From: Chloroflexota bacterium
Lineage (GTDB): Bacteria; Chloroflexota; UBA11872; VXOZ01
Length of the DNA stretch: 64,000 nucleotides
NCBI GenBank assembly: GCA_965220015.1
Contig: OZ244798.1
Span: 3,298,063 to 3,362,062 of the forward strand
Direction: 5' to 3'
Below are positions 1-64,000 of this stretch, in pieces. Positions within the stretch are counted from its first letter, which is position 1; each line of letters begins with the position of its first letter. The translations under genes and the position numbers were made by a program. The notes under the pieces are model-generated. The model saw only the letters and a program-made list of their open reading frames with translations, searched no databases and was not told the origin of the DNA.

Positions 1-45
1 CGTTCTTTGCGGCATAGCGAAATTCAGGGGCTATGTCGCAGCAGG

Positions 46-906
46 TCAGTCACCCGCCACCTGCGCCGCGCATTCGCGCAAGTAGCGTATGCCCTCGCGT
101 GCCTGTACTTCCGCGTGCGGCTCGAACTCGAAAATCTCGATAGAGACGTAGCCATCGTAGCCGGTGTCGTGCAGAGCCTGCATGATGGGAACAAAATCAG
201 TATCCCCGTAGCCCGGCCCTTTCATGTTCTCATCGTTGGCGTGAAAGTGCGGGAAATCGCCGGCGTGCGCCCGGATAATGTCGGCAGGCGGCGCGGCTTC
301 CCCGCTTTCCATGGCCTTCACGTCGAGGTGCAGCTTGAAGGCGGGGTGATCGACCCGCCGCACGAGATCGGCGCCCTCTGCCGCATTCGAAATAAACTTG
401 CACAGCGGCGGCGCCAGCGGTTCGATGGCTATGATGGTCCCGGCCTGCTGCGCTTCAGCGCACACGCTCTGAAATACCTCGGTTGCGTACGCCATGCCCT
501 GCTCGTAGCTCACGCCTGCCGGCAGATTGCGCTGGTTCGGTGAACCGAAAACAAGGTACGGCGTGTTCATATCGTGGCCGAGCGCGATCAATCCCCGCAG
601 GTAGTCAGCAGTGCGCTGCCGCACCGCCGCATCGGGGTCGGTAAGATGAAGCCCATCGGGTCCTACCAGCAGCCAGTGCAGCCCCACGATCTCGAGTCCG
701 GCATTGGCCGCCGCTTGCCGGGCCGACGCCCGCTGGTCCGCAGTGATGTCAAAGACCGATTGTTCAAAGGTGAACGGCGCTGCCTCGACACCCTCATAGC
801 CAAGTTCCGCCAAGTAATCGCAAATCCGCCCAAAGTCCCAGTTCTCGAAGGCTTCGTTGCAGAATGCATATCGGAATGCCATCGCATACCCATCCTTTAT
901 TGCCAT
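46..906 (-). CDS. sugar phosphate isomerase/epimerase (xylose-isomerase-like TIM barrel)
   Basis: ORF 46..1137 minus. The conserved part starts at MAIKDGYAMAFRYAF (ATG about 906); the upstream extension is an Arg-rich TTG-start artefact. AP-endonuclease-2/xylose-isomerase-like TIM features (HLDVKAMESGE, EIFEFEP). Confidence 0.65.
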   Translation of the reverse strand: MAIKDGYAMAFRYAFCNEAFENWDFGRICDYLAELGYEGVEAAPFTFEQSVFDITADQRASARQAAANAGLEIVGLHWLLVGPDGLHLTDPDAAVRQRTADYLRGLIALGHDMNTPYLVFGSPNQRNLPAGVSYEQGMAYATEVFQSVCAEAQQAGTIIAIEPLAPPLCKFISNAAEGADLVRRVDHPAFKLHLDVKAMESGEAAPPADIIRAHAGDFPHFHANDENMKGPGYGDTDFVPIMQALHDTGYDGYVSIEIFEFEPHAEVQAREGIRYLRECAAQVAGD

Positions 907-1050
907 CGCTAGTTTTCTGGCGGCAATGGTACCACGTTGCCTGCCCTGCCGCAGGGCCGCTATCTGAGTTCTCGCAAGCGCCAAGACCGGTCTCATGTGC
1001 GCTTGAACTGCGCCAACGTATGGTCCACGTTCAAGCCACGCCAACCTGCC

Positions 1051-1074
1051 GTAGCGCGGGGGCTTGTCCCCCGC
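1051..1074. repeat. REP family-A hairpin gtagcgcgggggcttgtcccccgc
   Basis: Stem GCGGGGG/CCCCCGC with loop CTTGT. Other copies at 11847-11869, 63017-63040 and 63123-63146. Confidence 0.7.
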
Positions 1075-1179
1075 TTCCCTGTGTTGAGGCACGACTGGTG
1101 CCACGCGATTCTCGGCTTTGGGCAAGCCGCAGCTCAAGACACGCGAATTCTGGCAAAGTCCAGAAATCCGCCAAACAGC

Positions 1180-2187
1180 CTAGAGCGTCACCTCACGGTC
1201 CTCGCGCGCCGACGTGTACATGGCTTCCAGCAACTCCACGGACCTGCGGCCCTCCGGCCCGGTGCAAGCAACCGGCTTGCCGTCGCGTAAGGCGCCGATC
1301 ATGTCCTCGATGATGTTCTGTGGCGCGTCGGGTAGCTCAGCGAGGTCGGGCGGTGCTCCATCAGGGTTGTCGGCGAATTGCCAGGACGTAATCTCCTCCT
1401 GCTGCATCTGGATGGTGCCGTCGGTGCCGTGAATCTCGTGCACGTGCCCCAAGCCGCCGAAGACGGTCGTGGTGGTCTGGATGACACCCCACGCGCCGGA
1501 AGCATAGGTAACGAGCGCCTCACAGGCGTCTTCGGTCTCGATGTCGTGATTGAAGATATTGATGCGCGCCCGCACACTCTTCACAGGCCCCATGAACCAG
1601 AGAGTCTGGTCAATGCCGTGAATACCCTGGTTTGCCGCGGACCCGCCGCCGTCGTACTTCCAGGTGCCGCGCCAACCGGGCGGATTGCCACCGGAGAAAT
1701 AGCTATCGGCGCGGAACCACTTCAGCCGGTAGTCGCCAAAGATGGGTCGGCCGATCCTGCCCTCGTCCATCGCCTGCTTGATGAGTCGCGTGCCGGGCTC
1801 GTAGCGGCGCTGGAAGTCCACGGCCAGAATTTGCCCGCTCTGCTCTCCTGCGGCAATCACCTGGTCGATTTTCGCCGTGGTGACGTCCATCGGCTTGGTC
1901 GTGAACGTATGCTTGCCCGCTTGGAGGCTCTCGATAGCCAGGTCGCCATGTGTGCCGCTGGGCGTGAAAATGCCCACTGCGTCAATGTCCTGGCGCTCCA
2001 GCAAGGCGCGGTGGTCGGTGTGCCAGTCGCAGCCGTATTCCTCCGCCTGCGCCACGGCCAACTCCTCTTGCAGGTCACAGACCGCCACCAACTCCGCCCC
2101 CGCCGTAGTCGCCGCCTGCTTCACCCGCGACTTGCCGACGCCTAAACCGATAATGCCAAACCGAACCGGATCATGTTGCGATGTCAT
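1180..2187 (-). CDS. Gfo/Idh/MocA family NAD(P)-dependent oxidoreductase
   Basis: N-terminal Rossmann motif VRFGIIGLGVGK. Family-typical EKP-like core (HTFTTKPMD) and C-terminal alpha/beta domain. 335 aa. Confidence 0.8.
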   Translation of the reverse strand: MTSQHDPVRFGIIGLGVGKSRVKQAATTAGAELVAVCDLQEELAVAQAEEYGCDWHTDHRALLERQDIDAVGIFTPSGTHGDLAIESLQAGKHTFTTKPMDVTTAKIDQVIAAGEQSGQILAVDFQRRYEPGTRLIKQAMDEGRIGRPIFGDYRLKWFRADSYFSGGNPPGWRGTWKYDGGGSAANQGIHGIDQTLWFMGPVKSVRARINIFNHDIETEDACEALVTYASGAWGVIQTTTTVFGGLGHVHEIHGTDGTIQMQQEEITSWQFADNPDGAPPDLAELPDAPQNIIEDMIGALRDGKPVACTGPEGRRSVELLEAMYTSAREDREVTL

Positions 2188-2502
2188 AGGAATCTGTCCT
2201 CCTCAATTACATTTCTCGTGACGAAGGCGAATTACTACTCCCGATGGGATGTCCACTCCTAGTGTCTTCTCTTCCGTACACAGATGATACCACCATAAGG
2301 TCAATAGGCGAGTTCAGTCACTAATTAGCTGCTTGACACACCTTAGCAAATAGATTCCACTGCCATCGCAGACCAAGATTCCTTGACATCACTGTATGAG
2401 AACGGTTGTATAGGTAATGCTGGTTCGTGTGTTCAACTACGTAGTCTCGGGATAGACCTTGCATCCATCCAAACCAGATCCAATGAAAGCAAGGAACAAG
2501 CA

Positions 2503-3693
2503 ATGGACGGCGAGAAAGTAATCAAGTCTATCCGACTAGAGAACATCCTCTCCTATGGGCCAGATACTCCCGAGTTTGACTTGGAGCCCCTAAACGTCGT
2601 CATAGGTCCGAATGCTTCAGGAAAATCGAACCTCATTGAGGCTCTGTCAATTCTTGCCAACACGCCAAAGGACGTACAGGATCCGCTTCGAAAAGGCGGT
2701 GGAACCATTGAGTGGCTTTGGAAAGGAACCCAGGAACTTGGTAATGCGACAATAGAGGTAACCGTTGATGCACTTTGGAATCCTGTGCCTCTAAGGTATC
2801 GACTGTCGTTTACCGAGTTCTTTGCCCGCTTCGTGCTGAAGGATGAAGCAGTCGAGGATGCATACGCAAGTGCATCCGGGGAAGACCCGATCGTTTACTA
2901 CCAGTACCGAGATGGTAAGCCAGTGATAAGGGTTGAGGGGGCGACTCCATCCGAGCGGCCCCTAAAACGAGACGATTTGAAGACCGACCAATCAATTCTG
3001 TCCCAACGACGAGATCCTGATTCACTTACTGAGCTGTCTTTCCTCGTATTCCACTTTGAACGCATGCGATTCTACCGAGAATTTCAGTTAGGGCACGACT
3101 CCTCGTTACGAAGGCCTCAGCAAGCTGATCTTATCCAAGACTATCTGTTGGAAGATGGCTCAAACCTCGCAGCGGTATTGAGCTATCTGCTGAATCAACC
3201 CGCTATAAAGTCAAGAATCCTTGACTACCTTCAAGACTTTTATCCATCAGTTCAGGACATTCTTGCTGCTTTGATCGGAGGTAGCATACAGGTATCCTTC
3301 CATGAGAAAGGCCTATACCATCCAGTGCCTTCAACACGACTATCGGATGGAACTCTGCGATATCTCTGCTTGCTCGCCGTACTCTGTCACCCTGAGAGTC
3401 CGTCGGTGATTTGCATCGAGGAACCGGAAACGGGCTTGCACCCCGATGTTATCCCCAAGTTGGCTAAGCTCCTCGTCGAAGCGTCGGAACGCAGCCAAAT
3501 CATCGTCACTACGCACTCCGATATCCTCGTGGATGCACTGACGGATACTCCAGAGGCAGTCGTGATCTGCGAGAAAGTGGATGGCGCTACGCAACTCCGT
3601 CGCCTTGACGCAGACGCTCTCAAGATATGGCTAGAAGAATACCGACTCGGCGAACTCTGGACACGTGGAGATCTCGGAGGCAATGTCTGGTGA
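2503..3693 (+). CDS. ABC-type (AAA_21/OLD-family-like) ATPase, first gene of a two-gene ATPase plus TOPRIM-like module
   Basis: ATG at 2503 preceded by aaggaa RBS. Walker A GPNASGKSNLIEAL, Walker B/D-loop VICIEEPETGLHPD, H-loop TTHSD, as in OLD/AbiLi/AriA-type ABC ATPases. Lies in an AT-rich islet. Confidence 0.75.
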   Translation: MDGEKVIKSIRLENILSYGPDTPEFDLEPLNVVIGPNASGKSNLIEALSILANTPKDVQDPLRKGGGTIEWLWKGTQELGNATIEVTVDALWNPVPLRYRLSFTEFFARFVLKDEAVEDAYASASGEDPIVYYQYRDGKPVIRVEGATPSERPLKRDDLKTDQSILSQRRDPDSLTELSFLVFHFERMRFYREFQLGHDSSLRRPQQADLIQDYLLEDGSNLAAVLSYLLNQPAIKSRILDYLQDFYPSVQDILAALIGGSIQVSFHEKGLYHPVPSTRLSDGTLRYLCLLAVLCHPESPSVICIEEPETGLHPDVIPKLAKLLVEASERSQIIVTTHSDILVDALTDTPEAVVICEKVDGATQLRRLDADALKIWLEEYRLGELWTRGDLGGNVW

Positions 3694-4316
3694 GTGTCAA
3701 GGTCTACTTAGAAGGTGGCGGCAGTGGCTCAGACAGAAAGAGGCGAAAAGGCGGACGCTCAGAGCAGAGCAGCAAGTTCAGAGAAAGCTTTAGCAAGTTC
3801 GTGAGGCAGGTTGGGTTGACCGGCAGGATGCCGCAGTTTGTGCCTTGCGGGAGTAGGGAGACTGCATACAAGGACTTCTGCAGGGCAATTGCAAGCGGAG
3901 AAACCGCCCTCCTTCTTGTGGATGCCGAAAAGCCGGTAACAGTTCCAGGACCATGGCAACACCTTAAGGGCTCTGACAATTGGAACCGTCCTCGTTCTGC
4001 GACTGACGGCCACTGCCATCTCATGGTGCAAGTTATGGAGTCTTGGTTCCTTGCGGATACCGCCGCGCTCAAGTCTTACTTTCGCCAAGGGTTTCGAGAA
4101 GGATCGCTTCCACAGAACCCAAACGTAGAGGAAATCCCCAAGCAGGACGTTGAAATTGGTCTAAGACAAGCAACGCGTGGTACAAGCAAGGGCGCGTATT
4201 CCAAGGGAAAGCACAGTTTCGAAATACTCGCGGAGTTGGATCCTGCTGAGGTCAGATGTAAGTCGCCCTATGCCGAATGCTTCCTCTCCGCTCTTGAGCG
4301 ATTGTGCCAAACATGA
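3690..4316 (+). CDS. DUF4276 family protein (predicted standalone TOPRIM-like nuclease partner of the ABC ATPase)
   Basis: GTG start at 3690 overlaps the ATPase TGA stop (GTGA coupling). N-terminus VKVYLEGGGSGSD (conserved Glu) and later LLLVDAE (DxD/E-like) fit a TOPRIM-like fold. Same AT-rich islet. Confidence 0.6.
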   Translation: MSVKVYLEGGGSGSDRKRRKGGRSEQSSKFRESFSKFVRQVGLTGRMPQFVPCGSRETAYKDFCRAIASGETALLLVDAEKPVTVPGPWQHLKGSDNWNRPRSATDGHCHLMVQVMESWFLADTAALKSYFRQGFREGSLPQNPNVEEIPKQDVEIGLRQATRGTSKGAYSKGKHSFEILAELDPAEVRCKSPYAECFLSALERLCQT

Positions 4317-4394
4317 CTGCCCTCAGTCTCGGCTAGCCAAGAGCTTCTCCCTTACATCCGAGAACGGAAAGCAAGTACTCGGAAGTGTCCCGCA

Positions 4395-5243
4395 CTAGCC
4401 TGCTACCGGAGCCGCTGTCTCAGCGTCGCCGGTGATTAGGGCGTCCGGGTGGTCTTGGAGCAGCGTGGCCGGGTAGTGAGTGGAGACCTCGCCGAGCAGG
4501 GCGATGCGCAGGATGGCTTTTTGCCAGTAGCCGCCGTCGCAGTAGAGGCGGATGCGGCGGGACTCCAAGATGTCCTTCATGCCGATAGTGATCGCCATGG
4601 GCGGGAAGGTGTAGAAGTTGCCGCCGACGCGGCGGATGGAGTTCATCACCATCGTCTCCGGGGCTAACGGTAAAACGCGCGTGCGGGACTGGCGAAATTC
4701 CGCCAGCGTTACCTGATAGAAGCGGCTGATGGGCGGTTCGTTGAAGGCCACGTGCCCGTGAATGCCGATACCGCCGTAGCAGGAATCGATGCCGCCGAGC
4801 GCGGCGATCTTTTCGCTCACCTCGTCGATGCGCTCGATGCGCGGAAAGAAGACGTGGTCGTCCGGTATGCGCAGGTCGGGGTCGAGCTTCGCAAAGAACT
4901 CGCGGCGCATGTATCCCTCGAAGCTCAGTGGATGGTCGAGCGGGATCGAACGCCCTTCCCAGTCGCAGTATTCGTCCATATTGAAGGTCCACACGTTCTG
5001 CCACGAGATGCGCTCGCGATTGCAGATCTCGGCAAGCACCGGAAACTGGCCGATCGGGCCCACGGGCAGAATGAGCCGCGTTGGTTCGCCGGCGGCGTTG
5101 TGGGCTTTGATTTCGTCGGCGATTTCGCGGGCAAACGCTGCGTAGAGCGCCGCCCGATCCGGCACAACACACACCGGGATTTTCGCCTCGCGTCGCAGAG
5201 TCTCCGCTGGCAGTTTCAGCCACGCATCAATCTCCAGCCCCAT
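4395..5243 (-). CDS. glucosamine-6-phosphate deaminase/isomerase family protein (NagB-like)
   Basis: Motif GGIGIHGHVAFNEPP matches the NagB/6-phosphogluconolactonase family signature. Likely start at MGLEIDAWLKL. Confidence 0.7.
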   Translation of the reverse strand: MGLEIDAWLKLPAETLRREAKIPVCVVPDRAALYAAFAREIADEIKAHNAAGEPTRLILPVGPIGQFPVLAEICNRERISWQNVWTFNMDEYCDWEGRSIPLDHPLSFEGYMRREFFAKLDPDLRIPDDHVFFPRIERIDEVSEKIAALGGIDSCYGGIGIHGHVAFNEPPISRFYQVTLAEFRQSRTRVLPLAPETMVMNSIRRVGGNFYTFPPMAITIGMKDILESRRIRLYCDGGYWQKAILRIALLGEVSTHYPATLLQDHPDALITGDAETAAPVAG

Positions 5244-5967
5244 GTGTTGCGCTCCTTCTGCGTTCTGCACTTAATGTCTCTCGTCCAAGACCATCAAGCT
5301 ATGCGAAGTCGTTTCTCTCGACTTCCCCTGTGAAATAGCTCTTGATGGCGCTTACGAGCAGCCATTTCCTCGCCCTATTCAAACGGCAGAAACCGGCCCG
5401 CAGCTTACATACGTTGACCGTAGCGATGCCTCATATAGCTTACAAACCCATCTTGGCAGGCATTCCACGCGCGACTCGCGAAAATTTCTCAAATACAGGG
5501 TAATTCCATCGCGACAAAATTCCAATTCTGTTATCCTTTTGTTGGGATAAGCGACGCGCATTCCTTACGGCGCATTTTGCCTGGCAGAGGATGACAGAGG
5601 CGCGGCACGTGTAAGGCAGATTCTCGCTTCCACACTTCTCTAGCTCATCGGGAATTATACCCTCTTGAGCCTTTTGTGGTATTAGGAAACTGTCGCACCA
5701 AACGCTGCTCAGGGCCAAAGGCGCTCCGTTTGCGTTGGAGAGTACACTGTCTACTCTACCTTTAGCGCGCCATGCAGGCCTGTGCTCTCGGATGGCTGCG
5801 CGCGATAGCCGCGGCCTACCGGCCAGTACACAAAACACGGTGTTTTTCGTACAATAGAGACAGGTACACTACGGTTCGACCAGGGGTATGGTAAGCCACC
5901 AATATCGGCAGGGCAGCGCTGCTAGTTAACGAGTTTGCGAGCTTCAGGTTCGTCTTGGAGTGGGTCT

Positions 5968-6801
5968 ATGCAAGAGCCGCAACGAATGGGAGAAAGGCTG
6001 CGCGCGGCGCGCTTGGCAAAAGGCGTCTCGCTTGAAGAAGCCGCGGCAGCCACGCGCATCCGCAGATCCTCTTTGCAGGCGCTCGAGTCTGACGATTTTA
6101 GCTCGCTGCCGCCACCGGTCTACACGCGGGGCTTCTTGCTCAACTACGCCCGCTACCTGGGACTGATCCCGGAAGAGGTGATGGAAGCGTATGAGCGTCA
6201 GCAGCGCGAAGGTGGTGAGCCCTCGGTATCGGAACCCCAGGACGAAAAGCTAAGGAGACCATCGCTACTTAGCTCCAAGCTCCTGCTCTCCGTCGTGCTC
6301 GTGATTGCAGTTGGCGTGATTCTTAACTTCCTCTACCAGGAGTTCTTGTCGGCAGGACCGGCGCCCCTGGAGCCCGATGCTGAAGCAACGCCAACCAGCG
6401 TACCGACGCCGCTGGTCGTACTCCCGCCACTGCGCACGCCAACGCCAATTCCAACGCCCTCACCCGCTCCCACGCCGACGCCCACGCCGGTCACCGGCGT
6501 AAACCTAACGCTGCGGTCCACAACCCAAGAGGTCTGGCTCCAAGTAACGGCTGACGGCGAAACCGTCTATATCGGTACGATCGGCCCGGAAACAGACCAG
6601 GGCACCGAACCGCTGACGTGGGAGGCTGAAGAGGGTATTTCCATCCTCTTTGGACGAACTGGCGGCATTGAGATAACCGTAAACGGGCGTGAACTCGACC
6701 CCTTGGAAGAAATCGAAGACCCACTGACGTTTGCGGCGATTGAGACGGACGAGGGGGACGTGGAGATCTCGGTCAACGGCACGCCGATACCGTCGCCATA
6801 A
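5968..6801 (+). CDS. RodZ-like helix-turn-helix protein with TM segment, Pro/Thr-rich linker and DUF4115-like C-terminus
   Basis: ATG at 5968 after ggagtg. HTH_25-like GERLRAARLAKGVSLEEAA, then TM LLLSVVLVIAVGVIL, a PTPIPTPSPAPTPTPTP linker, and a C-terminal beta domain. Confidence 0.6.
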   Translation: MQEPQRMGERLRAARLAKGVSLEEAAAATRIRRSSLQALESDDFSSLPPPVYTRGFLLNYARYLGLIPEEVMEAYERQQREGGEPSVSEPQDEKLRRPSLLSSKLLLSVVLVIAVGVILNFLYQEFLSAGPAPLEPDAEATPTSVPTPLVVLPPLRTPTPIPTPSPAPTPTPTPVTGVNLTLRSTTQEVWLQVTADGETVYIGTIGPETDQGTEPLTWEAEEGISILFGRTGGIEITVNGRELDPLEEIEDPLTFAAIETDEGDVEISVNGTPIPSP

Positions 6802-7236
6802 TTCCTGGAATTGGACGCCTTGGATGCTCTGTCTCTGACCCCAGTGACGCCAATGTCTGGGTAACGCGGGAATTGAGTCCTCGCTCCCACCACGCACACG
6901 GGCGTAGTGCTGGCTTTTCCACGGACTTGGCCTGCCTTACCTTTTACTCGCCCTGACTTCCGTCCCGCAAGTGTGCGAGATTCCCGACCTCGCTCGTCAC
7001 AGCTCCCGGCCTGCTGCAGCGTTGACTATTAACCGGCATGAGTCTACCCGGCTGGAGAGTCTTCACGTGAGCCCCGCACGCGAAATCTTTGCTGTTGCGC
7101 GTCGCCATTGCACCGGCTCCACATCACTTGCGCACTCAAGCGGAGTTGCCGCGCCGCCGCAATAACGGTATCGTGAGAAGCCAGAATAGAACTACATGGC
7201 GGGCAGCACGGTGTCCTGCTGCGAGAGGAATTCCTT

Positions 7237-7827
7237 ATGCCGGTTGGCATTGCCACGCAGTTGACGCTCGCACGTATTGCGCTCGCCCCTGTCATTATGT
7301 TTCTCCTCATTTGGGGTAAGGACACGCCCCAATGGTATTGGCTGGCAACAGCCTTGCTCGCACTTGCAGCGGCAACAGATTGGCTCGACGGTTTTGTGGC
7401 GCGCCGCAGCGATACGGTTTCGGCAGTCGGGGCAACGCTAGACCTGGTGGCGGATAAGATTCTCGTTGCCGTGGTCTTGATTGCCCTCGTGCAGGTAGGC
7501 TTATTGCCCGGCTGGTGGGCGGCGGTCATAGTCTGTCGTGAAATGGCAGTGACCGGCCTCCGCACACAGGCCGCAGAGCGGGGCGTCTCCATTCCGGCAG
7601 GCCGCGCGGGCAAATTCAAGACCGCCGTGACTTTCCTCGCCTTGATCGTTCTCATCCTCTGGCAAAGTATCGTAAGCGACGTTCTCCTCTGGCTTGCCCT
7701 CATCCTTACGGTTTACTCCGGAGGAGAGTACCTGTACACCGGCATTCGCAAGATGCGAGACGCGAGCAACAGTCAGCCTCTGCAATCGCAACCACAATCG
7801 TCCAATAAGGAGGTACATGCAGAATGA
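7237..7827 (+). CDS. pgsA: CDP-diacylglycerol--glycerol-3-phosphate 3-phosphatidyltransferase
   Basis: CDP-alcohol phosphatidyltransferase motif DWLDGFVARR...GATLDLVADK. Multi-TM. 196 aa. Confidence 0.8.
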   Translation: MPVGIATQLTLARIALAPVIMFLLIWGKDTPQWYWLATALLALAAATDWLDGFVARRSDTVSAVGATLDLVADKILVAVVLIALVQVGLLPGWWAAVIVCREMAVTGLRTQAAERGVSIPAGRAGKFKTAVTFLALIVLILWQSIVSDVLLWLALILTVYSGGEYLYTGIRKMRDASNSQPLQSQPQSSNKEVHAE

Positions 7828-8714
7828 AAGTAGCCTTTATCGGTCTCGGCACCATGGGAATGCACATGGCAGTAAATCTCCGCAACGCCGGCCATGATGT
7901 CTATGCCTATAACCGTACGCGGAGCAAAGCGGAGGCGTTCGTTACCACCGGCGGGACGCTGGTGGAGAGCCCCCGCGCAGCGGCAGCGCAAGCCGACTTC
8001 GTGCTTTCATGCGTCTCGATGCCGGAAGACGTGGAAGAGGTCTTCCTGGGAGACGCCGGCGCAATTCACGGATCGCGCCCGGGCCAGGTGTTCGTCGATC
8101 ACAGCACTATTGACCCGGCAACGGCTCGCAAGGTTGGCGCCGCCCTCGCGGCAAAGCAAATCCAATTCATCGATGCCCCCATTAGCGGCGGCCCCATGGG
8201 AGCCGAAGCCGGCACCCTCGCAATTATGGCAGGAGGCGATGACGACGCCTTCGCCAGAGCAGAGCCGCTCTTCCAAGCCATGGGTGAGAATATCTTTCAC
8301 GTCGGTCCTCTGGGCGCGGGTTCGGTAGTAAAGCTGCAGAACCAACTGCTCGTTGGCATTAACTTGGCCGGCATCGCAGAAGCTATGGTGCTTGGGGCCA
8401 AGAACGGCGTCGACCCCGAAACGTCTTACCAAGTGCTTGGCACCGCCATGGGCGACAGCCGCATGCTGCACCGCGCCATGCCGGACTACATTCTGAAGCG
8501 CAATTTTGATCCGGCGTTCGCCATCAAACTCCTCGTGAAAGACCTGCGTTTGGCCACGCAACTCGGCCAGCAAGCCAGCGTGCGGCTGCTGCTCAGCAAC
8601 CTCACGCAACTCGTCTATGAAGAGGCCATCGCCCAAGGGCTGGCTGATGAAGATCAGACAGCCGTGGTCAAGCCGCTGGAATCGCTCGCCAAGGTGGAGG
8701 TAGCCAAGGCGTGA
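7824..8714 (+). CDS. NAD(P)-dependent 3-hydroxyisobutyrate dehydrogenase family oxidoreductase (2-hydroxy-3-oxopropionate reductase-like)
   Basis: MKVAFIGLGTMGMHMAVNL Rossmann N-terminus. ATGA overlap with the pgsA stop. 296 aa. Confidence 0.8.
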   Translation: MKVAFIGLGTMGMHMAVNLRNAGHDVYAYNRTRSKAEAFVTTGGTLVESPRAAAAQADFVLSCVSMPEDVEEVFLGDAGAIHGSRPGQVFVDHSTIDPATARKVGAALAAKQIQFIDAPISGGPMGAEAGTLAIMAGGDDDAFARAEPLFQAMGENIFHVGPLGAGSVVKLQNQLLVGINLAGIAEAMVLGAKNGVDPETSYQVLGTAMGDSRMLHRAMPDYILKRNFDPAFAIKLLVKDLRLATQLGQQASVRLLLSNLTQLVYEEAIAQGLADEDQTAVVKPLESLAKVEVAKA

Positions 8715-9781
8715 GCCCAACGGATGCCTCACCTGCCGACTCGACTCGTATTCCCGCAGCGCGCTTAGAGCAGTTTGCCCGGGACGTGCTCGTGCTTGAG
8801 GGCATTCACCCGAAGCATGCATCGCAATCGGCCCGGCACCTCGTGCTCTGCGACTTGCGCGGCGTCGAAACGCACGGCATCACGCGGCTCTCCGCACTGG
8901 CGCAGCGCATCCGCAACGGCGTCGTCAACGCCAACCCGGACATCCACGTCGAGCGGCAACGCGCTGCCTCCGCGCTGGTGGATGGTGATAACGGGCTGGG
9001 CGTACCGGTCAGCACGTATGCGACGCACTTGGCGATTCAATTCGCCCAAGAACAGGGCATTGGCACGGTGGGCGTTCGCAATAGCAACCACTTTGGCATG
9101 GCGGCCGATTACGCGTTGCAGATGACGGCTGCCGGGTGTCTCGGCATCGTGACGACCAATTCAAGCCCGGCCATGGTGCCCTGGGGCGCAGCCAAGAAGT
9201 TCTTGGGGACCAATCCCATTTGCTTTGGCGCGCCCACCCACGAGGCGCCCCTCATCCTCGACATGGCGACGAGCGTCGTGGCCATGGGACACGTGGTTCT
9301 CGCAGAAAAGCGCGGTCAACCCATCCCGGACTCCTGGGCGGTTGGACCCGACGGCCTGCCCACCACCGACCCGACCCGCGCCAGACAGGGCGGGGCGCGT
9401 CCGCTGGCCGACTACAAGGGCTCCGGACTCGCATTGATGATTGAAATCTTCACCTCGCTCCTTACAGGCGCAACCTTAGGCGTGCATTCCGCCGGGTTCT
9501 TCAGCGATATGAGCCGGCCCGCCGACGTGGCACACCTTTTCCTTGCAATCGACATTGCGGCCTTTTTGGAACTCCCATCGTTCAAGGATAGGCTGGCTGC
9601 GCTCCTCACGGAGATGCGAGAGCTCCCGCTGGCGCCTGGGTTCGACCGCGTCACCCTGCCCGGTGAGATCGAAGAGGAGCACATGTGTGACCGCAAGGCA
9701 AACGGCATCCCGATCGACCCGGCGGTGCTCGCGGACTTGCAGCAACTCTCCGCACAAACGGGAGTACCCTTGACAGTATGA
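8711..9781 (+). CDS. Ldh_2 family (malate/L-lactate/ureidoglycolate dehydrogenase type 2) oxidoreductase
   Basis: GTGA overlap with the upstream gene. Ldh_2-type motifs HGITRLS and NPICFGAP. 356 aa. Confidence 0.7.
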   Translation: MSPTDASPADSTRIPAARLEQFARDVLVLEGIHPKHASQSARHLVLCDLRGVETHGITRLSALAQRIRNGVVNANPDIHVERQRAASALVDGDNGLGVPVSTYATHLAIQFAQEQGIGTVGVRNSNHFGMAADYALQMTAAGCLGIVTTNSSPAMVPWGAAKKFLGTNPICFGAPTHEAPLILDMATSVVAMGHVVLAEKRGQPIPDSWAVGPDGLPTTDPTRARQGGARPLADYKGSGLALMIEIFTSLLTGATLGVHSAGFFSDMSRPADVAHLFLAIDIAAFLELPSFKDRLAALLTEMRELPLAPGFDRVTLPGEIEEEHMCDRKANGIPIDPAVLADLQQLSAQTGVPLTV

Positions 9782-9833
9782 ACATATCGCGCTCACCTAG
9801 CACTAGTCCGCACCCATTCTTGGAATATCCCTA

Positions 9834-11648
9834 ATGGCACTCCCCGTATTTGGACGCCAGGTTCTTATCGAGCGCGCCTATGGCATCTTGGAACAGGGCG
9901 GGAGCGAGATGCACATTGCAGCGCTCGCGCGCGCCGCCATGCAGATGGACGGCGATCTCCCCGACACGTTGCTGCGTCTCGTCGAAGATAGGCTTGTCGC
10001 CGACGGCCGCTTTACTCGGGACGCTGCGGGCCAGTGGGGACTGGTACAGTGGCAAAACCCTACTGACGACGCGCTCGGCGCTCAGGTATTCGTCGTGCTG
10101 GACGTTGAAACCACAGGGGGTATTGCCGGGCGCCACCGCATAATTGAGCTGGGCGCGGTGCGCATCTGCAACGGTGAAGAGATCGCGCGCTTTCAGTCGT
10201 TTGTAAATCCCGGACAGCGGGTCAGCAAGCGCATCTGGGAACTTACCGGCATCAGCGATGACATGCTGAGCGATGCGCCAACCGCGGGGCCGGTGCTCGA
10301 CGAATTCTATGCCTTTGTCGCCCACGTGCCGGTTGTCGGTCACAACATCGCCTCAGACTTCAGCTTCCTGCGCAACGAAGCGCTATGGACAAAGCGCCGC
10401 CCGCTCACCAATCCCGCCATTGATACGGTGACGCTGAGCACACGGCTATTTCCGGATCTCAAGCGGCCCAGCCTGGAGCGCCTGGCCCGTCACTTTGGTT
10501 TGAACGATGCGCCAAAGCACCGCGCCCTCATCGATGCCCACGTGACTGCCCAGTGTTTCGCGCGTCTGCTCCAGCAGATTCCTACTGAGCATGGGGCGAG
10601 CTTACAGACGTTCTTGGCATGGCTGGAAGGCGGCCAAGAGGCACGCGTGCCTGCCCACCGCGCCGCGCTGCAAGCGCAAATTCGGCTCCTGCCCTCGCTC
10701 CCCGGCATCTATATTTTTCGGGATAGCGAAGGGGCCGTGCTTTACGTGGGCAAATCCAAGTCGCTCCAGCGCAGAGTCCGCAGCCACCTTTCCAACCCTG
10801 ACCGACTCTTCGACGGCATGATCGAGCGGCTCGATCGCATTGATGTCGAAGTCACCGGCTCCGAATTCGAAGCGCTCCTCCGGGAAGCCCAAGTGATCCA
10901 GGAATTGCAGCCGGTCTACAACGTGCAGCAGCAGTATCGTCCCATGCAGCCCTACGTCCGCGTGTGGCGCAGCAAGACGGAGGGCATAAAGGTGCGCACG
11001 AGCAGTCGGCTGCGGCCGGATGATTCGGCGTACTTTGGGCCTTACCAGAACCGCGCGGCAGCAAGCTGGAATGCGCGCGTGGCGCGACGCGTGCTGCACG
11101 CAACTGCCGGTCTTTCGGCCCAGGACCAAGCGAATCTCGTGTTCCAATTCCTCGCGGAGGGGCCGGACTCGGTGGTAACCCACTGGCAAGAACGCAGTTC
11201 GGCCGAGGTAGAGGCGGCGCTGCGCATACTGCGCCGGCTCCGCGCGCACCACCGCCCACTCTCCGGCGGCTTTGCCGGTCACACCATTGTGCTCATCTAT
11301 CCTGCCGACCCGCCGGGCAAAGTTCACCTCTTCTTCGTCCGCAACGGTCAGATACTGGGCCGGGAAACGCTGGGGCCGGCAGCGGAAGCGGCATGTGACG
11401 AAAAGCTCCAGGCATTCTTTGCCCACTACCTCGCTCTGCCCGATTCTGCGGCGTCCGCGGATACGATTCGCCACTTCGTGCTGCAGTGGGTGTACCAGCA
11501 CCGCGATGACCCCGCGGTCATTCCCATCGATCCATCTCGCCTGCAAGACGCGATGACTGCGGCCGGCAAACGCCTCAAACGCTTAGGTGTGATCGAACCG
11601 GCGACGGCTGCGGAAACCCTTCTCTTGCAGGAGACACTGCTCGAGTAG
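9834..11648 (+). CDS. DnaQ-like 3'-5' exonuclease fused to a GIY-YIG (Cho/UvrC-N-like) nuclease domain
   Basis: DEDDh exonuclease motifs VVLDVETTGG, VVGHNIASDFSFL and HRALIDAHVTAQ, followed by the GIY-YIG motif GIYIFRDSEGAVLYVGKSKSLQRRV. Same architecture as mycobacterial Cho-epsilon fusions. Confidence 0.75.
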   Translation: MALPVFGRQVLIERAYGILEQGGSEMHIAALARAAMQMDGDLPDTLLRLVEDRLVADGRFTRDAAGQWGLVQWQNPTDDALGAQVFVVLDVETTGGIAGRHRIIELGAVRICNGEEIARFQSFVNPGQRVSKRIWELTGISDDMLSDAPTAGPVLDEFYAFVAHVPVVGHNIASDFSFLRNEALWTKRRPLTNPAIDTVTLSTRLFPDLKRPSLERLARHFGLNDAPKHRALIDAHVTAQCFARLLQQIPTEHGASLQTFLAWLEGGQEARVPAHRAALQAQIRLLPSLPGIYIFRDSEGAVLYVGKSKSLQRRVRSHLSNPDRLFDGMIERLDRIDVEVTGSEFEALLREAQVIQELQPVYNVQQQYRPMQPYVRVWRSKTEGIKVRTSSRLRPDDSAYFGPYQNRAAASWNARVARRVLHATAGLSAQDQANLVFQFLAEGPDSVVTHWQERSSAEVEAALRILRRLRAHHRPLSGGFAGHTIVLIYPADPPGKVHLFFVRNGQILGRETLGPAAEAACDEKLQAFFAHYLALPDSAASADTIRHFVLQWVYQHRDDPAVIPIDPSRLQDAMTAAGKRLKRLGVIEPATAAETLLLQETLLE

Positions 11649-11988
11649 GGAAGAGCCGTTCTTTTCTTGAAACTATGCTGAGGGCTCTTGTGCTCAAGTG
11701 TCCGCAACGCACGCGCGACCTGGACCCGGCACATCGCGGACTTTGCGGTCCAAAAGCGCGGCAGAGGGAGACAGGCTGCGGCAGACCTTTCCTGAGTCAC
11801 TTCCTAGTTTCAAAGCAAACCAACATTGCGCCGGTGGAGACTACCGCAGCGCGGGGGCTTGTCCCCCGCCCGGATTGAGACGAGCGCTTACCGATTGGGG
11901 TTTGTCAGTGTGACCGTGGTCTCGTTTCACTAGGAAGCGTATGACGATGGGTGCAGCCTAGGGTTGCACCCATCGTAACCTTCCCTGC

Positions 11989-12399
11989 TCAGCGTTTGCG
12001 CTTCTGCACTTCGGCGCGTTCTGCCGGTGTCAGGTTGACGATGAAGATAACGCCCGTTATCAGCGCGGGAAGTGCCGCGATGCACCAGATAACCATGTCG
12101 GCAACGCTCTGCATGCGCACAACGAGCAGCGATGAGAGCAAGAAACCGGCAATCAGCCAGTACACGCCTCCCGCCAGCGGATGCCGCCGGGTCGCTATGC
12201 CGCCCGCAATCCCAATGCCTACCGGTATGAAGTGCACCGGGAGACTATCCTGAGGCAGATCGGGGATTCCCACCCAAGGGCCGACCCCCACAATGCCCCA
12301 GACGAACGTCCAGAGGAGCATAAGCGCCCAGCCGCTGCGGCGGTAGAGATGGATGCGAGGAGATGGCGCCTCATCACTCTTCTTTTTGTCCGGTGGCAT
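11989..12399 (-). CDS. hypothetical small membrane protein
   Basis: 3-4 predicted TM helices. Likely start MPPDKKK at 12399 after an aaagg-like RBS. No recognisable family. Confidence 0.35.
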   Translation of the reverse strand: MPPDKKKSDEAPSPRIHLYRRSGWALMLLWTFVWGIVGVGPWVGIPDLPQDSLPVHFIPVGIGIAGGIATRRHPLAGGVYWLIAGFLLSSLLVVRMQSVADMVIWCIAALPALITGVIFIVNLTPAERAEVQKRKR

Positions 12400-12826
12400 G
12401 GTTGGCTGTGCCTTTCGCGTTTCTTGTTTTTCTACAGAGAGAAGCGGGAACGCAATTCTCGTCATTCCCGCGAAAAGCCTGCCCCGAACTTGATACGGGG
12501 CGAGAGACTATCTTCGTGTCTACGCCTTGCCCGCTCCGACACCAAGCAAGGCTTGCCACGCGCTCCATGCCCTGCGGGAGAACTCTTGCCTGGTACAGAT
12601 TCCCCCTCACCCTAACCCTCTCCCGCCGGGAGAGGGGACTTTCTCGCCTCGGCAAGGGTTTTGCAATGGTCTCCTCAAGGGAGAAGGGATTCTCATCTCT
12701 GCAATGCGTCTGTAAAATGGGCTTCTGCGCCAAAGTAATCTGTGATTGGCAGCCTCAATTTCAGACATAAGATTGACTTCACCGCAAGCATCAGCCGTGC
12801 CCTACGAACGGGCACACGAGACTGAT

Positions 12827-13600
12827 CTACTCAACCGGCGTTAGCGCCATTTGCGCGGTCGAGCCGCCATCCACGTAGAGCACCTGGCCGGTAACAAAGT
12901 CGGCGCCATCGGAAGCCAGGAATGCTGCGACGTTTGCAATATCCGCGGGACGCCCGACGCGCCCCCACGGCACTTGGCTCGCGCCCTTCTCGGTTGTGTA
13001 ATCCGGGTTGTCAAAGTAGCGGGGCACTTCAATGAGGCCCGGGCCAATCGTATTCACCCGGACATTGTGGGGCGCCAGTTCGATTGCAAGCGTACGGGTC
13101 AGCGCATTGACCGCGCCCTTTGTCCCGGCATAGGCCACGTGGGACGGATAGCCCGCATAGCCATGCACGGAGGATATATTGACAATGCTACCGCCGCCGT
13201 GCGCCAGCATATGGGGCAATGCCTGTTGCGCGCAAAAGAAATAGCCGCGCACATTCAGGTCGAACATCAGGTTGTAATGCGCTTCAGTAGTCTCTTGAAA
13301 CGGCTTCTCCACGGTAACGCCGGCATTGTTGACGAGAATGTCGAGGCCGCCCAGGCCCGCCGCGGCCTCCTCCACGGCGCGGCGACACTCCGCGACGTTT
13401 GTCAGGTCGGCCTCAATAGGGACTGCGGTACCACCATTCTCCCGGATAGTCGCCACAGTTTCTCGTCCGCCGGCCACGCTATCCGCGTAGTAGTGCACTG
13501 CCACTGCCGCGCCTTGGCGGGCAAGTCCTAACGCGATCCCCTGCCCAATACCAACTCCTGCGCCGGTAACCAACGCCCGCCGCCCCTCAAGTGCGCTCAT
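12827..13600 (-). CDS. SDR family oxidoreductase (3-oxoacyl-ACP reductase/glucose dehydrogenase-like)
   Basis: [12 protein letters not shown] Rossmann motif, NNAG, and the catalytic S...YxxxK signature (YAGTK). 257 aa. Confidence 0.8.
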
Positions 13601-13789
13601 ATATATCTCCTTTGTCCACTGATTCGCGTCGCTCCTGTTCTCTCAGGTCATTCCCTAAGCATCTCCCCGTCTCCCAGCCCTATCTTCGCGCGCCTTCGGC
13701 GGTACCGACCGCCAGTCGCCTACGTGTAGAATGCCATCGCCCTCGGCTCTATCGGACAAAGAGCCGCAACTCTTCCCCTCCGCGTGCTG

Positions 13790-15181
13790 CTAGTCCACGC
13801 CGTTGATTCCCGCTGCAAGCTGGGCAATGAGCGGCTGTATGTTGTTGCACTCTTCAAGGCGTTCGAGTTTGCCGAATATGTCTTCCGCCACTAATGCATG
13901 CAGTGGCTGGTATGCGTAGGCGGCGCAGGCAAGGAATTTCGCCAAGCGCTCTGCCCGCGTCAGCGGCAAACCCGGTTCGCCTTTGATGTCGGCGTGGCTG
14001 ATCGTTGCCTGGCGTCCATCCTTTAGCTGCACGGAGAGGCGTTCATGCGTACCATGCTCGGCATTGGGCAACCGGTGCACCTGAATCGACTCTGCCAGCG
14101 CGCGCACGTCCGTCGCTGCACGCACCGCCTCCGGCACAAAGTCCGCCAGCGCAGGCGCGTCGTGAAGCAACGCAAACGCCACCGTCCATTGTGCGCTGAA
14201 CTGCGCATCCACCTGCGGATTCTGCCGGATTGTAAAGGGCTGACCGATCAAGGCGTACGCGCGGGGCTGCAGCCAGACCTCCACGGCATTGATCGCGTCC
14301 GCTGAAAACGGACCCAACTGCGCTTTGGCCTCAAGCGCCATGTCTATCGGCCGGTGCGCCGCGCGGCAACTCGGATACGGCTTAAGCGCGATCTCATCCA
14401 CCGCGAATTTTTGTCCCAGCCCGGACGTAAGGACCGATTCGTCGCCACTGCCGTTTCCGAAAAGCACATAGAGTCCGAACGAGCCCGTGGTAATTTCATG
14501 GGGGCCGGTGACGCCGATTTCAGCCAGCGCTGCGGCGTGGACGCCCGCGCGGGCACTAAACGCCGGTGTCAGCCGTTTGGCAACATTTCCTTCCAGGAGT
14601 CCCTGCCGATTGCCCTGCGCCTGCGCGTAGGCGAGCCCAATGGCGTTGGCCAGGCCTGCCGCTGTCAAGCCAAGCAGCTTGCCACTCGCTGCTGCCGCGC
14701 CCAGGCCGCCGAAAACGGCAGTGGGCAGCCAGCCGACGTGCATATGGGGCAGTACGGAGAGGCCAAGCCGAATTTGCAGCTCCGCGGCTGCGGCCAGCGT
14801 CGTGATGAGATCACGCCCTGAAATCGGCTCGCCCAAACTCTCAGCAGTAGCCAGCGCCGCGGGCAGCAGCGCTACGAAGACGTGCTGATTTGAGGCGCGG
14901 TGGGAGTCGTCGAAGTCGTGGGCGTGGATCATGGCCGCGTTGAGCCAAGCCGCCGTAGGCGCGGGCAGACGGTGACCGTAGACGAGCACCGTCGCCTCGG
15001 GTGCGCCTCCCCAGCGGACGTGACGCTCCACAATTTCCGGGCTCAAAGGAGCAGCCGACCCGGCAAGGGCACACGCCAAAGAGTCAGCTATCTGAACCTT
15101 GACGGCAGCTTCCGTGGTTGGCGGCAGGTCCTCGAACCGCAAATCACGCACGAACGCGACCAGTTCTGCTACGGGGCCCAT
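13790..15181 (-). CDS. MmgE/PrpD family protein (2-methylcitrate dehydratase-like)
   Basis: 463 aa. The N-terminal region (DSLACALAG ... HAHDFDD) is typical of PrpD/MmgE/IDS-epimerase family. Confidence 0.75.
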   Translation of the reverse strand: MGPVAELVAFVRDLRFEDLPPTTEAAVKVQIADSLACALAGSAAPLSPEIVERHVRWGGAPEATVLVYGHRLPAPTAAWLNAAMIHAHDFDDSHRASNQHVFVALLPAALATAESLGEPISGRDLITTLAAAAELQIRLGLSVLPHMHVGWLPTAVFGGLGAAAASGKLLGLTAAGLANAIGLAYAQAQGNRQGLLEGNVAKRLTPAFSARAGVHAAALAEIGVTGPHEITTGSFGLYVLFGNGSGDESVLTSGLGQKFAVDEIALKPYPSCRAAHRPIDMALEAKAQLGPFSADAINAVEVWLQPRAYALIGQPFTIRQNPQVDAQFSAQWTVAFALLHDAPALADFVPEAVRAATDVRALAESIQVHRLPNAEHGTHERLSVQLKDGRQATISHADIKGEPGLPLTRAERLAKFLACAAYAYQPLHALVAEDIFGKLERLEECNNIQPLIAQLAAGINGVD

Positions 15182-15274
15182 GAAAATGCCCCACCGCGCA
15201 TCATCGCTTACGATTGCTCCTACTATGAAGAGTGCTGATCTTGCTACTTTGCGGTTCCTCAGCGCGCATCATTG

Positions 15275-16495
15275 CTATGCGAGATACGCCTCGATGTTTT
15301 CAACCGCTTCGCTGGGCGGCAGCACCTGCGTGGCAAAGCCAAAGCCGTGCGCATTGTTGAAATAGTCAAGTTTGGCCGCCTCGGCAATCGTATCGACGCT
15401 CTGCACCACCTCGCCATCGACCAGGAATACGAATTTTCCTGAGTGGGTCTTGAGCAGTTCGTCACGCATTTCGAGATAGACGCGCGCCTGCGCCCGCGTC
15501 GCTGCAAGGATTGCCGCGGCTTTTGCGTGGGTGAACTCCGATTCCGGCCGAGTCTCGAACTGGAGACCGAATGACTCCGGTGTTTCACCCAGGACTTCAA
15601 TCTGATCGAGCTCCGTTGTGCCAAGGCCGGCTGCGGCAGCGAGCTTGATATGGTTTTCGGCAATGAAGAAGGGCGGAGTACCGAAATCGGCCTGCGGATC
15701 GAAGCCCATCACCTGCATGCCGACGGCGTCCGTGGCGATAGAATTGGCGCCCGCCATGACGAGCCCGGCCTCTTTCGGTTCGCCGCTCATCCCATGATTC
15801 GTGCCCACAATGCCGTCGATCACCTGGAAAGATTGCGGAAAGGCCTGGTTCACTGTGACGAACATTCGCATCAGACGGTGGGCGTTCTGGTGCATGAACC
15901 CCCGATTGCCTGCGCCATAGTGCGCGCGCGGCAGCAAGCCAAACATGTTCTTCGTCGATAGCGTGAAGCCCGCGGTTTGGTGGCACTTGAGCTTTGCCAA
16001 AGAGACGTACGCATCGGCTTCCGCGATCTCACGGCGCACCCAAAGATAGCGCATCATCACGCCGTCGGGGACAGGTACCTGCACGAACTCCCCTTCGTTG
16101 CAGTCCAAAAGGGTCAAATCATACTCCCTTGCCAATGCCGTTGCGCCCATGAAGTCGAAGATATCCTCTTTGGTGCGGTGCGCATGCCGGGTGTCCAATC
16201 CGTCGCCATAGTAAATCGTCGCGCTGGGGTTTGCCTCCCGAATCAGCTTGATGGCGGCGGCGCAGACGGCAGGTTCCGTGTTGTGCGCGTGCCGCCCCTT
16301 GTACATGCGCACGTCATCATTGCTGGCTCTAGACATTACGCCCACGTAGTTGGGCTTGACCATGATGCGCTTGGCAGCGCGCACGGCCTGGGGAATGCCG
16401 CCGATGGCCTCTACCGCTTGCGCAACCGCCGCATCCACTTCGCCTTGACTGGCGCTAATCGCACAGCGTTTAATCGCGACTCTTGGTTTGGACAT
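15275..16495 (-). CDS. DUF362 domain-containing protein
   Basis: ATG at 16495 preceded by an aggagg RBS. Core VAIKRC...VKPNYV is typical of DUF362. Confidence 0.65.
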   Translation of the reverse strand: MSKPRVAIKRCAISASQGEVDAAVAQAVEAIGGIPQAVRAAKRIMVKPNYVGVMSRASNDDVRMYKGRHAHNTEPAVCAAAIKLIREANPSATIYYGDGLDTRHAHRTKEDIFDFMGATALAREYDLTLLDCNEGEFVQVPVPDGVMMRYLWVRREIAEADAYVSLAKLKCHQTAGFTLSTKNMFGLLPRAHYGAGNRGFMHQNAHRLMRMFVTVNQAFPQSFQVIDGIVGTNHGMSGEPKEAGLVMAGANSIATDAVGMQVMGFDPQADFGTPPFFIAENHIKLAAAAGLGTTELDQIEVLGETPESFGLQFETRPESEFTHAKAAAILAATRAQARVYLEMRDELLKTHSGKFVFLVDGEVVQSVDTIAEAAKLDYFNNAHGFGFATQVLPPSEAVENIEAYLA

Positions 16496-16614
16496 AGCAC
16501 GCTGCCTCCTGAAGGTTAGGGAACTCTCTGTCATTATATAGTCTTTGGTGCGCAGGGCCTTGCTTTCCAGCGCTAGAGTCAGCCATCATTGCCTGAGCGC
16601 GTTCGCCGCGCGGG

Positions 16615-16750
16615 TATTTTCTCCGGTAGCATGCATTCTTCTCCGCTTACGTGCGTTCTTCTCCGCTAGCATGCTGCCTTCTCCGCTAGCGCGCTGCTTC
16701 TTCCGGTAGCGTGCTGCATTCTCCGGTAGCGTAGGTTTGTAACCTGCGCC
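16615..16750. repeat. Tandem array of about six 20-bp units (ttctccgctagcatgctgcc-like) terminating in a REP family-B palindrome (ccggtagcgtaggtttgtaacctgcgcc)
   Basis: Directly visible tandem periodicity at 16615-16722. The units resemble one arm of the family-B element. Lies in the divergent intergenic region. Confidence 0.7.
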
Positions 16751-16888
16751 GGGGATGGGCGGGGCTCGAACCTTCGCGCTCCATTTGCTAAACACATTCG
16801 CACGCGGAATCAGCGCAAAGGGGTGGCAAACTCCACAATGACGTGGTGAAATAGTGATGAGCCCGGCGTCCAAGAGAGGGAAAGAGGA

Positions 16889-17509
16889 ATGAAAGACAAG
16901 CGGCCGTTACTTTGGCCGGCCCTGCTGTGGCTGCTCGTGCTTGGGGGCTGCAATTTGACAGGCGTGTCCGCGCCTGAGACGCAACGGCCGACCTTGGACT
17001 ATAGCTGGGTGGCGACGACGCCGTGGGCTGAACTGGCGGGGCACTACGACCGCGCCAACGTCTTTATCGCCAAGAATTACTACGAACGCCAAAAGGCGTA
17101 CGCCAGCGGTGAGATTCCGCCTCCGCCCTACCTTCGCTCCGATGCCTACACCAGTCACCCGCTGGCCTATTACACCTTGAAGAGAGCGCCCCGGGTTCGA
17201 GCGCCGGCAGAGCCAAGTACCGCCTCAGCACGTTCAGAAGCAAGCGCCGCGCCAGCACAAGACTCGGCGGCGTTGCACTTCGCGCGCGGCCTCACGTACT
17301 ACGATCTTGGCGACTTCGATAGCGCAATCAAAGAGTTCAGCCGCGCTATCCAACTCGACGGCCGCCACGCGCGCGCCTTCGCCTTCCGCGCGCTCTCTTA
17401 CAGCTACACCGGTAGCGACGCCAGAGCGCAGGCAGACCTGCAGAGCGCGATCCGCCTCAAGGCGGAGCCCAGGCTCATTGCCGAAGTGCGGCGGGGCCTG
17501 GGGCAGTGA
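16889..17509 (+). CDS. TPR-repeat lipoprotein
   Basis: Signal peptide with lipobox LLVLGGC. TPR repeats (LTYYDLGDFDSAIKEFSRAIQLD ...). RBS gagagggaaagagga. Confidence 0.7.
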   Translation: MKDKRPLLWPALLWLLVLGGCNLTGVSAPETQRPTLDYSWVATTPWAELAGHYDRANVFIAKNYYERQKAYASGEIPPPPYLRSDAYTSHPLAYYTLKRAPRVRAPAEPSTASARSEASAAPAQDSAALHFARGLTYYDLGDFDSAIKEFSRAIQLDGRHARAFAFRALSYSYTGSDARAQADLQSAIRLKAEPRLIAEVRRGLGQ

Positions 17510-17587
17510 CCCTATTCCTAGAGCCGCCAGAAACTTTCGGCAAGGCTGCCCGTCTTGGGGACACCCGCACACTACCCGGTTAGACCT

Positions 17588-17632
17588 TCACGACCGTTCA
17601 CGGTTCGACAGGCTCACCGCGAACGGTCGTGG
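17588..17632. terminator. Putative bidirectional intrinsic terminator between convergent genes
   Basis: Hairpin cgaccgttcacgg ... ccgcgaacggtcg (13-bp stem, one mismatch) followed by a short T-containing tract. Lies between the 3' ends of convergent CDS 16889..17509 and 17751..19064. Confidence 0.35.
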
Positions 17633-17750
17633 GTTATTCGCCACGACTACAATGCTGGCAAACGCTTCGCGCGAAAGCTATGCCGGAGAGGATTCGCGAA
17701 ATAGCGCGGCGCGCTTCCGAGCCAAAGATACGTAGTCAAGGAAGCAACGC

Positions 17751-19064
17751 TCAGGCTACCAGCGCGCCCAATGCCTCGTGCGCGGCACGCTCCTTGGCGT
17801 AGATTTCCAGGATGCGTTCCTGCAGTCCGGCGCGGAGGCTGGCGCTCTCTGCATCAGAAAGCGGGAAGTCCTTGCTAATGGACTGCTCCAGCGCGGTAAG
17901 CTTAGTCCAGATGCCTTCCAACTCCTCAGTAACCGCGGGGGCCCGGCCTAAGAAGAGTTCTTCCCGGCGGGCGAGCAGTTGCTTAGCCTCACGGAAGGGC
18001 GCCACGTCATTGGGCAACGCCGCGTCTGCCAGGTCGCTCCAAAGCCGGCCGAGTTCGGCGTACATCTCCGCCAACGGCACGAACGCTTCATCGTCCAGAG
18101 CCGCTGCCGCCTCGCGGAAGAACTCGGCATAGAGCGGGCGCATCAGGCCGCCGCCGGTATGGTAGTGCTCGACAAAGTCATACACCGAGCGCAACCCCTG
18201 CAGGAGGCGATGTCCGGGCGGAAACACCTGCTCCCAGCTCTCCTTGCCTTTGCTGCCGTGAATGCGGTCCGCCCAGGTCTTGAAAGCCTCCAGGGTAAAA
18301 TTCTTCATGCGCTGGTGCAGCAGTCCGTCGTGGCACGCCGTGATGCCCGCCCGCACCGCTTCGCGCAGGTCGATTTTCTGCTCCGGGGCGGCAACGGTCA
18401 TTACGCGATTCTTCTGCTTCTTGATGCGCGCGCGGGCTTCCGCCAGGTCATTAAGCGTAATCGTGATCGGCTGATCGGTGAGATCGCCAATCAGCGCTTC
18501 GCCGTCAGCCACGCGGTAGACCGTCACCACGTGGTAGCCGCCGCCTTCCATGCCCACGGGCGCGCCCCGATAGGGCAGGAGGCCCATATCCACCCACGCA
18601 ATGGCGCAACCGGTCGCGTCAACCGCGTCTGTCAATAGCGTGGCGGCCTTCTTCTTGGAGCCGGATTCGTGGACGGTCGGCGTGACGCCAAAGCGCGGGC
18701 AGGCGTTCTTCAGATACACGTCGCCGTCATGCCAGCTATGCCGTCCGGCAACGTAGAAGCTGGCAAAATCCTCGGCCGCGTAGTAGAAGTGAAACACACC
18801 GGCGCCGACGCCTCCGGCAATGCCAAAGACCATAGATTCCGTAAAGGGTTCGCCCGTATGCGGATTAGTGACCCCGGCATGAGCCAACGCCGCGCGCAGG
18901 GCCGTGGTTTCCGGGTGAACACCGGGAAAGTGTGGAGAATCTAACAAGGTATCATCACCTCTGGTTTGGGCCGCAAGTACGTGGCGGCGAGCGGTGGTGT
19001 AGCGTTCGCCGGTCTTCGCCATGCGGGCACGGACGCGTTGCTTGAAGTGCTTTTGCTTTGTCAT
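17751..19064 (-). CDS. hypothetical protein, possibly BtrH_N/DUF4872-like
   Basis: 437 aa with a basic N-terminus (KQKHFKQRVRARMAKTGERYTTARRH). Weak recollection of BtrH N-terminal/DUF4872 architecture. Not verifiable here. Confidence 0.35.
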   Translation of the reverse strand: MTKQKHFKQRVRARMAKTGERYTTARRHVLAAQTRGDDTLLDSPHFPGVHPETTALRAALAHAGVTNPHTGEPFTESMVFGIAGGVGAGVFHFYYAAEDFASFYVAGRHSWHDGDVYLKNACPRFGVTPTVHESGSKKKAATLLTDAVDATGCAIAWVDMGLLPYRGAPVGMEGGGYHVVTVYRVADGEALIGDLTDQPITITLNDLAEARARIKKQKNRVMTVAAPEQKIDLREAVRAGITACHDGLLHQRMKNFTLEAFKTWADRIHGSKGKESWEQVFPPGHRLLQGLRSVYDFVEHYHTGGGLMRPLYAEFFREAAAALDDEAFVPLAEMYAELGRLWSDLADAALPNDVAPFREAKQLLARREELFLGRAPAVTEELEGIWTKLTALEQSISKDFPLSDAESASLRAGLQERILEIYAKERAAHEALGALVA

Positions 19065-19539
19065 GATCGCTGAAACCTCTTCTCAGTAAGAGAGCAACCC
19101 AGGTCCTGCGCGTTCAGGCTTCCCTCTATGAGAAACGTCCCAACGACATCGATACCGCAATTCCGTTCACTGCGGTGGCCTGCGTTCCCGAGGACACGTA
19201 TCCCCTTTGCTCTCGCCACCGCCAGCTAGCGCAGGTAGCCGGTCAGAGAGTCCGGCGCGGGAATCGCCACTATTAATCGTAGCGCAGCAAACCAACGGAG
19301 ACAACCACCCGCCTATCCTCTCATCCTCGGCATGGCTTTGCGTATGGCTAGACCCTAACCATCAACAGTCTTGGGAGGAGCGAAAGATCCCCTCTCCAGA
19401 GGGAGAGGGCTAGGGTGAGGGGAAAGGCCAGCAAGGCCAACTGCTCGACCTTTGTGGCCCTGTAGAATGAGCCAAGAGTGCTGAATTGCCGATAGGCACC
19501 GGAATGCAGGACTTTGGAATTCGCATAGCGGCCATGCGG

Positions 19540-20208
19540 TTAGAACAAACTGAGTTGGTCGGCGCCGGGATCGTCTTCGGCGGTTTCGGCAACCGCGGCT
19601 TCAGTCTCCTGCCGGTCGAAATGACCTTGATCCTGCAACTCCTTGAGGCGCTTCGCAATCGCCGGCAGCTCTTGGATGTCTTCAAAGAGCATCTGCTTGA
19701 TGGCAGGGGAGCGCAGTCCGGCGGCCGGGTGGTAGAACGGCACGTAGGCGCGGCCGTCGGCGAATTTCGGCTCGCCATGCACGGCGGAGATTTTTGCTCC
19801 GGGAAAGAAACGCGCCAGCGAAAAGCGGCCGAGCGTGACGACAATGCGGGGATCGATTGCGGCAAGTTGCCGGTCTAGGTAGCCGTTGCAGGCTGCGATT
19901 TCGTCCGGCTGCGGGTCGCGGTTGCCAGGCGGACGGCACTTGACGACGTTGGTGATGTACACCTGTTCGCGCCGCAAGCCCACCGCGGCGAGCAACTCCT
20001 CCAAGAGCTTGCCAGCCGGACCGACGAAAGGCCGCCCCTGCTGGTCTTCATTGAAGCCCGGCCCTTCACCGATGAACATAAGGCCGCTCTTGAGCGCGCC
20101 CTCGCCCGGCACGGCCTTAGTGCGCTTCTCACACAAACGGCACGCCGTGCACCGCCGCACCTCCGCGCCGATTGCTTCTAGGATTTGCTCAGGGGTCTGC
20201 TCCGCCAC
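19540..20208 (-). CDS. family 4 uracil-DNA glycosylase (Fe-S type)
   Basis: Cys cluster CTACRLC, motif A GEGPG, motif B HPAAGL. Likely GTG start at 20208 after ggagt. The upstream ORF extension is Arg-rich artefact. Confidence 0.7.
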   Translation of the reverse strand: MAEQTPEQILEAIGAEVRRCTACRLCEKRTKAVPGEGALKSGLMFIGEGPGFNEDQQGRPFVGPAGKLLEELLAAVGLRREQVYITNVVKCRPPGNRDPQPDEIAACNGYLDRQLAAIDPRIVVTLGRFSLARFFPGAKISAVHGEPKFADGRAYVPFYHPAAGLRSPAIKQMLFEDIQELPAIAKRLKELQDQGHFDRQETEAAVAETAEDDPGADQLSLF

Positions 20209-20340
20209 CAGGATACTCCGCCGCCACTGCGTGTGTTCACAAGGGTATTCTGCACCTACAGTACAGAATCTGGCCGCCACAGAGCAAGGATGAAGGAATA
20301 AGAGGTTAAGGTAGCGCCCAAGAATCACACGGTGGGCCCC

Positions 20341-21693
20341 TTAGTCAACAACCCCGCCTAAGCATTGATTTTGGTAGCTGTCACTGAGCAGGACCCACTC
20401 TCGCAGATCGTCATTGAACCACGCCCACATGAGGTTATTTATCGAACGCTCCACGCCGTTGGGGCTTCGCTTGCCGTAGCGGCCATAGCGGTCATACCAC
20501 CACGAGGCTTGCAGCCGGAAGGCGTCCACCTCCTCTTGGAGGCACTCCGCGGCGGTAGCTGCCGGCCGACCACCTCTAAACCGATGTGATTCAACGTGAT
20601 ACGTCTCGTGAATGAGCACCACGGCCAGCACCTGCCGGCTGTACCCTCTCAGGGAATTGCTTACGGTAATGCGGTTGCGCGAGGGAGAGTAGCTGCCCCA
20701 GCCGTTCACACGTCCAAATGCCACCTCAGTGCCGGCTTCAACGACCACGTCTACCGCTGCCTGGCCGAGCTCGGACTGACCCTGCATTGCCGTTACATAT
20801 GCCCGTGCTAGATCAGGATCGATATACGGCCCCGCTCCAACCTCGTTGCATTCATCCCTCCAGTAGGAGTCCATCCAGACGTGCTTTATGTTTCCAACGT
20901 TAAGCCAAGCCGCAGCGTTGTTGGCGCTTTGCTCCAATTGAGTAGGATTCCGCTTGCCGTTCGCGCCGAACGCCTCTAGCCAATACTGGGATCTAAAACC
21001 CTCTCTGATGCCCTCTCTAATCATGCAGGCTTCCCAGGATGGCGCAGGTCCATCCTCAACCTCAAGCATTAATGCAATCGTCGGCCAAATCAGTGCATAG
21101 GCGAGCGCCTCATAGCTCTCATAGCGATATCCTTCACTGATGGTAATGCGGCGCGGCGAAGTTTCATATTGGGACCCGAAATCTCCAATGTGTCCAAAGA
21201 CTGCGCTCATCCCCAATTGCACGAACTTATCCGCGACTTTATTTCCGGTCGGCGTATTGCGCATTATGTGGAATGCATGGGCAAGTGTTGGGTCTGTGGT
21301 TGGCTGTGGAACAGCGGTAGGAGCCGGTGCAGGAGCCGGACCCGGAGTTGGAGGCGGCGTGTGAATGTGGTCGGCCTCCCATTCGAAGCGCTCGGTGTTG
21401 AGGCGCTGGACGAGACCGTTGGGGCCGTTGATCCAGGTGCGATAGCCGTCGGTGAAGGCCGTCCAATTGTCGGCCTTGCGCCAGGCCATGAGACCGCCGG
21501 TCGTTTGTTGATTGCTGTCGCCGATCTCATTGTAGTGTTCGTTTTCCAAGCATTCGCCCACGATGTCGTGTCCAATAAGGTCGCGGAGCGTCTTGAAGCC
21601 TAGGCGAAATTCGCAGTCTGCCGCATGCAAGGTTCCTACACTCAGAATCATAAGTACGAAGCCCAGCGTGATACCCGCTAATATCCGTCCCAC
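20341..21693 (-). CDS. secreted hypothetical protein with HExxH motif (possible zincin-like domain) and Pro-rich linker
   Basis: Signal peptide MGRILAGITLGFVLMILSVGTLHA, PTPGPAPAPAP linker, LIHETYHVESH (HExxH). No confident family. Confidence 0.45.
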   Translation of the reverse strand: MGRILAGITLGFVLMILSVGTLHAADCEFRLGFKTLRDLIGHDIVGECLENEHYNEIGDSNQQTTGGLMAWRKADNWTAFTDGYRTWINGPNGLVQRLNTERFEWEADHIHTPPPTPGPAPAPAPTAVPQPTTDPTLAHAFHIMRNTPTGNKVADKFVQLGMSAVFGHIGDFGSQYETSPRRITISEGYRYESYEALAYALIWPTIALMLEVEDGPAPSWEACMIREGIREGFRSQYWLEAFGANGKRNPTQLEQSANNAAAWLNVGNIKHVWMDSYWRDECNEVGAGPYIDPDLARAYVTAMQGQSELGQAAVDVVVEAGTEVAFGRVNGWGSYSPSRNRITVSNSLRGYSRQVLAVVLIHETYHVESHRFRGGRPAATAAECLQEEVDAFRLQASWWYDRYGRYGKRSPNGVERSINNLMWAWFNDDLREWVLLSDSYQNQCLGGVVD

Positions 21694-22190
21694 TTTTCCT
21701 CACTCCCCACTACTCACAGCCAACGAGTTTGACTCAATGTAATTCTTCGGTGATTGCTTGTGAGATTCGCTCTATCCAATAGTCCATATCATATACTAGA
21801 GTGATAGTTCCCATATCTGAGAAACTGCCTTCAGTTAAGACACAGTCACAGAGCCCGCGCGAAGTCGCGCGGGCTCTTCATTTGGATCCTCTAAATTTTG
21901 TAGCAGTGAACTACCTATGCCGTTGCCATCGCCGGCAAATTCGGGCCCAATTCATAGTTCCCCATTAATTCGCGCTGGGCGTTCTGCTACTTCGCCCATC
22001 CACAAGAAGCTCTCTCTTAAATTGCTGGGAGCCCTTTGCTGGCTTGCACAGAGTGGGCGCCATTAGATGGAAGCCTGCGCCAACAGATGGAAGCCTGTGA
22101 GACTTACCAATTATGGCGCCTTCACCAAATTAATGTGATACAATTGGACCATAAACACACTTGGAAGAGTGACATTTGAGAGAATGGCAA

Positions 22191-22433
22191 ATGGCGACGG
22201 CTGAGGAACGGTTGGCCCGTATCGAGGGTGGCTATGAGCACATGGCCACGAAGGCCGATATTGCCGCGACTAAGGCCGATATTGCCGAAACCAAAGCCGC
22301 AATTGCGGTTCTTGCCGAGAAACTGGAAGCAGTGGGCGGCGAACTGCGCCTGCACAGGTGGGCGCTTGGGATCGTAATCCTTGCCCAACTTGCTATTCTC
22401 GGCCGAGTTTTCGAGATATTACCCCCCGGCTAG
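22191..22433 (+). CDS. small coiled-coil protein with C-terminal TM helix (DUF1640-like)
   Basis: Repeated ATKADIA heptad-like motif (RIEGGYEHMATKADIAATKADIAETKAAIA) followed by the hydrophobic segment WALGIVILAQLAILG. AT-rich surroundings. Paralog of 55385..55597. Confidence 0.45.
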   Translation: MATAEERLARIEGGYEHMATKADIAATKADIAETKAAIAVLAEKLEAVGGELRLHRWALGIVILAQLAILGRVFEILPPG

Positions 22434-22573
22434 ATTGCCCAATCAGGCATAGTGCCGGTTTAATACCCCATTCTGCTAGTCTCCGCCTAGTTTGAAATGT
22501 AAGGCGCCAGTGCATCGTTTTACGGCACTAGCGCCTTTCTGCGTTCCCTATTCTCAGTGTCGTCGCGTCTCGC

Positions 22574-23500
22574 TTACGCCGTTACCATCACCGAAAGATT
22601 CGGGTCCAACTCGTAGGTACTTAGCAATTCGCGAAGCGTGTGGGCGAATTCGTCGGGGACCGGGATCAGGGGCAGGCGGTGGCCGCCGGCGTTGAAGCCG
22701 GAGAGGTTGAGGCAGGCCTTGATGGCGGCGGGGCTGGCGACCGGTGAGATGGGCGGGAAGATGGACGTGAACAGCGGCATCAGTTGCTGGTGCAGCGCAC
22801 CGGCTGTCGGAATATCGGAAGCCAACGTGGCGTTGATCATCTTCTTGATCTGCAGGCCGATCACGTGGCTGGCCACGCTGATGATGCCGTAGCCGCCCAT
22901 GCACATAATGTGGTAGGTATCGGAATCGTTGCCGCTCCACACGCGGAAATCGTCGGGCGTCAGGCGCAGCACATCCGAAATCTGGCCCAGGTCGCCGGAG
23001 GCCTCTTTCACGCCGACGATGTTGTCCACTTCAGCAAGCCGCGCCGTGGTTGTCGCGTCCATATTGCGCACCGTGCGGGTGGGCACGTTGTACACGATAC
23101 ACGACAGCGAGGAGCTATCGGCAATCGTCTTGAAGTGCTGGTAGAGGCCCTCTTGAGGTGGATTATTGTAGTACGGCACCACGAGCAGCAAGCCGTCGAC
23201 GCCGAGAGCTTCGGCCTCGCGCGAGAACGCCACACTCTCGCCGGTGTTGTAGTTGCCGGTGCCCGCGATCACGGGCACGCGTCCGTCAGACGCCTGCATG
23301 ACGGTGCGGTAGCACTCCAGCTTCTCTTCATGAGAGAGCGTCGGCGATTCGCCGGTGGTGCCGGTGACGAGCAGCGCGTCCGAGCCGCCCTCGATAAGTT
23401 GCCGGGCCAAGTTGCCGAGTTGGTCGTAGTTCACCGCGCCATCGCGAGCAAAGGGCGTGACCATCGCCGTAATGAGTCTCCCAAGCTCTTTGCCTGCCAT
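22574..23500 (-). CDS. dapA: 4-hydroxy-tetrahydrodipicolinate synthase
   Basis: MVTPF...GTTGE...active-site Lys region VKEASGD. Start at 23500 after an aaggag RBS. Confidence 0.8.
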   Translation of the reverse strand: MAGKELGRLITAMVTPFARDGAVNYDQLGNLARQLIEGGSDALLVTGTTGESPTLSHEEKLECYRTVMQASDGRVPVIAGTGNYNTGESVAFSREAEALGVDGLLLVVPYYNNPPQEGLYQHFKTIADSSSLSCIVYNVPTRTVRNMDATTTARLAEVDNIVGVKEASGDLGQISDVLRLTPDDFRVWSGNDSDTYHIMCMGGYGIISVASHVIGLQIKKMINATLASDIPTAGALHQQLMPLFTSIFPPISPVASPAAIKACLNLSGFNAGGHRLPLIPVPDEFAHTLRELLSTYELDPNLSVMVTA

Positions 23501-23697
23501 GTGTGCGCTCCTTCTCATTCTCAGTAAGCAGTATTTCCTAAGCGGTCATTTGCCTCAGTGTACCGTACACTAGGCGCATTGTCACACGCTTCGGCAACGC
23601 AAATTGCGTTCCCTGCCAGTGGGACGGAGACAGAGCGGGGAAACCCATGCAGGGTTCAGGCCTGTGCGCGGTAAGTGAAGTGGCTGGACTTTATTTC

Positions 23698-23765
23698 GTC
23701 ACTCCGGCGGAATCCGTAGTCCAGGACTCAGAGAAGATGGATTCCCGCTTTCGCGGGAATGACGG
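23698..23765. repeat. REP family-C element (two-hairpin: gtcactccggcg..ccggag + gattcccgctttcgcgggaatgacgg)
   Basis: Near-identical copies at 34723-34792, 62961-62993 and, inverted, at 12461-12515 and 50662-50715. Degenerate copy at 55746-55775. Confidence 0.7.
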
Positions 23766-23867
23766 TGACGAGAATACTCTCTTCCTTGGCAGAGTGAGCA
23801 GACAGCGAAATCTGTCAAGGAATTAGTCAACGCTTACAAGTAGAGGCGGCCGCCCCTGCAGGCAGCC

Positions 23868-24935
23868 CTATTCAGCGCTCCTGCTTGCCGACGGTACGAC
23901 CGCGCCGTGCAGGAGGTCACGCCCGATGAGAATCTCGGCGATGCGCACGGCATTAGTGGCCGCGCCGCAGCGGAGATTGTCGGCCACCACCCACATGGCG
24001 ACGCCGTTCTCGTGGGAGACGTCGCTGCGGATGCGGCCGATGAGTACGTCATCGGTACCGGCCGCATCGGTGGCGACCGGGTAGAGCCCCTGGCTGGGAT
24101 CGTCCACGATGCGCACGTCCGGCGCGCCCGTCAGCGCCTCACGGACCGCAGCGGCGGTCATGGGACGGGAGAGTTCCATATGTACGGCCTCGGAGTGGCC
24201 GACAGCCACCGGTACCCGCACCGCGGTACACGTAATCATCATCTCCGGCGCGTGCATGATCTTACGGGTCTCGTGGATGATTTTCCATTCTTCCTTCGTG
24301 TAACCGTCGTCAAGGAAGGAGTCGACTTCCGGCAGCACGTTGCCGAGGATCTCGTGGCGAAAGATTTGGCGGGGCAGCGCCTCACCATTGCCCGCGGCTC
24401 TCGCCTTGATTTGATCGTCCAACTCCACCATCGCATCACGGCCCCAACCGGAAACGGCCTGGTAGGTATCCACCACCATACGCAAGATGGGATTGATCTG
24501 ATGAATGGGGTTGATTGCCAGCACTAGTTGTATCGTGGAGCAATTCGGGCCCGCGATGATGCCATTGTGCTGAAGTAGATCGTCATCGTTTACGCCCGCG
24601 ATGACCAAAGGCACGTCTGGATCCATCCGAAACGCTGAGGAATCATCGACAACTGCCACGCCCGCGCGGGCAGCGATGGGCGAAAAGTGACGGTTGGCGC
24701 CGGTCGCAGCGGAAGCAAAGAGAATATCCAAGCCGTCGAAGGAGTCCGCCGTGGTCTCTTCAACGGGATACCCTTGGCCGGCAAAGTCCACCAACTTGCC
24801 CTTTGAGTTCGCTGAAGCGAAGAGGCGCAGGTCTTTCAACGGAAATGCGCGCTCTTCAAGAATATCGAGCAGAAGACGCCCCACCATGCCGGTGGCGCCC
24901 AGAACACCTACGTTGTACCCGCCGCTCTTTGCCAT
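23868..24935 (-). CDS. asd: aspartate-semialdehyde dehydrogenase
   Basis: N-terminal GATGMVG Rossmann motif, active-site Cys region GPNCSTIQL, His region. 355 aa. Confidence 0.85.
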   Translation of the reverse strand: MAKSGGYNVGVLGATGMVGRLLLDILEERAFPLKDLRLFASANSKGKLVDFAGQGYPVEETTADSFDGLDILFASAATGANRHFSPIAARAGVAVVDDSSAFRMDPDVPLVIAGVNDDDLLQHNGIIAGPNCSTIQLVLAINPIHQINPILRMVVDTYQAVSGWGRDAMVELDDQIKARAAGNGEALPRQIFRHEILGNVLPEVDSFLDDGYTKEEWKIIHETRKIMHAPEMMITCTAVRVPVAVGHSEAVHMELSRPMTAAAVREALTGAPDVRIVDDPSQGLYPVATDAAGTDDVLIGRIRSDVSHENGVAMWVVADNLRCGAATNAVRIAEILIGRDLLHGAVVPSASRSAE

Positions 24936-25176
24936 GCCTTTATCCCTAGCCTAACTAGCCGTTGCTCGTGACCGCCCAATTTGAGCGTACTCTAACTATC
25001 ATACCAATACCGGTAGCAACTCGGTCAATTAAGCGCGACATTGCTTAGAAGTAGCGCTGGTTCCAAAGGCGAAGACACGCTTGGACGAACATTATCAGAG
25101 CGCGTAAACGCCTGCGAGTAGTGCCCAGCTTCCTTGAAGCGAACAGATGAGCAGGGCAGTGGACAGCTCCGTGGCG

Positions 25177-25785
25177 CTAGTTGCGTTTTGGCGGGAGCAG
25201 GTCCTTGACCGAAATAGCGCAATCGGGGAACTGGGCGGGATTGACAGAGTCTTGTGCAGAAAAGCGCAAGTGCTGGTGATAGTACGGCGCGCCTTCGTCC
25301 GGACTTGTCGGTTCCCGATACACTTCGATGAGGTTGTCGCGAAGATTGACGATCCAATACTCAACAATCCCGGCCGCCGCGTAGAGCGGGATCTTCACGT
25401 GTCGATCCTCCTCCAAGCTGGAAGCGGCAACTTCTACCACCAAGAATACCTCCGCGGCCACGGGATGACGCTCACTGTAAGTGTCCTCCCGTCTCTTGGC
25501 GAGCACGAGGTCGGGTTCCGGCTCGGAGTTGCTGTCGGTCAGCCAGATAGGATGTTTAACGCGCACTTGGACGCGGTCGCCAAGGGCAGCGTAGAAGAAG
25601 TCGAGCAGCCGGTCGATCGCTGCCGTGTGGCGAGGACCCTCAGGACTCATCTGATGCAAGACTCCTTGGATTAGCTCCACACGCTCATCTGCACGGAAGA
25701 ACCCTTGTTCGATCATCCAGTGGTACTCCGCCAATTTCAATCTGCGGACGTCCAGCCGGAGAGGCGCGCCGGCTTGTACGGCCAT
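25177..25785 (-). CDS. Uma2 family (DUF820) putative restriction-endonuclease-like protein
   Basis: Uma2 hallmarks YHWMIE...ELIQGVL...PEPDLVL...VVEVA.S....D...K...Y...GI.EYW. Confidence 0.75.
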   Translation of the reverse strand: MAVQAGAPLRLDVRRLKLAEYHWMIEQGFFRADERVELIQGVLHQMSPEGPRHTAAIDRLLDFFYAALGDRVQVRVKHPIWLTDSNSEPEPDLVLAKRREDTYSERHPVAAEVFLVVEVAASSLEEDRHVKIPLYAAAGIVEYWIVNLRDNLIEVYREPTSPDEGAPYYHQHLRFSAQDSVNPAQFPDCAISVKDLLPPKRN

Positions 25786-25788
25786 GGC

Positions 25789-26415
25789 TCAGTCCTTCCC
25801 CGGCTGCGCGCCGGCTGCCGGGAGCAACTGCGCTACGGCGAGTGTACATGCGGGAAGGGCAAGAGGAGCCACCACGTCTTCCGCGCCGTAGACAGTATGT
25901 TGCCGATACTCCGCGACTTCCGCCGTAGGGCCAGACGGTTCACGATACACTTCTATGCGGTCCTCACGCAGATTCACGAGCCAATACTCGACAATCCCGG
26001 CCGCCGCGTAGAGCGGAACTTTGACGCGCCGATCGTACTCCACGCTTGAATGCGCAATTTCCACCACTAGGAGCACATCCGCGGGGTACGGGTGGTGATC
26101 AAGATAGCCGCTTTCGCGGGGCGCCGCCAGCACCAAGTCAGGTTCCGGCTCTGAGTTGCTTTCGAGCAGCGTGATGGGGTCCTGTGCGCGTATCCAGGCC
26201 CTATCGCCAATCATGGCAGGCAATAGACGCAGCAATTTGGTGAGGCACGCGGCATGGCGCAATCCTTTGGGGCTCATCTGATACAGGACTCCTTGGATGA
26301 GCTCCACGCGCTCGTCTTCATGGAAGAATCCATGCTCGATCAGCCAGTGGTACTCTTCGAGACTAAAGGGCCGTAACGTGATCTGGTCGACGGCTGGTTT
26401 TACAAGCGTCGCCAC
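25789..26415 (-). CDS. Uma2 family (DUF820) putative endonuclease, tandem paralog
   Basis: Same motif set (EYHWLIE, ELIQGVLYQMSP, PEPDLVL, EYWLVNL). Separated by 3 bp from the paralog. Confidence 0.75.
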   Translation of the reverse strand: MATLVKPAVDQITLRPFSLEEYHWLIEHGFFHEDERVELIQGVLYQMSPKGLRHAACLTKLLRLLPAMIGDRAWIRAQDPITLLESNSEPEPDLVLAAPRESGYLDHHPYPADVLLVVEIAHSSVEYDRRVKVPLYAAAGIVEYWLVNLREDRIEVYREPSGPTAEVAEYRQHTVYGAEDVVAPLALPACTLAVAQLLPAAGAQPGKD

Positions 26416-26619
26416 GTCTGCGCTCCTCTGCGATCCTTACTGTGCGCCGGGGCCTTTATAGCAGAGCGGGAATTTCCTGCCCGGGCCGCGAGTCGGTTAC
26501 GATGCCGGTCTTGCACCGGCAGAAGCGGAGGACAAGCTCCCGCGCTGCAATTCGCTGTCAATACAACAGTAGCACAGGTTTGCAACCTGTGCTACCAAGA
26601 ATTGCGACCAAAGAAACCT

Positions 26620-27432
26620 CTACGTCAGACCCAGCAGCGCGTCCAGTCCGTGGGTGAGGCCCTTGAGCTCAGGCACCGCGCGCACGGCCAGCAGCACGCC
26701 GGGCACAAATGACTCGGTGCTGGTGGAGTCCTGGCGGATAGTGAGGGTCTGCCCCAATCCGCCAAACACTATCTGCTGATGGGCTACCATTCCCGGCAGC
26801 CGCACCGCGTGGACGTTGATACCGCCGTGCACGCCGCCGCGGGTGCCGACGAGCGTCTCCTTCTCCGTGGGGACGGAGATGAAGTCGCTGCCCCGCGCCT
26901 CCCGAATGTCGATGGCGCTCTGCAACGCCGTGCCGGAAGGGGCATCTATTTTGCGCTCGTGATGATACTCCACAATGTCGCAGTAGTCCATGTGCTTGCC
27001 GATGAGCTTGCTCACGTGCATCATAAGCACGGCGCTGAGCGCAAAATTCGGCGCCACCACTAGGCCAACGTCGTTGGCAGCGGCCACCTCGCCCAACTCC
27101 TGAATCTCGGAGATCTCCATGCCGGTGGTGCCGACCACCGCGTTGACACCGTGTTCGAGCGCCGTCCGCACGTTCACCCGTGCCGCGTCAGCACGGGTGA
27201 AGTCCACGATTACGTCAGGCTTAGCGCGCGCCAACAGTGCCAGCATGTCTGTGTCGGCAGCTACCGTCTGACCGGTTGTCGCAGCAAAGCCGTCTTCTGA
27301 CGCGATGATGTCCACGCCCCCGACCAGGGATAGGTCATCCGCGCGTGCCACCGCGTTTGCAACGGTCGTGCCGACACGCCCGAAGATACCGCAAACGGCA
27401 ACACGAAGTGGTTCTGCGCTGGTTGCTGCCAT
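26620..27432 (-). CDS. dapB: 4-hydroxy-tetrahydrodipicolinate reductase
   Basis: VAVCGIFGRVG N-terminus, EYHHERKIDAPSGTA core motif. 270 aa. Confidence 0.8.
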   Translation of the reverse strand: MAATSAEPLRVAVCGIFGRVGTTVANAVARADDLSLVGGVDIIASEDGFAATTGQTVAADTDMLALLARAKPDVIVDFTRADAARVNVRTALEHGVNAVVGTTGMEISEIQELGEVAAANDVGLVVAPNFALSAVLMMHVSKLIGKHMDYCDIVEYHHERKIDAPSGTALQSAIDIREARGSDFISVPTEKETLVGTRGGVHGGINVHAVRLPGMVAHQQIVFGGLGQTLTIRQDSTSTESFVPGVLLAVRAVPELKGLTHGLDALLGLT

Positions 27433-27438
27433 GAGCCT

Positions 27439-29775
27439 CTACCACTTTCTGCCGGAGCTTCCAGACGTGCTGTCATCGCCATCGGTCTGGGATGTTTCGC
27501 CCTCGCCGCCGCGGTCGCGGTTTTGGTCCGCTGCCGCAGGCGCGCGATCACGGTCCCGGTCCGCAGGCGCCCGCTCGCGGTCGTAGCCTCGCGGACCGCG
27601 ACCGCCTCGAGGCGGCCCACGCCGGTCGGATGAAGGCCCACGTCCTCTATCACCGCCGCCGCGTTCGCCGCGGCTCGAAGGTGCGCGCTCGGAGGGATGC
27701 GTGCCTTCCAGCACTGCGCGACGCGAGAGATTCACCCGGCCCTGGTAATCGATCTCGATCACCATGACCATGACTTCATCGCCTATGTCGGCAATGTCTT
27801 CGGCGCGTTCCACGTAGTCCTCGGCCAGTTCGCTCATGCGCACCAGGCCCTCGCGCCGCCCGTCCGGCAGGTTCACGAACACGCCGGCATTCATGATGCG
27901 CGACACCGTGCCCGTGAAGATCGCGCCGACCTCAAGCTCGGTCGTCATAGCGCGAATGGTCTCTGCAGCCTTCTCGACACCATCCTTGGACTCGCCGGTT
28001 ATGACGATGGTGCCGTCATCGGCGATATCTATCTTCGATTCGGTTTCTTCCTGAATCTTGCGGATTACCTTGCCGCCGGGGCCGATTACCTCGCCAATCT
28101 TTTCCGGATTGATCTTGACGGAGATAAGCCGCGGCGCGTAATCGGATAGTTGCGTCCTCGGCTCTGCGATAGCTTCCGTCATCACGTTCAGCACTTCCAT
28201 GCGGGCGTCGCGCGCCTGTCCCAACGCCTGCTCCATGATGGCGAAGGTAATTCCCTTTACCTTGATATCCATCTGCAGGGCAGTGACACCCTTCGCGGTA
28301 CCCGCCACCTTGAAGTCCATGTCGCCCAGGGCGTCCTCGATCCCTTGGATATCGGTAAGGATGGCGTATTCGCCCTCATCGCCTAATACCAAGCCCATCG
28401 CGATACCGCCCACCGGCGCCGCAATGGGGACCCCGGCATCCATCAGCGCCAGCGAACTGCCACAGGTCGAGGCCATGCTGGTCGAACCGTTGGAAGAGAG
28501 CACCTCGGAAACTACCCGAATGGTGTAAGGAAACTCCTCTTGCGAGGGCAGCACCTGCGCGACGGCACGCTCGGCAAGACGGCCGTGGCCGATCTCCCGT
28601 CTGCGGGGCGATCCCAGCCGTCCGGTTTCGCCGGTGCTGAAAGGCGGGAAGTTGTAGTGGTGCATGAACGGCTTAGAATCGGCGATTTCGAGTCCGTAGA
28701 GCGGCTGCGCGTCGCCGATAGAGCCAAGGGTCGTGATGCTCAGCACCTGGGTCTGTCCGCGCTGGAAGAGGCCGGTGCCATGGGTGCGCGGCAGCACGCC
28801 GACTTCGGCGGACAGCGAGCGGATTTCCGCCGACCCGCGTCCATCAGGCCGCTTGTTCTCATGCAGGATTTCGTTGCGCACGTGCGCTTTGACAGCGGAC
28901 TGCACCGCGTCTGCGACATGCTCCTCGCCATGCTCCTCGCCGAGCGCTTCCACGGTGTTGACCGTGACTTCAGCCAGTTGGGCCTCGCGCGCGGCTTTGT
29001 CCGGTTGGCCGAATGACGCCGCTACTTGCGTTGCCACGCGCTCGTGCACCTGCGCAACGAGATCGTCCGACGGGCCGTGGGGGACGTATTCGTGCTTCGT
29101 TTTGCTCACCTGACTGATGAGCTCTTCCTGCATAGCAATGGTCTCCTGCAACGCCTCGTGACCGCGCTCCAAGGCCGCAAGCATCTCCGTCTCGGGCAAT
29201 TGGCCCGCCTCGGCTTCCACCATCATCACGGCGTCGCGCGTGCCCGCGATAACCAAATCGAGGTCGCTCTCTGCGTATTGCGACATGAGCGGATTGATGA
29301 CAAACTCACCGTTGATGCGCCCCACGCGCACCGCGCCTATCGGTCCGCCAAAGGGGATATCCGAGATGCAGAGCGCCGCCGATGCGCCGACAATGCCCAG
29401 CACGTCGGTCGCATTCTCTTGATCGGCGCTGAGAATGGTGATGATGACCTGGACTTCGTTGCGGTAGTCCTTGGGGAATAGCGGCCGCAACGGGCGGTCG
29501 CAAAGCCGCGCCGCCAGCACACAATCGTCGCTGGGCCGGCCCTCGCGCCGCAAATACCCACCGGGAATCCTGCCGACGGCGTAGTACTTTTCTTCCACGT
29601 CAACGGAGAGAGGAAAGAAATCGATCCCCTCACGGGGCTTAGAGCCCGTGACCGTGACCAGCAGTATCGCGTCGCCGCAACGGATCGTTACGCTGCCGCT
29701 GGCCTGCTCGGCAAACCGCCCGGTCTCGATGCTGACCGCACGACCGGCGTGGTCTGCCTCTACTTTGTGAATCAT
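27439..29775 (-). CDS. pnp: polyribonucleotide nucleotidyltransferase (PNPase) with Arg/Gly/Asp-rich C-terminal tail
   Basis: Two RNase PH domains, KH and S1 domains. About 90-aa RGG/RD-rich low-complexity C-terminal extension. Confidence 0.9.
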
Positions 29776-29820
29776 ACGATGGATGAATCCTTCCCGCGCC
29801 CCACACTCGGCCCGCCTTGT

Positions 29821-30004
29821 GGTTAGTGACTAGCAGATGCTGTTTCTATGAAACTAAGATGCTGTTTCTATGAAACAAAGATGCCGCTTCACAAAGACTT
29901 CGCATTGCAATCAAGCCGCCTTGCGAAGTCGCCGCTTTGCGAAGTCGCCGTTTCAAGAAGCTGCTGATTAGCTGAAGCAGCATGTGCTAGTCACAAAACA
30001 CTAA
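29821..30004. repeat. MITE-like element: about 185 bp bounded by imperfect terminal inverted repeats (ggttagtgactagca ... tgctagtcacaaaacactaacc) with internal tandem direct repeats
   Basis: Internal 21-bp x2 (gatgctgtttctatgaaacta) and 17-bp x2 (gccttgcgaagtcgccg) direct repeats. Lies in a 1-kb region with no ORF of 60 aa or more, upstream of pnp. Confidence 0.5.
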
Positions 30005-30284
30005 CCCTGTCCGCTACGTGACACTTGGACAAGCTGCTCGTGACCGGCGCTTGGCGCGCAACTGAGAAAATGTATTTGAGAAGATCACGTTGTCTTCCAT
30101 ACCTCACTATAGCTGAGCGGATGATGCTAATTCAAGGATGTGGATCGTGCGACTAACCAACCAAAGGCTCGGCGCAGGCGGCAGGCGCTCACAGACAGAC
30201 TGGTGGCACTGACCTCAAGTCTAAGATCAGGCGCTCATAATCACTGTTCTCGAACCGGACGTGTGGCGCCGGCAGCCCACCACG

Positions 30285-30315
30285 GCTAGCCGCAGGTTGC
30301 AAACCTGCGCTACCG
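30285..30315. repeat. REP family-B palindrome (cgcaggttgcaaacctgcgctaccgg)
   Basis: Copies at 16723-16750(-), 26569-26597, 33727-33753, 39366-39393(-) and 55665-55691. All intergenic. Confidence 0.7.
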
Positions 30316-30843
30316 GACGTGGAGAGGAGCAACGTGCCTCGCGCGCTCGCCTCTGCAATAGCGTAGAGGCTTGTCCTCCGCAGAGAAAAGTAGTGCTCAG
30401 CAAGTAGCTATCTCGTAAATCGGCGCGATAGGCCGGCTCGTGCTAAGACAAGGGCTTCGCGCATAACTTAGCACGAACGGATTCTCACCCTTTTCGTTCG
30501 CCCCTGGATCGAGTGCGGGCAGGCTCAGAGCCTGCCAAAGGGCAAGTCTACACAGAGCCATGTATCTGTGGCACAAGTTCTAACCTGTCAAAGGCGTGCG
30601 CGAGGTGAACTCCTAGCTTCTACATCCCACACCATAGATGAAAGCGGCGTACCCATTAGCGGGCGGACATCCCCAACAGTTCGCGCTGAACTTGCCTGCT
30701 CTGAGCTTGTCCCAGGGTCGAAGCACACCCGGTTTGATCAATAAAGACGTATACTGTTGCTGTAGAATCCTGACTACCGTTACCGCTCAAAGTGCAGGCA
30801 TCCCCTAGAGACGAACCAGGCGAAAGGAGTACATTGACCCATC

Positions 30844-33045
30844 ATGCCACCGGAATATGATGCAGCGACATTGCGGGAGTACTGCGGCACGGTCGCGCTA
30901 GCGCCGACCGCCGACGTGGCGGCTGGGTCGTGGGGCACGTGGACGTTCACCTTTACCGTCGGCACTTACGGCATGGACGACCGCTCCAACCTGCGCCTGG
31001 TGATGCGGGGCGTTTGCGACTGGGGCGCGCCGAACTTCGACGACCCCACCGCAGCCAACTACTGCAAGGTCTATACCGACGGTAACGCAAAATTGCAGGT
31101 GCACTTCGACCGCGAGAACCACGTGCGTCCCTGGCGACGCACGATCCACGTGCACGTGCACGACGGCACGCTCAATGCGGGCGAGCACATCTGGATCGTG
31201 CTCGGCGACCGCTCCGGGGGCAGCCCCGGCAGCCAGGCGCAGACGTTTGTGGAGAGCACCTTCGAGTTCAAGTTCTTTGCCGATAACTTCGGCACGCTGC
31301 AATTCCGCGAACTGCCGGACGCGCCGGTGGTGCGCATCGTGGCGGGACCGGCCGCCCTCCTGGTGGCGCAAGCCCCGAGCATGATCGCCGTGGATGAAGA
31401 GTTTGCCGTGCTGGTGCGCGCCGACGACGCCTGGGGGAACACGGCCACCGGCTTTCGGGGTGAGGTCGGCCTCTACTTGCCGCACCAAGCGGAACCGCTG
31501 GCGAGCCACATCTTTAGCGAGCACGATGGCGGGACTTATCGCTTTAACGGCCTAACTTTGAATGAAGCCGGCATCACGCGTCTCGAGGCGCGCAGCGCGG
31601 CTCCTGCTTTTTCCGTTCGCAGCAATCCCATTCACGTACAGGAAGATACGCCCGCCTTGCGCCTCTACTGGGGCGACATGCACGCCCAGACCGAAGAAAC
31701 CGTGGGCACAGGCAGCCCGGACGAGTACTTCACCTATGCCCGCGACCACGCGGGGGTCGACTTCCTGGGCATCCAGGGCAACGATTTTCAAATTACGGCC
31801 GAGTTCTGGTATGAGCTACAGGAGATCGTGAAGCGCTACAACGAGCCCGGCCGCTTTCTCACGCTGCTGGGCTACGAATGGTCGGGCAACCACCCGGCGG
31901 GCGGCGACCACAACGTGCATTTTCTTGGCGACGAAGGCCCGCTGCACCGCTCGTCCCACTGGCAGGTGCCGGGCGATCCCGGGCCGTGGGCAGACAAATG
32001 CCCGGTCTCGACTCTGGTAGATCTCTATCGCGGCCTTGACGACGTATTCATGATTCCCCACATCGGCGGGCGGCGCGCCAATCTCGACTACTTCGACTCA
32101 GAGGTAATGCCCCTCATCGAGATCGCCTCGGCTCACGGCTGGTTTGAGTGGGTCTGGCAAGAGGCGCTGGAACGCGGCTACATCACCGGTTTTGCGGCCG
32201 GCAGCGACGACCACACGGGACGCCCCGGCACCAGCCGTCCCACCAACGGCGGCATGTTCGGCGTGCGCGGCGGGTTGCTCGGCGCCTACGCGCCCGATCT
32301 CCAGCGCCGCTCGATTTGGGACGCCATTCGTGCGCGCCGCACGTTTGCCTCCACCGGCGCGCGCATGATCGTGCACCTGACCGCCGCCGGCCACCCCATG
32401 GGTGAGGTTTTTTGTTCCACCCAGCCACCAGTGTTAGACGTCAAAGTAGCAGGCGCCGCGCCGTTGGAGAAGGTGGAGGTATTGCGCGGGACTCAGGTGG
32501 TCTATTCACACCCCCTTGTGGAGCCCGGGAGCGGCCTGCCCACAAAGCTTCGCGTCGGTTGGCGCGGCTCGCGGGTGAAGGACCGCACCCGCCGCCTGCG
32601 CTGGGACGGCAGCCTGCGCGTGGACCATGGCCGCATCGTCTCAGCCAAGGGCTGGGCCTTCGACGATCCGACGGAGGGCATCGTTGAGCAGAATGAGGAG
32701 AGCGTGCGTTGGACCTCGCAGACCTCCGGCGACTGGGACGGCATAGCGCTGGAACTCGACGGCAACGCCGAGACGACGCTCACCTTCACCTCTGCGCCCG
32801 CCACGATCTCAATGAGCCTTGGCGAACTGGCCGACAAGGACGAAATTGTGCGCCCCGGCATCACCGGCGTGGGCAGCGAGGTCCGCATCAGCCGCGACGA
32901 CGAAGAGCGCGCTCCCTATGACACGGCCTTCACGTATCAAGACCCGGAGCCACTAAGCCAAGACGTTACGCCCTACTTCGTGCGCGTCACCCAATACGAC
33001 GGCGAAATGGCCTGGTGCAGCCCGGTTTTCATCAAGAGAGCGTGA
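30844..33045 (+). CDS. DUF3604-like protein with PHP-type metal-dependent phosphoesterase motifs
   Basis: GDMHAQTEE and HIGG motifs resemble the PHP fold. 733 aa. SD gaaaggagt upstream. Family recollection is moderate. Confidence 0.5.
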   Translation: MPPEYDAATLREYCGTVALAPTADVAAGSWGTWTFTFTVGTYGMDDRSNLRLVMRGVCDWGAPNFDDPTAANYCKVYTDGNAKLQVHFDRENHVRPWRRTIHVHVHDGTLNAGEHIWIVLGDRSGGSPGSQAQTFVESTFEFKFFADNFGTLQFRELPDAPVVRIVAGPAALLVAQAPSMIAVDEEFAVLVRADDAWGNTATGFRGEVGLYLPHQAEPLASHIFSEHDGGTYRFNGLTLNEAGITRLEARSAAPAFSVRSNPIHVQEDTPALRLYWGDMHAQTEETVGTGSPDEYFTYARDHAGVDFLGIQGNDFQITAEFWYELQEIVKRYNEPGRFLTLLGYEWSGNHPAGGDHNVHFLGDEGPLHRSSHWQVPGDPGPWADKCPVSTLVDLYRGLDDVFMIPHIGGRRANLDYFDSEVMPLIEIASAHGWFEWVWQEALERGYITGFAAGSDDHTGRPGTSRPTNGGMFGVRGGLLGAYAPDLQRRSIWDAIRARRTFASTGARMIVHLTAAGHPMGEVFCSTQPPVLDVKVAGAAPLEKVEVLRGTQVVYSHPLVEPGSGLPTKLRVGWRGSRVKDRTRRLRWDGSLRVDHGRIVSAKGWAFDDPTEGIVEQNEESVRWTSQTSGDWDGIALELDGNAETTLTFTSAPATISMSLGELADKDEIVRPGITGVGSEVRISRDDEERAPYDTAFTYQDPEPLSQDVTPYFVRVTQYDGEMAWCSPVFIKRA

Positions 33046-33173
33046 CGACACCCACATCGCAGGTTGGAGCCTGTGAAATACGCCGCTTGACGCCGCTCTA
33101 GGATTCTATAATGCCCCGTAAAGTAGCGCCAAAGCTAGGGTCTCCAATCGCGACTGCCAATGCTTGCGTCTTG

Positions 33174-33470
33174 TCCCCTCTCCCGGCGGAGACCTTTGCA
33201 TAACCCTTGCCGGGGCGAGAAAGTCCCCTCTCCCGGCGGAGACCTTTGCATGACCCTTGCCGGAGTGAGAAAGTCCCCTCTCCCTCGAGGAGACCCTTGC
33301 ACAACCCTTGCCGGAGCGAGAAAGTCCCCTCTCCCTCGAGGAGACCCTTGCATAACCCTTGCCGAGGCGAGAAAGTCCCCTCTCCCTCGAGGAGACCCTT
33401 GCATAACCCTTGCCGAGGCGAGAAAGTCCCCTCTCCCGGCGGGAGAGGGTTAGGGTGAGGGGGAATCCCC
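33174..33470. repeat. Minisatellite: five tandem 50-51-bp units (tcccctctcccggcggagacctttgcataacccttgccggggcgagaaag) plus terminal full palindromic unit (ccctctcccggcgggagagggttagggtgaggggg)
   Basis: Unit boundaries at 33174, 33224, 33274, 33325, 33376 and 33427. Related single copies at 12591-12690, 19379-19432 and 33545-33665. All six-frame ORFs over it are artefacts. Confidence 0.8.
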
Positions 33471-33906
33471 GCAATCTGGGCCGTTTTCACCGATTTTGCA
33501 CACTTTCGTATAGGTCTTAGAGGTAGATAAGGACAGTACAAGCAGTAATCCCCTCACCCCGGCCCACTCCCGGCGGGAGAGGGAGTATTTCTTGCGCCGC
33601 TGGCTGAAGTTACGCAAAGGTCTCCTCGAGGAAGAGGGCTAGGGTGAGGGGGAAGAGAGAGGGTAAGAAACGGCAGGGCTTGCTTGCAAAGGGTCGCGTT
33701 CCGATCGGTGGCGTTTCCCCTCAAGAGCGCAGGTTGCAAACCTGCGCTACCGGAAAAGCGTGTTGCGCCAATTGCTTGTAGTCCCAACCGCAAGCATTGG
33801 TGCGGCGACTATTGGGCGCACACACCGTTTAGCCTACTGGGAGCGAGATATATTAAGCTAATTTATGTATGGATTTCTCACACGATAAGCGTCCTTAAGA
33901 AGCCCC

Positions 33907-34686
33907 ATGCCATATCCGAACTTCCCCAAGAAACACCGCGCAGAGGCACTCATTTCACCGAAAGCTGCCGTTGCGCATTTGGTGACAGAGGAGCCGCCCT
34001 TTCCATTTCCAGATGCCGTGATATTCTGTTATCAATCTTCCCTGCTGGCGCACATCCTGGAGCAGCATGAGTCCACATGCCCCGACCGGGGAAGCTATCG
34101 TCATCTGCACTGGCTGCAAGAAACGGGAAACCGCGTTGCTGTTGCAGGTGGCTTCGGCGTCGGAGCGCCTGCCGTAGTTCTGGTGCTGGAGGCGTTGATC
34201 GTGCAGGGCGTGCGGCGTTTTCTCTCCATCGGGACTGCAGGCAGTCTTCAAAGGCGCCTTGGAATCGGCGACATTGTCGTTTGCAACCGGGCGATCCGGG
34301 ATGAAGGCGCCTCTCACCACTACCTACCGCCGGATACGTACGCCCACGCTTCACCGGCTTTGACCGACCGGCTGGTTAACGCGCTGCAAGCTACGGACAT
34401 CCCGTATAGCGTCGGCACGAGTTGGACCATTGACGCGCCCTACCGCGAAACGAGAGCGGAAGTGCAGCACTATCAGGCCGAGGGCGTGCTCACCGTCGAG
34501 ATGGAAGCCGCGGCCCTCTTTGCCGTCGCGGCCTACCGGGGCGTGGAGATGGGATCACTGTTGACGATCAGCGACTCGCTCGCAGGCCTGAAGTGGGACC
34601 CGCACTTTCACTCCGACACCACGCGCGCGGGCCTGGAGACGCTCTACCGCGTGGCGCTCCAGGCGCTGCAACCGGACACTGCATAG
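33907..34686 (+). CDS. nucleoside phosphorylase (PNP/UDP/MTAP family 1)
   Basis: Phosphorylase-family-1 fold motifs (GFGVGAPAVVLVLEAL, SIGTAGSL, EMEAAALFAVA). 259 aa. Confidence 0.65.
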   Translation: MPYPNFPKKHRAEALISPKAAVAHLVTEEPPFPFPDAVIFCYQSSLLAHILEQHESTCPDRGSYRHLHWLQETGNRVAVAGGFGVGAPAVVLVLEALIVQGVRRFLSIGTAGSLQRRLGIGDIVVCNRAIRDEGASHHYLPPDTYAHASPALTDRLVNALQATDIPYSVGTSWTIDAPYRETRAEVQHYQAEGVLTVEMEAAALFAVAAYRGVEMGSLLTISDSLAGLKWDPHFHSDTTRAGLETLYRVALQALQPDTA

Positions 34687-35029
34687 AGAGGATATCCCAG
34701 CGGGCATTTGTGCATGAATCTCGTCACTCCGGCGAAAGCCGGAGTCCAGGGCACGCGGAGAAGATGGATTCCCGTTCTCACGGGAATGACGGAGCCGGGA
34801 GTTCTCTAACTATTGTTGGTAAGCAATGGCGGGAACCGAGAGATCTCCAATGCTCATTGGTCTGACTTGTAGACAATTTCCTTAGATTGATCGGTGGGCA
34901 CGTTCAACTTTCAATAGGAAAATTGAGAATGCAGAGAGGAGGGGGCGCGTTACATGACTTTCCAGTGCAGGTGCTTTATTGGGAATCGAGTCTTACGTGT
35001 ATTGGCAACGCTACAGGTGAAAGACACCC

Positions 35030-35431
35030 ATGACTCGTGAAGACATCTACCAGTCCGTGCAATCCCTCAATGAGAAAAAAGACCTCTTTGCGGCTAGCGA
35101 ATTTTTGCTTGGCATTGGCGATACACAGACACTCGTTATAGCGTTCAGCGATCTCATTCTCGACTGCTACCACACGGCCAAATCAATTGAACAGGTGCTG
35201 CACTTCGGCGGCGCGGGAATTCATCACTGCTTGGCTAACGCGCTTGCATGTGACGGTGTGGACGGCGCGGCTGCAAAGGAGCTTCGTTTCGCGGCCAAGC
35301 GCATGGCAACGAACGTTGCTTCCTTCACGTGGCCCGGCTGGGACGAGCCGGGGATCACCATTTCACCCGAGCAGATGCGGCAGGGCCTCATGTTTGCCCG
35401 TTACAGCGTGCGCCAACTTCATGAAATTTGA
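35030..35431 (+). CDS. hypothetical protein (AT-rich islet), possibly 5' part of a frameshifted gene
   Basis: 133-aa ORF in an AT-rich pocket. Its stop overlaps by 11 nt the ATG of the next ORF, which is in another frame. Confidence 0.3.
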   Translation: MTREDIYQSVQSLNEKKDLFAASEFLLGIGDTQTLVIAFSDLILDCYHTAKSIEQVLHFGGAGIHHCLANALACDGVDGAAAKELRFAAKRMATNVASFTWPGWDEPGITISPEQMRQGLMFARYSVRQLHEI

Positions 35432-35753
35432 ACCCACACCCGCGCAAATGGCGTTCACCCACTGGTTTCTGGGCGCCCAACTCATGGCGCACAGGCAATA
35501 TGCGGACGCCCTTGAAGTGTTTAATACGGCTCATGCCTACAATCAAGATGCCGGAGATGAACCGGAAGGCCGCTTGATGCTGGAAGGGTACATTGGGCTG
35601 ACTACATTGCTTGCCGGTCGGATTGGCTCCGGTGAAGCCAAGTATTGCGCTGCGGTCGCCGCTCTGCGGGCACGTGAAAGCGATGACTCGGAGTTCTATG
35701 CCGAGCAACTCATCACTGCGCGCGCAGTGTTTATGGAGAAACGCGACCTCTGA
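35421..35753 (+). CDS. hypothetical protein, possibly 3' part of the same disrupted gene
   Basis: ATG at 35421 (MKFEPTPAQ...). Helical, possibly TPR-like composition. The upstream in-frame extension from 35187 is Arg-rich artefact. Confidence 0.3.
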   Translation: MKFEPTPAQMAFTHWFLGAQLMAHRQYADALEVFNTAHAYNQDAGDEPEGRLMLEGYIGLTTLLAGRIGSGEAKYCAAVAALRARESDDSEFYAEQLITARAVFMEKRDL

Positions 35754-35925
35754 ACCACCGCGCATACCTCGTTTACGATACAGGCTCCCGGATTTTGGCG
35801 ACCGTTATTCTTGAAATAGCAAGCATAAACGGGGTACACTGCCGACTAGTCCGCGAGGTTCGCCGTCATTGCAATGCCACCTGCGGAGCGGCACCAAACT
35901 CTTGAGCGCACAGAAAAGCCTGAAC

Positions 35926-37263
35926 ATGATCAGAACGCAGAGCAAAGTCCAGCAGTCACTCGATCTTTATGCCAAGGCCGACCGGCTTATCCCCGGCAGG
36001 ACGCAGCTCATCAGCCGCCGGGCGAGCAGTTTTGCCCACCCCATCAGCCCGATTTACGCCGCACACGCCAAGGGTTCGCGGTTCACGGACGTTGACGGCA
36101 ATGAGTATATCGATTGGGTGAACGCGGTGACGGCCATCATCCTCGGTCACGCCGACGACGTGGTGGACACCGCCGTAAAGGCGCAGATCGACAAGGGTAG
36201 CCTGTACAGTTTGAACAGTCCATTGGAGATCGAGCTTGCCGAGATCTTGGTGGACACCATCCCCAGTGCGGAAATGGTGCGCTACACTAAAGGCGGCGGC
36301 GAGGCGTGCGCCGTGGCCGTCCGCATCGCGCGCGGCACGACCGGAAAGGATAAAATCCTCTTTTCCGGCTATCACGGCTGGCACGACTGGTACCAGTCCG
36401 CCAACTTCCTCGCCGACCCGGAAACCGATGAATTTCCCTTCGCTGGCATTGAGCCCATTGGCGTGCCCCGGGCGCTGGCGGGTACGGCATTGCCCTTCAC
36501 CTACGGCGATCTTGATAGCCTGGAAGAGTTATTTGCGGAAAACAAAGGCGAGGTTGCGGCAGTGATGATGGAGGCGATGCGCTCCGAGCCGCCTGAGCCG
36601 GGCTACCTGGAAGCGGTGAAGAAGCTCTGCCACGCCAATGACGCGCTTTTCATTCTCGATGAGGTGTCGTCGGGCTGGCGGCTGTCGCTGGGGAGCGCCC
36701 AGGAGTGGCTCGGCGTGACCCCCGACATGTCCACTTTTGCCAAGTCCATGTCCAACGGCTACGCCATGGGCTGCGTGGTGGGTTCCCGCGCGGCGATGGA
36801 ACCCGCCGGACGCATGTTCGTGTCGAGTTCATATTGGAGCGAGGCCGTCGGCCTGGCGGCGTCCGTGGCAACCATCACTGAACTCAAACGCCGCAACGGC
36901 CCGGCGCGCTTCAAAGAAATCGGCGAGAAGATTAGGGCGGCGCTGCAGGCTGCCATAGCTTCGGTCGGCATCGCGGCCTCAGTTACCGGCGTCCACACCA
37001 TGCCGACGCTGGCGTTCGACCTGCCGGACCCTGCTTTGAAGAAACCCATCGAAACGCTCTTCATTCAGGAGATGGTGAAGCGCGGCGTATTTTGCCCAAT
37101 GGCGTTCACGGCCACACTGGCGCACAGCGACGAAGACATTGCCATCACCGCTGCCGCAGCCGAGAAATCTTTGCAGGTGGTCAAACGGGCCCTCGCCGGA
37201 GAGCTCGACACGCTGTTGGAAGCCGAGACGAAACGCGAACCCTTTCGGCGTCTGGTGCGGTAG
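35926..37263 (+). CDS. class-III aminotransferase (glutamate-1-semialdehyde aminomutase-like)
   Basis: PLP-fold motifs (ILDEVSSGWR, FAKSMSNGYAMG with the PLP lysine). ATG at 35926. Confidence 0.8.
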   Translation: MIRTQSKVQQSLDLYAKADRLIPGRTQLISRRASSFAHPISPIYAAHAKGSRFTDVDGNEYIDWVNAVTAIILGHADDVVDTAVKAQIDKGSLYSLNSPLEIELAEILVDTIPSAEMVRYTKGGGEACAVAVRIARGTTGKDKILFSGYHGWHDWYQSANFLADPETDEFPFAGIEPIGVPRALAGTALPFTYGDLDSLEELFAENKGEVAAVMMEAMRSEPPEPGYLEAVKKLCHANDALFILDEVSSGWRLSLGSAQEWLGVTPDMSTFAKSMSNGYAMGCVVGSRAAMEPAGRMFVSSSYWSEAVGLAASVATITELKRRNGPARFKEIGEKIRAALQAAIASVGIAASVTGVHTMPTLAFDLPDPALKKPIETLFIQEMVKRGVFCPMAFTATLAHSDEDIAITAAAAEKSLQVVKRALAGELDTLLEAETKREPFRRLVR

Positions 37264-37332
37264 CGTCCAATACTAAGTAATTGGTAAGTGGAGATCCTTG
37301 CATTGAGAAATCGCTAGGGATGCTGCAACATC

Positions 37333-37902
37333 CTACTTCGCTAAAGGTGAATTCTTAGATAGGCGAGCAATCGCATCTGGGTCAGGTAGATGGCTGAAAA
37401 GAGAGTCACCGAATGACAGGAGCTCCTCGTTCGACTCGCACTCAAACACCTCGTTGAGGATTAGACGGCAGTGATTGACCGTGAGTGCATCAATGATCGT
37501 CGATTCCCACGACCTTTTGCAGGGCCACGACTTTAGCACCGTAGCAGTTGGGGCGGCAGTTCGATGCTGAGATAATCGGTTGGCAAGATTCTCGGCGAAT
37601 CCAAATTTCAAGCGCTTCGGATCAAGTTCGGGCACAAGTTGAATAACATAGAATTCGCCATTGTCAGAAGTGGCCGCAGCGGCCGCAACACCATATCCTT
37701 CGCTCTCTCTTTGCCGACGGATAGTTTTCGCCTGTGAAGGTGAAACTGCTAAAGTGAGTTGATTCTTCGAGTCTGGAGTTCGGTGTTTAATTGGTTCAAT
37801 GGATGTTCTGTTCAAGACATATTTTCGCAGGTGCGAACGGTCCATACCAAGCTCAAGTGCTAGGCTCTTGAGAGATATGTATTCTTCGAACTCTGAAGCC
37901 AT
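37333..37902 (-). CDS. HTH plus GIY-YIG (T5orf172/MUG113-like) domain protein
   Basis: N-terminal HTH (ISLKSLALELGMDRSHLRKYV). C-terminal EFYVIQL...KFGFAENLANRLSQHRTAAP resembles the T5orf172 GIY-YIG domain. Strongly AT-rich flanks. Confidence 0.5.
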   Translation of the reverse strand: MASEFEEYISLKSLALELGMDRSHLRKYVLNRTSIEPIKHRTPDSKNQLTLAVSPSQAKTIRRQRESEGYGVAAAAATSDNGEFYVIQLVPELDPKRLKFGFAENLANRLSQHRTAAPTATVLKSWPCKRSWESTIIDALTVNHCRLILNEVFECESNEELLSFGDSLFSHLPDPDAIARLSKNSPLAK

Positions 37903-38090
37903 GAGATGCCCTTCACTTCCAATGCGCTTTTCTTAACTATAGCACATCCTAGGCATGGTGTGGTAGGGCATGGCATGACATTAGTGCCTAGCTTACCTAG
38001 CGTTATTGTCTCTGTTTTCGATCGTCAGTATTAGCATTTAAGAACGACTAATTAAGACCTGACAAGGTGACTAGCTTCCTTCTCAATTCA

Positions 38091-39299
38091 TTAGAGCCAC
38101 TGCGCCGCCGGCCACCAGACTCCCTTGCGACCAATCGGCACCTCAAGCAGTTCCCGGCTGCCGGCGATGGGATCGTGTCCGTAGGTCTCAACAAACAAGC
38201 GCTCGATGCGCTCGGAGAGCTCCGTCGGCCCCATCAGTGGCACGTCAACCCAGGTATTCCCCAGCCGCTGGCTTTCGGCCATGACGAACGACAGTTCCAA
38301 GTCGGCGCGGGCGCCTTCCGGCCCGTACTGCACCGGCGTGCCATTCAAGATCGCCCGGTGCGTGTTCGTGAGGATTTCCGCTTTGGCCACGTCGTCCAGA
38401 TTGCCGACGCGGTACGCCTTATAAGGATTCTCCCAGCGCAGGTCGGGGGCGCCGTCTAAGTACACGTAGTCTAAGACCTGTTCACCACCATCGGTGAGGT
38501 ACTGTTCCCGTATCGTCTGCGGTTGATCGGGTTCACCGGCCAGCAGCACCACATCACGCCCGGCAATGTGGCCGCTGGAGCCGTCGATTTCCCAATGATT
38601 GGGCTTGGAGTGCTTGGAGAATGGCCGCGGCGCGCGCTCGTAGAGGCACATCGTGCCCCGCATGTACTCGACCCACATGGCCTCCCACACCACCGTCGTT
38701 GATTGCTCGCCGCCGTAGGTTAGGTACTGGTCGGTCTCCGATTCCGTTACGTACGCCAGCACGCGCCGCACCGAATCCCGCAGGATCATGCGCACCGCAT
38801 TGAACCCGTGGTAGCTGCCGCTCGCATACCAGAGACGGGACATGGAGACCTTGCCAATGTAACCGGATTCTACGATCTTGGCTTTGAGTTGTTCCTGCGG
38901 CCACAGCCAGACCTGTTCTGCGATTTCCCACACCACGCCGTGCTCTTGGCAAACGTCGCGAATGGCGTCGCCGACTTCCAGCGTGATGCCGTAGGGAATC
39001 TCGGTAATGATGTTGATGCCGCGCTTGGCCGCCTCCACGGCCACTGCCGACTGGCCGTCGGTGGGTACCAGGATGAGCGCCAGATCGGGTTTGGCCTCAT
39101 CCAACGTGGCGGCCACGTCAGTGAAGGACTGCGCCACGCCGTGTTTAGCGGTAATTTCTGCCGCGACCGCCGGGTTGATGTCGCAAATTGCGCAGAGGTC
39201 GAAGTGGTCGGTGAGTTTCGCGACGGTCTCGATCCACCCCCGCGCCCGCGCGCCGGGCCCCGACCCCGCGCCAATTACGGCGATTCGTAGCTTCTTCAT
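38091..39299 (-). CDS. Gfo/Idh/MocA family oxidoreductase
   Basis: MKKLRIAVIGAGSGPGARARG Rossmann N-terminus, typical C-terminal domain. 402 aa. Confidence 0.8.
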   Translation of the reverse strand: MKKLRIAVIGAGSGPGARARGWIETVAKLTDHFDLCAICDINPAVAAEITAKHGVAQSFTDVAATLDEAKPDLALILVPTDGQSAVAVEAAKRGINIITEIPYGITLEVGDAIRDVCQEHGVVWEIAEQVWLWPQEQLKAKIVESGYIGKVSMSRLWYASGSYHGFNAVRMILRDSVRRVLAYVTESETDQYLTYGGEQSTTVVWEAMWVEYMRGTMCLYERAPRPFSKHSKPNHWEIDGSSGHIAGRDVVLLAGEPDQPQTIREQYLTDGGEQVLDYVYLDGAPDLRWENPYKAYRVGNLDDVAKAEILTNTHRAILNGTPVQYGPEGARADLELSFVMAESQRLGNTWVDVPLMGPTELSERIERLFVETYGHDPIAGSRELLEVPIGRKGVWWPAAQWL

Positions 39300-39459
39300 C
39301 TCAAGTAGTCCTTCCCCTCGCCGCTAAGCGAGCGGTGCGACACGTTTGTATTGCTGGGTAGCAGCCCGGTAGCGTAGGTTTGCAACCTGCGCCTCCTGCG
39401 TTGTCGCCAATAACGCCAGGAGCAATTGCCTATCATTACAATGTTGCTAAACTACTGGT

Positions 39460-40374
39460 CTATGCCGTCTCCGCGAGAAACTGCCGGTAGAGCGCCAGCG
39501 GCTGTGACATCTCGTCGTCCAGGGCCGTTATCGCCAGCCGCACGTGCGCCGTACGCTCCGTGCCCGGCACGAAGTCGCTGCCAAAGAGAGAAAGGTAAAG
39601 CGGGTTCTGCACCTTCCAGGCGTCTTCCGTATCGTCCGTATTGTAGCCGCTGGTGACGGCAAAGCAGTCCTGGGGCCGCGACATCACCACCGCGGCCACT
39701 CGCTTATCCATATCGGCCTGAAACGCCACGGGCACGGCGTACTCACGCTGGGGTCGAAACTGCGCCGTGGGATGTCCCATCTCCTTGCGCTCCCAGCGGC
39801 CGTCCACGCAGCGCCGCGCCGCATGCGCATCCCGCGTGTACACCAGCCCCATGCCCTTGAAGATCGGGTTCTCCTGGGGCGCGACGAGTTCCTCGGTCCC
39901 CGGCTCACGGGTGTAACGGTCAGTCGCCAGATAGACGTGCGCCAGCAGCGGCGGATCGAAGTAGTTGGAAAGGAAGATTTCGTAACTCTCGTACGTGGCC
40001 TCGGCGCACACCGTGATCGTCAGGTCGATGAGATTGGGCTCTTTGACCTGATAGACAGCCTCGATGCTGGCAGAGTGCTCGTCCGCCGGTCCCCAATTTA
40101 CGGTGAGCGTGTCGCCGTCCACGCTTACGGTGCGCTCGAACAGACGCGGTTCGCCCAGGCCCGTATGCGTCGCAAACAGCCGAAAGAGATTGAGCGCCGA
40201 ATACTTGGGATGAATGATCGAGACCCCGCTCGGCTTGTGCACAAGCCGGCTTATCCCATGCCGAATATCCACCTGCGGGTCCGGCGACTGCGCCCGCAGA
40301 GAACCTTTCAATTCAGAAGTCTCAAAGTCGTAAACGCTGTTTTCGGCATCGAACGTTAAGGATGCCATGTTCAT
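39460..40374 (-). CDS. hypothetical protein
   Basis: 304-aa ORF with coding-like composition, adjacent to the oxidoreductase. No motif recognised. Confidence 0.4.
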   Translation of the reverse strand: MNMASLTFDAENSVYDFETSELKGSLRAQSPDPQVDIRHGISRLVHKPSGVSIIHPKYSALNLFRLFATHTGLGEPRLFERTVSVDGDTLTVNWGPADEHSASIEAVYQVKEPNLIDLTITVCAEATYESYEIFLSNYFDPPLLAHVYLATDRYTREPGTEELVAPQENPIFKGMGLVYTRDAHAARRCVDGRWERKEMGHPTAQFRPQREYAVPVAFQADMDKRVAAVVMSRPQDCFAVTSGYNTDDTEDAWKVQNPLYLSLFGSDFVPGTERTAHVRLAITALDDEMSQPLALYRQFLAETA

Positions 40375-40627
40375 CTATCCTCTTTCACTAATTTGCTTGG
40401 AGCTTTCATCGGTCAGATTGCGCCACTCAAAATCACAATTTGCTGCAAGACTCCCGGCAAGTCCTTCGCGTAACTCGCTACATTGTTGCACAAACGTACT
40501 TGCTTGGAGCGGCGCTGTTCTGTGCAGTATAGCCGAACGCCGAGGTAGCGTGTCGCCGTGCCCTCAATCCGCACCTGAGTTACCATTCCCTTGGCTTCAT
40601 CCTGTCCGCACAACTATAATTGCCCAC

Positions 40628-41341
40628 ATGGTGGATCTGCCCAAAGCGCTTCTTCTCGATCTCGACGACACGATCCTGGATTTTTACAGTGATCCCGATG
40701 TGGCCTGGCTCCAGCTTTGTCGCGAGTTTGCCGGCAGTCTGGGAGACGTGCCTGCAAAGGAGCTTCAGCCTGCCGTCCTGCAAGCCCGGGATTGGTATTG
40801 GAGCGACATGGAGCGAGCGCGCCTCGGCAGTCTTAACCTGTTGCAGGCCAGTCGAGACATCCTGCTCAGGGCCTTCGCCGAATTCGACATTCCCGATTCG
40901 CCGCTCATCACCCGCATGGGTGAGCGGTACAATAAAATCAGGGATGAGGCGATGCGACCGTTTCCAGGAGCCATCTCTACGCTACGGCGGCTGCAAGAGA
41001 CTGACATCCGTCTGGGTCTTCTAACCAACGGCAGTGCCGAGATGCAGCGAGCGAAGATTGAGCGGTTCTCCGTTGCAGAATTCTTCGACCACATTCAGAT
41101 CGAGGGAGAGTTTGGCATCGGAAAGCCGGAAGAGAAAGCCTTCCAACACGCCCTCGAATCTCTTGGCGTAGGGCATACCGAGGCCTGGATGGTGGGGGAC
41201 AACCTGGAATTCGATATTCGCGGCGCACAGCAGGTGGGTATCTACGCCGTCTGGGTAGATACGCTGGGAAGCGGACTGCCGGGTGGGGCCACAGTTCACC
41301 CGGACATGACTATAGGGTCGCTCTCAGACCTTATTGACTAA
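40628..41341 (+). CDS. HAD superfamily hydrolase
   Basis: Motif I LLLDLDDTILD, motif III GKPEE, motif IV MVGDNLEFDIRGAQQVG. ATG at 40628. Confidence 0.75.
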   Translation: MVDLPKALLLDLDDTILDFYSDPDVAWLQLCREFAGSLGDVPAKELQPAVLQARDWYWSDMERARLGSLNLLQASRDILLRAFAEFDIPDSPLITRMGERYNKIRDEAMRPFPGAISTLRRLQETDIRLGLLTNGSAEMQRAKIERFSVAEFFDHIQIEGEFGIGKPEEKAFQHALESLGVGHTEAWMVGDNLEFDIRGAQQVGIYAVWVDTLGSGLPGGATVHPDMTIGSLSDLID

Positions 41342-41386
41342 AGCTTTCACTGGAATTGAGCGCCCATAGCTAAAGGAGACCCGGCC

Positions 41387-42235
41387 ATGGCCGGACAAGC
41401 CATATTTGGTGACTTCATCCTCGGGTTACAGGGGCTTGCGATTCTAAGGTCCTGGATGTTGGATTTTGCGACCGTCAAAGCCAGAGCGCAGCAGATGCTT
41501 GAGATATCCAGAGAGTATGAAAAGGCGCCTTGGTCGACCCCGATCGTTGCGGGTGAGCGTACGGTCACGGCCGGATATGCCGAATGGGCCGCGAGCTACG
41601 ACACTGACCGCAACCCCATAATTCTTGCCGAAGAGCCCATTGTGCACGGACTTCTTGGACAGTACCCGCTTGGTGCAGCCCTTGACGCCGCCTGCGGCAC
41701 CGGGAGGCACGCTGCATACCTGGCCTCCTTGGGCCATCGGGTTACGGGCATTGATGCGACGGCTGAGATGCTGGAGATAGCCAGGGCGGAGGTGCCGTCA
41801 GCACAGTTCAAGACTGCCGATCTTAAGGCGATCCCCCTGCCGGATGGGTCAATGGATTTCGCTGTTTGCACACTGGCGCTAACCCACTGTGTCGATCTGT
41901 GCCCGCCTATACGAGAGCTCGCGCGGGTCGTGCGGCCCGGCGGGCAGGTAGTCATCGCCGACGTCCACCCCCTGATGGTGCTGCTTGGCGTTCACGCCGG
42001 CTATCGGCTTAGCCAAACTGAATATGGGGTAGTCAGGAACAATGTCCACCTGGCATCTGACTATATCACGGCGTTCCACAAGGTGGGACTCAACGTCGTC
42101 CAATGCTTAGAGCCTCTCTGGGGAGACCAAGAAATCGCTACAATGGGATTCGCCGCGCAGATGCCAGATCTAACGGAGGCAGCGGTGAAAGGTCTACCAA
42201 TCGTGATCGTGTGGGAGTTGGAGAAAGTTTCTTGA
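41387..42235 (+). CDS. class I SAM-dependent methyltransferase
   Basis: Motif I LDAACGTGRHAAYL, motif post-I RVTGIDAT, motif II SMDFAVC. 282 aa. Confidence 0.75.
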   Translation: MAGQAIFGDFILGLQGLAILRSWMLDFATVKARAQQMLEISREYEKAPWSTPIVAGERTVTAGYAEWAASYDTDRNPIILAEEPIVHGLLGQYPLGAALDAACGTGRHAAYLASLGHRVTGIDATAEMLEIARAEVPSAQFKTADLKAIPLPDGSMDFAVCTLALTHCVDLCPPIRELARVVRPGGQVVIADVHPLMVLLGVHAGYRLSQTEYGVVRNNVHLASDYITAFHKVGLNVVQCLEPLWGDQEIATMGFAAQMPDLTEAAVKGLPIVIVWELEKVS

Positions 42236-42442
42236 AGCCAATTGGCCCAGAGCTCGAGGAAATGGGAAGTCTGCCGGATACGTAGTGCGGGCGAGATGAG
42301 CCAAAATCAGGTTGCGCCAGGGCTGCGCATGGTTGCTCTGCCAAGTCAGCAGCAGAACGCCCTCTGCACTGTTAGTTCAAGCTTGCTGCTTGAGGCTCTC
42401 ACTTGCCGAAAGATGCGTGGGCTAGAACAGGGATCACTATCA

Positions 42443-43336
42443 ATGAGCAATGAAGAGCCACAAAACCGTCCCGCGTGGGTCTCGGATGAGTTGTTTCCAT
42501 TCAATAGTCGGTTCTTCAAGACTCGTTCAGGCCGCGCAATGCACTACATTGACGAGGGCGAAGGAGAGCCGGTTGTTTTTGTGCACGGCAACCCGTCGTG
42601 GTCTTTTGAGTTTCGGCATTTAGTCAATGGACTTCGCTCAGACTTCCGCTGCATCGCACCGGACCACATCGGCTTCGGTCTATCCTCCCGCAGCAGCAAC
42701 CGCGAAGACTATCTGCCTCAGGCACATGCAGAGGTCTTTACATCGCTCCTCGACCATCTCGAACTCCGGGACATTACCCTTTACCTGTCAGATTGGGGCG
42801 GTCCGATAGGCCTGCATTTCGCGCGTAACCATCCGGATAGGGTCAAGCGGCTGATCATTGCCAACACGTGGTGCTGGCCGGTTTCGCGCGATCCCCACTT
42901 CGTCTTCTTCAGTTTCATGATGTCGAGCTGGCTCGGTCAGATTCTCATCAAGCGCTTCAATCTTTTCGTAAACAGGGTTGTGCCCATGGCAGTCGGCAGA
43001 AAGGACGTCTTAACGCCACAGGTGATGGAGCACTATCGTAATGCCCAGCCCACACCGGACGCGCGCTTAGCCAGTGCCGCACTTCCCGGAGCCATCGTGG
43101 GCGAGACTAAGTGGCTGGAATCCATCTGGAATGACCGCGAGAGCTTCGCACACTTGCCCTCACTCATCTTCTGGGGAATGAAAGATATCGCGTTTCGTAG
43201 GAAGGAACTTGCGCGTTGGCAGTCCGCGTTGGCAAACTTCGAGACGCACGAATTCGAGGACTGCGGCCACTTCATCGCTGAAGAGAATCCCGAAGAGATA
43301 CTACCGATTATCTCCTCATTCATGAACAGGGCCTGA
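42443..43336 (+). CDS. haloalkane-dehalogenase-like alpha/beta hydrolase
   Basis: HGNPSWSFEFRH (HGxP) motif, nucleophile elbow SDWGG, catalytic His near the C-terminus (EDCGHF). ATG at 42443. Confidence 0.7.
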   Translation: MSNEEPQNRPAWVSDELFPFNSRFFKTRSGRAMHYIDEGEGEPVVFVHGNPSWSFEFRHLVNGLRSDFRCIAPDHIGFGLSSRSSNREDYLPQAHAEVFTSLLDHLELRDITLYLSDWGGPIGLHFARNHPDRVKRLIIANTWCWPVSRDPHFVFFSFMMSSWLGQILIKRFNLFVNRVVPMAVGRKDVLTPQVMEHYRNAQPTPDARLASAALPGAIVGETKWLESIWNDRESFAHLPSLIFWGMKDIAFRRKELARWQSALANFETHEFEDCGHFIAEENPEEILPIISSFMNRA

Positions 43337-43451
43337 CCAATTGCTGTGGCTGGGCGGGGCTTGCCTGAATGGTTGCAGCCTGTATGTCAGAATACGTGCA
43401 ACGACAGGGCGCAGTTTAGAGACATTGAAATTTGAGAAGGGAATTTGAGCC

Positions 43452-44345
43452 ATGAAACAACGAGAAGTGCGCTGGGAATTGATGTTCCCGGATGAGTTGG
43501 AGGCGGCGGTTGCGGCGTTTCCGGTGGTGTACATGCCGTATGGGTTGTGCGAGCCGCACGGGCCGCAGAACGTGCTGGGGTGTGACGCGTTGCGGCCCGA
43601 GGGCCATATGCGCCAAGCAGCGGAGCAATACGGCGGCATCGTGATGCCTACCACGTATTGGCACAATCACGAGGCGGGGACGTCCGCCAACTGGGGGCAT
43701 CGCACCATCGGCAATAACCGCACGTGGCTCACGTCCATCCCGCCGTGGATGTTCTTCAAGAACATGAGCTACCACATCCGCGCCGTGGATGTCCTCGGTT
43801 TTCACGGCGCCATCATCTTCTCCGGTCACGCCGGACCCCACAGCCCGGACATTCCGGTGTTCTTGGAGATCATGCAGCGGCACGTTGCCACCCGGCTGCA
43901 CTGTCACATGCCGATTGGCATGGGCACGGAAGAGTCGCGTTTCGAGGACGACGAGGGCATGGGCGGTCACGCCGGCCGCGGCGAGACCTCACTGCTCTGG
44001 TCGGTGACGCCGGGCGGCGTGGACCTTACCCGCATTCCGCCGGCAGGAACGCCCGGGCCGCACTTTGCCATGGGCGATGACGCCACTGAATCCGACCGCC
44101 GCGCGGGCGAACGCATGCATGCCGACATTGTGGCTGGCCTGGGCGCAAGCGCCAAAGAACTCCTGGCGGAATACGACCGCGTGCAACCGACGCGCGCGCC
44201 GTTGACCTTCGCGCAAGTCGAGGACATCTGGGAAGACGACGTGCGTCCGGCGCTCAAGAACTTTAGCTCCATGCAGCAGTCCCCGGAGCCGGTGCCTGAA
44301 GATTCCTTCTGGCATGCCAACCAACACATCCCCGACCGGGGCTAG
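43452..44345 (+). CDS. creatininase (creatinine amidohydrolase) family protein
   Basis: Fold-typical PYGLCEPHGP and FSGHAGPHS motifs (metal-binding His/Glu). Confidence 0.55.
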   Translation: MKQREVRWELMFPDELEAAVAAFPVVYMPYGLCEPHGPQNVLGCDALRPEGHMRQAAEQYGGIVMPTTYWHNHEAGTSANWGHRTIGNNRTWLTSIPPWMFFKNMSYHIRAVDVLGFHGAIIFSGHAGPHSPDIPVFLEIMQRHVATRLHCHMPIGMGTEESRFEDDEGMGGHAGRGETSLLWSVTPGGVDLTRIPPAGTPGPHFAMGDDATESDRRAGERMHADIVAGLGASAKELLAEYDRVQPTRAPLTFAQVEDIWEDDVRPALKNFSSMQQSPEPVPEDSFWHANQHIPDRG

Positions 44346-44522
44346 GGGTGTAGAATAAGGCGCAAATTTCGCACAACCACACCGCCTTTACACTTAGCTA
44401 TCACGTCAAGTGCGTTGGCAAGTCGTATGCCTACGGGCGGGTTGCGGCGTACCTTGGCTATGGAGCCTAGCGACAGCAATGTGCGAATTATGCTGACATC
44501 GTTCATCAGAACTGTGCGGAAT

Positions 44523-45344
44523 ATGGGCACGAGCATCCTCGTTATAGTAGTCGTTCTGGTCGGTCTCGTATTACTGGCGCGCGTCCTGCGCTGGGAAGAC
44601 GCATTCATATACTTTCCGGACCATGAGACCTACAGTACGCCTGCTGACTACGGCCTCGCCTACGAAGAGGTCTGGTTTGGTGAAGAGGAGCGCCTGCACG
44701 GGTGGTTCGTCCCCGGCCGCACCGACGTCTCCATACTCTGGTTTCACGGCAACGGCAGCAACCTCTCGCACCCGGGGCGGGTGGAGTACATCAAGCTGCT
44801 GCATGACCTGCTGGGCGTCAGCTTCTTCATTTTCGACTATCGCGGGTATGGGCAGAGCAGCGGCAGGCCATCCGAAGACGGCCTCTACCAAGACGCCCGT
44901 GACGCGCTGGCCTACCTGCAGAGCCGTGATGACGTCGATCCCGACCGCATCGTCTACTATGGCAAGTCACTGGGTGGAGCCGTGGCCTCCCATCTTGCCA
45001 TACAAGCGCCGCCGTACCGGCTGATTCTAGAATCTACGTTCACGTCCACGCCGGATATGGCGCGGGTGCAGTTCCCGTTGCTGCCGCTGCGCCCCTTGCT
45101 CTATACGCGCTACAGCAACCGCGAGCACCTCGCCGCGATCCACGCGCCGGTGCTCATCATCCACGGCGACCGCGATGATCAGGTGCCGGTGCACCATGCG
45201 GACGTGCTGTACGCAGCGGCCAACCAGCCAAAGCAACGCTACATCGTCCCACACGCGGGGCACGACGACGTCTATCACGTCGGCGGCGCAGTCTACCTGC
45301 AAACCGTAGCCGACTTTCTCGGCCTGCCGTTGGCGCCACCTTAA
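44523..45344 (+). CDS. alpha/beta hydrolase (BEM46/ABHD-like) with N-terminal TM anchor
   Basis: TM ILVIVVVLVGLVLLA. HGNGSN and GKSLGG (GxSxG) motifs, Asp/His triad in the C-terminus. Start could instead be at M16 (44460). Confidence 0.65.
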   Translation: MGTSILVIVVVLVGLVLLARVLRWEDAFIYFPDHETYSTPADYGLAYEEVWFGEEERLHGWFVPGRTDVSILWFHGNGSNLSHPGRVEYIKLLHDLLGVSFFIFDYRGYGQSSGRPSEDGLYQDARDALAYLQSRDDVDPDRIVYYGKSLGGAVASHLAIQAPPYRLILESTFTSTPDMARVQFPLLPLRPLLYTRYSNREHLAAIHAPVLIIHGDRDDQVPVHHADVLYAAANQPKQRYIVPHAGHDDVYHVGGAVYLQTVADFLGLPLAPP

Positions 45345-45435
45345 AGGTCATGGTGACAATGTTGATGCGAGAATTGCCGTCCTAGGGGGAGAGGGCAAGC
45401 GCACCTCGCTGGCGTCCCTAAGCAAATAAACAGGC

Positions 45436-45463
45436 GTAGGGGCACGACATGTCGTGCCCCTAC
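45436..45463. repeat. 28-bp perfect palindrome GTAGGGGCACGACATGTCGTGCCCCTAC (REP family D)
   Basis: Identical copies at 47065-47092 and 62867-62894. The first two copies bracket the AT-rich nuclease islet. Confidence 0.8.
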
Positions 45464-45678
45464 CTAGAAGTCGCAAACACCAAGTTCTGTGGGTTGAAGG
45501 AAATTACAGCCGACGGAGTTTCGATGGGTTACTAGGAATTCAATATGTCTGTGAGACGCGGATCAAACACATTTCTAAGCTTGGGAAGGAAATCAAGCAT
45601 CCATGCCCTGATTTCCTCCAGCTTTTTAGGAGGACCGTCAATGGATCCTTCTCTCCTGATGCCTATCGTGGAGAATGA

Positions 45679-46500
45679 CTAGTTGTCATACCTGAACCAT
45701 TGCCAGTCCGAAGCGGGTCCGGCGTCTACGTTCCGTTCAATTTCCTCCCGGTCGACTTTCAGCTTGTCGAATATGTGCTTAGTGAGCTTCTTTTCTTTCA
45801 TGCGGATACGCAGCATCGCCCAGGCACCTTCAAAGGCACCTTTTTCTATAGACGCCGCGTACCCGATCGCCGGGTTGAGGTGGGAGGGAAAGAGCCGGTC
45901 GGTGTAGTTAAACTCCTGGACTGCCTTTTCGGCAAAGCCCTCTCCAAGCAGCTTCGCAACGAGTGGCTGGAAGAACTCATAGTACCGCAGTTTGTCCGGG
46001 TCCATCTCTCCCGATTGGAGTGTGGCCTCTTTGCACCAGCCGCCGGGCCACACGACCTTGCGGAACCGCGGCGCGGGATCGCCGTCAGCCTGCTTGACGA
46101 CCTCGACCTTCACGCCGTAGAACTGGATGCTATCTTTCGTCCACTCGTTGAGCCGGTGCAGGGCCTGCGCGTGCTCGTAGCCGAAGTACGGCGCGACCCA
46201 GACCGCGATCCGTGCTTCGCATCCGGTCGCGTAGGTCAGCAGTTGCCCCAGATGGTGCAGGTCTGTCACTTCCAACTGGTTCTCAATGGCTACAATCGCG
46301 CCGCCGACGGTCTCTTTCGCCTTGATGTCTAGGAAGTACGGTCCCACCGGCACCTCCGTCTGGGCACATTCCAGTTTTAATCCAATTGCATCGCCCAGCA
46401 TGTGGAGATTCTCGGCGAGCCAAGGGGTGAAATCGAGCGCCTCATTTTGAAGCATGGTGCGGACATCCAACTGCTCAATCTCATCTTCGCAGTTTCCCAT
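45679..46500 (-). CDS. PD-(D/E)xK nuclease-fold protein (NucS/DUF91-like N-terminus, DUF4268-like)
   Basis: PYFLDIKAKETVGGAIVAIENQLEVTDLHHLGQLLTYATG matches the DUF91/NucS-type restriction-endonuclease-like core. AT-rich islet. Confidence 0.5.
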   Translation of the reverse strand: MGNCEDEIEQLDVRTMLQNEALDFTPWLAENLHMLGDAIGLKLECAQTEVPVGPYFLDIKAKETVGGAIVAIENQLEVTDLHHLGQLLTYATGCEARIAVWVAPYFGYEHAQALHRLNEWTKDSIQFYGVKVEVVKQADGDPAPRFRKVVWPGGWCKEATLQSGEMDPDKLRYYEFFQPLVAKLLGEGFAEKAVQEFNYTDRLFPSHLNPAIGYAASIEKGAFEGAWAMLRIRMKEKKLTKHIFDKLKVDREEIERNVDAGPASDWQWFRYDN

Positions 46501-46509
46501 TTTGAATTC

Positions 46510-46917
46510 CTATCGCTTCCCAGTGTCTCCAGGTTGAATCACAAAGTCCCGACGGTCCCGGTAAAAGAGCGCCCTATTGAGCACATAGTCATCTGTTGCT
46601 AAGTCTATATCTGCACAGTCCGTCATGGTCCAGTACTTGTGCTCACCCAGAAAGAGGTACATCCGTCTCTGGCCAAAGAACGTGCACTCCACGCCCTCTC
46701 CGCGCGCGATGCGCTCACAGAACGCGGCCAGCAACTCCTCTTGGCCGTCCTTCTTGATGACAACGTACTCGTGCGGCCACGTGTCCCGGTACGTGACGGC
46801 CTCACGCCAAGGGGCGCGGCCTATCAGCGCCATGATGTCGTGTGTATCCATCTGGAACATCGTGTTCGCCGGTTCGTCCTTCATAAGATGCCTACTCGTC
46901 CGCTCATCCAATCCCAT
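46510..46917 (-). CDS. hypothetical protein (islet cargo)
   Basis: 135-aa ORF immediately upstream of and co-oriented with the nuclease-like gene. No family recognised. Confidence 0.35.
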   Translation of the reverse strand: MGLDERTSRHLMKDEPANTMFQMDTHDIMALIGRAPWREAVTYRDTWPHEYVVIKKDGQEELLAAFCERIARGEGVECTFFGQRRMYLFLGEHKYWTMTDCADIDLATDDYVLNRALFYRDRRDFVIQPGDTGKR

Positions 46918-47064
46918 ACCTGCGTCTAGGACTCGAAGTCACACGCCGTACCGTTCCCGCCAGTGAGATGCCCATTCCGGTACAAGCCGGAATCTAGAAT
47001 AGCCACTTCCCAGTACTTTGGTCTCAAGACAAACACGGGTAAACTCTAGAGCTCGGTAACAAAC

Positions 47065-47092
47065 GTAGGGGCACGACATGTCGTGCCCCTAC
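47065..47092. repeat. 28-bp perfect palindrome, second copy (REP family D)
   Basis: Identical to 45436-45463. Confidence 0.8.
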
Positions 47093-47185
47093 GTTACCTT
47101 CATATTGCGCTGATCAGCGTGTCCTTCACGCTGCCGAGGCCGCGACCCGGCTGTCGACGACCACAACGCTCAGAATCAGTTATCT

Positions 47186-48076
47186 TCAACCAACTCTTGA
47201 CAGCGCGTCCTCGATTGCCCGCGCGGCAAACACCGTCGTCAGATGTTCGCGGTATTCTGCCGAGGCGTGGAGGTCGTCGTTGAGGTCCTCGATGTTGGCG
47301 GCTGCGCGTTTGGCGGCACGGCGAATCACTGCCGCCCCGCTAGGGGCGGATGCATCGATGTGCTTGCCCTTGAGGATGCGCTCGGTATTGCGCGCCCGCA
47401 CTGCCGTGGGACCCGCGCCGGTCACGCCCACACGGGCGTCTGTGCAGACGCCGTCGTCACCGAGCGTAATCGCCGCCGCCACGCCCACCACGGCGTAGTG
47501 GGACGCCTTATTCGGCAGCTTTTGGTATGCAACGCCGGTGCGGGCCGGCAAAGCGGGAATGTGGACTTCGGTCAGAATCTCGTTGGGCCTTAGCGACGTT
47601 GTCAGCAGGTCGCGGAAGAAACGGTCGATGGCGATGGTGCGACCGGAGCGCTGCGTCGCGGTGACAAGCTCGAAATTCAACGCCAGGGCCAAGGCGGGAA
47701 AGTCGCCCGCCGGGTCGGCGTGGGCCAAGCTGCCGCCAATGGTGCCCTTGTTCTGCACCTGCACGTCACCCACCTCACCGGCGGCTTCCGCCAGCGCCGG
47801 CACGCGCGCCTGCACGAGCGCCGAAGTCTTGATGTCGTGGTACGTCGACATGGCGCCAATCGCCAGGCAGCCGTCGTCCGCCTCACGGATGAAGCGCAGT
47901 TCAGAGATGCTGCCGAGATCTATGAGGCATTGCGGCGTGCTGAGCCGCAGCTTCATGATTGGCAGCAGGCTGTGGCCGCCTGCGAGCAACTTCGCGTCGT
48001 CCCCGTGCTGTCTGAGCAAGCGCAGGGCGTCGGCAACTGACGTTGGTGCATAATAATCAAACGCTTGCGGGATCAT
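47186..48076 (-). CDS. coxM: molybdopterin dehydrogenase FAD-binding (medium) subunit, CoxM/XdhB-like
   Basis: FAD-binding-5 motifs (AGGHSLLP, GTIGGSLAHADPAGD). ATGA overlap with the large-subunit stop. Confidence 0.8.
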   Translation of the reverse strand: MIPQAFDYYAPTSVADALRLLRQHGDDAKLLAGGHSLLPIMKLRLSTPQCLIDLGSISELRFIREADDGCLAIGAMSTYHDIKTSALVQARVPALAEAAGEVGDVQVQNKGTIGGSLAHADPAGDFPALALALNFELVTATQRSGRTIAIDRFFRDLLTTSLRPNEILTEVHIPALPARTGVAYQKLPNKASHYAVVGVAAAITLGDDGVCTDARVGVTGAGPTAVRARNTERILKGKHIDASAPSGAAVIRRAAKRAAANIEDLNDDLHASAEYREHLTTVFAARAIEDALSRVG

Positions 48077-50454
48077 GAGCGGCCTCCTCTCCGGCCACGG
48101 CGGTGTGTTTGCAGTACCCGCCAAATGCGTTCGCCAGTCATGGGTATGTCCACGTGCGTCACACCTAACGGCGAAAGCGCGTCCACAACCGCATTCGCCA
48201 CGGTTGGCGTAGCGGAAATCGTTGCCATCTCGCCAATGCCCTTCGCCCCCAGCGGGTTGACGGGGCTGGGTGTTACCGTGCGGTCCAACTCAAACATGGG
48301 GAATTCCTGTGCAAACGGCATGGCGTAGTCCATCAGCGAACCGGACACAAGCTGGCCCTCATCGTCCCAGACCGCTTGCTCCAGCAGCGCCTGGCCGATG
48401 CCCTGCGCCAAGCCGCCGTGGATTTGCCCTTCCACGAGCGTCGGATTGATTACCGTGCCGCAGTCGTCTACGGAAACGTACCGCGTCAAAGAAACCTCGC
48501 CGGTATCAGGGTCGATCTCAACCACGGCGATATGGGCGCTGAAGGGGAACGTCAGCCCCGGCGGTTCCCAGAAGGAAACGGCTTCTAAGCCGGGATCCAG
48601 TTCAGGCGGCAGCAACTGGCCGTCGTAGGCTTCGGAGCCCACCTCGGCCCAGGTGACGTACTGGTCCGGCATGTCCTGCACGGCGAACAAGCCGTCTTCC
48701 AGCGTAACGAGCGTCGGATCGAGGGTGTCGCCGATCTTGTTTTCCAAGAGCGCCGTTGCAATGCGTTTGGCTTTTTCCTTGATTTGCTCGTTCGCTTTGA
48801 CGATGGCCGTGCCGCCAACCACCAGCGTGCGGCTGCCAAAGGTACCGACGCCCCGCGCGACGATGCTCGTATCGCCATGGATGATCTCTACGTCATCAAA
48901 TGGCACGCCGAGGTCGTCGGCCACGATCTGTGCAAAGGACGTTTCTTCGCCTTGCCCGTGGGGCGATGCGCCCGTGAGAACGGTGACCTTGCCCATGGGA
49001 TCGACGCGCACCGTTGCGCTCTCGAAGCCGCCCAGACCGCCCATGGCGACGGCGGGACCAAAGCCGCAGACCTCGGTCGTCACGGTCACGCCGACGCCTA
49101 CGATCCTGCCGTCTTTGCGCTGGGCCTTTTGGTCGGCGCGCAGCTTGTCGTAGTCCGCGATCGCCAGCGCCTTGTCCAGCGCCGCATCGTAGTCGGCGGA
49201 GTCGTAGATCATGCCGGTCGGCGTTTCGTAGGGGAAGGCATCTTTGGGAATGAAATTCTTGCGCCGCACCGCTACGGGGTCTTTGCCCGTGGCATCGGCA
49301 ATCAAGTCCATCACCCGCTCGATGATGTACGCCGCTTCCGGCCGCCCCGCGCCGCGATACGCATCGTAGGGAATCTTGTTAGTAAAGACGCCGATGGTGG
49401 TCCAGCCAATGTCGCGGCAAGCATAGACACCCGGCGCCAGTGAAGGCGTGAGGGTCGGAATAACGTGGGAAATCACCTGGGCGTACGCCCCTAAGTCAGC
49501 GTAGATCTTCAGTTTCATGCCGAGCAGGGTGCCGTCCTTCTTGTAGGCGGCTTGCACGTACTGCGCCTGCCCCCGGCCGTGGCTGGTGGCGACGAAGTGC
49601 TCCGTGCGGTCTTCCGCCCACTTCACCGGCCGGCCGAATTTCTGGGCAAGAATTATGGCGATGAGGGACTCAGAGTACGTATTGATCTTGCAGCCGAAAC
49701 CGCCGCCAACGTCGATGGCGACCACCCGCAGCTTGTTTTCCGGCATGCCCAACATCTGGGCCACGACCATGCGCTCGATGTGCGGGTTCTGGGTGGTGAC
49801 CCACAAGGTGGCGTTGCCGCTGCTGCGCTCATAGTCCGCCACCGTCGCCCGCGGCTCCATGGGGTTGGGAATGAGGCGCGGCTGCTCCATGCGCGCTTCC
49901 ACCACGCCGTCGGCCTCGGCAAAGGCGCGGTCGGGATCGCCCGCCTGATCGGAAGCTTCGTAACAGAGGTTGGAGCCCATTTCCTCGAAGATGACGGGCG
50001 TGTCTGCATCCGCCGCCGTCTCCATATCTACAACGACAGGCAGAGGCTCGTAGTCTACTTCGATGAGGTCCAGCGCGTCACGCGCCGCAGCCCGTGTGGA
50101 GGCGACAACCGCGGCCACCGGCTCGCCGACGTAGTTCGCTTTCGTCGCCGCCATCGGCCAGCGCTCCGGATATTGCATGCCCGGCAATATCGCAAAGAGC
50201 GGAAAAGGCTCACTGCAACTCTCGTTGATCTCCGCGCCGGTCATCACACCCAAGACATCGGGGTGTGCGGCGGCCTGCGCCGTGTCTATGCTACTAATGC
50301 GCGCGTGGGCATACGGACTGCGCAGCACGGCCATATACGCCATGCCCGGCAGGATGACGTCGTCCGTAAACTTACCCTCCCCCGTAATCAGGCGAGGGTC
50401 TTCTTTGCGCTTCACGCGCGAACCGATCAATTTCGATACCTGGCCCGCGATCAT
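48073..50454 (-). CDS. coxL: xanthine dehydrogenase family molybdopterin-binding large subunit (form II CoxL-like, AYRGAGR motif)
   Basis: 793 aa. Active-site loop AYRGAGRPEAAY matches the form-II CoxL signature rather than the VAYRCSFR of true CO dehydrogenase. Confidence 0.85.
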   Translation of the reverse strand: MIAGQVSKLIGSRVKRKEDPRLITGEGKFTDDVILPGMAYMAVLRSPYAHARISSIDTAQAAAHPDVLGVMTGAEINESCSEPFPLFAILPGMQYPERWPMAATKANYVGEPVAAVVASTRAAARDALDLIEVDYEPLPVVVDMETAADADTPVIFEEMGSNLCYEASDQAGDPDRAFAEADGVVEARMEQPRLIPNPMEPRATVADYERSSGNATLWVTTQNPHIERMVVAQMLGMPENKLRVVAIDVGGGFGCKINTYSESLIAIILAQKFGRPVKWAEDRTEHFVATSHGRGQAQYVQAAYKKDGTLLGMKLKIYADLGAYAQVISHVIPTLTPSLAPGVYACRDIGWTTIGVFTNKIPYDAYRGAGRPEAAYIIERVMDLIADATGKDPVAVRRKNFIPKDAFPYETPTGMIYDSADYDAALDKALAIADYDKLRADQKAQRKDGRIVGVGVTVTTEVCGFGPAVAMGGLGGFESATVRVDPMGKVTVLTGASPHGQGEETSFAQIVADDLGVPFDDVEIIHGDTSIVARGVGTFGSRTLVVGGTAIVKANEQIKEKAKRIATALLENKIGDTLDPTLVTLEDGLFAVQDMPDQYVTWAEVGSEAYDGQLLPPELDPGLEAVSFWEPPGLTFPFSAHIAVVEIDPDTGEVSLTRYVSVDDCGTVINPTLVEGQIHGGLAQGIGQALLEQAVWDDEGQLVSGSLMDYAMPFAQEFPMFELDRTVTPSPVNPLGAKGIGEMATISATPTVANAVVDALSPLGVTHVDIPMTGERIWRVLQTHRRGRRGGRS

Positions 50455-50805
50455 CGCCTCGCTCCTTTACTTGCGCACTCGGCCTACGCCGCTTCTTGAT
50501 GGACTGCATGTGTCATGGGTCCGACTTGTAAAGATCACACTCACTCTTGCTGCAAATCTGCTATGGCGAAGGCCCCACTATGAAAACCGGACTGACTCCT
50601 ACATCGTCACCGTGCAGCGATCATTGCCAAGAGCACTCTCAAAAATGGACGCCGCACACTCCGTCATTCCCGCGAAAGCTTGCCCCGTACGTGATACGGG
50701 GCGGGAATCCATCTTTACTCTCCGCGCTCGCGAGACTTACACACATTGCCTCACGAATTCCGTACCTTCCGCATATCTCCTGCGCCCTCGCATGCACCGT
50801 TTCCG

Positions 50806-51282
50806 CTACGCTTGCTCCTGCATGCGCTGTGCAGCGAATTGGGCTGCCTTCACGATGTTCTGATAGCCGGTACAGCGGCAGATATTGCCGGCCAGCGAGT
50901 GTCGAATCTCTTCCTCGCTGGGATCGGGCTGTTCCTCCAACACCTGGTGGAGGGTCATGATGATGCCCGGCGTGCAGAAACCGCACTGCAACCCGTGCTC
51001 TTCCCAGAAGCCTTCCTGCACCGGATGCAATTCGCCATCCTGCGCCAAGCCTTCGATCGTGACCACCTCGCTGTCGTCAGCCTGCACGGCCAGCACCGTA
51101 CAGGACTTCACCGCGGCGCCATCCACAACCACCGTGCACGCGCCGCATTGACTGGTATCGCACCCCACGTGCGTGCCGGTGAGTCCCAGCTCGTCACGCA
51201 GGTAGTGCACCAGCAACAAGCGCGGCTCGACACTGCTCGCGTGACGCGTGCCGTTTACCGTTACTGAAATCTCATTGGGCAT
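50806..51282 (-). CDS. coxS: (2Fe-2S)-binding small subunit, CoxS-like
   Basis: CGxGxCGxC-like motif ([11 protein letters not shown]) and C...C second cluster (CGFCTPG, CRCTGY). ATG at 51282 after agggggt. Confidence 0.85.
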
Positions 51283-51659
51283 ACTATTACCCCCTACGCA
51301 AAGCGTGTCTGCATGCGCCGACTTCGTCGAAGACGCCAAATACTTGGTCTAGTATACCAACTGCGCGTCAATTGCACACGCAGGTATTTTTGCGATTTAA
51401 GGTCTCTCCGTTGCTTTCATGTGCTGACAGCACTCCACGTTTTCCAAGAAGAATGGCCAAACCGTGCGTGCTGAGCCTTCCCGGTCAAATCCTTCACTCC
51501 CGTTCGTGCTGAGCCTGTCGAAGCATGAAAGGAGTCCTGTTGAGTCCTTCCGTGGAGATGATTCGGCCCGCATTTGAATGCTAGACTAGGATACCGCCCA
51601 CGGTTGGCGGTATGATTGGAGAGACAAAAGGCCGTGCAAAACAAGCAAGGGAATGACGT

Positions 51660-52103
51660 ATGAAGGTAGAGGGTACGTTCACGATCAAAGCGGGGAAGGA
51701 CCACGTCTGGGAGCTGTTGCAAGACCCGGACGTGCTCGCGGCGTGCATCCCCGGCTGCGAAAAGCTGGAACCGACCGGCGAGGATACATTTGCGGCGAGC
51801 CTAAACGTGGGCGTGGCCGGCATCAAAGGCCGCTACCAGGGCACGGTGGCGGTGGCCGACCGCGACCCGCCCCACGGCTACCGCATGATCGTGGAAGGCA
51901 AAGGCGGCCCGGGCTTTGTGAAAGGCGAAGGCGCCTTCTCCCTGGTGGAGGACAAGCCGGGCGTCACCACCATCCACGTGGCCGGCGACGCCCAAGCCGG
52001 CGGCACCCTGGCCCGCGTCGGCCAACGCCTCATGCACCAAGCCGCCAAACTGCTCATGAAGCAGTTCTTCACGCGGCTGAACAAAGAGGCTACGGCGCGC
52101 TAG
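51660..52103 (+). CDS. coxG: CoxG/SRPBCC family protein
   Basis: 147 aa, MKVEGTFTIKAGKDHVWELLQDPDVLAACIPGCE is typical of CoxG. Divergent from coxS. Confidence 0.7.
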   Translation: MKVEGTFTIKAGKDHVWELLQDPDVLAACIPGCEKLEPTGEDTFAASLNVGVAGIKGRYQGTVAVADRDPPHGYRMIVEGKGGPGFVKGEGAFSLVEDKPGVTTIHVAGDAQAGGTLARVGQRLMHQAAKLLMKQFFTRLNKEATAR

Positions 52104-52196
52104 TCCAATTGCCAGAGACTAAATGGTTCTTGAGTGTATCGCTGTGATAATGGCCATTTGGAGCCAAGGGCTACAGAAGAGACAGTATGACCAGTT

Positions 52197-52478
52197 TCAG
52201 AGCACTTCATCAATGTGCGACAAGTAAATCGACAGCAGCCACACTTTGTTATTGTCGAAAGTGTAGTAGATAGCTACTGAACTACCAAGAGGAAGATCCA
52301 CCATTGGGATGAACCAAATGGGTGGGTCTTCACTTATTTGGGTTCCAGAAGCAGGATTTCGCGCCAGCGTCCATTCAACGGCTTCTGTGAACTCATCCGC
52401 GCGCAGTGGGTCGTCTTCGATTTTCTTTAGTTCCCGCTCGAAGCGATCTGTGCGGACGATATCACGAAAAACTGGCAT
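52197..52478 (-). CDS. small RelE/ParE-like toxin candidate (cognate of Panacea antitoxin)
   Basis: 93 aa. C-terminal pattern SSVAIYYTFDNNKVWLLSIYLSHIDE resembles RelE/ParE/HigB-fold toxins. 5 bp downstream of the Panacea gene. AT-rich. Confidence 0.45.
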   Translation of the reverse strand: MPVFRDIVRTDRFERELKKIEDDPLRADEFTEAVEWTLARNPASGTQISEDPPIWFIPMVDLPLGSSVAIYYTFDNNKVWLLSIYLSHIDEVL

Positions 52479-52483
52479 GGTAC

Positions 52484-53035
52484 TTATGCAAGGACTTTAT
52501 CCACCTCGTCAACCAGGCTAAGTCCGTATGCAATTTCCTGTTTTGACGGTTCACGTGAACTAATCAGGGCAATACTGTAAGGGATGGTCTCACCTTCGTC
52601 CGCAAGCTGCCAACCGATGAAATTGTGAGAGAAGTCGCTGATCTCTTTGGCGCTTCTGCCCCACCAATTGTCGATGACTTGCCGAACAATATCTATTTCT
52701 TCCGAAGAAAACAACTTGAGATCAGGCCTGCGCAAAGCAAGTGTGCGATTTTGCTCGTAACCGTAGTAATGCTCTGATCTCTCTGCGATCGCTCCCTCCG
52801 ATTGGAGTTCGTCGCGGATCGGCACTAGTCTCGTTGGCGCAGGACCGTTCGGCAAAGCCTGATACTCTGCCCATGTTATCGCATTGCCAAGCCGAAGATA
52901 AGCTAGGAAATCTGAGAGAAATAGCAGTTTATTGAGCTTGACAGCGCCGAAAGAGTCATCGCCTTCCGAACACAGCGCAATGTAGATGAGTAGTTCCTTG
53001 AACTTCCCTTCGTTGGGCACTGAATTCTTGCCCAT
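52484..53035 (-). CDS. Panacea (DUF4065/SocA-like) domain antitoxin candidate
   Basis: KLNKLLFLSDFLAYLRLGNAITWAEYQALPNGPAP matches the Panacea/DUF4065 core. 183 aa. AT-rich islet. Confidence 0.55.
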   Translation of the reverse strand: MGKNSVPNEGKFKELLIYIALCSEGDDSFGAVKLNKLLFLSDFLAYLRLGNAITWAEYQALPNGPAPTRLVPIRDELQSEGAIAERSEHYYGYEQNRTLALRRPDLKLFSSEEIDIVRQVIDNWWGRSAKEISDFSHNFIGWQLADEGETIPYSIALISSREPSKQEIAYGLSLVDEVDKVLA

Positions 53036-53199
53036 CGCTACTACTCCTTTTCTCTAAACCCATTCCTACCTTGAGGATACCACGCATAGAAGCAAACTGT
53101 GGCTGTGCATTTAACAATTCAATCTGGGATCTGAACTGCAATGCTTGTACGTATCGGAAAGCTAGGATTGGCGTAAATCGACGCCAATCCTAGACTCTT

Positions 53200-55056
53200 T
53201 CACGCCTCTGCCAGTGCTTTCGCCTCTTGCACCATGTCGTGGATGATGTCCAGGCCGCCGTGCCAGAAGGCGGGGTCGGCGGTGTTGATGTTGGCGCGTT
53301 GCATGAGTTGGGCGGGAGATTCGCTGCCGCCGGCCGCCAGCATGCCGCGATACACGTCCACGAAGGGCGCGCCTTGCTGTTGATACGCATGGTAGAGCGA
53401 GAGCGAGAGCAGTTCGCCAAAGGGATAGGCGTAGACGTAGAACGGCACGTGGATGAAGTGCGGGATATACGCCCACCAGTGGCGGTAGTTCTCCGTCATC
53501 ACCACAGAATCGCCAAACATCGCCGACTGCTGTTCCAGCCAAATCTCGCCGATAGTCTCCGACGTAAGTTCGCCCTCGCTGCGGCGGCGGGTGTGCAGCC
53601 CGTACTCGAACTGGTGCATCGCCGCCTGCCGGAAGACCGTAGCAAAGGAATCCTCGATCTTCTGCGCCAGCAGAGTCAAGCGTACGCGCGGGTCGGTGGT
53701 GCGTTCCATGAGGAGGTGAAACGTCAGCATCTCCCCGAACGTACTCGCGAGCTCCGCCACCACCAGAGACGTATCGAATTCAAGGTACGATTGCTCGCGG
53801 GAGAGGCGGGCGTGAATGCCGTGGCCGAGTTCGTGGGCCAGCGTCATCACGTCGCGCTGGTTGCCCGTGTAGTTGAGGAAGACGTAGGGGTGCAGGCTCG
53901 GCAAGCACGGCTGGCAGTACGCGCCGCCGCGCTTATTGGGCAAAACGGCGGCATCGACCCACTGCTTCTCAAAGAACTCCCCGGCCAACCCCCCTACTTC
54001 CGGCGAAAAGTCGTGGTAAGCGTCCAATACGAGTGCCTTGGCCTCGGCAAAGTCCACGCCGCCGTCCGGCGGGGGGAATACCGGCGCATAGCGGTCGTAG
54101 TCGTAGAGTTTGCGGTACCCCAGCATGCGGCGCTTGAGGGTGTAGTAGTCGGCGACGATGTCGTAGCGTTGCGTGACCGCGTCGAGCATGGCGTGGGCCG
54201 TGGCGTCGTCAACCTCGTTCGCGAGATTGCGCGACGACATGGGGTCGGGAAAGTCCCGCAGACGATCCTCGATAGCCTTCTCTTGCGCCGCCACGTTGAA
54301 GATGAATGTCAAAATGTGGGCATCGTCTTGCAGCGCCTTGGTCATCGCCACCTGGGCGCGCCGCCGCACGCCGCGGTCCTCGTGGTAGAGCAGCGCCAAA
54401 ATCTCGGTCTCGTTCATCTCTTTGCGCTCGCCGTCGACCGTCATGGTCTGCCGCAGCCGGCTGGTGCGCTCGTCAAAGAGCCGCTGAAAAGCGCTGATGC
54501 CGGTGAGGCGCTTCTCCGCGTCGAGCTTTTCCTCGGCCTCGGTGAGCGTGTGGGGCGCGAAGGCCCGTTCCTGCCGCAAGGAGTGCGCGTACCGCGCCAG
54601 CGGCGGGTGCGCCAGGATGCGCTCGGCAAAGGCGTCGTCCGCCTGCCGCCACTCCACGTCGAAGAAGAGCAGCGCGTTCTGCACCGCGGTGACCTGCTCC
54701 TCGGTGCGCTGGAGCAACGCCCCGTGCGCCGGATCGGCCGTGTCTACCGAGAATACCAAGTGCGCGTACATGATGGCCTTATGGCCGCACATGAAGATCC
54801 GCTCGATCTCCTCAACTGCCGCGACGAATTCATCCGGAGTGATTTCGCCTGCGGCAACACGGCCTCTGTTCGTTTTCTGGAACGCCTGCGCTTGCTCTAG
54901 CGCGGCCTTGAAATCAGCCTCTATCGCCGGATCATCCGGCCCGGCGTAAAGGTCTGCTAAGTCCCAGCGGACCGACTCCGCGCCGGTGTCCTGCTTGGTG
55001 TTCGTCGCTGAATGTGTTTCGGCCACGTGGTCTTGCTCCCCTTTCATGATCGTCAT
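53200..55056 (-). CDS. pepF: M3 family oligoendopeptidase F
   Basis: HELGHGIH zinc motif plus downstream Glu. M3B architecture. About 618 aa from MTIMKGEQ. Confidence 0.8.
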   Translation of the reverse strand: MTIMKGEQDHVAETHSATNTKQDTGAESVRWDLADLYAGPDDPAIEADFKAALEQAQAFQKTNRGRVAAGEITPDEFVAAVEEIERIFMCGHKAIMYAHLVFSVDTADPAHGALLQRTEEQVTAVQNALLFFDVEWRQADDAFAERILAHPPLARYAHSLRQERAFAPHTLTEAEEKLDAEKRLTGISAFQRLFDERTSRLRQTMTVDGERKEMNETEILALLYHEDRGVRRRAQVAMTKALQDDAHILTFIFNVAAQEKAIEDRLRDFPDPMSSRNLANEVDDATAHAMLDAVTQRYDIVADYYTLKRRMLGYRKLYDYDRYAPVFPPPDGGVDFAEAKALVLDAYHDFSPEVGGLAGEFFEKQWVDAAVLPNKRGGAYCQPCLPSLHPYVFLNYTGNQRDVMTLAHELGHGIHARLSREQSYLEFDTSLVVAELASTFGEMLTFHLLMERTTDPRVRLTLLAQKIEDSFATVFRQAAMHQFEYGLHTRRRSEGELTSETIGEIWLEQQSAMFGDSVVMTENYRHWWAYIPHFIHVPFYVYAYPFGELLSLSLYHAYQQQGAPFVDVYRGMLAAGGSESPAQLMQRANINTADPAFWHGGLDIIHDMVQEAKALAEA

Positions 55057-55384
55057 GCACGAGCGCGTTAGCCGGTGCACCTAAACTACATACTGTTGCG
55101 TCTACCTAATCCAGCTGCTACGACCGAGAAAGTCGTACGCTATTCCGTTAAGTCTCCGTTTCTCTATTCTCGGAGTGTCAAAGACTAGGCATATTGTGAA
55201 TAGTTGTTTGATATGAAATAATCTACTAAAGACCTAATACCTTATTCCTCAGATACCCGGATTCTGGAAAGCTGCACGTGAGCTTAGGTGCTCACAGTTC
55301 GAGTGTAGCAACGTGGAGTTCTGGGGACAATTACGGCACCCGTGATATAGTTTAAGGAACGTGTGCGCCAAAGAGGAAACCATC

Positions 55385-55597
55385 ATGGAAGACTTTGAGT
55401 TTTTTGCCTCACTAGCAATTACAGTCGTCGCCATAGCAGGGCTATTGTGGCGATTTGAGGTGCGATTCTCCGATCTGTCTGACCGTGTGTCCCGCATTGA
55501 GGGCAGGCTTGAAGGCTTTGCCACCAAAGCCGACATAGCCCACATGGAAGGCCTACTTGAGGGATACCTGTTCCAAGCGAGTAAGAAAGAGGACTAG
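55385..55597 (+). CDS. small TM plus coiled-coil protein (DUF1640-like), paralog of 22191..22433
   Basis: agaggaaa RBS. N-terminal TM FFASLAITVVAIAGLLW, then RIEGRLEGFATKADIAHMEGLLEG sharing the ATKADIA motif. AT-rich flanks. Confidence 0.4.
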   Translation: MEDFEFFASLAITVVAIAGLLWRFEVRFSDLSDRVSRIEGRLEGFATKADIAHMEGLLEGYLFQASKKED

Positions 55598-55800
55598 TAG
55601 GCCAGCAACATTGTAATGACGGGCAATTGTCTGTGGTGGTACTTCCCGGCAGCGCGGGAAGCAGGCGCAGGTTGCAAACCTGCGCTACCGGAGTGCAACT
55701 GGCTCACTTTGCGATTCACTTCAACCTCTTCCCGCGCTTGCTGCCGATGGATGCCGACTTTCGCCGGAATGACGGTGTTACTTCTGCACGCAGCAAAACC

Positions 55801-57591
<1,791 letters not shown>

Positions 57592-58065
57592 TGAATGAGT
57601 GCTCGTACCAACGCCGAATTCAGATGGGCTGTGTTGCGCCACGCAAGGGTCAGAAGCTGTGGTCTCTTTTGTCTGCTGTGCCAATTGAGAGGAAGAGTCC
57701 TGCCAACTTGCCATCGTTCATTGTATCAAATGTCGACTCCCCGCCTGCACGTTGCCTTGATGAGATTGGGATTCATCTGCGCCAGCCCTTAATCGGGCGC
57801 AAGCCGGAGTTCAAGGAGGCGCCGACACTTCACCAACCGCCACAGGCTGCGGCGGGCAATACATTGACAAGACGGGGAGCACGTCCTCTCGCTCCAGCGG
57901 AAGAAAAGTGACCGGAAAACCGGTCGAATTACCGGTCAAGACGCGAAAACCACGCCTGCTCTTCCCCAAAGAGAATTGAGCTTGACACTAGGCAGAGTCG
58001 GTTCTACCATCATAGTCAGGCGAATCTGCAATCTTCCTCAGTTTATTGCCCCCGAGGACAGCACC

Positions 58066-58944
58066 ATGGCACAGGTACAGGAACAAGCGACCGCCACGGA
58101 ACTCAAGTTTGACGAACACGAGGACCAGCAGTACAAGGAAGAGCTCTACCGCTACGACAATTGCGCCACCGGGGTTGCGAGCATCGACGACTTCTCCGAT
58201 GAGCACGTCACGTTCTTTCGCGAGACGGGCTATCTCGTGATTCAGCATGTGTTCGAGCCTGTGGAAATCGAAGAAGCGCTGGTGGGCTTCACCAACCTCG
58301 TGATCGGTAAGTACCCCGACTTTCGGGGAGTGCAGTTCGAGTCCGGTTCCAAGAACTATGTTCGCACCTTAACCCCAAAGCAGCAGCTCGATTGCGTGCG
58401 CAAGCTGCAGCACTTCGTGGAGTGGGAACCGCGCATGAAGGCCATGTCCGAACACCCCAACCTACAACGCGTCGTGCGTTGCTTGCTTGAGGCCGAACCG
58501 GAGCTTTTTGCGGACCAGGCCCTGAGCAAGCCGCCCGGCATCGGGCGGGAGAAGCCCTGGCACCAAGACCACGCCTTCTTCAATCTGCCGATGGGCACGC
58601 CGATTGTGGGTACCTGGACCGCGCTGGATGCAGCCACGCTCGAAAATGGCTGCATGCACGTGAAGCCCGGCACTCATAAAGAAGGGCCGGTGGTGCACTT
58701 TCGCCGGCGGGACTGGCAGATTTGCGACGACCACCTCGACCTCAACCGTGACGTAGCCGTGCCGCTCCTACCCGGCGGCGTGCTCTTCTTCGACGGTCTC
58801 ATGCACCACGGCACACCGGCAAACCGCAGCGAGAGCCGGCGCCGAGCGCTCCAATTCCACTTCATTCCGGCAGACACCGAGCGCATAGGCCAGGAAGAAC
58901 GCATGGCAGTATTTGGGAGCGAGGGTAAGGACGTCGATTGCTAG
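58066..58944 (+). CDS. phytanoyl-CoA dioxygenase (PhyH) family Fe(II)/2OG oxygenase
   Basis: HQDHAFF (HxD) and distal His (LMHHGTPAN) facial-triad pattern. ATG at 58066. Confidence 0.7.
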   Translation: MAQVQEQATATELKFDEHEDQQYKEELYRYDNCATGVASIDDFSDEHVTFFRETGYLVIQHVFEPVEIEEALVGFTNLVIGKYPDFRGVQFESGSKNYVRTLTPKQQLDCVRKLQHFVEWEPRMKAMSEHPNLQRVVRCLLEAEPELFADQALSKPPGIGREKPWHQDHAFFNLPMGTPIVGTWTALDAATLENGCMHVKPGTHKEGPVVHFRRRDWQICDDHLDLNRDVAVPLLPGGVLFFDGLMHHGTPANRSESRRRALQFHFIPADTERIGQEERMAVFGSEGKDVDC

Positions 58945-59115
58945 TCGCGCCCCAAACCAGATTACGTAGCGCGCGCAGCTTCACGTCATGCATGTATCGG
59001 ATTTGGAATCTCCGTGTTCTCCCCGCGATAGCAAGTCTCAGACAGAGCCAGTAGTGTAGAAATCTCTGCGCCAACTTTGTGGCGTAGCGGCTGGAATCGA
59101 GCGGAACAGAGGCAC

Positions 59116-61752
59116 ATGGCGGCAGTATTGCAGAGACACCCCGTGCGCACCACGGCGTATGCCGTAATTCTTGTCCTTTTGGCAGCATTCTATGCGCTGC
59201 GCTTCGCTGCCTTTGCCACAACTGGTGAGGCTGCGTACGGTCTTGCACTAGTCCTGACGGCGGCGTTCGCGCTGGTTGCCGGCGCGCTCGCGTTGCAGCA
59301 ATTCCTGGCAGTGCGGCGCGATGCCTTCTTGCTCGTGAGTGCGGGCCTGTGGATTGCCGCCGCGTTGCATCTCTATCACTTTGCCGCGTTCGCTGGCGTG
59401 CTTGGTTCCGCAGAATCCACAGTTGCCACGGCCTCGGCGCTACGGGGCGCGTTGCTGCCAACGCTCTTTTTCAGCCTATTCCTGTGCTTGAGTCTGCTCG
59501 CGAACAGGCAAGACCGTCCTTCAGCCGCACAACCGGGTGGCGTCTTTCTAGCCGCCGCCACGCTTGCCTTCATCGTAACGGTTGCGGCTCTGGTCTTCCC
59601 CTTACCGCAACCCGCCAGCATAGTAATTGCGCTGGGGCAGCCACTTGTGCCGCTCACTGCCCAATTGGACTTACTTCTGGCGGCCGCACTTGCCCTAGTG
59701 GGTATTGGCGCCAGCATGCGGAGCGGCAGTTGGCGCATTGACCCCTTCTCCCGCTGGGTCCTGCTGTCTTTCGTCATTACTTTGGTTGCGCTGGCGCGCT
59801 TTCCACTCGTCTATGTCTGGCCGTCTGAATTGCTTCTTCTGTTTGGGCACGCAGTGGTCTTGGTGAGTTACGTCTGCGTTGCCATGGGCATCATCGCAAG
59901 AGCTACTGTCACCACGCCGGCTGCCGCGACGGCACCCGCCGCAAGCCGGGCTGCGCCAGGGCCCTCCCCACTTTCACGCGATGTGGAGGACACGCCCGTG
60001 CGCGCGCCGGCACTCGCCCTGCGCGAACTGCAAGCCAACCATCGCGCGTTGCGCAACGCCACCGACGGCTTGCTCATCGGCGTGCGCAGCGACGGCACGA
60101 TTACGGACTGGAAACTCGCAGCCGATTTCGGTCCCACTGCCATGCCGAGCGATGTCTTGGGCAAGAACATCCGTGAGGTACTGCCGGCCGACCAAGCCGA
60201 AGCCATCGTGGCCGCCGTTGCGCAAGCGCTGCAAGTGGGCAAGACGGAAGAACTGCAATACGCTGCAGCCGACGGCAGTGTGGCGCTAGGCGGCTACGTG
60301 GCTCCGCACACCGACGGCCAGGCGCTGTGCGTCATGCGGGACCACACCGCGCATGCCCGGGCGCTCCATGAGCTAGAGGAATTGCGAAGTGCGGCAGAGT
60401 CCCTGCGGCGCGTGACGGGGGATTGGCTCATCCGCATGACGCCCACGGGTACAATTCAAGACCTGCAACCGCCCGCAGCAGAGTTGGCGGCGTTTGGGGA
60501 CATGTTCGCCGGCAAGCGCCTGCAAGACGTCTTCCAGGGCGATGACGTAACGCCGCTGGTGGCCGCGGCGGAGGCGGCATTGGCGAGCGGTGAGGTGCAA
60601 GAACTTTCCTTCTTGCGTCAGAGCGGTCAGGTCCTGGCCGTGCGCGTCGCAAACTATGCGAAGGACTCTGCGCTGTGCCTGCTGCGCGACACTACCGAAC
60701 TCAATGAGGCCACGGCTCAGCTCCAGGAGAGCGAGGAGACAAACCAGGAGCTACGCGCGCACCTGGAGCGGTTGACGACTGAACAGTCAACCGCCCTAGA
60801 CATTGCGGAATCATCTGTGCGTGTCCTGCAAGAACTCTTGCCCGATCTCGTGCTCCGCGTACGCGCCGACGGGACAATTCTGGAGTGCAAGCCCGGCGAG
60901 AGCTTTGGACCGCGCGAGGTGGACGGCGTCGTTGGCGCCAAGGTCCGAGAGGTATTGCCGGTAGACCTGGCGTCGCAGATGATGGCGGCTATCGAGCGCG
61001 TACAGAACGCTGGACAGCCGCAGCGTTTCACGTGCCATCCGGTTGGCGGACAGGTGCTCGCGGGCGGCATCGCGGCGCTGGTAGCCGACCAGTTCCTGTG
61101 CGTCGTGCGCGACCAGACCCAGCAGAAGCAGATGGAGACGGCCCTGGCGCAGCAGGCGGCAGTCTTGGCTCAGGAGATGCAGGTAAAGCTCGAGGAACAG
61201 TCGTTGCGCGCGCTACGCACAGAGAATGATGTCTTGCGAGCACACTTGCTGCGTGTCGCACAGCTTGCCTTGGAAGTCGGCACCGGCACTGCGCCCGCGG
61301 ATGCTACATCCGAGGCGGGCAGCAAACCCGCTGCCAGGGCCTTAGAAGACAGCGGCGAAACCCAGGATACCGCTCAACCGGCGGCAACAGCGAGCGGCCA
61401 GGCCGTTCCTGCGCCGGCACACACCCAGGAAGAGCCCGCTACGCCGCCTGCTGCGCCTACCTCACCGCCTACGCAGGCAGCAAGCGACCCGGATTCGTCT
61501 CTGCCGGATAAGTCCCGCGAAGTCGACACGCTAGCCAACGGCGAATCTGTGCGGCACGGCGCGGAGGCCGGCACTGACGGCTCGCCGCGAAACAGCGCGG
61601 GCAGTCCAGCAGCCGAGACAGCAACCCAGGCTAAGACCGCTGTGGCAACCAAAGCAGAAACGCGCCTAAACCCAACCGTGACGGACAACGGGCAGCAAGA
61701 GAATAATGCTATGACTAACGGAGAACCGACGGAGGAGGATCGGCCTGCCTAA
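59116..61752 (+). CDS. integral membrane protein with three PAS-like repeats and Ala/Pro/Thr-rich disordered C-terminus (no output domain)
   Basis: 6-8 N-terminal TM helices. Three similar modules (LLIGVRSDGTITDW.., WLIRMTPTGTIQDL.., LVLRVRADGTILEC..) with coiled-coil linkers. ATG at 59116 after agagg. Confidence 0.55.
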   Translation: MAAVLQRHPVRTTAYAVILVLLAAFYALRFAAFATTGEAAYGLALVLTAAFALVAGALALQQFLAVRRDAFLLVSAGLWIAAALHLYHFAAFAGVLGSAESTVATASALRGALLPTLFFSLFLCLSLLANRQDRPSAAQPGGVFLAAATLAFIVTVAALVFPLPQPASIVIALGQPLVPLTAQLDLLLAAALALVGIGASMRSGSWRIDPFSRWVLLSFVITLVALARFPLVYVWPSELLLLFGHAVVLVSYVCVAMGIIARATVTTPAAATAPAASRAAPGPSPLSRDVEDTPVRAPALALRELQANHRALRNATDGLLIGVRSDGTITDWKLAADFGPTAMPSDVLGKNIREVLPADQAEAIVAAVAQALQVGKTEELQYAAADGSVALGGYVAPHTDGQALCVMRDHTAHARALHELEELRSAAESLRRVTGDWLIRMTPTGTIQDLQPPAAELAAFGDMFAGKRLQDVFQGDDVTPLVAAAEAALASGEVQELSFLRQSGQVLAVRVANYAKDSALCLLRDTTELNEATAQLQESEETNQELRAHLERLTTEQSTALDIAESSVRVLQELLPDLVLRVRADGTILECKPGESFGPREVDGVVGAKVREVLPVDLASQMMAAIERVQNAGQPQRFTCHPVGGQVLAGGIAALVADQFLCVVRDQTQQKQMETALAQQAAVLAQEMQVKLEEQSLRALRTENDVLRAHLLRVAQLALEVGTGTAPADATSEAGSKPAARALEDSGETQDTAQPAATASGQAVPAPAHTQEEPATPPAAPTSPPTQAASDPDSSLPDKSREVDTLANGESVRHGAEAGTDGSPRNSAGSPAAETATQAKTAVATKAETRLNPTVTDNGQQENNAMTNGEPTEEDRPA

Positions 61753-61841
61753 ACGAGGACGATAGGAGCATCAAGAGTGCTGCGCCGGGAAGACATCCGC
61801 GGCAGCATTGACCTTTAGCAGTAATACGAGGAGAAGCAACA

Positions 61842-62786
61842 ATGCAATTGGCGTTACATTCGGTGAGCTACGCAGGCGTGTGGCCGGGTCAGGAACGGCT
61901 GACGCTCGAAGAATTCCTCCCCCGCGCAGCGGCGCTGGGATTCACAGGCGTGATGCTTGTCGCCAAGCGACCGCATCTCTCGCTGCTCGATTACCCGTCC
62001 CATCAGCCTGAGAAACGGGAAGCCGTACGGGGGCTGCTGGCAGAACACGGCCTCAGCGTGCACTCGCTGGCGGGCTATAACGACTTTACCGTTGGTCCCG
62101 AACGGCCCGACGTGCCTTTCTGGGAACACCAGATCGTCTACATTGCTGAACTGGCGGCTTTGGCCCGCGATCTCGATTGTCCCGCAATTCGCATCTTTAC
62201 CGGCTACGAGCGTGACGGCGTGTCCTACGACGCGGGTTGGACCAGCGTCGTCACCGGCTTGCGCGAGGCGGCGCGGCTCGCCGCGGACTTTGGCGTTGTG
62301 CTTACCGTGCAGAACCACCACGACATCGCCGTCGATTACGAGAGCATGTATCAACTGCTCTCCGAAGTAGACCATCCCAATTGCCGGGCGGCCTTCGACG
62401 CCTGGTCGCCGGCCGTGCAGGGCTTACACGGCGACGAACTGGCCGCAGCCGTACGCCGCATGGCCCCCTTCATGGCGTACACGACGGTCGCCGACTACGT
62501 GGCCCTGCCGCGTTACCGGTACGAACCGGCGCTCGTGAATTACGTAGAAGAAGCCCCCCGCATGTTGGGCGTGCCCTTGGGCGAGGGCTTGATTGACTAC
62601 GCTACGTTTTTCGACACACTCATCGCAACGGGCTACACCGGCACGGTGGCGTACGAGATGTGCTCCTCCCTGCGCGACGGCGGCAACCTGGACAACCTGG
62701 ATGCCTACGCGCAGCAATTCAAGGACTACATGGCGCCGTACGTGGAGAAGGCAAACGCCGACTTCACTGCATCAGTTGCGCGTTAG
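61842..62786 (+). CDS. sugar phosphate isomerase/epimerase (xylose-isomerase-like TIM barrel)
   Basis: AP-endo-2/XylA-like TIM signature (LTVQNHHD, Glu/His metal ligands). RBS gaggagaag. Confidence 0.75.
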   Translation: MQLALHSVSYAGVWPGQERLTLEEFLPRAAALGFTGVMLVAKRPHLSLLDYPSHQPEKREAVRGLLAEHGLSVHSLAGYNDFTVGPERPDVPFWEHQIVYIAELAALARDLDCPAIRIFTGYERDGVSYDAGWTSVVTGLREAARLAADFGVVLTVQNHHDIAVDYESMYQLLSEVDHPNCRAAFDAWSPAVQGLHGDELAAAVRRMAPFMAYTTVADYVALPRYRYEPALVNYVEEAPRMLGVPLGEGLIDYATFFDTLIATGYTGTVAYEMCSSLRDGGNLDNLDAYAQQFKDYMAPYVEKANADFTASVAR

Positions 62787-62866
62787 GCGCTGGCTCAGTG
62801 GGGCGTAGGAGTTCTTGCCAGCCAACGCTCTAGAGCCACGCGGCGGTTACAATTCTGGCTCGATAC

Positions 62867-63146
62867 GTAGGGGCACGACATGTCGTGCCCCTACCTTCAC
62901 ATCAGTGCGACGGTTTGCCCTCTTTACGTCCACTACGGGTTTGGCGCTCGGGGATAAAGCGAAGATGGATTCCCGCTTTCGCGGGAATGACGGACTACTG
63001 CAAGTCCTTCTCCGACGTAGCGCGGGGGCTTGTCGCCCGCTCTTGGTTTACGATCAGAGTGCCCAGACTGGCGGATTCTCGCCCACGTGGAAAAGATGGA
63101 CTATAGCAACGCCTTCTCCGACGTAGCGCGGGGGCTTGTCCCCCGC
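62867..63146. repeat. REP cluster (BIME-like): family-D palindrome, family-C element, and two family-A elements within a 107-bp direct duplication
   Basis: Family D at 62867-62894, family C at 62961-62993. Family A (gtagcgcgggggcttgtc[g/c]cccgc) at 63017-63040 and 63123-63146, with repeated flanking ccttctccgac. Confidence 0.75.
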
Positions 63147-63299
63147 TCGTGATTCCCGCCAGGAAAACCTATCAACTTTATGTCCGCTCACGTTGAGAAT
63201 GACGAATTCCTTTCTGCTACTCTGTCGCCCCATTGACGAACCGGTTCTTGAATCGTCACTATATCCTCAACTACCTACGAACAACGAGGGAGGAACACT

Positions 63300-64000
63300 A
63301 TGTCTGAAGACGTTGGTTTTGTCACAATGGGGCAGTCGTCCGGACAGGAAGACGTGCCGGAGATAGGCGTGGGGATGTTAGGCTATGCCTTCATGGGCAA
63401 AGCCCATAGCAACGCCCTGCGCAAGATACCCTACATGGTAGACCCATTGCCGGCGGTTCCGGCGCTCGTTGCGATATGCGGGCGCAATGAGGCTGCCGTG
63501 CGGGATGCCGCCGCCCGCTACGGCTTCCAGCGCTACTGCACCGACTGGCGTGATCTTATTCTGGACGACGCCATCCAGCTCTTCGATAACGGCGGTCCCA
63601 ACGACACCCACGCCGAGCCCTGCATTGCCGCTGCCGAAGCCGGCAAGAACATCATTTGCGAGAAGCCGCTGGCGCGCACGGCCCAAGAAGCCAAGACCAT
63701 GTTGGAGGCGGTGCAGAAGGCCGGGGTCAAGCACGCTTGCGCCTTCAACTACCGCTTTATACCGGCCTTGCGGCTGGCGCGAGAGATGATCGAGCGCGGC
63801 GAGTTGGGGCAGATCTTTCACTTTCGGGCGGTGTACTTGCAAGAGTGGATCATGGACCCGCAGTTCCCCATGGTCTGGCGCTTGAAGAAGGACATCGCGG
63901 GCAGTGGGTCGCTGGGCGACTTGGGCGCGCACATCATCGATCTCGCGCGCTTCCTCGTGGGCGAGCCAACTGCCATTTCCGGTCTGACGCAGACGTTCAT
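63300..64000 (+). CDS. Gfo/Idh/MocA family oxidoreductase (5' partial, runs off the window end)
   Basis: Strong SD gagggagga before ATG 63300. Open frame to the window end. [18 protein letters not shown] and [15 protein letters not shown] motifs. Not in the supplied ORF list because it lacks a stop. Confidence 0.7.

Follow-up and report, generated by a model that had tools for sequence, protein, structure and literature searches.

A HEC-01-type ATPase–Toprim gene pair with recombined divergent alleles at one fixed site in a Chloroflexota clade

Results

The gene pair and its conserved residues

The window (the whole 64-kb stretch of DNA analysed here, from an uncultured Chloroflexota genome) carries two overlapping plus-strand genes, A and B, enclosed by two conserved host genes on the opposite strand (Table 1). 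The boundaries of both ORFs are identical in the public gene calls for a near-identical contig, and their homologues (393-405 aa for A, 192-210 aa for B) give alignments that start at residue 1. The original prediction, a 396-aa ATPase followed by a 208-aa DUF4276 protein with a GTGA overlap, agrees with both the ORF coordinates and the homologue alignments. In the Pfam search, which had been suggested as a check, A matched AAA_21 over the full model (1.1e-39) as well as AAA_15, while DUF4276 (1.5e-18) was the sole match of B, which gave no RloB match.

The Walker A, Walker B/D-loop and H-loop motifs of A lie where they had been predicted and, like the ABC signature, are conserved in 83 homologues. 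A is an SMC/Rad50/OLD-class ABC ATPase with the full catalytic motif set. A transporter-type ABC domain had been named as a finding that would speak against the prediction; the pair contains no such domain accompanied by membrane partner genes. For B, a profile search of PDB sequences returned nothing meaningful, whereas fold comparison was informative and revealed the Toprim fold with its conserved Glu and an acidic motif of the DxD type, which here takes the form D-x-E. Across 88 copies, the two acidic sites highlighted beforehand, the Glu of VYLEGGG and the LVDAE motif, proved to vary little or not at all; B is a small Toprim protein of the OLD type that carries invariant acidic residues. 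In the subclade to which the B of the window belongs, the EGGG motif is followed by a basic insert of 10 residues. Approximately 86 of the 88 copies have intact reading frames, and only 2 of the roughly 88 are damaged. An apparent truncation of B in two relatives (L095 and L098; public calls of 179 and 135 aa) was rejected, as both frames are intact from the GTG start.

Table 1. Coordinates of the gene pair, its motifs, its flanks and its putative signals (window positions, or residues where marked aa).
Feature	Position	Strand	Remark
A (HEC-01A), 396-aa SMC/OLD-type ABC ATPase	2503..3693	+	ATG start
B (HEC-01B), 208-aa DUF4276 protein, OLD-type Toprim fold	3690..4316	+	GTG start
A, Walker A GPNASGKS	aa 35-42; 2605-2628	+	
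A, ABC signature LSDGT	aa 280-284; 3340-3354	+	absent from the motif list of the original prediction
A, Walker B/D-loop ICIEEPETGLHPD	aa 303-315; 3409-3447	+	
A, H-loop TTHSD	aa 336-340; 3508-3522	+	
A, variable inserts	~aa 80-160 and ~195-270		
B, E8 within VYLEGGG	3711-3713	+	candidate metal-binding; invariant in 88 copies
B, D78/E80 within LVDAE (D78-A-E80)	3921-3929	+	candidate metal-binding; D78 invariant, E80 is E in 87/88
B, E117	4038-4040	+	candidate metal-binding; invariant (88 copies)
B, D123	4056-4058	+	candidate metal-binding; invariant (88 copies)
Variable cassette (upstream spacer, A, B, downstream spacer)	2188..4394	+	
Left flank, Gfo/Idh/MocA oxidoreductase	1180..2187	-	Pfam; conserved host gene, outside the module
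Right flank, NagB/6-phosphogluconolactonase-like gene	4395..5270	-	weak Pfam match; conserved host gene, outside the module
Coupling junction	3676..3693	+	Shine-Dalgarno-like (SD-like) GGAGG (3676-3680) in the final codons of A, 9 nt ahead of the GTG of B
Probable promoter of A-B, TTGACA-N17-TTGTAT	2383..2411	+	~120 nt upstream of the A start; putative function
Conserved block GATACCACCA	2283..2292	-	minus-strand reading TGGTGGTATC(AT)

Translational coupling and regulatory signals

The GTG of B overlaps the TGA of A in the sequence GTGA (3690-3693). This 4-nt overlap recurs in 73 of 86 loci, across which the start codon of B is GTG in 62 and TTG in 8, and GGAGG or GGGGG is found in the loci listed (13 shown). 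A and B are thus translationally coupled via a conserved SD-like sequence and the 4-nt overlap.

Regarding transcription, the original prediction had pointed to a weak -35 element with no convincing -10. A consensus scan of positions 2100-4500 indeed called no sigma-70 promoter; however, the TTGACA occupies 2383-2388 rather than starting at 2384, and the arrangement TTGACA-N17-TTGTAT is kept in 14 of 20 clade loci, 118-125 nt upstream of A (190 nt in one), within an otherwise diverged spacer. It occurs once in the 64-kb window, with 0 occurrences expected by chance, and is the probable promoter of the A-B pair. When 17 upstream spacers were aligned, just one further conserved island emerged, the GATACCACCA block; its minus-strand reading, TGGTGGTATC(AT), is probably an extended -10 for the divergent Gfo/Idh/MocA gene, and the block lies outside the function of the module. 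The scan for terminators in 2100-4500 yielded one terminator-like site only, on the wrong strand and inside A, and the 3' spacer showed no significant folding (z -1.08).

Membership in HEC-01 and relationship to other systems

A PADLOC run, also suggested with the original prediction, assigned A to HEC-01A (PDLC04177; E 4.5e-160, 531 bits; protein residues 5-396 against profile positions 3-393 of 393) and B to HEC-01B (PDLC04201; E 4.1e-72; residues 1-205 against positions 1-199 of 202), and models of HEC-01B were the sole PADLOC matches of B. Both profiles are thus matched by adjacent genes on the same strand with a 4-nt overlap and, judging from these matches, the pair is a member of the catalogued candidate antiphage system HEC-01. 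To our knowledge, the Hma/BREX-like embedding by which HEC-01 was discovered is not required by the PADLOC model.

HEC-01 ("Hma-embedded candidate 01") was described as an ABC ATPase with a TOPRIM protein that has the OLD metal site (Payne 2024; 10.1101/2024.01.29.577857). Our pair agrees with it in domain content, in the order of the genes and in the metal-site residues of the Toprim protein; in contrast, the window copy is not embedded in Hma or BREX but stands alone between metabolic genes. The first representative tested gave no protection in E. coli MG1655 (10.1101/2024.01.29.577857), while a more recent study reported that, in E. coli B, one HEC-01 protected against one or more of the phages T7, T5 and T4, with only the AAA_21 domain annotated and without a fold-protection figure for HEC-01 (Nat Commun 2026; PMC12881386). 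The statement of the original prediction that no system with a DUF4276 partner had been named or characterised therefore fails, since PADLOC models the pair as HEC-01 and HEC-01 has already been tested twice in published work. The pair is not in itself new, and the claim of a new architecture is to be dropped.

Among other known systems, PARIS, which has a tRNA target and an Ocr-type trigger, differs in its effector: AriB is a DUF4435 protein of ~300 aa, whereas B is a 208-aa DUF4276 protein without an AriB match in PADLOC, and the sequence similarity between AriA and A is confined to the ATPase motifs. A does match the PADLOC "AriA" model PDLC02980 (1.8e-37), but this model is apparently generic, since its length (304) and match range equal those of Pfam AAA_21, and the HEC-01A models score far higher. 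In OLD nucleases (P2 Old, classes 1 and 2) and in GajA, the ATPase and the Toprim domain are fused and the second acidic motif is D-x-D, whereas here they form two coupled genes, split in 86 loci, and the motif is D-x-E. Unlike Gabija, the pair has no GajB-like helicase partner, and the PADLOC Old and ATPase-Toprim models match short ATPase stretches only. The pair resembles MADS and AbiL in that Mad3 and AbiLi are AAA_21-type ATPases with small Toprim-superfamily partners. DUF4276 has been described as part of the Toprim superfamily, with Mad4 reported as a homologue of it and AbiLii/RloB likewise as a Toprim-superfamily member (PMC12065111). Matches of A to the PADLOC mad3 and AbiLi models were weak (AbiLi 3.3e-26), and its score against the NCBIfam MAD3 equivalog NF047739 was 88 bits, below the cutoff of 420. 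B matched none of the mad4, AbiLii and RloB models in Pfam and PADLOC, and neither other mad genes, among them the mandatory mad6-8, nor a methyltransferase lie within 5 kb of the pair.

Genomic contexts and composition

The borders of the variable cassette coincide exactly with the Gfo/Idh/MocA start codon on the left and with the stop codon of the NagB-like gene on the right. The identities proposed for these flanking genes held, the former by Pfam and the latter through a weak Glucosamine_iso match (27.1 bits against a cutoff of 27). The stretch is also AT-richer than its surroundings, as originally noticed: its GC content is 0.47-0.55 against 0.60-0.64 outside (approximately 9-10 points lower), and GC3 is 0.50 in A and 0.56 in B against about 0.80 in the two flanking genes (25-30 points lower). 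The neighbours are metabolic rather than defence genes, those within 5 kb being metabolic or RodZ-like. We found no tRNA genes and no Rfam matches in the window, hence no integration-site signature, and no integrase or transposase adjoins the pair there. In one relative (L098), an rve-family gene lies 3 kb away and is probably unrelated.

Outside the clade, the pair is distributed patchily over many phyla and in unrelated contexts. Nesting within BREX/Hma-like systems occurs at a minority of loci, in one case (L111) in the order BrxF-BrxC-[A-B]-PglX-HEC-02A; at four further loci a DUF6079 (BrxC-like) gene lies upstream, and three loci have neighbouring DNA methylases (N6_Mtase). At most other loci, as in the window, the neighbours are not defence genes. 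A tblastn search of phage and plasmid collections with B gave no match, and a scan of IMG/VR found one contig, in which the pair sits inside a BREX-like system and not among phage genes.

A fixed site with exchanged alleles

Within the clade, the pair occupies the same site in every relative sampled (~16 distinct), including ~6 genomes found via the flank gene alone. The empty-site test was run through protein clusters of the flank gene and found no empty site among the ~16 distinct relatives, and in a metagenome scan that started from the flank gene, one close relative was recovered, which has the pair too. Such an absence of empty sites is unusual for an accessory defence gene. The fixed site also comes close to universal synteny with housekeeping genes, which had itself been named as evidence against the original prediction.

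Sequence identity among the relatives is 88-100% for the Gfo/Idh/MocA gene and 82-99% for the NagB-like gene, and 52-90% for A and B. Between the window and L095, nucleotide identity is 95-100% up to ~2174, 33-78% from 2174 to ~4400 and 84-100% beyond, with sharp borders at 2174 and 4400; dS is 0.035 in the Gfo gene and ~3.2 in A, and B is saturated. Moreover, the two genes give discordant identities (A 90% and B 66% between the window and L006; A 64% and B 81% between the window and L001), and L102 and L103 are identical save for a ~900-nt patch spanning A aa ~33-333. Both A and B are under purifying selection, with dN/dS of 0.09-0.2 (0.32 in one exchanged patch of A). The near-identical flanks, the saturated synonymous sites of A and B, dN/dS of ~0.1 and the sharp breakpoints together indicate old alleles exchanged by recombination. 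Rapid evolution in situ or positive selection was rejected as the source of the divergence, given the saturated synonymous sites beside near-identical flanks and the low dN/dS.

These observations change the meaning of the horizontally acquired islet that had been proposed: the same site is occupied in every sampled relative with no empty counterpart, so that recent acquisition is too simple a description, while lateral transfer itself stands in the form of exchanged alleles. Given this exchange, along with the unrelated contexts outside the clade, the pair is accessory by nature but, in this clade, fixed in its position.

Discussion

With a probability that we put at roughly 60%, the locus is a HEC-01-type two-gene conflict module, likely serving antiphage abortive infection, which has the layout of a split OLD nuclease or of PARIS and whose old, divergent alleles were recombined at one fixed site. 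The conflict or abortive-infection reading offered originally remains the best one. By analogy with the systems compared above, the most likely function is that of a sensor ATPase controlling a Toprim nuclease in abortive infection. A would dimerise on ATP, its variable inserts would sense a phage-derived trigger, and an A-B complex would keep B inactive until then; complex formation, trigger and substrate are all proposed here by analogy. The cleaved substrate is tRNA in PARIS and DNA in OLD and Gabija, and B, once released or activated, may cleave either in a metal-dependent manner, which would halt the infection at the cost of cell growth. At the fixed site, homologous recombination reassorts old, highly divergent alleles as well as, independently, the A-insert region and B; it proceeds through the flanks and the motif-coding DNA, both of which are conserved. 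Recombined divergent alleles at one site are the pattern expected for an immune gene under diversity-maintaining selection. Counting against a defence role are the metabolic neighbours, the lack of matches in the phage and plasmid collections, the lack of an empty site among the relatives sampled, and the one negative published HEC-01 test.

Some of these features would also suit an addictive, toxin-antitoxin-like selfish module, in which the nuclease B is the toxin, A acts as an ATP-dependent antitoxin or regulator of it, loss is lethal, the module can only be displaced by a recombining allele, and phage defence is secondary or absent. The site was never empty in ~16 distinct relatives, even in those found via the flank gene alone, its alleles are replaced and not deleted, and its neighbours in the window are not defence genes; additionally, Pfam describes AAA_21 as "putative AbiEii toxin, Type IV TA system", and AriA was named "antitoxin" by its PDB depositors. 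However, some homologues are nested in BREX/Hma-like systems, one published result shows protection (PMC12881386), and toxin-antitoxin and abortive-infection functions are compatible, PARIS having been described both ways. We regard addiction as the main role as unlikely.

Two further readings fit the data considerably less well. The pair could be a core function of the clade in DNA repair or chromosome maintenance, comparable to RecF (ABC ATPase) with RecR (Toprim) or SbcC/Rad50 with a nuclease, but saturated synonymous divergence beside flanks with dS of 0.03-0.2 is not seen in core repair genes, nor are discordant mosaic alleles. The GC3 deficit of 25-30 points relative to neighbouring genes, the patchy occurrence across phyla in unrelated contexts, a recF match of 30 bits (far under the family cutoff of 172) and best family matches to defence-candidate models likewise make a housekeeping role quite improbable. 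Still harder to credit is the view that the pair is what remains of an old insertion, decaying and without present function: the atypical composition and the lack of a consensus promoter or terminator in the scanned region would agree with decay, but dN/dS is ~0.1-0.2, frames are intact in ~86 of 88 copies with invariant catalytic residues, and both the coupling signal and the upstream TTGACA-N17-TTGTAT are conserved.

Returning to the HEC-01-type conflict module, it is a fair possibility, though somewhat less likely than not, that in this clade, which is probably sponge-associated, HEC-01 behaves as a single, fixed, hypervariable immune locus. In this view, alleles of deep divergence would be maintained in more than one species, recombination at conserved motif-coding DNA would shuffle the sensor region of A and the effector B independently of each other, and the site is never found empty. 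If so, the locus would reflect either selection that is balancing or maintains diversity, acting on a one-locus innate immune gene, or else addiction, with a module that is replaceable but never lost; moreover, A and B from distant alleles would have to stay compatible, and the conserved C-terminal tail of A (aa 370-396) might be what keeps them so. The clade can be used to examine the upkeep of a standalone defence module, setting diversity-maintaining selection against addiction. With one site, many divergent and mosaic alleles and near-identical flanks, it also provides a natural experiment usable for mapping specificity determinants. The alignments and models mark candidate residues for mutation (K41 and E307 of A; E8, D78, E80, E117 and D123 of B), as well as the variable regions that most likely carry specificity.

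Identity of the gene pair

The two overlapping ORFs of the original prediction, here called A and B, were borne out (see the table of features). Longer alternative starts are present (TTG 2383 for A, ATG 3627 for B) and are disfavoured: a 99%-identical contig has the 396/208-aa boundaries in public gene calls, A homologues are 393-405 aa long with an alignment that begins at residue 1, and B homologues are 192-210 aa long with a query coverage of 97-100%. Searches of PADLOC-DB matched both proteins end to end, A to the HEC-01A model PDLC04177 (4.5e-160) and B to the HEC-01B model PDLC04201 (4.1e-72), and the pair almost certainly belongs to the HEC-01 family.

HEC-01 belongs to the "Hma-embedded candidates". 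It has been reported as an ABC ATPase plus a TOPRIM protein sharing the OLD metal-binding site, and it gave no protection against the phages tested in E. coli MG1655 (bioRxiv 10.1101/2024.01.29.577857). In E. coli B, a cold-seep HEC-01 was reported to be protective against one or more of T7, T5 and T4, with no figure given for HEC-01 (PMC12881386); other surveys still rank the system as an unvalidated candidate (PMC12853721). DUF4276 itself has been placed in the Toprim superfamily and reported as a homologue of Mad4 in the MADS system (PMC12065111), and appears among the AAA15/21-associated domains in a PARIS phylogeny (PMC11464382). The domain-level interpretation was right. The accompanying claim, that systems with a DUF4276 partner had been neither named nor tested, was out of date, since the pair is HEC-01, catalogued in PADLOC and tested in two studies.

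Features of the window
Feature	Position	Strand	Remarks
Gfo/Idh/MocA gene (left flank)	1180-2187	-	
A (HEC-01A)	2503-3693	+	ATG to TGA; 396 aa
B (HEC-01B)	3690-4316	+	GTG start overlaps A stop as GTGA; 208 aa
Basic insert region of B	3726-3770	+	residues ~13-27
NagB-like gene (right flank)	4395-5270	-	
Gene-free stretch	5271-5934		~660 nt; GC ~0.51
ORF within gene-free stretch	5440-5838		132 aa
Third AT-rich ORF	37333-37902	-	189 aa; GC 0.488; GC3 0.48
Second AT-rich islet	52197-53035	-	GC 0.49
93-aa ORF	52197-52478	-	5 nt downstream of SocA/Panacea gene
SocA/Panacea antitoxin-domain protein	52484-53035	-	183 aa; PF13274, 1.2e-15

Properties of the two proteins

Pfam AAA_21 matched A across the full model (1.1e-39), and AAA_15 matched as well. 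All the predicted ATPase motifs are present and, like the ABC signature LSDGT, which the prediction had not listed, are conserved in 83 homologues. The next matches were PtuA (score 19.1), retron ATPases, AriA (16.8), Eco8 OLD (15.7), T. scotoductus OLD (13.8) and GajA (13.1). No transporter nucleotide-binding domain scored above 12.5 and NCBIfam transporter models lay far under their cutoffs, so that the check for a transporter-type ABC protein came out negative. Comparison with PDB structures revealed that A reaches AriA, OLD, PtuA and GajA solely via its C-terminal ATPase motifs. The least conserved, recombining part of A comprises aa ~80-160 and ~195-270. Its C-terminal tail (aa ~370-396) is highly conserved, in part because a ribosome-binding site is embedded in the same codons, and is a candidate docking element; the last 14 residues (aa 383-396) have low confidence in the monomer model.

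The assignment of B to a DUF4276/TOPRIM-like family was upheld by profile search (Pfam DUF4276, 1.5e-18) and by structure prediction. The AF2 model (pLDDT 87) has a four-stranded alpha/beta core with E8 after strand 1 (EGGG), D78-x-E80 after strand 3, and E117 and D123 after strand 4; as modelled, these acidic residues are placed as Toprim needs. Among 88 copies, E8, D78, E117 and D123 are invariant and residue 80 is Glu in 87. No sequence relative of B was found among solved structures. Just past EGGG, the B of the window and its closest alleles carry a basic 10-residue insert within SDRKRRKGGRSEQSS, missing from most homologues; pLDDT falls below 50 at residues 13-21 of this region.

A genome scan placed an A homologue immediately 5' of B in 80/80 loci. 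Coupling was analyzed in 86 loci with near-full-length A, comprising the scan loci, related contigs found via the flank gene, and the window. The 4-nt overlap occurs in 73 of them; the start codon of B is GTG in 62 and TTG in 8. A Shine-Dalgarno-like GGAGG/GGGGG lies 8-12 nt 5' of the B start, within the codons for the conserved C-terminal "GDLGGNxW" of A. Together, the overlap and this sequence are a conserved translational-coupling device, and thus A and B would be co-expressed, probably in fixed proportion.

A fixed site with exchanged alleles

The window is part of a 3.56-Mb chromosome from an uncultured member of the Chloroflexota, in which A is present at 100% identity. Ten related genomes found via B carry the pair at exactly the site of the window, between the Gfo/Idh/MocA and NagB-like genes. 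To avoid circularity, a second search was seeded by the flanking Gfo gene alone, and revealed AAA_21 plus DUF4276 at the same site in every contig long enough, representing ~6 distinct genomes (L095, L098, L100, L102/L104, L103, L105/L106); three short contigs stop inside A. There was no empty site among the 10 B-seeded and ~6 Gfo-seeded genomes. A distant Gfo homologue (59% identity, open-ocean metagenomes) has different neighbours. Host names suggest that many homologues come from marine sponge symbionts.

The predicted AT-rich stretch is evident in windowed GC (0.47-0.55 between ~2200 and ~4400 vs. 0.60-0.64 outside) and in GC3 (A 0.50, B 0.56, the two neighbouring genes ~0.80). The pair shows a GC deficit in all 18 loci of the clade, where the mean is -8.5 points; of 63 loci in other taxa, 90% share it, and the mean there is -5.3 points.

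Protein identity among relatives is 88-100% for the flanks, 56-90% for A and 52-81% for B, and the three are mutually discordant. Against related locus L006, the window shares 90% in the Gfo flank, 90% in A and 66% in B; against L001, the values are 96, 64 and 81%; loci L004, L010 and L017 compared pairwise give 97-98, 56-63 and 62-66%. L095, from the sample that also holds a near-twin of the window (L093), shares 98.5% (Gfo), 60% (A) and 52% (B) with the window, and sliding nucleotide identity runs at 95-100% to ~2174, 33-78% to ~4400, and 84-100% thereafter. In the sliding comparison against L006, A (82-98%) exceeds the flank (76-91%), with a break at the A/B junction. Contigs L102 and L103, which come from separate samples, show no difference across ~4.6 kb outside one ~900-nt patch in A (65-90% identity). 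This patch covers residues ~33-333, has its limits at the segments coding for Walker A and Walker B, and is a clean case of exchange within a gene, here of the presumed sensor region.

dS is saturated in A and B (above 1-3) vs. 0.03-0.2 in the flanks, and dN/dS is 0.09-0.2 (0.32 in the L102/L103 patch). Hence, the alleles are old, functionally constrained and moved by recombination rather than by fast in-place evolution. The low GC originally predicted for the islet stands; "recently acquired" gives way to a constant site at which old alleles are exchanged laterally.

The upstream spacer diverged along with the cassette, except for two islands. TTGACA-N17-TTGTAT, ~120 nt 5' of A, occurs in 14/20 clade loci and once in the window; none was found outside the clade, and three further short contigs carrying it are clade members by their Gfo gene. 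The second island is GATACCACCA, whose opposite strand, TGGTGGTATC(AT), probably serves the divergent Gfo gene as its -10 element.

Between B and the NagB-like gene, where the window has ~85 nt, some relatives carry extra DNA (~1.2 kb in L001, ~10630-11900; 0.3-0.4 kb in L003, L010 and L105), suggesting that the site may accept additional cargo downstream of B. In L098, an rve-family integrase/transposase gene (7096-8067) lies on the far side of the Gfo gene, ~3 kb away from the pair.

Putative function

We favour a defence or conflict role for the pair (probability roughly 0.65-0.7). Outside the clade, the genes directly next to the pair are varied and for the most part metabolic; the minority of defence type comprises DUF6079/BrxC-like ATPases, DNA methylases, Uma2, Fic and Schlafen/AlbA_2. 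In the IMG/VR contig L111, the pair is nested as BrxF-BrxC-[A-B]-PglX-HEC-02A, the embedded arrangement by which HEC-01 was defined. The HEC-02A-like ATPase (9392-10426) after PglX makes two different embedded ATPase candidates in one BREX-like system. The B subfamily of the window had no match in plasmid and isolated-phage collections.

Taking OLD nucleases, Gabija and, most of all, PARIS as models, we tentatively propose that A dimerises on ATP and that its variable inserts (aa ~80-160 and ~195-270) would form a sensing surface; B would be held back by A until a phage cue is met and, once freed, would cut nucleic acid, thereby aborting infection. The locus-level pattern is a modest addition and offers a practical handle on specificity determinants.

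An addiction (toxin-antitoxin-like) module would account for the lack of empty sites and for replacement without loss; we consider it rather unlikely as the explanation, and it is compatible with abortive infection. A RecF/RecR-like housekeeping function conflicts with the allele pattern, with the composition and with the patchiness of the distribution. Purifying selection and intact frames contradict a decaying remnant; of ~88 copies, just two were damaged, a B with an internal stop and an A with a frameshift. A defence or conflict role remains our preferred reading.

Other AT-rich features of the window

The gene-free stretch, flanked by the NagB-like gene and a RodZ-like HTH gene, shares 98-100% identity with L095 and only 64-72% with L006, and had no match in Rfam; the ORF within it had none in Pfam and is probably spurious. 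The third AT-rich ORF, which lies amid high-GC genes and matched nothing in Pfam or PADLOC, may be another laterally acquired gene. Neither protein of the second AT-rich islet matched PADLOC; the two genes look like a Panacea-type toxin-antitoxin pair.
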